UHGV virus genome: UHGV-2201191
Direction: 5' to 3' (one strand)
From: a virus
DNA: 32,884 nucleotides
Numbering within the stretch: position 1 is the stretch's first letter; every line of letters starts with the position of its first letter. Made by a program: the position numbers and the translations under genes. Shown one piece after another: positions 1 through 32,884 of this stretch. The notes under the pieces were generated by a model, which ran no database searches, was not told the DNA's origin, and worked only from the letters and a program-made list of their open reading frames with translations.

Positions 1-864
1 CGCCAGGCGGAAGGCCTGGGCCTGGCGCAAGGGGATCTCTTCCGGGAAATCCCCTGACAGAAGTTCCGCCAGTTCCGCGTCCATGTAAGGCCGTGTGCCG
101 TTCGGGTCGGTATAGACAAAGGTGGTATTGCCGTCGTTTTCGTTGTTGACGCGCAGGGCGTCTTTCAGGATGCTGCGGATCTTCTTCTTGTTGGCTTCCG
201 TCACGCCCTGGGCATTGCTTTCCAGCGTGGCGTTGAAGCTGGCCGGAGCGGGACGGACGCGGGAAACCTCAAGACCTGCGGCACGGGCCTCGTCTGCGCT
301 TATGGGGGCAATGTTCATCCCTGAAAGATAGTCGAATGGGGGATAAGGCGTCCCAAACCTCGAAAGCCGTATCCATATATCGGAGCAAGTCAACGCATAG
401 CCGACAATATCCCCCCGGATGAACCCGGAGGATACCGCCTCCGTGGCTTCTTCTTCCAGCCCCGCTCTGGCCCGGTTCCAGCGTTCGGCCCAATAGCGGG
501 GATCTTCCCTGCCTTGGGAGCGGTAAAATTTGAAGGCGGCCGTGTCTTCATCCTGTGTCCAGTTGTACCAGTTCCGGTATCCGTGGGCCATGGCCGCGTT
601 GGTTTCCATCACGACCTGGATGCGGACCCAGGAGGACAAATCCTGAATGCCTCCCTGACCCGTCGCCGGGGGACGGTAGCCCTGCTGGCGCAGGGTTTCG
701 CGGATGGCCTGCTGCGCTTCCTCGTAGCTCAAGGCGCCGGATGCGACTTTCGCGGCCTTGTCCTCGAAATCGGACAGGATAACGCCGGGTTCCACGCCGG
801 ACACGAAAAAAGCGCGCTCGGCGTAGTCGTTGGCGATCATCTCTCTCTGGGCGGCAGTCATCAT
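1..864 (-). CDS. Phage head-region protein, C-terminus beyond window start. ATG at 864..862 overlaps the upstream stop as ATGA.
   Basis: The minus-strand frame was checked codon by codon and is open from 864 to 1 (no tta/cta/tca in plus frame 1). It is translationally coupled to the 861..1337 ORF and sits downstream of the capsid gene. It is not in the supplied ORF list because its stop lies outside the window. Confidence 0.5.
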   Translation of the reverse strand, partial: MMTAAQREMIANDYAERAFFVSGVEPGVILSDFEDKAAKVASGALSYEEAQQAIRETLRQQGYRPPATGQGGIQDLSSWVRIQVVMETNAAMAHGYRNWYNWTQDEDTAAFKFYRSQGREDPRYWAERWNRARAGLEEEATEAVSSGFIRGDIVGYALTCSDIWIRLSRFGTPYPPFDYLSGMNIAPISADEARAAGLEVSRVRPAPASFNATLESNAQGVTEANKKKIRSILKDALRVNNENDGNTTFVYTDPNGTRPYMDAELAELLSGDFPEEIPLRQAQAFRLA

Positions 865-1337
865 CGGTAGGTGCTTCGCATCGGGTTGAACCAGGGCCGG
901 CGCGTGTAGCGCGGCATCATGTAGGCGGGGTCCGCGGGAGCGGATCCGTCCACGCTTTCCGGCAGCATGTCGCCCCGGGCATAGAGAGCCAGCATCGCGT
1001 CGGCCGATTCGGCGGCTTTCTGGCGCGTTTCGGTCAGGTTGAGCTGGTAGCGCAGGTAGAGCTGACGGATGATCATCGGCCATGCCAGGGCGCGCATGCT
1101 CTGCGGAATGTCGTACATGCCGCTGTTTTGGAGCGATTGCCGCAGGGCGAGGTTGTTGGCCAGCGCCCCGCGGATGGTCATGCAGACATCGTTGACCGCC
1201 TCCATCATGACACCCTGGTAGTCCAGGCTGCGCTGCTCCCCGGCCTTCACCAGGGCGTTGCGCTCCATGGTATTGAGGCCTAGAAGGCGGTCGGCTTCGT
1301 CCGTGGTGATCGTGGACCAGGCGGGAAAGGCGGACAT
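861..1337 (-). CDS. Hypothetical phage head-associated protein (158 aa)
   Basis: Minus-strand ORF immediately downstream of the capsid gene, coupled by ATGA to the next gene. No recognisable motif. Confidence 0.45.
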   Translation of the reverse strand: MSAFPAWSTITTDEADRLLGLNTMERNALVKAGEQRSLDYQGVMMEAVNDVCMTIRGALANNLALRQSLQNSGMYDIPQSMRALAWPMIIRQLYLRYQLNLTETRQKAAESADAMLALYARGDMLPESVDGSAPADPAYMMPRYTRRPWFNPMRSTYR

Positions 1338-1357
1338 GATGGAGGCGGGCGTTGGGG

Positions 1358-2224
1358 TTAATCGCCGGATGCCGTGTTGATGCGGATAATCGCGCCGGGG
1401 TTGGTCAGCTTGGTCAGCGAGTAAACCCGGTTGGTTACCTTCGTTTCCTTGTTGGTCGGGAAGTATTCCGTCGTTACTTCCCGGCGGAACTGTCCGTTCA
1501 ACCCGAAGGTCTTGATAGCCGAGGCGTCAAACTGCGTCGGAGAATCTTCTTTGTAGAGGATGTAGACGTCGTCTTCCATCATTGTCTTCCCTTGACCGGA
1601 GGGATCGTAGAAAGGCATGTTGTTGACGTAGACTTCCTTCATCCGCGTATACAGCGATCTGTTCAGCAGATCTTCGTCGAACAGGCCGACACTGTTGTGC
1701 GACACTACCTGCCTTGCCAGCGGGTTCGACCGAAGCCGGGCCCAGGCATTGGCACCGAAAACAATCGTATTCGGCATTTTCCCGGCAGTGGCATTGATGG
1801 TGCGGATCGCGTTGTCCAAATCCGTCAGCGGGTTTTTCTGCGCATTGTCCCAATCTCCATAACCGGACGCTGCCGGAACCTGGCTCTCGATGAGCTTGGC
1901 GCGCTGGTATTCGTAAGATGTGACGAATTTCGATTCCAGGAAGCGGGCATGGGCAAGCAGAATCGCCTGCGCCTTTTCCCTGTTGACCCCCAGCATAATA
2001 TCGGGAATCGGATCCGTAAGCGCGTACCCCTGCAGGGTATCGGTTTCGGTCCGTCCGAGCATGGAAGTCTGGCGGGGAGGTTCACCGGGCGCCACCTGGA
2101 TGGGTTCCACCGTAAACGCGGCCGGCGTGTCCCATACCATATACTGGAAGGAAATATCGTATACCGGGACGAGCGGAGCGATGCGGTTGATCATGGAGTC
2201 CCGTTCCGTATTCCCCGCTCCCAC
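1358..2224 (-). CDS. Putative major capsid protein (288 aa; GTG at 2224, alternative ATG at 2194)
   Basis: Size and position after the protease/scaffold and small head protein in a terminase-portal-protease-capsid order. Call is by context only. Confidence 0.45.
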   Translation of the reverse strand: MGAGNTERDSMINRIAPLVPVYDISFQYMVWDTPAAFTVEPIQVAPGEPPRQTSMLGRTETDTLQGYALTDPIPDIMLGVNREKAQAILLAHARFLESKFVTSYEYQRAKLIESQVPAASGYGDWDNAQKNPLTDLDNAIRTINATAGKMPNTIVFGANAWARLRSNPLARQVVSHNSVGLFDEDLLNRSLYTRMKEVYVNNMPFYDPSGQGKTMMEDDVYILYKEDSPTQFDASAIKTFGLNGQFRREVTTEYFPTNKETKVTNRVYSLTKLTNPGAIIRINTASGD

Positions 2225-2315
2225 GGAAAAGGCGGTCAGGACATCGGTAAACTGAACAGCTGAATAAAATAGATTAGCCCTTGTTGTTGGTCTTTCTAAT
2301 GGTTAGAGGTGATGG

Positions 2316-2747
2316 TTAGGCGGCCGCAACCTGGTATGGAGCGACGAACCCGATTTCTATTTTTCCCGGTTCCCACGGTTCATGAATGACACGGGCATAG
2401 ACGGTGTCGCCGCTGGCGGCGGCCTTCCAGGTCCCATTGGCGGTAATAGTCACAGGCGTCCCTACGCTGATGGTTCCGGGAGTCTCGGCAAGAGACGCCT
2501 TGACCAGTCCGGCATACATGCCGACCAGAACGGCGCAGCAGGTGCCCCGGTCGGGTTGGATTTGCGTGACAAGTCCGAGCAGCTGCGTCTGCGTGGGAAG
2601 AGCCGTCAGCGGGTTGCCGACAAGCTCGGGAATATCCGGGTTCCCGGTCAGCGATACGACGGATCCTTCCAGCGTGGACAGGTCAACGCCTTCCGGCGCG
2701 TTGAAGTAGACCTCGGCGTCCGTTTGGGTGATATTGATTGATGGCAT
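2316..2747 (-). CDS. Hypothetical small head protein (143 aa), possibly decoration/DUF2190-like
   Basis: Located between the scaffold/protease-like gene and the capsid gene, as in Mu-like head modules. No motif-level proof. Confidence 0.35.
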   Translation of the reverse strand: MPSINITQTDAEVYFNAPEGVDLSTLEGSVVSLTGNPDIPELVGNPLTALPTQTQLLGLVTQIQPDRGTCCAVLVGMYAGLVKASLAETPGTISVGTPVTITANGTWKAAASGDTVYARVIHEPWEPGKIEIGFVAPYQVAAA

Positions 2748-2768
2748 TGGTTTTGATCAGGTTGATGG

Positions 2769-3884
2769 TTAGCGTTCGGAGGTGACGATGTAGCCTTCCT
2801 CGGTGGCTTTTTGGAAGGCTTCATAGCGTTCCATTCCTCCCTTCATCAGTTCGTCCACGCGGTTCTGGAATCCGTCGATGGATTCCTTCTTGCGGAACGG
2901 ATTGGGAGGCATCAGGGTAACGCGGCGGTTCAGGGGCTGCCTTTTCGGCGGCTCTTTCTTCTCCGTCTCCTCTTTGTCCCTGGGTTGAGTCTGGCGGTTG
3001 AGCGCCCTGACAAAGGCGTCCAGCGCGGCGGGGCTTTCCCGGAGAGAGTTTTTCAGCTCTTCCCGGCGTTCTTCCGTGAATTCCTCGCGTTCTTCTTCGT
3101 CCAGCGCGTTTTCGTACGTGCTGACGGCGTCGTCCACTTCGGCGTTCACGTGGTCTTTCTCACGCTTTTCCAGCGAGAGCAGTTCGTCAAGGCGTCCGAG
3201 GATAGCCCTGCTCATGTCGTCGGTGCCGTCAAATTCGACATCCAGCTTGTCAAGCAGGGAATCAAACAGGGCCCGCTGGGCCTTGTCCATTTCCTTGGAC
3301 GGATATTCTCTATCGTCGTTGTCCATATTGGTGTTCTGGGTTGTTTCCCCCTCTTCGGGGCTTTTGGTGTCGCCCCCGGACTCGTAGTTGGAGTCGGGGG
3401 AAGTCTCTCGATTGACCAGCGGCCGCTTGCCCTTGATACGGGGTCGGTTGGTCAGGGCGAATCCGGTCAGCCGTGACGGACGGTAAACGCCGTCCTTGAA
3501 GGACATCCCGTCGCCGTATTCGGTGGATGATTGCGTGTATTCTTTGTCCTCCAGCATCTTCAGTCCGCGCGGCGTCCATTCGATGAACCCGTACAGTTCC
3601 AGCGTGCCGGAAGGGTCTCGGTAGGTGTCCAGATTCTTGAGCCATCCGAGCGCCCGCGTATCGCGGGAAAGGTCGTGGCTCAGGTGGTCGCCGTCGATGA
3701 GCATGCCTGGGCCGTCAAAGGTGCGGGCGTTGAAGTCGTCCACCATGTCCCTGATCGCCTGCTCGTCGATGCGCAGCACGGCGGGGCCTTCGCCGTAGTC
3801 GACGTCATGGTCCCCGCTTTTTTCAACGTGGAACCAGCCGTTGGCGGGTCTGGACAGGTCATTGATTTGTCTGGAACTGATCAT
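2769..3884 (-). CDS. Putative prohead protease/scaffold protein (371 aa; Mu gpI-like arrangement)
   Basis: The N-terminal globular part is followed by a long, highly charged predicted coiled-coil C-terminal half (EEEREEFTEERREELK...) typical of scaffolds. The gene follows the portal directly with an AAAGGA RBS before its ATG. Confidence 0.4.
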   Translation of the reverse strand: MISSRQINDLSRPANGWFHVEKSGDHDVDYGEGPAVLRIDEQAIRDMVDDFNARTFDGPGMLIDGDHLSHDLSRDTRALGWLKNLDTYRDPSGTLELYGFIEWTPRGLKMLEDKEYTQSSTEYGDGMSFKDGVYRPSRLTGFALTNRPRIKGKRPLVNRETSPDSNYESGGDTKSPEEGETTQNTNMDNDDREYPSKEMDKAQRALFDSLLDKLDVEFDGTDDMSRAILGRLDELLSLEKREKDHVNAEVDDAVSTYENALDEEEREEFTEERREELKNSLRESPAALDAFVRALNRQTQPRDKEETEKKEPPKRQPLNRRVTLMPPNPFRKKESIDGFQNRVDELMKGGMERYEAFQKATEEGYIVTSER

Positions 3885-5052
3885 CGGTAAATCCTTTCAT
3901 GAGGCCGGCGTAAATCATCTGCTGCAACTGTTCGTAGGCGTCGGGTGGAATGAGGGATGCGGGGCCATCCCTGTTGACTGCCGCCATCGCCGGAACGGGC
4001 TCCCTTGAGTCCTCGATCGACATGCCGATCTTTTCTTCGATTTCGGTTTTCTCCGGACGGACGCCTCCGTCCGCAAGGGCGGCGATTTCCTCGGCCTTCT
4101 GCAATGGCGTCTGGACGGTGTCAAAGGTGATGTGGAGGCGGGCCAGCGGTTCGCCGTCTCCCAATATAAGCGGGCTGATGGCGGTGTTGAACGCTTCCGC
4201 CACTTTGGAGCAGACGGCGGATACCACCGCATTCCAGCTGTCCGTATGGGCGGACCCGGCCAGCGTGCCGGATCCTGATTCGTTCAGTACGGTCAGGGTT
4301 CCAGCCATGACAAAACGCACCTGGTCTTTGTCGGCCATGTTGATGCGTGAAAGAAAATAGTTTTCGTTGATATTGGACGCCTTGAGCGGTTCCGCCTTGC
4401 AGTCAGGAGGCAGCACGATGGAGGCGCCTGATTTAAGCTGTTCGCAAGCCCGTTCCAGCGCGTCCATGACGGCGGCGCTCGCGTCCTTTGGGGCGGTGAT
4501 GATGACCGGGGCGCTTCCGTACCGGTCCATGTGGTTGTCCCACGTTATCTTTGCGTGGTTGCGCTCAAAGGAGGCGCGGGCTGCCGGGAACAGGATGGGA
4601 TACCGGTGTTCCATCACGACGAGCGTTTCGTCTTCCACGCTTTCCCCGGTGTCTACGCCGATATAGCACTGTGGGTTGAACTGCCACTCGTTCAACACTC
4701 CCGGCCGCACCCAATAACGCTGCGGGATGAATTCAAAGCGGCGGCCCCATGAATCCTCGATGTATTGGAGGTGGGCGTATCCATAAAACATGGCGGAAGC
4801 CAGCTGTCCAAAAGACTGCTGCAGCCCGTTGACGGAGTGATAGAATTCTTCCAGGGCGTTTTTCTGGCGCTGGGCCTCCGGGCTGTCGTCCGCGGCGTCA
4901 ATCTTCCAGCCCTGCATGGCGACGCTTTCCACCATGCGCGAATACAGCATGCCCAGCAACCCGTCCGAATAAATGATTTCGTCCCAGATTAGCATTTGCC
5001 GGGCAAAGGCTCCCCGCCGGGCTTCATTTCTGGCCTCCACCAGGGTGCTCAA
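3859..5052 (-). CDS. Portal protein (Mu gp29/DUF935-like). Annotated start is TTG; the frame stays open a further 85 codons upstream with no ATG/GTG/TTG.
   Basis: Position directly after the large terminase and its length. The upstream frame was checked codon by codon up to a TGA at 5308..5310. Confidence 0.5.
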   Translation of the reverse strand: MSTLVEARNEARRGAFARQMLIWDEIIYSDGLLGMLYSRMVESVAMQGWKIDAADDSPEAQRQKNALEEFYHSVNGLQQSFGQLASAMFYGYAHLQYIEDSWGRRFEFIPQRYWVRPGVLNEWQFNPQCYIGVDTGESVEDETLVVMEHRYPILFPAARASFERNHAKITWDNHMDRYGSAPVIITAPKDASAAVMDALERACEQLKSGASIVLPPDCKAEPLKASNINENYFLSRINMADKDQVRFVMAGTLTVLNESGSGTLAGSAHTDSWNAVVSAVCSKVAEAFNTAISPLILGDGEPLARLHITFDTVQTPLQKAEEIAALADGGVRPEKTEIEEKIGMSIEDSREPVPAMAAVNRDGPASLIPPDAYEQLQQMIYAGLMKGFTDDQFQTNQ

Positions 5053-5336
5053 GTCGGCGCCCTGCAGCGGGTCCCAGTATTCATACCATTGGGGACGGTT
5101 GGGCTGCCGGCTTTGTTCCGTCAGGGCTCGCCGGGCGAGATCCGTCTCCAGCTCCTTGATTCTGGTCTCCTGTTGGGCGACCAGCTTCGGAGCGTTGAGT
5201 ATATTTTTTAATGCGTTGAACCTGATCCGGAAGCGAAAGAAAATGGTGGTTGCAGGGGAAAGAATTGGACTTTCAATTCGGGGACAGGAACCCCGCGTGA
5301 TACCGTTTCACCACCCTGCGATTGATTACATATCGT

Positions 5337-5365
5337 CATATACGGATATATTGATATGTTGTCAA
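5337..5365 (-). promoter_or_regulatory. AT-rich island with sigma70-like -35 TTGACA, 17-bp spacer and TATATG (minus strand) between terL and portal
   Basis: In minus-strand sense the sequence reads TTGACA acatatcaatatatccg TATATG, starting immediately after the terL stop. Confidence 0.3.
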
Positions 5366-5367
5366 CC

Positions 5368-6675
5368 CTAATATCTCCCGATGGATCGTTTGGATGACAC
5401 GGGACGCGAGTACCAGGCTCCCAGCGTCCGGGCCAGTCCGCTGTGCCGGCGCGCGTGCCAGGCCATGACGAGGGCGTCGGCGCGGTCGGGAGAACGGACG
5501 CCCCGTTTCGCCATGTCTTCCTTGCTTTCGATTTTGACGCGGCCGATCGCGTCGGTTTGGAGCCGGGGCGCTACCAGCTGCTCAATCGTGTCATCGTCAA
5601 TGTCGAGGATGAGTTCCTTTTCTTCGATGGCTCGGGCCAGGGCCCGCCATGCCTGGGCGCGGAGGTTGACAAAGGCCTGCGTATCGTCCGCCGGGAAGCC
5701 GCCCCGGTAGGAATGCACCGGGAAGCCCTCGGCGCGGAAGTCGTCAATGATGGGGAGTCCTAGGCCGTCTCCGTCCGCGTAAATGCGGTCGGCGGGGATG
5801 CCGAGTTCGGCCGCCCGGCGGCGGAACCGTCCGCGCGCTCCTACCGTATCCGGATCCGACCAGTGGTCGGCGATGAAGAATCGGTTGCCCTGGCCGGCCG
5901 CGAAGACGTTTTCGTCGCCTCCGGCCGCGAAATCGAAGCCGCCGCAGGTCTCCCCGGTGTCCCGGAAGGGAGGCGGGTTGTTGACCAGCTCCATGAGGGC
6001 GCGCCGGGGAATGACGGACTGACCGTCGAGGTCGGTGAATTCGCCGAGGATGGCGGAGCGGTAGAAGGAGGACTGTTCGCCATATTCTTTTTTCAGGCGG
6101 TCGGCCTTGCCCGGGTCGTTGATCTCAATGTGGGGGCAGTCCTCGTATTTGACGCGGATTTTGTAGTAGAGGGATGAATTTTTGTGGAAGCAGTCGTAGA
6201 AGGTGCCGGAATCGGATCCCGGCGACGAGGTGATGAACGCGTGGAAGAGCGTGCAGCGGGAAACGGCGGTGAAGATGGAGTCCGGGATGGTTTTGGCCTC
6301 GTCAAGAACATAAAAGACGGGGTCCACGTCGGGCGAGATTTTCGGGTGCCATCCTTCCGCGCGGCCGGCGTTGTCGGTCGAGAAGCCCACGGCAAAGCCT
6401 CCCTCCGGCGTGCGAATCTCGGTTTTGTTGAATGTCCAGCCGTCAAAGAAAGGGTTATCCATGTAGCGGCGGAGCGCGGGAAAGAGCTGCTTTTCCACCT
6501 GCATCCACGACGACGACGTGACCGGCACCTGACCCCGAGGGAAGCAGGTGAGGAAGTACAGGATGGCCGGAGCGATGCAGTTGCTCGTCTTGCCGGATCC
6601 GTTGGGGGCGACCAGAGCCACGCTTTTCCCTCCCAGGGTCAGCTTGCCGAGGGACAACGCCTTGATGGCCTCCAC
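5368..6675 (-). CDS. terL: Terminase large subunit (435 aa, GTG start)
   Basis: Walker A VAPNGSGKTS near the N-terminus, Walker B-like FYVLDEA, and a C-terminal nuclease-like acidic region. It is followed by the portal. Confidence 0.85.
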   Translation of the reverse strand: MEAIKALSLGKLTLGGKSVALVAPNGSGKTSNCIAPAILYFLTCFPRGQVPVTSSSWMQVEKQLFPALRRYMDNPFFDGWTFNKTEIRTPEGGFAVGFSTDNAGRAEGWHPKISPDVDPVFYVLDEAKTIPDSIFTAVSRCTLFHAFITSSPGSDSGTFYDCFHKNSSLYYKIRVKYEDCPHIEINDPGKADRLKKEYGEQSSFYRSAILGEFTDLDGQSVIPRRALMELVNNPPPFRDTGETCGGFDFAAGGDENVFAAGQGNRFFIADHWSDPDTVGARGRFRRRAAELGIPADRIYADGDGLGLPIIDDFRAEGFPVHSYRGGFPADDTQAFVNLRAQAWRALARAIEEKELILDIDDDTIEQLVAPRLQTDAIGRVKIESKEDMAKRGVRSPDRADALVMAWHARRHSGLARTLGAWYSRPVSSKRSIGRY

Positions 6676-6747
6676 CTGCCAGGGATAGGGATCCAGGCGG
6701 AGGACATGGCGAAGAAAGAAGCTGACGGGGAGGCGTGTCCTGGTCTG

Positions 6748-7155
6748 TTAAGCGTGGAGTTTGCCGGCGATGGTTTCCAGCGCGGTTTTCTCGTCTTCCT
6801 GCAGCTGGGCCAGCTGCTCGGGGTCCAGGGTGATTTTCCGTTCCAGCGGCGCGCCGGGAACGCCGGCGACATCCTGACGGACCCGGTCGCCGAATTTTTC
6901 AGGGGCGAATCGGGCGGCGACTTTCAGCCGCGTTTCGATGGCCAGCTTTTTGGCGGCTACAGCGGCGGAACCGCATTCCGGGTCGAGGGCGACTTTCGCG
7001 GCCTCGTCGGCCAGCTCCTGACAAGCGTCAAGCATGGCTTCCGACTGCGCTTCCCGCGCGCGTTGAATAAGTTGGGAAAAGTCCGGCCTGGTTTGCCGCC
7101 AGTTCCAGACGGTCCAGACGTCCGGCATGTGGTTGTCGGCGCAGATGGATTTCAT
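6748..7155 (-). CDS. Putative terminase small subunit (ATG at 7155; the track start at 7179 is GTG)
   Basis: Small basic/acidic helical protein immediately upstream of terL. Call is positional only. Confidence 0.4.
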   Translation of the reverse strand: MKSICADNHMPDVWTVWNWRQTRPDFSQLIQRAREAQSEAMLDACQELADEAAKVALDPECGSAAVAAKKLAIETRLKVAARFAPEKFGDRVRQDVAGVPGAPLERKITLDPEQLAQLQEDEKTALETIAGKLHA

Positions 7156-7355
7156 GGTTTCGCCATTGGCTAGCCGCACGGCGATCTCCTGGGCTAAATC
7201 CTCGGTGTAGAGGCTCGGCCGTCCCGGTTTTCTTTTGGTTGTAGGTGATGCTTTCTTTTTCCTGCGGTTGAAGTTTACTGGTTCAAGGAAACGGAATCAA
7301 GATTCAAGGTGGATACAGTCGCTTATCCTTCATCCTCCCAGTCCAATTTCCTCCC

Positions 7356-8099
7356 TCATTGTTCGGATTTCCTCTGGTAATCGATCTCCCGGTATGATTG
7401 CCAGTCGCAGGTGATGATGATGCCGCAAAGGTGGATGCGGGAAACAATGGCTGGTCCAAGACGATCTTCCAGGGCTGTAGGGTTGTAGTTGGCGATAAGG
7501 ATGGTCGGCTTACCGTTCTGGTGCCGGTAATCAATGAGTCTTTCCAGCGCTGGTCCCGTAAATTCAGTATCCTTAACCTCGTGATATTCGTCGAGCACCA
7601 ACAGATACGGCGCCTTGTATCGGTGCATGACGGTGGATTCCGATCCATTTCCGTTAAATGTCTCCCTCAAAGCCATCGTGTAATCGTAAGCCTTGGAATA
7701 AAGGACGCGCTTCTTCCGCCTGTACATGACACGCCCCAGAAACGTGCTCAATACCGTTTTCCCGGTGCCATAGCGCCCGTTCAGCACAATGATGCTCCCA
7801 GGCGTTAAAACGGTGCGGTAGGCATCACGGAGCGCTTTCTTCCACGGTTCTCCGGTTACTTCATCGAGACAATCAAGAGCACGGCGGGGAAATCCGCGGT
7901 CAATCAGGCCCAGGCGTTCGTACGTCGCCCGTCGTTCTTCTTCCCGCTGCTTCTCGGCAGCCAGTGCTTCCGCCTCCATCTCTTCGATGGTTTTTCCGTC
8001 ATCTGCAGCCAGCGCTTCCAGTGACGTCAGGAGGCTGTCTATTTTTCCGTCCAGGACTTTCCTAGCGTCAATGGGGTCGTCAATCTTTCCAGAGGTCAT
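7356..8099 (-). CDS. DnaC/IstB-like AAA+ helicase loader
   Basis: Walker A GRYGTGKT and Walker B LLVLDEYH. It overlaps the end of the replisome organizer gene by 20 nt. Confidence 0.8.
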   Translation of the reverse strand: MTSGKIDDPIDARKVLDGKIDSLLTSLEALAADDGKTIEEMEAEALAAEKQREEERRATYERLGLIDRGFPRRALDCLDEVTGEPWKKALRDAYRTVLTPGSIIVLNGRYGTGKTVLSTFLGRVMYRRKKRVLYSKAYDYTMALRETFNGNGSESTVMHRYKAPYLLVLDEYHEVKDTEFTGPALERLIDYRHQNGKPTILIANYNPTALEDRLGPAIVSRIHLCGIIITCDWQSYREIDYQRKSEQ

Positions 8100-8847
8100 C
8101 TCTTCTTGATGGTTTAAATGTTGATTTTAGCGGGGATCCCGCAGCATGGGAGGATTTCAGCACGGATGCGTCCGCATTGTTCCGCGCCCAGGTAGCGGCG
8201 TATTGGCGGGCCATCGGTCGCCAATCCGAGAGAGGCACGCCGTGCCTGTTCCGCCACCCAACGGCGGACTGCTCGTTGAAAAAACGTTCGGCACACCGTG
8301 TCAGCTCGTCTCCGATCGGGTGCAGTGCCTGGGCGGCCATAAAACGACCCACCTCGGAAACGTCATGAGGAAATTGGCGGACTTCGCGCCCGGTTGTAGT
8401 TGTAGTAGTAGTATCTTCTTCTCTTCTCTTCTCTGGTAACGGTTTTTGTAACGCTCCGAGCGTTACATTTGCGTTACATGTTTTTGCAACTCGCTCATTA
8501 TGAGCTTTTCTACTATTCGCAACACGGCGGTTCGTATTGGCCCTATTTTTGGCGGTTTGGCCGTTGTGGCGGTCAAAATTGGGGATTGAAAGGAGGCCCT
8601 CGCGTCCATTCAACCAGCCGACTTTGACAAGCCCGGCGGCGAAGCCGGGGCAGAATACGAGACGGTCGAGAAACGAATTTGTAACGGTAATGGCGTTACC
8701 AGAGACGGATTGCTGATCGGCCCAAATCCAGAGGCGAAGAAGCTTGCCAACCACGGCATCCTGATCAATGCCAAGGATGCCGGCCAGCTTCACCACTTCC
8801 GGTTTGTCGGGCGTCGTGTGTTCAACTTTGATCCAGTCTCCGGCCAT
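8080..8847 (-). CDS. Phage replisome organizer / replication initiator (ATG at 8847; TTG at 8853 in the track)
   Basis: The N-terminus MAGDWIKVEHTTPDKPEVVKLAGILGIDQDAVVGKLLRLWIWAD resembles the replisome-organizer N-terminal domain. A poly-Thr low-complexity linker follows. An iteron cluster is embedded in the gene, and it lies upstream of the DnaC-like gene. Confidence 0.6.
   Translation of the reverse strand: MAGDWIKVEHTTPDKPEVVKLAGILGIDQDAVVGKLLRLWIWADQQSVSGNAITVTNSFLDRLVFCPGFAAGLVKVGWLNGREGLLSIPNFDRHNGQTAKNRANTNRRVANSRKAHNERVAKTCNANVTLGALQKPLPEKRREEDTTTTTTTGREVRQFPHDVSEVGRFMAAQALHPIGDELTRCAERFFNEQSAVGWRNRHGVPLSDWRPMARQYAATWARNNADASVLKSSHAAGSPLKSTFKPSRRDDLWKD
8393..8435. repeat. Simple-sequence repeats (GTAGTT-like)n followed by (TCTTC-like)n
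   Basis: The stretch gttgtagttgtagtagtagta then tcttcttctcttctcttctct is seen directly. It encodes the poly-Thr/acidic linker of the replisome organizer. Confidence 0.6.
8446..8699. repeat. Iteron-like cluster (candidate origin of replication) inside the replisome organizer gene
   Basis: GTAACG occurs at 8446 and 8458 and CGTTAC at 8471 and 8482, with 11-13 bp spacing. A 13-bp perfect palindrome GCTCATTATGAGC and an AT-richer stretch follow. A second GTAACG/CGTTAC pair lies at 8681/8694. Confidence 0.45.
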
Positions 8848-8849
8848 AA

Positions 8850-9875
8850 TCAAAAAAGCGTCAGTTGGGGGTTGTAGTTCGTGAATCGTTCGAGTAAAAC
8901 CCGGAATGCAGTTGCCGCCACTGCAGGAACTTGCCCGTTGCCAATGGCTTTAAGTCGGTCCACTCTAGCGGCCACCCCATGAGCCACTCGACCCACGTCG
9001 GGTTCAGCTGACCACCACTCCCCGCAGTCATTTGTTTCCGCTCGTCCGGCGTGATAATTCCCTTGGCTTCCAGGGCTTTCATTTTCTGAAAAGCCCCACT
9101 TCCTCCGCACATGCCTTTTGTTCTTGGGGTAGGAAATCTGCTGGCTATAGTTCCCAAATTCGGGGACTTCCGATTGCCCTGGCTGGAGCCGCTGTCCTTC
9201 CAATCCCGTGAGGTTGGAGTCGGGAATTTTGCAATCTGGTCGTTCAGGTTCCGGCTTCGGGCTGGGTCTTCCCATCTTCTGGCTTCTCCCGTCCTGAAAT
9301 CCCTGGCTTGCGGGGTTGCAAATTTCATGGCCAGCCCCAGCGGCGGATTTGACAGCAAGTATCCACATGCGCTTTCTCTCATGCGGGGCGCCCACGTCGT
9401 CCGCTCCCAGCACCATCCATTCCGCATCGTACCCGATCGCGGCCAAGTCTCCAAGAACACATCCAAGCCCGCGAGAAGTGAGCATTGGGGAGTTCTCCAC
9501 AAAGACATATTGAGGTCGTACCTCGCCAACAATCCGGTGCATTTCCCGCCAGAGGCCGGAGCGGGCGCCGTCAATGCCGGCGCCTTTTCCTGCGGCTGAA
9601 ATGTCCTGGCACGGGAAGCCTCCAGATACCACGTCAACAAGGCCGCGCCACGGTCGTCCGTCAAAGGTGCGTACGTCATCCCAAACCGGGAAAGGCGGGA
9701 GTAAGCCGTCATTTTGTCGGGCGAGCAGTACGCTTGCGGGATAGGGTTCAAGTTCGACAGCGCAAACGGTGCGGAATCCGAGCAGCTCGCTTCCAAGTAT
9801 GCCTCCACCAGCGCCCGCGAAAAGAGCCAGCTCATTCACTCCCCCTCCTTTCTCGGCTCCCAGTAAACAGGCCAT
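8850..9875 (-). CDS. DNA (cytosine-5)-methyltransferase, orphan (no adjacent endonuclease)
   Basis: Motif I LFAGAGGG, motif IV GGFPCQDIS (catalytic PCQ), ENV motif VFVENSP, and C-terminal motif X AIGNGQVPAVA. A long variable TRD lies between them. Confidence 0.9.
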   Translation of the reverse strand: MACLLGAEKGGGVNELALFAGAGGGILGSELLGFRTVCAVELEPYPASVLLARQNDGLLPPFPVWDDVRTFDGRPWRGLVDVVSGGFPCQDISAAGKGAGIDGARSGLWREMHRIVGEVRPQYVFVENSPMLTSRGLGCVLGDLAAIGYDAEWMVLGADDVGAPHERKRMWILAVKSAAGAGHEICNPASQGFQDGRSQKMGRPSPKPEPERPDCKIPDSNLTGLEGQRLQPGQSEVPEFGNYSQQISYPKNKRHVRRKWGFSENESPGSQGNYHAGRAETNDCGEWWSAEPDVGRVAHGVAARVDRLKAIGNGQVPAVAATAFRVLLERFTNYNPQLTLF

Positions 9876-10177
9876 CCTTCATGGACGCAGGCTGCGCAGA
9901 ACTTGTACTGCATTAGCTCATGTTTACAGTTCGAGCATCTCCTTCGCATAGGATGCACCCACACCCGGCACGCGGCCCGCTTCTGGCGGACGGTATGGAT
10001 TTTCCCGGCAAGGTCCGTTGCCATTCTTAAGATCCTTTTTTCAGAGGGCATCAAAAGGTAATATGGCTCTCCAAATTCATGAATGGCGTGTTGCCGGATT
10101 TTCTGAATGGTTTCCCTGACGGACTCCACGGATTTTCCGCATTCGTAAAACGCTTTCTGTTCAGGCGTCATTTTCAT
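9836..10177 (-). CDS. Hypothetical protein with a C-terminal Cys-rich (CxxC...CxxC) zinc-finger-like motif (113 aa from ATG 10177)
   Basis: AAAGGAAG RBS upstream of ATG 10177. The C-terminus reads CSNCKHELMQYKFCAACVHEGW. Confidence 0.4.
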   Translation of the reverse strand: MKMTPEQKAFYECGKSVESVRETIQKIRQHAIHEFGEPYYLLMPSEKRILRMATDLAGKIHTVRQKRAACRVWVHPMRRRCSNCKHELMQYKFCAACVHEGWPVYWEPRKEGE

Positions 10178-10313
10178 TTTCTTCCTTTCTTTGTAAAAGA
10201 ACGACATTAACCGCTTGAAGAAGCCCTTTAACTTTACCAATCAAATAAAGGTAATACCCATACGCGGCGACGGTGGCTAAAAAAACTATAAGTTGCGCAA
10301 TATCAAATATCAT
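10161..10313 (-). CDS. Small membrane protein (50 aa, single TM)
   Basis: Strong SD GCAGAAAGGAGGAAGCAATG. Hydrophobic core IAQLIVFLATVAAYGYYLYLIG. Tightly packed between neighbours. Confidence 0.5.
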   Translation of the reverse strand: MIFDIAQLIVFLATVAAYGYYLYLIGKVKGLLQAVNVVLLQRKEENENDA

Positions 10314-10683
10314 TGCTTCCTCCTTTCTGCTCAATCTCCCACGGCCATTGCTCCACCTCATCACAGTAAATGATGGAAGCGTCTCCTGCGTAGTCGCGAA
10401 CGGTTATTTTGCATAAATCAAGGTCCTTAGAGACAATCGTAACGGGATAAATACTGCTACTATATACGAGCTTGTCCCCCGGCCAGACCCTCATGATGGG
10501 AGGAAACAAAGAAACAAGCCTATCCATATCTTCAATGCACGCTTTCTTGGTTTTCCAAAAATGGGAACTCTGGAAGAAACAATTGTAGCAACCAGCAACC
10601 CAGTCGGTTGTTATTCCATGGACATCATATCCTCGAATGGGTTTCAACGGTACACCGCAAATAGGGCATTTAGGCGTTTTCAT
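10303..10683 (-). CDS. Hypothetical protein with N-terminal zinc ribbon (CPICG...CYNC), 126 aa
   Basis: An internal ATG at 10683 overlaps the RusA stop by 14 nt, which suggests coupling. The track's longer ORF start lies inside the rusA coding region. Confidence 0.4.
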   Translation of the reverse strand: MKTPKCPICGVPLKPIRGYDVHGITTDWVAGCYNCFFQSSHFWKTKKACIEDMDRLVSLFPPIMRVWPGDKLVYSSSIYPVTIVSKDLDLCKITVRDYAGDASIIYCDEVEQWPWEIEQKGGSNDI

Positions 10684-11068
10684 CGTCCCTCCTTTCAAAC
10701 ACGATTTCCACCTGTCCGGCGCGGCCCAAGTCATGCACGCGGTCAATCCCCGCGCAGTCCAGCGTCCGGTCGTCAATGCCCAGGGCCTTGCAGGCTCCGT
10801 CCAGGTACGCCTTGCAGCGGGCAAGGCGGTTGTCCGCATCCGGTTTATTGCCCTTGTAAAACCAGATCACCCGGTAATGCGTCGGCATCATCCTGCGGCC
10901 ATTCAGGGCTTCACAAGTCCGGCCCCAGGCTATATTCCGGGCACGGCTCTTGGCAGCCGTCTTCTTATAACCGGCCACAATGGCCCCCCTCTGCGTGAGG
11001 GGAGTCTTGGCGTTAGGCGAGAGTTCCCGCGGAGTGTGGGGCAAAGTAATGGTCAATGTGGTCATCAT
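10670..11068 (-). CDS. rusA: RusA-family Holliday junction resolvase
   Basis: N-terminal ITLPHTPRELSPNAK and the catalytic signature KPDADNRLARCKAYLDGACKALGIDD (D-x-D-N...K...D). Size about 130 aa. Confidence 0.8.
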   Translation of the reverse strand: MMTTLTITLPHTPRELSPNAKTPLTQRGAIVAGYKKTAAKSRARNIAWGRTCEALNGRRMMPTHYRVIWFYKGNKPDADNRLARCKAYLDGACKALGIDDRTLDCAGIDRVHDLGRAGQVEIVFERRDDENA

Positions 11069-12201
11069 GCCTCACCTCCTTCCACTTCCTTCACGGATCC
11101 GTCAGAAACCTTCACTTCCGCGCATCCGGCCAGCGTCTTCCGCAGCCAGTTCTTGGACTCGGCCACCTTGGCGCCGGCATCCGCAGCCTTGCGCACGCCA
11201 TGCACCAGCTTGTCAAGGTCGGTAATCCCTACCTTGCAGCAGCCTGTGAACGCAGCCGCCGTGATGCCGTCCGGGAATAAGCCGTTGAGGATTTGAAAGG
11301 CCGCAGCGGCATCCGTAATCGTAAACGCCTTCTTGCCGGGAGCCAGAACCAGACCGGGAATCTCCACCTCGGCTTTCAAATCCGCCTTCACCTTGGACTC
11401 CACGGAAGCCGCCCACCGCTTCGCCAGTTTGGCAAGATCGTAGGCTTCCCTCCGTTTTTCGGGAGACCATTCCTCCCAGGCTGCTGTCAAATCCCCGGAC
11501 GTCACCTGCACCAAAGCCAGCTTCACCGCCGGGCAGGAAGACTGGGCCCGGCAATACCGGCAAGCCTTCTCGCTGGGCTTCAACGGGGCGTGCTCATCCT
11601 GTGCCTGCTCAATGCAGGCCCGGAAAAACGCCCGCGCCTGCTCCACGCTCTCGCGGGTGTACCCGCATACGGCAGGCTCCTTCCGGCTCGCGTAAGGCTG
11701 CAAAATGCACACAAACACCTCGTCTATATCCCCCTCGTCAAACATATCCATCACCAGCACAGCCAGGGCGCTCAACTGCAAATTGCACTCGGCAGCCGCC
11801 ACGGGGAGACGGCCGAACTTGTAATCAACCACGAAAGCCTTGCGTACTCCCACGGCAACCAAATCCGGCTTGCCGGAGAACAGACGGTCGCCGCGCTCAA
11901 ACAACCTGAGTTCCCGATAACGGATGTACGAGCATCCCAGATACTTGTTGCACAGGGAGTCTTCCATCTCGCGGCACCAGGCTACGGCCTCCGCGTCCTC
12001 CGGATCCTCCGGCATCGTCCCCTGTTCCATGCAGGCGTGCAGCATCGTGCCCAGGGCGGCGTCCTCGCTCTCTTCATCCACGGGACACTTCTTCTCCGCC
12101 TGCCAGGACCCGGGGCAGAGGAAAAGCCGCTGCATCCCGCTCGCGCTGGGCAGCCCCTGACGTTCATCCTTAATCATATCCATTGCGTCCATCATCGTCA
12201 A
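11065..12201 (-). CDS. PD-(D/E)XK nuclease, Cas4/RecB-like (DUF2800-type) exonuclease
   Basis: GKPDLVAVG...VVDYKFG (D...D/E-x-K) plus four Cys (LFLCPGSW ... CRYCRAQSSCP), suggesting an Fe-S cluster as in Cas4/AddB. It is adjacent to a putative annealing protein. Confidence 0.7.
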   Translation of the reverse strand: MTMMDAMDMIKDERQGLPSASGMQRLFLCPGSWQAEKKCPVDEESEDAALGTMLHACMEQGTMPEDPEDAEAVAWCREMEDSLCNKYLGCSYIRYRELRLFERGDRLFSGKPDLVAVGVRKAFVVDYKFGRLPVAAAECNLQLSALAVLVMDMFDEGDIDEVFVCILQPYASRKEPAVCGYTRESVEQARAFFRACIEQAQDEHAPLKPSEKACRYCRAQSSCPAVKLALVQVTSGDLTAAWEEWSPEKRREAYDLAKLAKRWAASVESKVKADLKAEVEIPGLVLAPGKKAFTITDAAAAFQILNGLFPDGITAAAFTGCCKVGITDLDKLVHGVRKAADAGAKVAESKNWLRKTLAGCAEVKVSDGSVKEVEGGEA

Positions 12202-12212
12202 CAGGTCAGGGG

Positions 12213-13241
12213 TTAATGCTCAAAAGAACCAAAGGAAGGCACATCCTCCGGCACATCCAGCCCGGGAATACCGTCTACCGGCGCCGGAGCGGTTGCAGGC
12301 GGCGGGGCCTGCACCGTCCTGGCAGACGCCTTGGAAGCGGGAGCAGACGCAGGAGTCTTCGGCAGGGCAGGTTCCCTGGCGGGCTGGTCGTCATCCGGGA
12401 ACACATCCTTCACCCGAACCATCCCGTCGGCAATACTGTTAAACACCTTACCCAGCTTCACTACCTCCGGCATGGTCGTCTCCTCCAATTTGTGCCCCAA
12501 ATTCGCCTCCAGCATCGCGCGGGAAACGCCGTACTCCCGGAACTTCGCCTCCAAAGACCGGATAATATCCGCCAGAGGCCGGGAATCGCCATTCTCCAGC
12601 GTCTTCTTCGTCACTGCCAAAGCCTCCTCCGTCAGCCACCCGGGAAGAACCTGTAAAATGCAGGCGCGGATGCGGCGGGAAGCCATATTGGCACAAAGCT
12701 CGTAAATATCGCGCTCACTATCCAGCGGCACCCGCAACATCTTCCCCGTCTTCTTCCCTCTGGCATCAGTTTCAGCTTTATCTCGGGTATGAGGAACCGA
12801 AAAGGAAATCTCTCTCCTCACGTTGGTCTCCTTGTCAAAACAAAACGCCACACACTCGGAAACCATGCAGCCCTTGCCGTCCGTTCCCTTTGGATCCCAG
12901 TGCCGGGCAACCTCCTTCCATCCGGCCTCCGCATTCCCCCAGGCCCCGATCAGCGCCTCCGCCAACCGGATGCTGGGTCCCTCCACCGTCGTTCCCCCGC
13001 GGGGAAAAGCATACGTGGCGGACTGCGCCAGCGTCAGCCGGGAACAAGCCTGGTTCATGCGGGCCGTCACTTCGGCCAAATCCCGCGGAAACTGCTTGGC
13101 AATCCAAATGGAGGCCAGCACGGAAGTAACGGCTGCATTGCTCGTCATGGCAGCCAGGGCCCCGCCTCCGGCGGAAGCCTGAACGGCAAACGGATTGCCC
13201 GGCGCTTGATTGGAAAGTTCGTTTGTAGTATTGGTATTCAC
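12213..13241 (-). CDS. Putative single-strand annealing protein (RecT/Red-beta-like), GTG start, Pro/Ala-rich C-terminal tail
   Basis: Position immediately upstream of the Cas4-like nuclease in a recombination module. Assigned by context; the C-terminal low complexity PASAPASKASARTVQAPPPATAPAP is seen directly. Confidence 0.45.
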   Translation of the reverse strand: MNTNTTNELSNQAPGNPFAVQASAGGGALAAMTSNAAVTSVLASIWIAKQFPRDLAEVTARMNQACSRLTLAQSATYAFPRGGTTVEGPSIRLAEALIGAWGNAEAGWKEVARHWDPKGTDGKGCMVSECVAFCFDKETNVRREISFSVPHTRDKAETDARGKKTGKMLRVPLDSERDIYELCANMASRRIRACILQVLPGWLTEEALAVTKKTLENGDSRPLADIIRSLEAKFREYGVSRAMLEANLGHKLEETTMPEVVKLGKVFNSIADGMVRVKDVFPDDDQPAREPALPKTPASAPASKASARTVQAPPPATAPAPVDGIPGLDVPEDVPSFGSFEH

Positions 13242-13276
13242 GTTATTAGTATTCTATTGGTTAGCTATTGATAACA

Positions 13277-13307
13277 GGCCGGGGACCAGTTGGCGCTGGC
13301 CCCGGCC
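13277..13307. other. GC-rich hairpin in the intergenic region between the 274-aa gene and the RecT-like gene
   Basis: GGCCGGGGACCAG ttggcg CTGGCCCCGGCC is a 13-bp stem with one mismatch. U-rich sequence follows on the plus strand. Confidence 0.5.
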
Positions 13308-13315
13308 AACTCATT

Positions 13316-14140
13316 TTATCGGTCAATTTCTCCGGTGAAGGCGGATTTCGTGCACATGCACACGGCACCACGGTGAATCCGGTTCTCCGGCAGCTCCATT
13401 GCCAGCTTGTCGGCAATATCCTTAATCGCGTTTCGCTCCGGGATATCCGCACGGATAAGCTGGTACACAAAAAACAGCTTCCCATCAGCCAGGCGCACAC
13501 GCAGGCGCACCTTGATTTGATACGTGGTATCTCCTTCGGCTCCCCGGATAACCGGAATCGCAATCGTGAACTCCGTGGGAACATTCAATTCCCCGGACTT
13601 GGAATCCACCGTTTCGTTGTAGGTCAGCTTCGTTTCGCCGTCGGAAGCGCGGTAAGCGCTCTTGAACTCCACCTTGCGGTGCATATCGAACTTGCTCGCC
13701 AGCGTCAGCATTTCAGACGGGGTGGGCTCCATCACGTCCTTACTGTTCTCTTCAAGGAATTCAACAAAATCCTTTTGAGACATAGCTTGTCCGTCGTATT
13801 TGGTCCAATTCTCCCATTCCACCGTCTTATTGAGCTGCATGGTGGCGTGATGATCACCCCATCCATTACCATCCTTGGAATAATAATTGAGCACGGCGTG
13901 TACATCTCTGTCGCTCACGTAAATCACGCTCCTGACGCCATTTTCGGCATCCTCCGCCTTCACGAAATCTGCCAGCGTTTCCAGATCCAGCAATTGGACT
14001 CCCCCTGACTTGCGCGGAGGCGTCAACGCCAGGCAATCCAGATGATAAAGGGTATATCCATCCGGCACGACGGCGGCACGGCCATTCGCCACTTCCTGCA
14101 CGCGGACGGCTGCCAGAGTATCTTCATTCAAGTTATCCAT
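13316..14140 (-). CDS. Hypothetical early protein (274 aa), possibly DUF2303/YfdQ-like
   Basis: Size and location next to the recombination genes, as often seen for YfdQ-like prophage proteins. No motif proof. Confidence 0.35.
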
Positions 14141-14188
14141 ATAATTTAATTCTATGATGTTTATATTGTTATAGGGTTGTTGGAGAAC

Positions 14189-14584
14189 TTAAGCCTGCTT
14201 CACCTTCCTGGGAGTATCGGCAGCATCAACATCGGCAGCAGCCGGGAATGTCACCTTCACAGGAGCATCCAGGTCCAGTTTCCCCTGGGCTGGGTCGTCC
14301 GTGTGCAGGGTGCCGGAGGTATCGGCAAACATAATGCGCGGGGCAATCGTCGGATCCGGGATAGAAGCCGTAACCTTCGGCTCGATTACCACCTGATTCA
14401 CGCCTCCCTTGCGCTTCACGTTCAGCTTAAGAGTCAGGGAACCATTATTCCCGGTTGCCAGCACGGCGGAAACAAGGCTGGTCATCTTGGTATCCAGGGC
14501 CTCCAAAAGAGCCCCTTCGTTAATTTCGGAAAGCCCTTCAAAAAAGACATCTCCGGGCACTTGTCGTTTAGTTACTTCACTCAT
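14189..14584 (-). CDS. Hypothetical early protein (131 aa)
   Basis: Minus ORF preceded by the AACCAATAGA motif 8 nt before its ATG. Confidence 0.4.
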   Translation of the reverse strand: MSEVTKRQVPGDVFFEGLSEINEGALLEALDTKMTSLVSAVLATGNNGSLTLKLNVKRKGGVNQVVIEPKVTASIPDPTIAPRIMFADTSGTLHTDDPAQGKLDLDAPVKVTFPAAADVDAADTPRKVKQA

Positions 14585-14656
14585 GATGTTATCTATTGGT
14601 TATTGCTTCCTCATGCCGTGAGGGCGGGACGGTTTGGAAAAACCGTCAAAAGCTTT

Positions 14657-14926
14657 TCAGTTTTTCAAGGATTCGCGGTACTCGCGATTCTTTTCGTCGC
14701 AAAGCTCTTCAGCTTTCTCCAGGGCCTTGTCTCTGGTTACCCCGATGTGGTCGCCGAAGTAGATGGAGCATATATATTTATCGTTATTCTCACCTTCACG
14801 GCGAACATCAAAGCATCCACATGATTCATCAACATAGTAAGGGCATTCCAATTTAATTTTTTCTATTGGTTTAATCAAAACCAGCCTGGAAAAATCCACC
14901 TCCCCCCCATCCGCGGGGGTTTGCAA
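14657..14926 (-). CDS. Hypothetical Cys-containing small protein (start uncertain: 14926, or TTG 14878 giving about 73 aa)
   Basis: Minus ORF in the low-GC early region. It overlaps the upstream ORF by 56 nt at the annotated start, across a CCCCCCC/GGGGG hairpin. Confidence 0.3.
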   Translation of the reverse strand: MQTPADGGEVDFSRLVLIKPIEKIKLECPYYVDESCGCFDVRREGENNDKYICSIYFGDHIGVTRDKALEKAEELCDEKNREYRESLKN

Positions 14927-15230
14927 TTTTATCTATCGTAATGAGTACTTGTCCATCGTGGCTTTCATCTTCTAGAACTTTGTAATCTATACCTTCGTCC
15001 AGCATGCCAGCCCATTTCCTCCCCTTGTAATCGGGCCTGACTATATCGCCCTTTCTGAATTTCCTCTTCGGGTCATATTGATTAACATCCCGTTCAAAGA
15101 AGTCATAACCGAAAAGAAATTTATGCCCTCCTTTTAGTTCTAAGGCTACGGATTTCAGTTTATCAAATACTTCACATATTGTGCCTTTGATTTGTACTTT
15201 TGTTCCAACAGTGCAATCTTTAAATTCCAT
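14871..15230 (-). CDS. Hypothetical protein (119 aa)
   Basis: Minus ORF in the low-GC region. No recognisable motif. Confidence 0.4.
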   Translation of the reverse strand: MEFKDCTVGTKVQIKGTICEVFDKLKSVALELKGGHKFLFGYDFFERDVNQYDPKRKFRKGDIVRPDYKGRKWAGMLDEGIDYKVLEDESHDGQVLITIDKIANPRGWGGGGFFQAGFD

Positions 15231-15247
15231 TTTATTTATTTTGTTAA

Positions 15248-15643
15248 TCAGTTAAAAAAGGTTTTAATCAGCAGGAAGAAGACAAATAAGATAAATCCTC
15301 CTGCCAAGACGATCAGAGACCACACAAAAAAGGCCATGAACTTTTCAAAGAGCCTTTCTATCCAGAAGGCTTTGGGCTTGGCATCATGTGTGTAGTTCCA
15401 GCTCCGTTCCGCGTCGTCCGGGATGCCGTTGAGGCGTTCCCTGGCGCACAAAGGACACAGAAACCGGGCGCAGAAGACGCCGTTCTGATGGTCCCCTACC
15501 AGGGACATCCATGAAGTCGAGGCTTTCAGCGGCTCGGCGCACATGTAACAGCGGGCCGTCTTGGACGGGTGCGGGTTGTCGGTGAGCGTTTCCACCATCC
15601 CCTTGTAGGGGCCCCGGTCGATCAGGTGTTGATACGTAGTCAT
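15248..15643 (-). CDS. Hypothetical Cys-rich protein with C-terminal transmembrane anchor (131 aa)
   Basis: CYMC...FCARFLCPLC motifs. C-terminal TM segment FFVWSLIVLAGGFILFVFFLLI. Confidence 0.4.
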   Translation of the reverse strand: MTTYQHLIDRGPYKGMVETLTDNPHPSKTARCYMCAEPLKASTSWMSLVGDHQNGVFCARFLCPLCARERLNGIPDDAERSWNYTHDAKPKAFWIERLFEKFMAFFVWSLIVLAGGFILFVFFLLIKTFFN

Positions 15644-15951
15644 TTTCTGTTGTTGGTTAAGTATTTTTCCACGTCTTCCATGTTGTAAAGGGTTCCTTTT
15701 CCAACCCCTTCCAGCCTTCTTATGTTCTTCCCGGCCCGTGCGAGGATGTTGTCCATCTGACGGGACGAAATGTCATAGTAAATGGCTAATGTGGAGCTGC
15801 GTGCGTACTTTTTTTCGGTTGCTCCGAAAAGGGAAACGGAAGACGATTCCGGCGTAGAAGGAACAGGCGTGGTTGCCAGCTCCCGCAATACTCCGGCCAG
15901 CGTTTCCAGCGCGGTCGCAAGGGTGGTCATTGTTGTTTTGTTTTCGCTCAT
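15640..15951 (-). CDS. Putative HTH DNA-binding protein, excisionase/AlpA-like
   Basis: The segment IYYDISSRQMDNILARAGKNIRRLEGVGKGTLYNMEDVEKYL resembles excisionase-type HTH_17 domains. Confidence 0.45.
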   Translation of the reverse strand: MSENKTTMTTLATALETLAGVLRELATTPVPSTPESSSVSLFGATEKKYARSSTLAIYYDISSRQMDNILARAGKNIRRLEGVGKGTLYNMEDVEKYLTNNRK

Positions 15952-16089
15952 GTTCGTTCTTCTAAATTGGCCGCCCGGACGGGATTTTACGCCCCGCGCC
16001 TGCCAGACCGTATTTCTCTATCTACCGTTTTTTCGATTTGTGTTTTGGTTTTAGGCCCCACCTGGGCCGGGCGATTGGTTAAAAGTCGT

Positions 16090-16257
16090 TTAGTCGTCGT
16101 AGTGTCCGTCCGGGTTGTCGCACTGCGGGGCGTGGTCAAAATCCCACTCGTCAAGGGCCTGTTGCAGCTCCTCTATGAGGCCTATAGCTCTTCCGTAGGA
16201 GATGGCTTCTCCGTCCACCCGGATACACCGGTCTTCGTCGTCGTATTCAATGATCAT
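16090..16257 (-). CDS. Small acidic protein (55 aa), below the ORF-track size cut-off
   Basis: Hand-translated: MIIEYDDEDRCIRVDGEAISYGRAIGLIEELQQALDEWDFDHAPQCDNPDGHYDD. Its start overlaps the upstream gene end by 11 nt. Confidence 0.3.
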   Translation of the reverse strand: MIIEYDDEDRCIRVDGEAISYGRAIGLIEELQQALDEWDFDHAPQCDNPDGHYDD

Positions 16258-16519
16258 TGTTGCCGGAGGATTTAGATTTATTCACCAGCTCGGAAAACTC
16301 GTCTACTGGCTCGGAGGGCAATAATGCGCCGGGAATGGCTTCAAGGCTCAATCCTAAAAGCCTCCGGGCTCCGTAAATTCTCCCTGCGTATTTCATCCGG
16401 AAAATTTTATCTTCCGGGTCCGTAGAGAGATAATACATTTGAACATCCTCCTTCGTTTCGAGCTTGAGAACCTTGTCCAGCTCTATGAGAAGTTCAACTA
16501 TGTTTTTATCCTTATCCAT
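16247..16519 (-). CDS. Hypothetical protein (90 aa)
   Basis: Minus ORF in the low-GC early region. Confidence 0.4.
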   Translation of the reverse strand: MDKDKNIVELLIELDKVLKLETKEDVQMYYLSTDPEDKIFRMKYAGRIYGARRLLGLSLEAIPGALLPSEPVDEFSELVNKSKSSGNNDH

Positions 16520-16521
16520 AT

Positions 16522-16758
16522 TTATCGGTTGGCAGTTTCGGTTTTCTTTACAGGTGGTTCACCACCTATAGATAAAAAAACTCCCTTCTTTTTGATTCTC
16601 TTTTTTAGAGGTGGTTCACCACCCGCGAGTAAAAAAACTACTTGCCCGGAAACTGATCTTTGTTCTTTCCGCGCAATCAATTTTATTTGCTCAAATAAGT
16701 CAATAGGGAGGTTAATTGTTATTTGCTTTTTCTCGTATTTCTCGGGCGATGTTTTCAT
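16522..16758 (-). CDS. Ribbon-helix-helix (CopG/Arc-like) DNA-binding protein with a repeat-encoded C-terminal tail
   Basis: KQITINLPIDLFEQIKLIARKEQRSVSGQVVFLL has the beta-strand/helix/helix RHH signature. The 3-prime third is the duplicated 31-bp element. Confidence 0.5.
   Translation of the reverse strand: MKTSPEKYEKKQITINLPIDLFEQIKLIARKEQRSVSGQVVFLLAGGEPPLKKRIKKKGVFLSIGGEPPVKKTETANR
16552..16639. repeat. Two copies of a 31-bp element: AGGTGGTTCACCACC, a 6-nt spacer, then TAAAAAAACT. Each copy is preceded by a T-run.
   Basis: Copies lie at 16552..16582 and 16609..16639. The core is a 16-bp near-palindrome. The flanking T-run/A-run gives larger dyad symmetry. Confidence 0.7.
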
Positions 16759-17143
16759 AATCTTCGGGTGTAAGGATTACGTTTTGAGTTTGTTGAACTA
16801 AATAAGCGGTAATGATTTCAGTCATCGTCATATTCAGTTCTTTTGCTCTCTTTTGAAATTTTCGGAAGAGGACGATGGGGATCCATACTGAAATCTGTTT
16901 TTTGTCTATCTTCCGTTGACTTGGCATGCGCTCAACATAATCGGTGGTTAACCACCAGTCAACACTATTTTTCATTTTTTTTACATTTTTTTCATCCAGC
17001 ATCATTCCGGATCTCCTTCCTAATTTTTTTTCATCATTAGAATTAAGCGCGTAATGTAGATAAGTAGACACATCTACATTGATATGCACACCTAAGGAAT
17101 CTTTGATCGCCGAACGAGGAAACGAGGAGATTGACGAGTTCAT
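16712..17143 (-). CDS. Protein with C-terminal ribbon-helix-helix domain (143 aa), paralogous to the downstream RHH protein
   Basis: KQISVWIPIVLFRKFQKRAKELNMTMTEIITAYL parallels the RHH motif of the 16522..16758 protein. It is coupled to the upstream TM peptide by ATGA. Confidence 0.5.
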   Translation of the reverse strand: MNSSISSFPRSAIKDSLGVHINVDVSTYLHYALNSNDEKKLGRRSGMMLDEKNVKKMKNSVDWWLTTDYVERMPSQRKIDKKQISVWIPIVLFRKFQKRAKELNMTMTEIITAYLVQQTQNVILTPEDYENIAREIREKANNN

Positions 17144-17286
17144 TTCTTCTTCTCATCCTTTTGAGTGATGTTTCGCAAGATCCTCTTTGTGGTTCGCCGG
17201 CAACCCTCCACAATGCCAAGGCCGAAACAAGCGCCACCGAACATCACAGCCAGCAAGAAAAACACAAGCATCACGTTACCCGACAT
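17140..17286 (-). CDS. Small hydrophobic membrane peptide (48 aa), below the ORF-track cut-off
   Basis: Hand-translated: MSGNVMLVFFLLAVMFGGACFGLGIVEGCRRTTKRILRNITQKDEKKK. RBS AAAGGG upstream. Its stop overlaps the ATG of the RHH-143 gene. Confidence 0.35.
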   Translation of the reverse strand: MSGNVMLVFFLLAVMFGGACFGLGIVEGCRRTTKRILRNITQKDEKKK

Positions 17287-17351
17287 AGACGTAACCCTTT
17301 CTTGCTGAAAATTTATCTCCTAATACACTAATATTTAGCGCGTTATAATGC

Positions 17352-17364
17352 GGGGGGGGGGGGG
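17352..17364. repeat. Homopolymeric G13 tract
   Basis: Seen directly, about 65 bp upstream of the TM-peptide gene on the other strand, next to TATAAC/TAAATA -10-like elements. Confidence 0.9.
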
Positions 17365-17421
17365 TAATATTTCCTGTTTTTTCATGAGATTTGAAGCCTT
17401 GTGGCTCCGTTAAGACGATTT

Positions 17422-17622
17422 GTCATGACTTTCGCGTTCAGAGGATGACAAGTCATGACATTCCATTATTCCAAGGCTCCAAGATTGACGACTGCTGAAA
17501 ATGTGATATAAAAGTGCTTTCCTGAATAAGGATCCTTTCTATTCATTCTTTTTCCGCCTGCGTCGGGAGACGCGGGCGGTTTTTATGTGCGAGGGTTCAT
17601 TTTTTCTGTGTCATGACATGTC
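17422..17622. promoter_or_regulatory. Three copies of the palindrome GTCATGAC in the int-upstream non-coding region. The third copy is a 10-bp palindrome TGTCATGACA overlapping GACATGTC.
   Basis: Seen at 17422..17429, 17452..17459 and 17610..17617. Confidence 0.6.
17554..17585 (+). terminator. Intrinsic terminator-like hairpin plus T-run in the non-coding region
   Basis: CCGCCTGCGTC ggga GACGCGGGCGG followed by TTTTTA. No plus-strand protein gene lies upstream. Confidence 0.45.
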
Positions 17623-17801
17623 TCCCTTTACATACTCCTGCATCCGTGGATGCGGCTTTCTGGCGGTGCTATACGGTATGCTGTACAGGTGACCCGTTAA
17701 AAACTTATGAACAAGACACTAAATCCCGTACGCGATGCCAATTTTCGTCAGCACACGACGGAATGGGCCTTGATTTTCCTACGTTTTGCGCAGTTTTGAG
17801 C

Positions 17802-17870
17802 GCACCTGAAAGCACCTGACAGAAAAAAGTACCCTGTACATGCGACTGTACCTTGTCTAAGGACTGTACA
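17802..17870 (+). promoter_or_regulatory. Direct repeats immediately upstream of int
   Basis: GCACCTGA occurs twice with 10-bp periodicity. Three copies of CTGTAC(A) lie at 17834, 17846 and 17864. The last ends 6 nt before the int ATG. Confidence 0.45.
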
Positions 17871-17875
17871 GCACT

Positions 17876-19063
17876 ATGGCAGGCATCATCAAACGCAACA
17901 ATAAATGGGTGGCCGTCTTCCGGTCTCTGGACGGAAAAGAGCTGCGGAAAACCACCGGAATCGACGTGGTTCCCAGGGCGCTTCTCCCAGGAGCGAATAA
18001 AAAATCGGTCATGTCCCAGAATGAAGCGCGGGCGCGTCTCGTCGCCCAGGAGATGGAGAAGGAAGCCCGCTATGGGGTTTTTGACCTGGACAAGGTGAAG
18101 GCCATTGCCGGAGATCAAGCGGGCGTGCTGAAAGCCACCATGAACGGCATGACGGTGAGCCGGTTCCTGTTTGACTGGCTGGATGGACGGAAAAACAAGA
18201 AGCGGGCCTATGAGCGGGACGGCATGGCCGTCCGCCGGCTGCTGGCGTACCTCGGAGACCGACGGAATATGCCCCTGGCCGCCTTGAATAAAGGCATGGC
18301 TAAAGATTTTGTAGAAACTGAATTAGAGCGCGTTTCCGCAGGCACCGTCATCCGCTACGTGTCCACGCTTTCCACGGCGTTCAATGCCGCTGTAGACCGG
18401 GAGATCCTTTCCCGGAATCCGTTCCGGGGCGTCATGCCTTCCCGGTCGGACCACCAGGCGGAAAAGCAGCTGCGCGGCGCGTTCACGATGGAGGAAGTAA
18501 ATACCATCATTGAATGCTTTCCCGACGAATGGCCGGATCTGGTGCGGGTGTGCCTCTACACCGGAGGCCAGCGCCTCGGAGACCTGGCGACGCTGAAATG
18601 GGAGCAGATTGACTTGAAGAACTCCTTCCTGTTCATGACCACGCAGAAGAGCCGGCGCCGCATGAACAAACCGATCATCCAGCCCTTGAAAGAGGTGTTG
18701 GAAAGGCGTCTGCTCAACCGGGTGAACGATTACGTGTTCCCTTTGGCGGCACTTCGCCATGCCCATGCGGGCGGGCGTTCCGACAAGCTTTCCACGGAGT
18801 TCACCACACTCTTGAAAACGTACGGAATCATCCGCGAAATGCCCGGGGAAGTAAGAGGCGACCGTCACCGGCTTTCGGAAAAGAGCTTCCACAGCCTCCG
18901 GGCGACCGCCGTGACCGTCCTGCGCCTGTCCGGGGTGTCCCCGGATTTATGCCGCTTCATCGTCGGACACGATTCCGAAGAAATTGAAAGGGTCTATTTC
19001 CGTCCGGATTCTGCGGACGTCCAGGCGGCCATGAGCAAGATCGCAGTCGGCGTGGCCCGTTAG
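17876..19063 (+). CDS. int: Tyrosine recombinase / phage integrase
   Basis: N-terminal arm-binding-like domain (MAGIIKRNNKWVAVFRSLDGKELRKTTG). C-terminal catalytic motifs HSLRAT, VGH and RVYF (Tyr). Confidence 0.9.
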   Translation: MAGIIKRNNKWVAVFRSLDGKELRKTTGIDVVPRALLPGANKKSVMSQNEARARLVAQEMEKEARYGVFDLDKVKAIAGDQAGVLKATMNGMTVSRFLFDWLDGRKNKKRAYERDGMAVRRLLAYLGDRRNMPLAALNKGMAKDFVETELERVSAGTVIRYVSTLSTAFNAAVDREILSRNPFRGVMPSRSDHQAEKQLRGAFTMEEVNTIIECFPDEWPDLVRVCLYTGGQRLGDLATLKWEQIDLKNSFLFMTTQKSRRRMNKPIIQPLKEVLERRLLNRVNDYVFPLAALRHAHAGGRSDKLSTEFTTLLKTYGIIREMPGEVRGDRHRLSEKSFHSLRATAVTVLRLSGVSPDLCRFIVGHDSEEIERVYFRPDSADVQAAMSKIAVGVAR

Positions 19064-19079
19064 CCTCCTTTCCTGCCCC

Positions 19080-19120
19080 GATCATGTTGTTGACGTCAAC
19101 AAGATGATCCGTCTTCGTTT
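19080..19120 (+). terminator. 30-bp near-perfect palindrome GATCATGTTGTTGACGTCAACAAGATGATC followed by a T-rich tract. Likely the int terminator, possibly part of attP.
   Basis: Two mismatches in 30 bp, centred on GACGTC. It lies between the convergent int and GT genes. Confidence 0.5.
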
Positions 19121-19851
19121 TGCGGGAAACGGCAGCGGAACAAGGCGTCCATTGCGCGGGCCCGCTCGGATTTCGGGATGTTCGTGGGACGCGGGTTGCC
19201 GAAGGTAACCATCCAGAAATCCGCGTATTTCTGCGGAGTCACGGCGATGCTGAACCAGTTCCACGCCGTCCACTTCCCTTCCCGGTAAAAGGGCGTCCAG
19301 GGTTCATCAAGGCGGATTTGTTCCGGGGGAAAGTGATTCTGAACCGCCCGGCAGATGGTGAGGTCTTCCGGTGCGAGCGGAGGAAGGTCAGCCTGTTCCA
19401 GCTCCTTCGCCGCCAGTCTGGCCGCCTGTCCGCTGATGGCGTAACACGGCCCATAGGCGGAACGTTCGGAAGGATGGCTGGGGACCTGGTATCCGGAGGC
19501 GTGAAGAGCCAGCCCATGGCGCTGCATGTCTCGGATCCAGTCGCCCGACAACAGGAGCGTGTCGGAGTCGATTTTGACAATAATGTCGTGGTCTCTCGCT
19601 CCACGGGCCAGCGTGGAAATGATGCCACGGACGCAGTCCGGCCCGCGCAGGTTGCCGCAGCGGGGGAAAGAACTCCGGCGATACCGCGCCCCATGCGCTA
19701 CAAGGTCCCTCCTGGCCTCCGGGGGCACCGGGGCGGCGCTGTCGTCCACCACCGTGATGACGGCTTCGGGGAGGGCCGCTGCAGCGCACCGGACGCAGAC
19801 GAGAGCTTCATCGGCGTCGCCGGCATAGGTGAATAGGTAAATTCTGATCAT
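19096..19851 (-). CDS. Putative GT-A fold glycosyltransferase (family-2-like)
   Basis: N-terminal IYLFTYAGD...VITVVDDSA and a KIDSDT DXD-like motif. It is the last gene of the late operon and abuts the int/att region. Confidence 0.45.
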   Translation of the reverse strand: MIRIYLFTYAGDADEALVCVRCAAAALPEAVITVVDDSAAPVPPEARRDLVAHGARYRRSSFPRCGNLRGPDCVRGIISTLARGARDHDIIVKIDSDTLLLSGDWIRDMQRHGLALHASGYQVPSHPSERSAYGPCYAISGQAARLAAKELEQADLPPLAPEDLTICRAVQNHFPPEQIRLDEPWTPFYREGKWTAWNWFSIAVTPQKYADFWMVTFGNPRPTNIPKSERARAMDALFRCRFPQNEDGSSC

Positions 19852-19863
19852 GATGTTGTCTGA

Positions 19864-22008
19864 TTAGGCTGGCCCGTAGGGGTAGAAGGTTCCTCCGAAG
19901 ACCGGGATCTGTATCATTCCCATGGCGTATTGCGTCACCTGGTCATCTTCGATGTCGGCAATCAGGAAGGAATAGTCGAAGTTAACGCCCGGTTTTTCTT
20001 CGGCAAGCCTGATTGGGTACACCGTCCCCGGAATGCCGGAGACGTCAACGCCTGTCAATTTGGCGTCCTGGTCGAATTGGACGTTGAGCCATACTTCCCC
20101 GCTGGTTTGGGTGAGCTGCACCCACGAGGATCCGGAACTGCCCCCCTGCGGGTATTTGCCGAGCAGATTTCCGTTCAGATAGAGCGCGCCGGGCTTGATT
20201 TGCGCCCCGGTGACGGCTCCCTCCGTATCTTTCTGCACCCGCACCTGGAAGCCGTATTCCGGAGCGGGCGTGGCTTCCCCGGTGGACTTGGTAATATGCT
20301 GGCTGATGGTCGGAGATTCCGGCTTGGGGTCAAAGGCGTATTCCGTCGATTCCGGCGCGCCCTGCATGTTTTCAAGCGTGGAAGACTCGCGAGATTTGGC
20401 GTTGATGCTCCTCAATCTTATCCAGTCTTCAATGCTTAAATAGTTCAAAGCTCCATAGGACAACGTAATGACGTTGGTCTGCAGGTCGCGGTTCACCGTC
20501 TGGATCATGGTGTTGATACTCTGCCATGCGGGGTTTCCTCCCAGCAGCGAGACGCGGCGGCCCATGTATTGCTGCGTTTGAGCATCCCCCAGTGCGACAA
20601 AGGATATAGAGCCGTCCCAAGGCAATTCCTGCATGGATTCCCACACCGTTTTGGCAATGTCCCCATAGGGCACACCTTCCGAGGGAGTCCCAGATTCCCC
20701 TTCTTCCGGCCCGTTGGAGGGCTGCTCCCCGTTGTAGATGCCGTCGATGGGGTAGCTCGCAAAGGGGCGGTCCATGGTGACCAGATCCACCGAGAATTCT
20801 TCCCAAAAGCAGGGCACACCCTGCAAGGTCCCCACATTCTTGAATTTCTCCCGCCACTTGGCAGGGGCGCTTTCCGGGATGGCGAGACGCTGCTTGATGG
20901 TGGCATTGCACCACTGCGGCCTGATGGATTTGGTATGAATTTGCCCATCCGTCAGTTCATAGCCCGTGGCCGTGGTATTATAGCCTTTCGGTTTGTCTTC
21001 CTCCGTTCCGTCCCAGGGCTTCCCAGTGATGACAGGCTCCTGATCATAGGCCGCGAGGGCGTCCACGTCTTTCATCCACGGGAAATGATTTTTCCAGAAA
21101 CTGTTGATCATGTCGTTCTGGTCAATCCGGGTCCCCGTCACTTTCATGCGCTGGTAGGACAGGCTGCCGGCCCTGGTTCCCTGTACCGGTTGAGGATCTT
21201 CTACCGGTTCCCCTGTAGAATTATACTTAGAATAATAGAAGTCTACGGACGTTCGGTAAACGATGGAGTGCGGTAAGGTCGGATCGCCGTCTTCCGGGTA
21301 TTTGGACAGGTAAGAGACGCGATAGCCGTTGCTTCCGGTAGTTTCCGCGACAATCGCCACGCAGGGAGGCACGAGGTCGGCCCGGGGGACCAGGGATACA
21401 TCCATGGACTTGATTGTCGTCGTCGGCTGCAATGGCAGGGAGATAGGCGACAGGGCGTCATAGTCCGTGATGACCAGCTTGGGCCGCGCGCCGCTGTAGT
21501 CGTAGTACGTGACCATGCGGGGCGACCAGTGGCGGATGGATTGGAGCAGACTTCCAAGGGTGTCGCATGAGGCGTTCCACGGGATCAGCATTTTGTCGTC
21601 GCTGATCCGCAGTTCGTAGTCCGCGGGGTGGTGTTTGGCCAGATTCAGCACCCGGGAAAGGGCGGAGGAAATGCTTATTTTGGGGATGATGCCACCCCCG
21701 CCACTGGTTTTGCGCCACATGGAAAAGACCGGCTTCCATTCGGAATCCAGGGCAAAGCAGTTGTCCAGGTAATACCAGGGATCGGAAAAGACGATTTTCC
21801 AGGCACGGGATGAGCCGCTGTAGGTCTTTTCGATGCTGGAAACGAGGCCCGCAAGAATGGTGTTCCCGTTTTGGGAGATGGTGACGGTGTCGAATTGCTG
21901 GAAGGGCAAGACCTCGTCCAGGGCGCGGACGGGATAAACCGCGGTAATGGTGGAGGTGGAAAAGCTTCTTTGAGAGTGATTGAGGCTCGACGGTTTGAGA
22001 GCCAGCAA
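19864..22008 (-). CDS. Large distal tail protein (714 aa): tail tip, host-specificity or baseplate-hub-like
   Basis: Size and position. It is the next structural-size gene after the TMP, with the GYF/TM gene in between. Confidence 0.45.
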   Translation of the reverse strand: MLALKPSSLNHSQRSFSTSTITAVYPVRALDEVLPFQQFDTVTISQNGNTILAGLVSSIEKTYSGSSRAWKIVFSDPWYYLDNCFALDSEWKPVFSMWRKTSGGGGIIPKISISSALSRVLNLAKHHPADYELRISDDKMLIPWNASCDTLGSLLQSIRHWSPRMVTYYDYSGARPKLVITDYDALSPISLPLQPTTTIKSMDVSLVPRADLVPPCVAIVAETTGSNGYRVSYLSKYPEDGDPTLPHSIVYRTSVDFYYSKYNSTGEPVEDPQPVQGTRAGSLSYQRMKVTGTRIDQNDMINSFWKNHFPWMKDVDALAAYDQEPVITGKPWDGTEEDKPKGYNTTATGYELTDGQIHTKSIRPQWCNATIKQRLAIPESAPAKWREKFKNVGTLQGVPCFWEEFSVDLVTMDRPFASYPIDGIYNGEQPSNGPEEGESGTPSEGVPYGDIAKTVWESMQELPWDGSISFVALGDAQTQQYMGRRVSLLGGNPAWQSINTMIQTVNRDLQTNVITLSYGALNYLSIEDWIRLRSINAKSRESSTLENMQGAPESTEYAFDPKPESPTISQHITKSTGEATPAPEYGFQVRVQKDTEGAVTGAQIKPGALYLNGNLLGKYPQGGSSGSSWVQLTQTSGEVWLNVQFDQDAKLTGVDVSGIPGTVYPIRLAEEKPGVNFDYSFLIADIEDDQVTQYAMGMIQIPVFGGTFYPYGPA

Positions 22009-22059
22009 ATCATTAATGGTGATGTCGTGGTTCCTGCTGCTTGTAAAAAGGTTAAGGTT

Positions 22060-22650
22060 CTATTTATTCCTGTCCTGCATGTTTTTCAAGATATGGACGC
22101 ATTCCGCAATCCGGTCGTAAATTTGCCCCATCCACAGGAAAAACATTAACGAAAAGAATCCAGATAAAAGACAGGCAATGGACAAACCGACCAATTCATT
22201 TGCTATACAAACAAAAAATCCGATGATTCCAGCAACAGCTACAAATCCCCCTATCATAGGGAAATAATAACCTATAAGGGTTGTCTGACTCGTTTGTTTT
22301 TGTTTTTCGGTGGCTGCTGGTTTCATTTTATAGATTCTTATTGCACCAATGATTAAAAGGCAAACAACACCTATCTCTAACAATAAGCCTACTAATCCTA
22401 CATAACCAATGATGGCAACAATAACAACAATTAATGCTACTATCCCTATCCATTTGATGCCAGTTAAATATGACGGTAGTTGATTACTACGATATTTTGC
22501 TACCACTTTCTCGAACTCTTCCCATTCTTGCCCCCCCTCTTGAAAAATCATGGTTTTCGCGTTGATCTTTTTCTGGGAGAAATAATCTTCCAGCACCTCC
22601 ATCGAAACCGGACCTTCCGTTTGTCCCTCGGACGTATAGAAATAATACAT
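22060..22650 (-). CDS. GYF_2 (DUF4339)-like N-terminal domain fused to a 4-TM membrane domain, in a low-GC island
   Basis: MYYFYTSEGQTEGPVSMEVLEDYFSQKKINAKTMIFQEGGQEWEEF matches the GYF_2 pattern. Four hydrophobic helices follow. GC content is visibly lower than the flanks. Confidence 0.55.
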   Translation of the reverse strand: MYYFYTSEGQTEGPVSMEVLEDYFSQKKINAKTMIFQEGGQEWEEFEKVVAKYRSNQLPSYLTGIKWIGIVALIVVIVAIIGYVGLVGLLLEIGVVCLLIIGAIRIYKMKPAATEKQKQTSQTTLIGYYFPMIGGFVAVAGIIGFFVCIANELVGLSIACLLSGFFSLMFFLWMGQIYDRIAECVHILKNMQDRNK

Positions 22651-22683
22651 GTCCCCATTCTGATACGTGATTATCCAAAAATG

Positions 22684-25017
22684 TCAAGATACGAACCAGC
22701 CTGCCACCATATTGAGACCGGTTTTCTGTGCCTGGGACTCTTTTTCGAGCCGTTGAACTCGTGCCTCCATGGATTTGATCGCGGCACGATATTGATTTCC
22801 GTCGGAAGATCCCTTTTCTACCAGGGCAATGATGCGTTTCACTAAATCAAGCGTTTGTGCATAGGTGATTTTATTCTCGCCTCTTGAGGACAGCTCCTGC
22901 ATTAATTTTTTCGAGAGAACCTCCATTTCGTTCTCGGTGACCCTGTTATCCTTGAAAGCGTCTTTGATGTACCTGATGATGGCACTATAGGCTTCATTAA
23001 TATTGGACTTTCGTTCCCGCGCTCTTCCGCTGACATCTTTATCGGGGCTTGACAAGGCGTCGGTCAACGATTTGCTGAATCCGGCCAGGTTAACGTTCTC
23101 GATGATATTGTCACGTTTGTCCCTCTGGTTCTTGGTTCGCTCTTTGAGCCTGGAGATTTCCTTTTTCAGTTCACGGACTTCGTTTTCCCTTTCCCGTATC
23201 TGATCTTTGATAGCGTTTTCATTCTCCTTCTGTGCCTGGACAATCCTTTTTTGCTGTTCCACAGCCTCGTTCCTCTCCCGCTGCGCTTCGTCAATTTTTT
23301 CTTCGGAAGCATTTATTTTTCGGACTTCTTCAAGCTGTTGCGTGCTTGTAGTTAAAGATTTCTCCGCTTCCGTTTGATCTTCTATCGCCTTTTTAAGCGA
23401 TTCCTGCGCCTGTTCTACCGCTTTGTCTCTGTTCTTATATGCTTCACGCAACGCATCATCCGTGCTGACGTCATATCCTGCATCGACAAGAGCGTTATCA
23501 GAAGCCGTCCTTTGGTTTCTTAAGGCGTTCAGGCGATCTAACTGCACCCTGCCATTTCCTATGGATAGAACGTCTTCCATTAACTTTGGAGCCGTTCTAA
23601 AGACGTTGGAATTATGTGCACTAACTCCTTGAAAAAATGTATTTTTTAAAACACTTGTATTACCTCCATTTTCAATTAATTGCTTAATCCAACCTTGAAG
23701 ATCGTCGTCTGATATTCTTCCAAATCCCTTAAAATTTCCTGTTAGTTCAGCGGCATTCCGTGTGGTTTTGGCTATAGAAAGCAAGTTATCAAATATTTGT
23801 TTTTCCGCATTAAGGATTTCGCCATTGAGCTTTTCCCGTTCCTGGTAGGATAAAATATTCTGGTCCTGCAATCCTCCCAAACGTTCGCTGTTTCTGTTGG
23901 TGGCTTCGGTTTTTGACGCTAAATCCCTTTCCGCGTTAGATACATTGATTCTGGCGGATTCTTCCTGTTCTTGTCGATGCCGGGCACGGGCTCGAAGTCT
24001 GATGTCTTCCTGTTTGCCTTCAAAGAACAAACGCGCGGAAAAACTTTCAGGATCGCCGAACGCCCCGCTATAGTAATCAGTTTCCAGTTTCAACAAATCC
24101 GCCTGATCCTGATTGTCCAGAATCTTTGATTGCAGGTCCAGCAAACGCTGCTGCTCCCGTACAGATTCTTTTAATGCCTGGGCTTCTTCTTTTCGGTTTC
24201 CTGCTATTTTTGCCGTCAAATCATTGGACGTCTTTAAAGCTGCCTCGTTATTGAAGGACGCGACGATTTCCTGGGATTCCTTAATGGCTTCATTTTGTTG
24301 TTCAAGGGCCTTAGCGAGTTCTTTGGATTTTGCTTCCGTGTTTCCCATCCACTCGTAAAGCTTCGCTCCGGCTAACACGGCAATGGAGACAGCCCCGGCC
24401 AGCCCTGCCCCGCCTCCGAAGCCCATCACAAGCCCCGGAATATTGTTCAGGATGCCCTTGATGCCATACTGCACGTCATCCATGAAATAGGCAACCTGCA
24501 GCATTCCCTGCCCCATATTCTTCACGCTCCGGGTTGCCTGCTGGCTGTTTCGGTCGAGCTGGTTCGACGATTGCGCGACTTTTTTTTCTGTCAGAGCGAC
24601 TTTTTCCGCTGCCTGCGCTTGCCGTTCCTGCGCCTTGGTCAACGCATCAATCCTCCTTTCCAGTTCCTGAATATTCTTCAGGGCTTTTAACCGGTCGGGA
24701 TGATTTTCCAGCTGCGTTGCTTTCTGCAGAACGGCCTGATATTGCTCCAATTCCGCAACAAGTTCCTCCAAGGCGGCTTTTTCTCTTCTTCTGGCTTGTT
24801 CGATAGCATCCGCGGCCTCCTTAGCTTTCTTCTGCCTGCGTTCTTCCGCCTGCACTTCTTTTTCGGCCGCTTTGGACTGTTCATCAGCAGTGGCTTTTCC
24901 TCCGGAAGATGAATTCCCGGCATTTTTCAGGGATTCAATTTGTTTGCGAGCTTCATCAATACCCTTATTGTCAACGGAGTACTTAACATCTACTTCAATT
25001 TCTTTCTTGATGGCCAT
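22684..25017 (-). CDS. Tail tape measure protein (777 aa)
   Basis: Long coiled-coil-rich protein with a Gly-rich hydrophobic segment MGFGGGAGLAGAVSIAVLAGA. A chaperone-size gene precedes it. Confidence 0.8.
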   Translation of the reverse strand: MAIKKEIEVDVKYSVDNKGIDEARKQIESLKNAGNSSSGGKATADEQSKAAEKEVQAEERRQKKAKEAADAIEQARRREKAALEELVAELEQYQAVLQKATQLENHPDRLKALKNIQELERRIDALTKAQERQAQAAEKVALTEKKVAQSSNQLDRNSQQATRSVKNMGQGMLQVAYFMDDVQYGIKGILNNIPGLVMGFGGGAGLAGAVSIAVLAGAKLYEWMGNTEAKSKELAKALEQQNEAIKESQEIVASFNNEAALKTSNDLTAKIAGNRKEEAQALKESVREQQRLLDLQSKILDNQDQADLLKLETDYYSGAFGDPESFSARLFFEGKQEDIRLRARARHRQEQEESARINVSNAERDLASKTEATNRNSERLGGLQDQNILSYQEREKLNGEILNAEKQIFDNLLSIAKTTRNAAELTGNFKGFGRISDDDLQGWIKQLIENGGNTSVLKNTFFQGVSAHNSNVFRTAPKLMEDVLSIGNGRVQLDRLNALRNQRTASDNALVDAGYDVSTDDALREAYKNRDKAVEQAQESLKKAIEDQTEAEKSLTTSTQQLEEVRKINASEEKIDEAQRERNEAVEQQKRIVQAQKENENAIKDQIRERENEVRELKKEISRLKERTKNQRDKRDNIIENVNLAGFSKSLTDALSSPDKDVSGRARERKSNINEAYSAIIRYIKDAFKDNRVTENEMEVLSKKLMQELSSRGENKITYAQTLDLVKRIIALVEKGSSDGNQYRAAIKSMEARVQRLEKESQAQKTGLNMVAGWFVS

Positions 25018-25038
25018 GGTGGTCGGGATGGTAGGGTG

Positions 25039-25320
25039 TTATCGTTGAGCGCGGACTTCTTCGATGACGAAAGCGGGCAAATTCCCGGACGTGAGCGCCG
25101 TCCGGGATTCTTCCACGCGTTTCTGCAGGAATTCCAGCATCATCATATCGCGGATGATGACGCCGAAGGCATGGGAAGGATTGACGCCGGCGGATTCCGC
25201 AGCCTCAAAGACGCCTTCACGCATCTCCTGCGCTGCCTGTTTCAGATTCGGGGTCTTGTTGCATTCTTCGGCGAATTCAATGAAAAGCCGTTCAATTCCG
25301 TGTTCTTGTTGTTCGTTCAT
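25039..25320 (-). CDS. Putative tail assembly chaperone (93 aa from ATG 25320)
   Basis: Small acidic helical protein immediately upstream of the TMP gene. Assigned by position only. Confidence 0.35.
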   Translation of the reverse strand: MNEQQEHGIERLFIEFAEECNKTPNLKQAAQEMREGVFEAAESAGVNPSHAFGVIIRDMMMLEFLQKRVEESRTALTSGNLPAFVIEEVRAQR

Positions 25321-25339
25321 GATGATGGTTGATATGTTG

Positions 25340-26854
25340 TTAAGAAGGGTAATCAATGGAAGTATAGCGGATGGTGAGGGATAAGCTGAACGTGCGTCCG
25401 GGGGCGGTAGCGGCGGCCGGATAAGCATCATTGCCAAGGCCGTCAAATGACTGAGGGTTGTTCAGCATGGCGTTCTTCTCATAAATGCCGTTCTGATTTT
25501 CTACAACCAGCTGCCAGTCCGAACGAATTTCCACGCCTGGAGAAAACGTCCATTTCACATTTCCGCCCTCTCCGGTGGAAACAGCCTCATTGCTGGTCGC
25601 CAGAAGAGAAGCCGTTCCATTTTCCACCCGGTAAAGCGACAACGTGCCTGAATTGGCGCTCGTAGGATTCGTCGTCACGATTTCCTGCAGCGTGATTCCC
25701 TTTCCTTCCGGGTTGCCTTCCGGGAAATCGGGATAAACGTCCGAGGGGATGAACCGCCAAGACCTGTATCCCATCGGGACATCCGTATACTCTCCCTGGG
25801 GAGGTGGGAGCGTATAATTGCGCGTGACCAGTCCCGCGCGCAGCACTCTAAGGTACGCTTTTTCCCCGGAGTCCTGTTGTGTCGCGGTGATTCTTACTGT
25901 TCCCGACGCTCCCTCGTTGGCGGAGACTGCCACCTTGAATGATCCGTTGTTGCCGTTGACCACATCGGAGATGACGACAGAGGAACTTGGAGAACTGGCC
26001 GTCCAGTCAACGCTGACCTCTCCCGGACTGTAAAAAGAAGACACATTCACAGAATAATCGCCTCCAGTAATGGGAACCTGCAATTCGGTTGGAGAAAGGC
26101 TGAATGAGAAAGTAGGAAGCGGCTGACGAAATTCAACCTCAACAGCCTGCCCGGTTCCGTCCTGAATGACCTGGAGCGACATGGTCCTGTCCTCGTCTCC
26201 TTCATTGGCGGAGACTGCCACCTTGAATGATCCGTTGTTCCCGTTGACCACATCGGAGACGATCAACCCTTCGGAGACGTCGGCTATCTGCCACCCCTGC
26301 CCGACCGGACCCGGGGTAAACGAAGATTCCACGTTCACGGTATATTCACCCCCCTGGACGGGCACGTCAAAAGAAGCGGGTGTCACGGCAAAAACCCAGT
26401 TGGAATTGTCTGGTGTCCTGTCGGTGACGGTCATGGTCAGCGTGACCAGCAGGCACAGATAGCCGTCCTCTGGAGACGGAGGCGGGACGAAGTTTTCGGT
26501 TTCAAACTGGTAGCCGGTGATGACGGCGGCAAACCGCCATTGCGGCTGTTCGGCGAACTGCAGGTAGAGATAGCCGTTCTGGTTGCTGGCCAGCCACAGA
26601 GCCATGTTCTCTTGATAGGAGGCCATATCCTGAAAATCAACGAACCAGCGGTAAAACGCGATTGTGCGCTGCTCCACGGCGCTCCCAAGCCCCTGCGCGA
26701 ACGCCCTGGGACCGTCTACCAGCGACGTTTCAAATGCTTCCATGGAACCGCCGAAACGGGGCGGCTCCGGCGTATCGTCCCAGAGGTTGAGCAGCTGAAT
26801 CTGGTTGCCGGCGGCGGAAACGTAGCGGGCTGCGTAGGGGGCCTGGTAGGTCAT
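25340..26854 (-). CDS. Virion structural protein with two tandem BACON/Ig-like domains (504 aa), possibly the major tail protein
   Basis: A duplicated segment ...GG(E/D)Y(T/S)VNV(E/S)S...W...(V/I)SDVVNGNNGSFKVAVSANEG is present. It is encoded by a 61-bp direct DNA repeat 288 bp apart. The gene lies between the endolysin and the chaperone/TMP. Confidence 0.55.
   Translation of the reverse strand: MTYQAPYAARYVSAAGNQIQLLNLWDDTPEPPRFGGSMEAFETSLVDGPRAFAQGLGSAVEQRTIAFYRWFVDFQDMASYQENMALWLASNQNGYLYLQFAEQPQWRFAAVITGYQFETENFVPPPSPEDGYLCLLVTLTMTVTDRTPDNSNWVFAVTPASFDVPVQGGEYTVNVESSFTPGPVGQGWQIADVSEGLIVSDVVNGNNGSFKVAVSANEGDEDRTMSLQVIQDGTGQAVEVEFRQPLPTFSFSLSPTELQVPITGGDYSVNVSSFYSPGEVSVDWTASSPSSSVVISDVVNGNNGSFKVAVSANEGASGTVRITATQQDSGEKAYLRVLRAGLVTRNYTLPPPQGEYTDVPMGYRSWRFIPSDVYPDFPEGNPEGKGITLQEIVTTNPTSANSGTLSLYRVENGTASLLATSNEAVSTGEGGNVKWTFSPGVEIRSDWQLVVENQNGIYEKNAMLNNPQSFDGLGNDAYPAAATAPGRTFSLSLTIRYTSIDYPS
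25915..26263. repeat. Direct repeat (about 58/61 identical) marking the tandem BACON-like domain duplication
   Basis: Copies at 25915..25975 and 26203..26263 (ggcggagactgccaccttgaatgatccgttgtt...). Confidence 0.8.
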
Positions 26855-26860
26855 GGGCGG

Positions 26861-27442
26861 TTACTGGTTGAGGTAGTCCTTCACCCCTTCGGCAATCGCT
26901 TCGGCAATGCGTCCGGGATGGTCCTTCATCAGGGCGGCGTTTTCAGGATTGGTGATAAAGCCGCATTCGCACAGCACCCACGGGCAGCGGGTCCTTTTCA
27001 GGACGGCGAGGCCCGGACGCGACTGCACGGTATTGGCCCGGCCGGGAAGCAGGCGGGAAAGAGGTTCCGCGATGCACATGGCCAGCCTGCTGCCCTTGAC
27101 GCTGCCCGGGTAAAAACATACATGGGCGCCATGCGGGCCGGGATTTGGGACGTTTATGATTTCCGGCCCTGTTTCAGTTTCCACCGTTTTTTCAGTACTG
27201 GCGCTGTCACAATGAAGGGAAATGCCGAAGTCATAGCCGCCTTCATTGGCGGCCTTGATGGTGGCGTTCAAATCCTGGGCATTGCTCATGCCAGGAAAGT
27301 CAATCACGTCCACCTTGGCGCCCAGTCCCTGAAGCATGGGGGCAAGGCATTCGGCGATCGTCACGGCGACGGCGTGTTCTTCAAGACCGTTCCCGCGGGA
27401 TCCGGTGTTGTTGGCATGTCCAATATCAATGGCTATTTTCAT
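26861..27442 (-). CDS. N-acetylmuramoyl-L-alanine amidase (Amidase_3) endolysin
   Basis: IDIGHANNTGSRG...ISLHCDS...CGFITN motifs. Strong SD AAAGGAGA upstream. Confidence 0.9.
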   Translation of the reverse strand: MKIAIDIGHANNTGSRGNGLEEHAVAVTIAECLAPMLQGLGAKVDVIDFPGMSNAQDLNATIKAANEGGYDFGISLHCDSASTEKTVETETGPEIINVPNPGPHGAHVCFYPGSVKGSRLAMCIAEPLSRLLPGRANTVQSRPGLAVLKRTRCPWVLCECGFITNPENAALMKDHPGRIAEAIAEGVKDYLNQ

Positions 27443-27507
27443 GAGTATTCTCCTTTAATGGTTGGTCGTTAATATGATTGAACTGGTAAGAAAAACTTTA
27501 CTGTTGC

Positions 27508-27759
27508 CTATTTTTCCAACTTCCGTTCGATATTCTCAATTCTGACGGCAAGCAGCTGAATCGCCTTGGCCGTCTCGACCTGGGCCTGTGTCTGCATGGT
27601 CATCAGGTCACACAGCCGGTCATTATGGTGTCCCATGACATCTCCGATGTACCAGCAGGACGCGCCGCAAATGACCAGCGACAGCATGACGCAGGCAAAC
27701 ACGGGTGACGCCTTGGCAAAATCCATGAAACGCGCCGGCACTTCGGAGAGTTTGCACAT
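27508..27759 (-). CDS. Small membrane protein: N-terminal TM plus C-terminal coiled coil (holin or i-spanin-like)
   Basis: TM segment ASPVFACVMLSLVICGASCWYI and a C-terminal helical QAQVETAKAIQLLAVRIENIERKLEK. It lies immediately upstream of the amidase. Confidence 0.4.
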   Translation of the reverse strand: MCKLSEVPARFMDFAKASPVFACVMLSLVICGASCWYIGDVMGHHNDRLCDLMTMQTQAQVETAKAIQLLAVRIENIERKLEK

Positions 27760-27763
27760 GGTG

Positions 27764-28048
27764 TTACTTCTTGGAGGGAATTACCTGCACAACGGGCGGA
27801 ACGTCCGTTTCGGGTTGCGCCTGTGAATAGGAAATATGGCCCGGTTCCAGAACCAGGCAGGAGCCGTCCTTGCATACGACCGTCTTGTCCGGCGTTACGT
27901 CCACGGAATGGCCGCACCCCGTGACGGTGATGTAACCGGCTGTGGCCAGAGCGCCGATGATGGCGGCAATCACGTACTTGACCCAATTCCCCCAACGGGC
28001 GGATGCCGCCTGCTGGGCCTTTTCGATGTCTTCTTTGCTGATATTCAT
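27764..28048 (-). CDS. Small membrane protein with a possible lipobox (VTGC), holin or o-spanin-like
   Basis: Hydrophobic segment WVKYVIAAIIGALATAGYITVTG followed by Cys. There is a 4-nt gap to the next gene. Confidence 0.35.
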   Translation of the reverse strand: MNISKEDIEKAQQAASARWGNWVKYVIAAIIGALATAGYITVTGCGHSVDVTPDKTVVCKDGSCLVLEPGHISYSQAQPETDVPPVVQVIPSKK

Positions 28049-28051
28049 GGT

Positions 28052-28450
28052 TTATTGTTTGGTGAAGTATTTGAAAAAGTCCACGGCGGCGGGATCCGTG
28101 ATCACAAAAGCCGGGTAATCACGGGAAGTGAACACCCTGCGCCCGCCCTGGGGATTGACGGCCTCAACGGTCAAATCCACAGTTTCCGTCGTCCGCATCG
28201 GTTCATCCGCCTCCGGAACGTAAAACTCTTTCAGCCGCGCCCAAACCTGGGAGGCCTGCCACGGTTCCGACAATCCCACCAGCGCGGCCACTACCGCCTG
28301 CATGGCCGGAGCCTGCTCCGCTGGTATCTCGTCCGCTGTATAGATGTCTGCCCGCGTGTACCCTTCCGCGTCCTGGTAAATGGCCGCCAGGCCGAATTCA
28401 TCCCATTGACCGGGTTTCGGGAACTGTATTTGTATTTCTGCTCTGTTCAT
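28052..28450 (-). CDS. Hypothetical protein (132 aa), possibly a fibre assembly factor
   Basis: Directly downstream of the collagen-like fibre gene. Confidence 0.3.
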
Positions 28451-30165
28451 TCTATTGGTACGTTAATATCTTCAAAAGCGGCGGTTGCCTCGGATTCAAT
28501 GGCATTCGTTCCTATCGCGTCCAACCCGTAAAAGAGGGGGTTCACATTGCCCGGCTGGTAATAGGCATATTCCCCGGGTCCCGCATAAACGGAAGCCGTG
28601 CCGCTGGTGGTGTTGATCACATCCGTCACCCAGCGGGAAATGCCGACGCCGGTCTCAAAATTGGAGACGCCCCGGCAGGTGGCGATCTTGAACAGGTTGT
28701 TGGTCTGTGCCCCCGTGACCAGCAGCCAGAGGCCTCCCAGGTTTTCATAAACGCTGCTGTTGGCAACCGTCTGCTGCTGGTAAATAATCTTGCAGACCGT
28801 CCACGGGACGGGCTCGTTCTGCGTCGCCGGTATAAAGCTGGTCGTCGTCTTGACCTGCCATCCATCGGCGGACGTCAGCGCATAAATTTCACGCACGCGC
28901 ACCGTATAGCCGTTGCGAGCCGTATCGCGCACGTTGTCAAAGGTGATGTCCAGAATCTCCCCGGAATTAAATGCCAGGTCATTGCCCGGAATAATCGTGT
29001 AGGAGTCGGTGGTAAGGTCCGCCCTGATTGTTTTCGCTCCCCGGCCGATGCCCATCGTTATCTTCGCCGCGGCCGTGGCCCGCCAGACAAATGAAAAGCC
29101 GGCCCAGGAAGAATAATTCCATTGGGAACTGGGGCCTTCAAAGGGGGCCTGAATAGTCGTGTGAGCGCCCGAGGGAATGCCTATGCGGGCCATCTGGTAG
29201 GGAACCGTTTTAGTCACCGTTGCCGTGCCGGTAGTTGTCATCGAGTCCGTATTCAGGAAAGCCGCCGCCGCATAAGCATTGGCTGCGCCGGCCATGCCCG
29301 CGGCATACAGGCGGTTGACGCCGGATTCATTGGTCGGCGCTCCCACGGCCAGCGGGATGTTGACGCCTCCATTGGCGTTGATGGCGCTTGAAAACGCCTG
29401 GGGCTGGCTCCACGTATACGATTCTTCCGTATTGACGTCGCCGGGATCTCCCTTTTCCCCTTGAGGGCCCTGGGGCCCCACCGGACCTTCCGGCCCCTGC
29501 GGGCCTTCGGGACCTTGCGGGCCGGCCGGGCCCGTATCTCCCTGCGGGCCCTGCTCGCCCGTTTCGCCCTGCGGCCCCCGTTCCCCGGTTTCTCCGCGGG
29601 GGCCCTGCGGCCCTTCGGGGCCGGTTTCGCCCCGTTCTCCCTGCGGGCCTGCCGGCCCTTCGGGACCGACATCCCCGCGGGGAATGGTGAAGGAGAGCTT
29701 ATAGGATCCGGCAGCCTCCCCTTTGACGGCTTCCGCGGCGGCGGGCGTCCCCGGTTCCCCGGTGGTGACTTCGTCAACGGACAGGCTAAAATTCTCCGCG
29801 TACTTCTTGGCCTGTTCCGCGTACCAGGCGGCGCTGGACGCATTATCAAGCACTACCTGCACGCAGCCGCTTCCTTCCGGAAGCTGCACGACGACCGCGG
29901 CCGCCACGGCCTGCTGCTCGCCGGGCAAGTCCGGCGTTACCCGGCCCGAAGAAACAAAGCAACCGTAGAGAAGGGGGCTTTCTTCGCTTCCGTCGTCCAT
30001 GAAGACGTCGTAGGACCACATGCCCGCAGGCACCGACTCCCAGGAAATCACGCCGTTTCCCTCGTCGTCTCGGGAAAATCCGAACTCCGTCACGCCCGTC
30101 TTGAGGCGGACGGCTCCGCGCAGGGTGACGCCGCCCATATCGACGGGGTCGCCCTGGAAATCCAC
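28447..30165 (-). CDS. Collagen-like tail fibre protein (572 aa; GTG at 30165 or ATG at 30138)
   Basis: About 26 uninterrupted G-X-Y triplets ([77 protein letters not shown]). An RGD immediately precedes the collagen segment. A C-terminal globular domain of about 300 aa follows. Confidence 0.7.
29436..29670 (-). repeat. Collagen-like GXY triplet repeat coding region
   Basis: 3-nt periodic ggn-ccn pattern. Confidence 0.8.
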
Positions 30166-30232
30166 GACGCGGACAACCAGGGACTGGTTCAGCCCTGTGA
30201 CGGTCCTGATATCATATTTGCCTGCCTGCTGC

Positions 30233-30272
30233 CTGAAAAAAACAAGGATGCGGGGGCGTCATCCGCCCCCTG
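30233..30272 (-). terminator. Intrinsic terminator downstream of the 203-aa gene
   Basis: GGGGGCG-gatga-CGCCCCC hairpin (minus-strand sense) followed by gcatccttg then TTTTTTT. Confidence 0.5.
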
Positions 30273-30282
30273 GTGAAACACG

Positions 30283-30894
30283 TCAGGAACCCGGCGTCGG
30301 CGTCACGTCCTGCACATTGGAAGGCGTGAACTGGTACTTGCCGCGGTAATCCATCTCGAACTCGAACTGGGGTGAAGCGATCGCCGTGGTATGTTCCGGA
30401 TCCTGAAGGAGCCGCAACGCGCCATGCGCCGTTCCGACCAGATAGATTGTGCCGACGTCGTTCTGGTACCAAAAATGAAGATACCCCTCAATCTTGTTGT
30501 CGCCGCCATGTCCGACGGTGGTCGATTCCTCTCCATTGGCGGGAGGCGCTCCCAGAGCGAAAGACAGCTGGAACCATTCGGGGGACATGTCCGGCGTGGT
30601 AAAGGTCAGGCGCTTGCCGGTCGTCGTGTTCTTGCGCTGCTGGCGGTAGCCCAGCGCGCCGCCGTAAAAGCGCGTCACTTCTCCTTCGACTTGCGTGGCG
30701 ACGGACTGGAACGCGCCCAGCAGTCCGAAGCTCACCCAGGGCGCTTCCGGCCCGGCGGTCGGATCCGTCGGCGGAGATGTCGGAGGCGTCGGAAACTGGT
30801 CCGGCCCGGTGACGTAAGAAGCTCCCTCGTCCTCGGTCACCTTGATCCCGTCGGGAAGGAAAATAGCCAGAACGCCGGTAATCTGCGGCGTCAC
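30283..30894 (-). CDS. Putative major tail subunit or abundant tail protein (203 aa, GTG start)
   Basis: It has its own terminator, as is typical of highly expressed major structural genes. A Pro/Thr-rich linker is present. Confidence 0.3.
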   Translation of the reverse strand: MTPQITGVLAIFLPDGIKVTEDEGASYVTGPDQFPTPPTSPPTDPTAGPEAPWVSFGLLGAFQSVATQVEGEVTRFYGGALGYRQQRKNTTTGKRLTFTTPDMSPEWFQLSFALGAPPANGEESTTVGHGGDNKIEGYLHFWYQNDVGTIYLVGTAHGALRLLQDPEHTTAIASPQFEFEMDYRGKYQFTPSNVQDVTPTPGS

Positions 30895-30947
30895 GTTGCG
30901 GTTGCTAAAAGTGGGGTCGTATGTAGTAGCCCTGATGCTTGAAATGG

Positions 30948-31145
30948 TTAGTAGATGATGGATGCCTTGCCGTCGGCTTCCAGTTTATTGGCGAGTTCTT
31001 TCGTAACACGAATATGCGCTCCTTTCAAGAACGTTGAACGCCCTATGCGCACTTCTTTGGCGAGAATGAGGATGTTCGTGTCGATGACGGCGGCCTGCTC
31101 CGTCTTTTTGTCCGGTTCGGTATTGGCGGCAGTTGCTTTGCTCAT
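30948..31145 (-). CDS. Hypothetical small protein (65 aa)
   Basis: Minus ORF in the structural block. Confidence 0.3.
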   Translation of the reverse strand: MSKATAANTEPDKKTEQAAVIDTNILILAKEVRIGRSTFLKGAHIRVTKELANKLEADGKASIIY

Positions 31146-31450
31146 TTGATGTCAACAAGGTTGAGGGTTTGCAGAGCTTCCGCGACGGGCGCGGGAAGTT
31201 CCGGGGTATCGGTTTTCATGGAAAGGCTGATAATCAGCCCCCCGTCCAGTTCCGCACGGGTGCGAATGACCCGGACGGCCTTCTTGCCGGGCGTTGCCGG
31301 CGTTTGGTCGGGCGTGGACGATGGTTTATCGTCGGATTCCCGGAGTTCATCCGGCGTTGCCGGCGTTTGATCCGGAGATTCCCCGGCTGATTCGGGTTCC
31401 GCCGGGACTTGCCTGGTGGCCTTCTTTTTGGTTGTTGCTCTTCTGCTCAT
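31142..31450 (-). CDS. Hypothetical protein with internal 21-codon repeat (SPDQTPATP...)
   Basis: A 19-bp direct repeat gcgttgccggcgtttg(g/a)tc lies at 31291 and 31354. Confidence 0.4.
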   Translation of the reverse strand: MSRRATTKKKATRQVPAEPESAGESPDQTPATPDELRESDDKPSSTPDQTPATPGKKAVRVIRTRAELDGGLIISLSMKTDTPELPAPVAEALQTLNLVDIK

Positions 31451-31959
31451 TGGAATTGCGGGTTGTTTCTGATGTTAATATTGACCGGGACGCGGTAATC
31501 CACGGTCAAAACGTTCATTTGCCGCTTCTCGCCGTCGATGACGGCGGAAGAGGAAAAACGGCCTTTGATTTTCGGTTTCATCATCGCAGGCGCGGCAAAG
31601 GTAAAAGGGTTCCAGTTCCACAGGGCTTCTTCAATTTCGTCGCCTACCGCCCGCAGGTAGTAGTCGGGCGTCAGGCATTCCGGGGGGAACAGGGCCGCGT
31701 TGTGGTAGACGGCGGCAATGATGAAATACTGCCGCCACATGGTCGGCGCTTCCGTCTGCCCGTGCCCGTCCTGGTATTCGTCCGCATCTCCCGGACACAC
31801 CAGCACCACGCCGTTGTTGCCCATCGCCGACATGATGATGTCATTGGCGGCGTACTGGGGGTCAAAGGGCCGCTCAAAGATATGGCAGTCCAATGTTCCG
31901 AGGCTCTGCAGGCGCTCAATGATGCGCCGGCACATGGTTTGGTCAAGGGAGGGGATCAT
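31447..31959 (-). CDS. Hypothetical structural protein (170 aa from ATG 31959)
   Basis: ATGA overlap with the upstream gene stop. Located in the virion structural block. Confidence 0.4.
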   Translation of the reverse strand: MIPSLDQTMCRRIIERLQSLGTLDCHIFERPFDPQYAANDIIMSAMGNNGVVLVCPGDADEYQDGHGQTEAPTMWRQYFIIAAVYHNAALFPPECLTPDYYLRAVGDEIEEALWNWNPFTFAAPAMMKPKIKGRFSSSAVIDGEKRQMNVLTVDYRVPVNINIRNNPQFQ

Positions 31960-32621
31960 GATTCGTTTCCGATGTTGGCGAGGTAGGTTTCCGCGGCGCG
32001 CTGCGCCATCCGGTCCAGCGTCGGGAGGATCCCCAGCGTGGGCGGGATCGTGACTTCGCGGCAAAGCACGTAGAGGACGTCCCCGGTTTTGGCTCCTTTG
32101 CGGAACAGCTTCCGGGCCGCTTTCTTTCCGGTGGACGACTGCGCCGTCTTGAGGATGAGGACGCCGGTCACATTGCCGTTGCGTCCTCCGTTTTTGGAGG
32201 GAATGAATTGCAAATCGTCTTTGCGGAATCCGGCGCTGTAAATGCTCCGGGCCCCTCCATGCCCGCGCGGGGCGTTGATGGTGGGAATCGCGAGGTTTTG
32301 GATCGGCTGCCCCGTGATTTCCGAGGTGCGCCCCGTGGGCCGGAGCGGGCCGCCCAGATAGCCCTGCGTGCCGAGCCAGTGCAGGCCGATACCGCGCCAG
32401 GCAATGGAGACGCTGACGCCCTCGGCGGTTTCTTCCATGGAGGTGGCATCCGCCGCGCCGTCGTAGTAGTCCTTGCCCTGCTGGCGCAGGGTTTCCTGAA
32501 TGAGCAGGCTGAGGGCGACGCCCGCTTTGCGGATGGCTGTTTTGTGCCGGGACGCAGACGGCTCCATCTCGGCAAACGCCCGGTCAATCGCGGTCTGGTC
32601 GATATGGACGGTTACAGCCAT
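31956..32621 (-). CDS. Hypothetical structural protein (221 aa from ATG 32621; the track start 32714 lies inside the upstream ORF)
   Basis: ATG MAVTVHIDQ... overlaps the upstream gene end by 10 nt. Confidence 0.4.
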   Translation of the reverse strand: MAVTVHIDQTAIDRAFAEMEPSASRHKTAIRKAGVALSLLIQETLRQQGKDYYDGAADATSMEETAEGVSVSIAWRGIGLHWLGTQGYLGGPLRPTGRTSEITGQPIQNLAIPTINAPRGHGGARSIYSAGFRKDDLQFIPSKNGGRNGNVTGVLILKTAQSSTGKKAARKLFRKGAKTGDVLYVLCREVTIPPTLGILPTLDRMAQRAAETYLANIGNES

Positions 32622-32884
32622 TTGACGGGCAAAACATAAGGGGTTGGCAGTTCCACGTGGAGAGCTCCGGCGACGTCTTCCACTTTCCTGACGTGCCCGG
32701 AGGTAAGGCGCCATGTGAATTCCCCCTCTTCCTTCCGGGAGACGGGGATGAACTGGCGGGACGATGCGGCAGCCACATCCGCGGGCCGGGCGAACCAGAC
32801 GTCTTCCGGCTCGGAGAACAGGCGGTCCAGCAGGCGGTCCAGGTAGAGGGATGCCAGCGTTCCGGCCACCGCTCCCCCGGCTGC
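32612..32884 (-). CDS. Hypothetical protein, N-terminus probably beyond window end (track start is GTG at 32869)
   Basis: Open frame running to the window edge. Confidence 0.3.
   Translation of the reverse strand, partial: AAGGAVAGTLASLYLDRLLDRLFSEPEDVWFARPADVAAASSRQFIPVSRKEEGEFTWRLTSGHVRKVEDVAGALHVELPTPYVLPVKWL

Follow-up and report, generated by a model that had tools for sequence, protein, structure and literature searches.

P4, P22, HP1 and mycobacteriophage L5 integrate into the 3′ end of a tRNA gene and carry a copy of that end. Lambdoid phages carry morons, accessory genes with their own promoter and terminator that are inserted between phage genes. Homopolymers in promoters cause phase variation, as in the poly-C tracts of Bordetella fim2/fim3, the poly-G tract of Neisseria porA and the poly-C tract of Neisseria opc. 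Poly-G slippage has been shown experimentally in Akkermansia muciniphila, in the G9 tract of Amuc_1413 (PMC13055324). The locus described here, in an Akkermansia phage, has points of likeness to each of these systems and to the attP and integrase of lambda, and it differs from each of them.

The window, the whole stretch of 32,884 nucleotides from UHGV-2201191 that we analysed, is the complete, circularly permuted genome of a temperate Akkermansia phage (~32.9 kb); window position 1 corresponds to position 18143 of relative L017 and window position 32884 to L017 position 18144. It is kin to the Akkermansia phage CP084202.1, with 81–98% identity. The published prophages of Akkermansia YL44 were considered as family members; at 38.8 and 36.9 kb (PMC8008629) they differ in size and no link was drawn. 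The largest non-coding stretch of the window spans ~590 bases (17287–17875). It had been described in an earlier note, made from the letters of this DNA, as the sole long non-coding stretch, and the gap lengths agree: the largest gap without a minus-strand open frame of at least 80 codons is 555 nt, and the runners-up are 232 and 160 nt. The sequence features named in that note are all in place. We consider it quite likely that the gap consists of two adjoining modules, an attP on the right (~17586–17875) and conserved phage backbone on the left (17287–17584). The left half stands outside the recombination module and is common to phages with other integrase cassettes. The right half and the genes next to it contain the following features.

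17586–17723, plus strand: P arm of attP, with the third GTCATGAC at 17610–17617 and CTGTACAG at 17681–17688
17724–17740, plus strand: attP core TCCCGTACGCGATGCCA; attL homology starts at 17724 and attR homology ends at 17740
17741–17875, plus strand: P′ arm and int leader, with GCACCTGA twice (17802 and 17812) and CTGTAC at 17834–17840, 17846–17851 and 17864–17871
17876–19063, plus strand: tyrosine integrase of 395 aa (Pfam PF00589 and PF13102)
19080–19109, no strand assigned: 30-bp palindrome, right boundary of the integrase cassette, 17 nt past the int stop

The attP lies within 17586–17875, and its core maps exactly to 17724–17740, a placement that follows from the junctions at attL and at attR and from empty attB sites, of which public assemblies contain at least 62. 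The exact Int protein is integrated in relatives L018 and L020, where homology to the window begins at 17724 and the host DNA to the left of the junction is tRNA-Glu(UUC), a tRNA called at 9790–9865 in L018 and called in L020 as well. At attR, homology to the window stops at 17740 in L023, L024, L025, L028 and L030. Empty attB sites, in which the tRNA 3′ end is followed by the host downstream flank, were found in more than 120 metagenome contigs, and at least 62 such contigs carry both host flanks, that of attL and that of attR; the spacing between the two flanks is exactly 17 nt in all eleven of those 62 for which coordinates were listed. The core is the final 17 nt of the host tRNA-Glu(UUC), including the CCA. 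The proposal that attP lies within this gap and includes the 3′ portion of a host gene for a small RNA was thus correct on both points, the small RNA being tRNA-Glu; the host-identical segment, which had been expected within 17380–17590, was found at 17724–17740 instead.

Integration rebuilds an intact tRNA at attL, with int 135 nt downstream of it, and leaves the P arm and core beside host DNA at attR. The P′ arm is retained at attL in L018 and L020, and the P arm at attR in the same five relatives that define that junction (L023, L024, L025, L028 and L030). Within the P arm, blocks 17590–17620 and 17655–17723 are conserved in diverged type-A copies of the cassette. The attP call itself is ordinary, and the site is of a known kind. 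As in other tRNA-integrating phages and islands, the core is a tRNA 3′ end with CCA, the tRNA is rebuilt at attL and int lies beside attP. The Akkermansia phage differs from those examples in its target, tRNA-Glu(UUC), of which two copies in the host are used as attB, in a single backbone that swaps int/attP cassettes for tRNA-Glu or tRNA-Ser, and in the inverted orientation of the cassette in the UHGV-2201191 member.

Repeats flank the core on both sides. In addition to the CTGTAC copies at 17834, 17846 and 17864, a fourth copy, missed earlier, lies at 17681, so that one CTGTAC(A) repeat is located to the left of the core and three to the right. Five of the six strand-hits of CTGTACA in the window fall inside 17681–17871 (1.2 expected; 0 of 100 shuffles reached 6). 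The same arrangement of one plus three repeats round a tRNA 3′ end is found in the tRNA-Ser-targeting cassette types B and C, and there the repeat triad ends 4–8 nt before the int ATG. Based on this identical layout in sister cassettes, the CTGTAC(A) repeats are probably arm-type sites, candidates for recognition by the Int N-terminal domain, and the view that the copies by int are plausible arm-type sites gains from both the enrichment and the layout. The three proximal repeats overlap the int leader and could instead, or also, form a putative int operator. The two copies of GCACCTGA singled out at the same time are indeed present at 17802 and 17812, but their enrichment is not significant on its own (3 against 1.04 expected, a count also reached by 7 of 100 shuffles). 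Our position weight matrix (PWM) scan of 17586–17875 gave no convincing sigma-70 promoter for int, the best score being 6.2.

The integrase matches PF00589 with E = 3.2e-13, and the catalytic residues R233, K258, H339, R342, H365 and Y374 are all present and invariant across 54 homologues. In its structure model (pLDDT 83.9), the N-terminus is predicted to form three strands (residues 3–7, 10–16 and 22–30) and a helix (42–66) with pLDDT of about 83. The top structural matches are full-length lambda integrase, with alignments of 393–411 columns, against about 308 for lambda Int 75–356, in which the arm-binding domain is missing. The Pfam match to an arm domain is not significant (E = 0.26), and the N-terminal arm-binding domain is present as a predicted fold only. 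The system resembles lambda attP/Int in having a tyrosine recombinase with the full catalytic set, in the predicted three strands and helix at its N-terminus, and in an att site of about 220–290 bp in which repeats flank a short core. It differs in that the lambda core is an intergenic site whereas the core here is a tRNA 3′ end, in that attP lies upstream of int with the proximal repeats ending 5 nt before the start codon, and in the candidate arm motif, CTGTACA.

One phage backbone carries interchangeable int/attP cassettes directed at tRNA-Glu, tRNA-Ser(GGA) or tRNA-Ser(GCU). Between cassette types, Int identity is 72–73% over residues 1–60, 39–40% over residues 61–200 and 64–66% over residues 201–395. 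Backbone homology with the other cassette types stops at 17451 (type C) or at 17584 (type B), and homology with CP084202.1 also stops at 17584. Elsewhere in the window, a 103-aa ORF (15640–15951) looks by eye like an excisionase-type helix-turn-helix protein and has no significant Pfam match; a 71-aa gene in relatives L172 and L180 has a weak match to PF12728 (HTH_17).

The left half of the gap and the head of the operon beside it contain the following features.

17140–17286, minus strand: 48-aa ORF, a called gene in L021 and L028, whose product has a single hydrophobic segment
17310–17338, minus strand: candidate early promoter, with −35 CTAAAT (17338–17333), a 17-nt spacer and −10 TAAATT (17315–17310)
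17344–17349, plus strand: perfect TATAAT, 2 nt before the G-tract, with a weak −35 CTAATA and a spacer of 18
17352–17364, no strand assigned: G13 homopolymer, conserved in position and hypervariable in length among relatives
17365–17451, no strand assigned: backbone block present in all cassette types, with TCATGA (17382–17387) and TTGTCAT (17420–17426)/ATGACAA (17445–17451)
17422–17429 and 17452–17459, no strand assigned: two GTCATGAC palindromes, starts 30 bp apart
17466–17483, no strand assigned: insertion point for accessory plus-strand genes, empty in the window (seen from relatives L038 and L170)
17485–17512, plus strand: promoter-like site, TTGACG, 16-nt spacer, TG-a-TATAAA
17554–17585, plus strand: intrinsic terminator, a hairpin followed by TTTTT, left boundary of the integrase cassette

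The 48-aa ORF is the first gene of a minus-strand operon that runs round nearly the whole genome and is its only long operon. Its end overlaps the start of a 143-aa ORF, whose product is Arc-like. The exact protein sequence occurs in 62 blocks of the collection, and it has no Pfam or PHROG match. Promoters in this region were called with our own PWM scan, which yielded one strong site and several ambiguous ones; the sigma-70 tool, which is strict on the last −10 base, gave no hit there. The candidate early promoter has a predicted start at about 17303, which leaves 17 nt to the ATG at 17286, and is the sole minus-strand candidate kept in place across all cassette types, with PWM scores of 6.4–10.2. 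At 6.4, the window copy falls below the lowest tabulated cutoff, 7.4, a score that about 120 positions of the window reach. On the plus strand, the TATAAT is kept in most relatives and reads TACAAAT in L023, L031, L033, L034, L045, L174 and L177; if it is used, transcripts would begin inside the G-tract. Transcription start sites in A. muciniphila bear −35 and TATAAT elements (PMC4782308). The candidates round the tract score 6.4–7.9, values that dozens of window positions equal or exceed.

Relative to these candidates, three geometries are possible for the G-tract: it may lie upstream of the conserved minus-strand −35 at a distance of 14 nt, fall within the spacer of a weaker minus-strand candidate with TATAAC, or form positions +1 to +13 of the candidate plus-strand TATAAT promoter. 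The proposal that the tract lies in a −35/−10 spacer is allowed by the sequence, but this is one of three geometries and the least conserved. A minus-strand upstream ORF (MKKQEILPPPP..., ATG at 17385) that reads through the C-tract was considered and is probably not coding; A-run indels in L023 and L033 alter its peptide, which is not conserved as a protein sequence. Its frame after the tract would depend on the tract length. The more distant relative L003 lacks a G-tract, carries a divergent helix-turn-helix gene of the classical kind and is uninformative on the tract.

In the backbone block, the repeat pattern of 17365–17451 resembles a protein operator more than an RNA helix. No compensatory changes were found in its inverted repeat across the aligned relatives, and L031 breaks one side. 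RNA helices in this block were rejected as candidates, as their arms are either invariant or, in L031, broken without compensation. The three copies of GTCATGAC (17422, 17452 and 17610) are the sole copies in 32.9 kb (0.34 expected; a count of 3 came up in 1 of 100 shuffles). A perfect inverted repeat of 11 nt, TGTCATGACTT/AAGTCATGACA, contains the first two, the second of which is found in cassette types A and B only. These two copies are operator-like, as is the TGTCAT-N18-ATGACA repeat.

Further to the right, L038 carries about 0.95 kb of inserted DNA between window positions 17466 and 17483, and the match of L170 to the window begins only at 17483. Encoded in the insert of L038 are a SocA/Panacea antitoxin domain (PF13274, E = 1.7e-18) and, as a second product, a 109-aa ORF with weak membrane-protein matches (CrgA, below the Pfam cutoff). 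These relatives resemble moron carriers in that a plus-strand Panacea-domain antitoxin and a small ORF are flanked by the early control region on one side and a plus-strand terminator on the other. The window differs in that the slot is empty and only the promoter-like site and the terminator remain. The promoter-like site was missed by the sigma-70 tool since its last −10 base is A; its score of 10.7 is reached by just 12 of 65,768 scanned window positions. Diverged variants retain its position and the AAAATGTGATATAAAAG block, with a −35 of TTGACG, TTGCCT or TTGAAA. The terminator hairpin, reported earlier as a strong plus-strand hairpin with a T-run, holds up well: it has an 11-bp stem with 9 G-C pairs and a 4-nt loop, is present on the plus strand only, and folds with dG = −28.5 kcal/mol (z = −4.1). 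Variation at three stem pairs is confined to C-G and U-G and leaves the pairing of the plus-strand RNA intact; the minus strand would get C-A mismatches. With the terminator 41 nt beyond the promoter-like site, an RNA of about 67 nt is predicted. The terminator would also halt plus-strand transcription before attP and int.

The G13 homopolymer is the sole G or C run of at least 8 in the window. Length variation of this tract, which had been suggested as a source of phase variation, is present: among relatives, the 30 complete tracts have 5, 8 (three), 9 (four), 10, 11, 12 (three), 13 (four), 14 (five), 15 (five), 16, 18 and 27 G, although homopolymers in assemblies are error-prone and some of these lengths, the G27 of L032 and the tracts at contig ends being suspect, may be assembly or sequencing errors. 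The window has G13 where L025 (99.5% identity) and L024 (98.4%) have G15 and L030 (96.9%) has G9. All but two of the 30 (28/30) are uninterrupted runs of at least 8, the exceptions being L035 (5 G) and L001 (G11-A-G4). Four IMG/VR contigs end in or at the tract and L181 ends 3 nt past it, some of the IMG/VR ends at the tract being record-storage splits rather than true ends; L178 turns to unrelated sequence at the tract. Such breaks are at most suggestive of a reversible change of length in a clonal population. CP084202.1 was assembled from Nanopore reads and then polished.

Several other readings of the gap have to be weighed against these data. The earlier note offered the palindrome at 19080–19109 as an alternative att site. 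In the sister cassettes of types B and C, the P arm does lie right beside this palindrome. For this integrase, however, the attL and attR junctions and the empty attB sites all put the crossover at 17724–17740, and the palindrome is intact inside prophages L018 and L026; an attP at the palindrome is therefore extremely improbable and the junction data refute it for this phage. It is unlikely that the GTCATGAC palindromes are core-type or arm-type recombinase sites of attP. Their clustering in the region speaks for such a role, as does the copy at 17610, which is part of the P arm and is kept across type-A cassettes. The other two copies are located 265–300 bp from the core, beyond a terminator; the first belongs to the backbone common to all cassette types and reads GTCATC in type-C relatives and in L023, L033 and L034, the second occurs in type B as well, and the core is a tRNA fragment without the motif. 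Two of the three GTCATGAC copies, the G-tract and the terminator are backbone shared with phages that carry other cassettes and lie outside the recombination module. A further possibility is that 17485–17585 is a phage gene for a regulatory small RNA of about 67 nt, which we regard as tentative. The rarity of its promoter-like score, the conservation of spacing and −10 block in diverged variants, the persistence of the unit even with accessory genes inserted upstream, the G-U-compatible changes in the terminator stem, and a UUCCUGA and a CU-rich stretch common to the variants are consistent with such a gene. On the other hand, only the terminator is conserved in the consensus folding and no compensatory changes are seen there, type C phages are without the whole unit, and the unit may simply be the terminator of the accessory slot with a remnant or insulating promoter. 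It matches no known RNA family: the top Rfam 15 score in 17200–17900 was 21.9 bits against a threshold of 43, permissive thresholds likewise gave no credible match in the region, and the sole match in the whole window to pass its gathering score was a phage tRNA-Arg. Pairing of the short RNA with the early leader or a ribosome-binding site was no better than in shuffles (164 of 500 as good), and a longer plus-strand RNA (17352–17590) folded as one was not better than shuffles either (z = −1.07); both candidates were rejected.

For the G-tract, close to an even chance is given to the reading that it is a slippery spacer without function, tolerated between two control elements, its variation partly due to sequencing and assembly. 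Every reading phase and length occurs without a pattern, contig breaks are frequent there, one of the records derives from Nanopore data and the L001 tract is interrupted. A neutral homopolymer should, however, decay by point interruptions, yet nearly all of the complete tracts are long unbroken runs while their flanks differ by up to about 20%, and the immediate flanks are strongly conserved. The contrary reading is that of a contingency element, in which slippage would shift the operator–promoter distance or helical phase, a promoter spacer or the first transcribed bases, and so turn the early operon or a divergent transcript on or off. This is possible but less probable than a passive spacer. 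It is favoured by length differences between relatives with almost identical flanks, by presence of the tract in all backbone lineages even at about 20% flank divergence, by its being the genome's only run of its kind, by a host known to slip at a G9 tract, and by its position 2 nt past the plus-strand TATAAT and, for the minus strand, 14 nt upstream of the −35 candidate that is conserved there. The range of 5–27, without a preferred length, is far wider than a working −35/−10 spacer permits, the operon holds replication and recombination genes for lytic growth so that an OFF state would be costly, and homopolymer lengths in assemblies are error-prone. That a change in tract length alters promoter geometry, and hence the output of the early operon or of the divergent transcript, is something we infer with low confidence. 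Like the known phase-variable promoter tracts, this one is a long G/C run in a promoter region that differs in length among close relatives, and like Amuc_1413 it is a poly-G tract in Akkermansia. It is unlike the Bordetella and Neisseria tracts in being located in a prophage control region and not at a surface-structure gene, and its length range is much wider. Amuc_1413 differs in that its tract is a coding-frame switch rather than a promoter tract.

The exact attP/attB pair makes it possible to delimit the prophages precisely in a phage family that occurs in many human-gut Akkermansia assemblies, and the interchangeable int/attP cassettes could become site-specific integration tools for Akkermansia. 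A stronger view of the poly-G tract, which we find doubtful, is that it is a heritable, reversible switch in a prophage family widespread in human-gut Akkermansia, whose length sets, lineage by lineage, the firing of the single early operon or of a divergent lysogenic transcript that begins in the tract. If this were true, prophage inducibility or the lysogen phenotype would itself be phase-variable. Should the G-tract control expression, induction and lysogen traits would vary stochastically between cell lineages, with a bearing on strain stability and phage–host dynamics.

Comparison with integrated prophages places the attP core to the base. L018 (a prophage on a 102-kb contig) and L020 encode the exact 395-residue Int protein. 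In their attL junctions, identity to the window begins at 17724, and to the left lies host DNA with a Na+/alanine symporter gene and tRNA-Glu(UUC). In the attR junctions of five loci (L023, L024, L025, L028 and L030), retrieved by look-up of the neighbouring 143-residue protein, identity ends at 17740 and host DNA follows. Therefore, the block common to attP, attL and attR is 17724-17740, TCCCGTACGCGATGCCA. It coincides exactly with the 3'-terminal 17 nt of tRNA-Glu(UUC), including CCA, so that integration restores a complete tRNA at attL. A search for the predicted empty attB, the tRNA 3' end joined to downstream host sequence, found more than 120 metagenome contigs. Both host flanks (399 nt from attL and 400 nt from attR) are present on one contig in 62 cases, and their spacing is exactly 17 nt in the 11 of these with printed coordinates. 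The sites occur in two contexts, a prfA side and a ThiS/MutL side. Several contigs carry both, indicating that attB is provided by two copies of tRNA-Glu(UUC). In three empty-site contigs (L075 and two others), the upstream flank of one copy is joined to the downstream flank of the other, which suggests a rearrangement between the two loci in some strains. L025 and L026 lie 31.9 kb apart on the same 174-kb contig, where two prophages sit in tandem at the tRNA-Glu/prfA attB, a double lysogen; L026 retains an attP-like junction between the two prophage copies, and both have 15 G in the G-tract.

An earlier note on this DNA had proposed that the region contains attP and possibly the 3' part of a small-RNA gene of the host. 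Both proposals are borne out, the gene being tRNA-Glu(UUC), and every sequence feature it listed was found in its place. The host-identical segment, expected in 17380-17590, lies instead at 17724-17740. The 30-bp palindrome at 19080-19109, named as an alternative attP, remains whole in integrated prophages, and crossover does not take place there.

Int has a complete catalytic set (R233, K258, H339, R342, H365 and Y374), invariant in 54 homologues. In its AlphaFold model (pLDDT 83.9), the N-terminal unit consists of three strands and a helix. The best structural matches to the model are full-length chains of lambda integrase, with ~400 aligned columns, whereas only ~310 columns align with lambda Int without the arm-binding domain. 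CTGTACA gives six strand-hits in the window (1.2 expected), five of them within 17681-17871. One copy of CTGTAC(A), absent from the earlier note, lies left of the core at 17681-17688, 36 nt away; three lie to the right, at 17834, 17846 and 17864, the last ending 5 nt before the int ATG. The two copies of GCACCTGA are real, and their count is not significant. Phages with the same backbone carry other int/attP cassettes: type B (L017, L022 and L029) integrates into tRNA-Ser(GCU) and type C (L001, L021 and L027) into tRNA-Ser(GGA). Both share the window's arm layout of one P-arm CTGTACA, a tRNA 3' end as core and a repeat triad, CTGTACA-N5-CTGTACA-N13/14-GTACAG, that ends just before the int ATG. 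Int identity between cassette types is 72-73% over residues 1-60, only 39-40% over 61-200 and 64-66% over 201-395. Arm-type and core-type recognition predicts this pattern: where the flanking motif is conserved, so is the N-terminal domain, and where the core differs, the core-binding domain has diverged. We infer from sequence that the CTGTAC(A) repeats are putative arm-type sites bound by Int. In kind, this is an ordinary integration module, lambda-type and directed at a tRNA gene.

This int/attP cassette is interchangeable, with tRNA-Glu, tRNA-Ser(GCU) or tRNA-Ser(GGA) as targets. Homology of the window to type C stops at 17451 and to type B at 17584, the last base of a terminator T-run, and resumes at 19080; the cassette breakpoints lie exactly after the T-run and at the palindrome. 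The window cassette (17585-19079) has the opposite orientation to those of types B and C, so that its attP faces the early control region rather than the palindrome. In cassettes B and C, a strong terminator hairpin directly follows the rebuilt tRNA (L022 8231-8300; L021 8352-8420). The window's tRNA-Glu cassette has no clear terminator after the rebuilt tRNA (17741-17800), and tRNA read-through in lysogens could therefore reach int, which lies 135 nt further down in the same orientation. Four tRNA-Ser cassettes (L033, L040, L041 and L031) mix cores and arms, combining type-B arms with the tRNA-Ser(GGA) 3' end and, conversely, type-C arms with the tRNA-Ser(GCU) 3' end. Such mixing would be expected if crossover by these tRNA-Ser integrases took place within the shared GGTTCGAATCCCTCCC segment, with both tRNA-Ser genes serving as targets.

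BLAST against retrieved loci shows that the window is a complete, circularly permuted genome of 32,884 bp. Its close relative, Akkermansia phage DTMo-2021a (CP084202.1, 31,946 bp), matches in blocks of 81-98% identity, and bases 18143 and 18144 of that genome correspond to window bases 1 and 32884. The host is Akkermansia, and the phage is temperate. All credible genes save int (17876-19063, plus strand) are on the minus strand, where open frames of at least 80 codons leave only three gaps in the genome. The region studied here is the largest of these (555 nt). No divergently transcribed CI-type repressor gene was found in the window phage. Some relatives carry opposite-strand genes, either an HTH_3 gene (L021, L030) or SieB (L022-L026, L028). 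One tRNA is phage-borne:
5247-5320, minus strand, tRNA-Arg(CCT), in a block 96% identical to CP084202.1

GTCATGAC, a palindrome proposed by the earlier note as a recombinase site, occurs three times in the window (0.34 expected), always within 17422-17617. Two of the three copies, the G-tract and the terminator are common to phages with other integrases and therefore cannot be sites specific to the window Int. Judged by sequence comparison, the left half is phage backbone and lies outside the recombination module. Under the first palindrome lies a conserved inverted repeat, TGTCAT-N18-ATGACA (17421-17450). Its arms show no covariation, and in one relative the repeat is disrupted with no compensating change, so that it better fits a protein operator than an RNA helix. 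The two ribbon-helix-helix proteins of the early operon are obvious candidates for binding this putative operator. The operon begins here and encodes:
17140-17286, minus strand, 48-residue hydrophobic peptide, heading the operon
16712-17143, minus strand, 143-residue protein with a weak Arc-like ribbon-helix-helix match at residues 75-120
16522-16758, minus strand, 78-residue RHH_5 protein, its gene overlapped for 47 nt by the 3' end of the preceding one
The exact 143-residue sequence occurs in 662 blocks of a public collection.

Between window positions 17466 and 17483, the related locus L038 has an insert of ~0.95 kb. This slot is empty in the window; in another locus, L170, the match to the window begins only at 17483. 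The L038 insert carries two plus-strand genes, one for a protein with a SocA/Panacea antitoxin domain and the other a 109-residue ORF with weak membrane-protein matches:
L038 342-1152, minus strand in L038 (plus-strand sense in the window), two-gene cassette reading towards the conserved terminator
Downstream of the slot, and also present where it is empty as in the window, is a promoter-like TTGACG-N16-TG-a-TATAAA (17485-17512) with a score of 10.7; only 12 of 65,768 scanned window positions score as high. The terminator begins 41 nt past this site. Its hairpin and T-run (17554-17585) resemble a strong terminator on one strand only, the plus strand, and three variable pairs in the stem are always C-G or U-G, indicating that pairing is kept only in plus-strand RNA. 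This short unit would yield an RNA of ~67 nt, halting plus-strand transcription before attP and int. The region matched no Rfam family, no conserved structure except the terminator was found in the short unit, and predicted pairing of the short RNA with the early leader was no better than chance. Type C phages are without the unit. A functional small RNA from it is doubtful.

The G-tract (G13, 17352-17364) is the window's only G or C run of at least eight. Tract lengths in the 30 relatives with a complete tract, read from assembled homopolymers, which are error-prone (CP084202.1 is polished Nanopore data), are 5, 8 (three), 9 (four), 10, 11, 12 (three), 13 (four), 14 (five), 15 (five), 16, 18 and 27. 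The sequences on either side, GCGTTATAATGC and CCTGTTTTTTCATGAGATTTGA, hardly vary, and 9 or 15 G occur in relatives that share 97-99.5% identity with the window across 17000-17740. Among relatives, the length of the tract is indeed hypervariable. Four contigs in IMG/VR terminate within the tract or at it, an assembly contig stops 3 nt beyond it and a further one turns to unrelated sequence there. In two public contigs (L179 and L039), sequencing-adapter sequence adjoins phage DNA immediately ahead of the tract, a sign of assembly trouble at this position. In A. muciniphila, slippage at a G9 tract was shown experimentally (PMC13055324; see also PMC3048395). Together, the variable lengths, the contig breaks and this precedent indicate that the tract is very probably hypermutable.

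Promoters in A. muciniphila have -35 and TATAAT elements (PMC4782308). A promoter scan around the tract gave three geometries. Of the minus-strand candidates, CTAAAT-N17-TAAATT, with its -10 at 17315-17310, alone is conserved across all lineages; it would place the tract at about -49 to -61. Transcripts from a plus-strand TATAAT candidate (17344-17349) would begin inside the tract. The placement proposed in the earlier note, within a promoter spacer, would apply to a weaker minus-strand candidate, TATAAC, whose spacer is 17 nt with 13 G; its -35 is poor, and the very wide range of tract lengths argues against a strict spacer role. A regulatory effect of the G-tract is the one part that could prove new.
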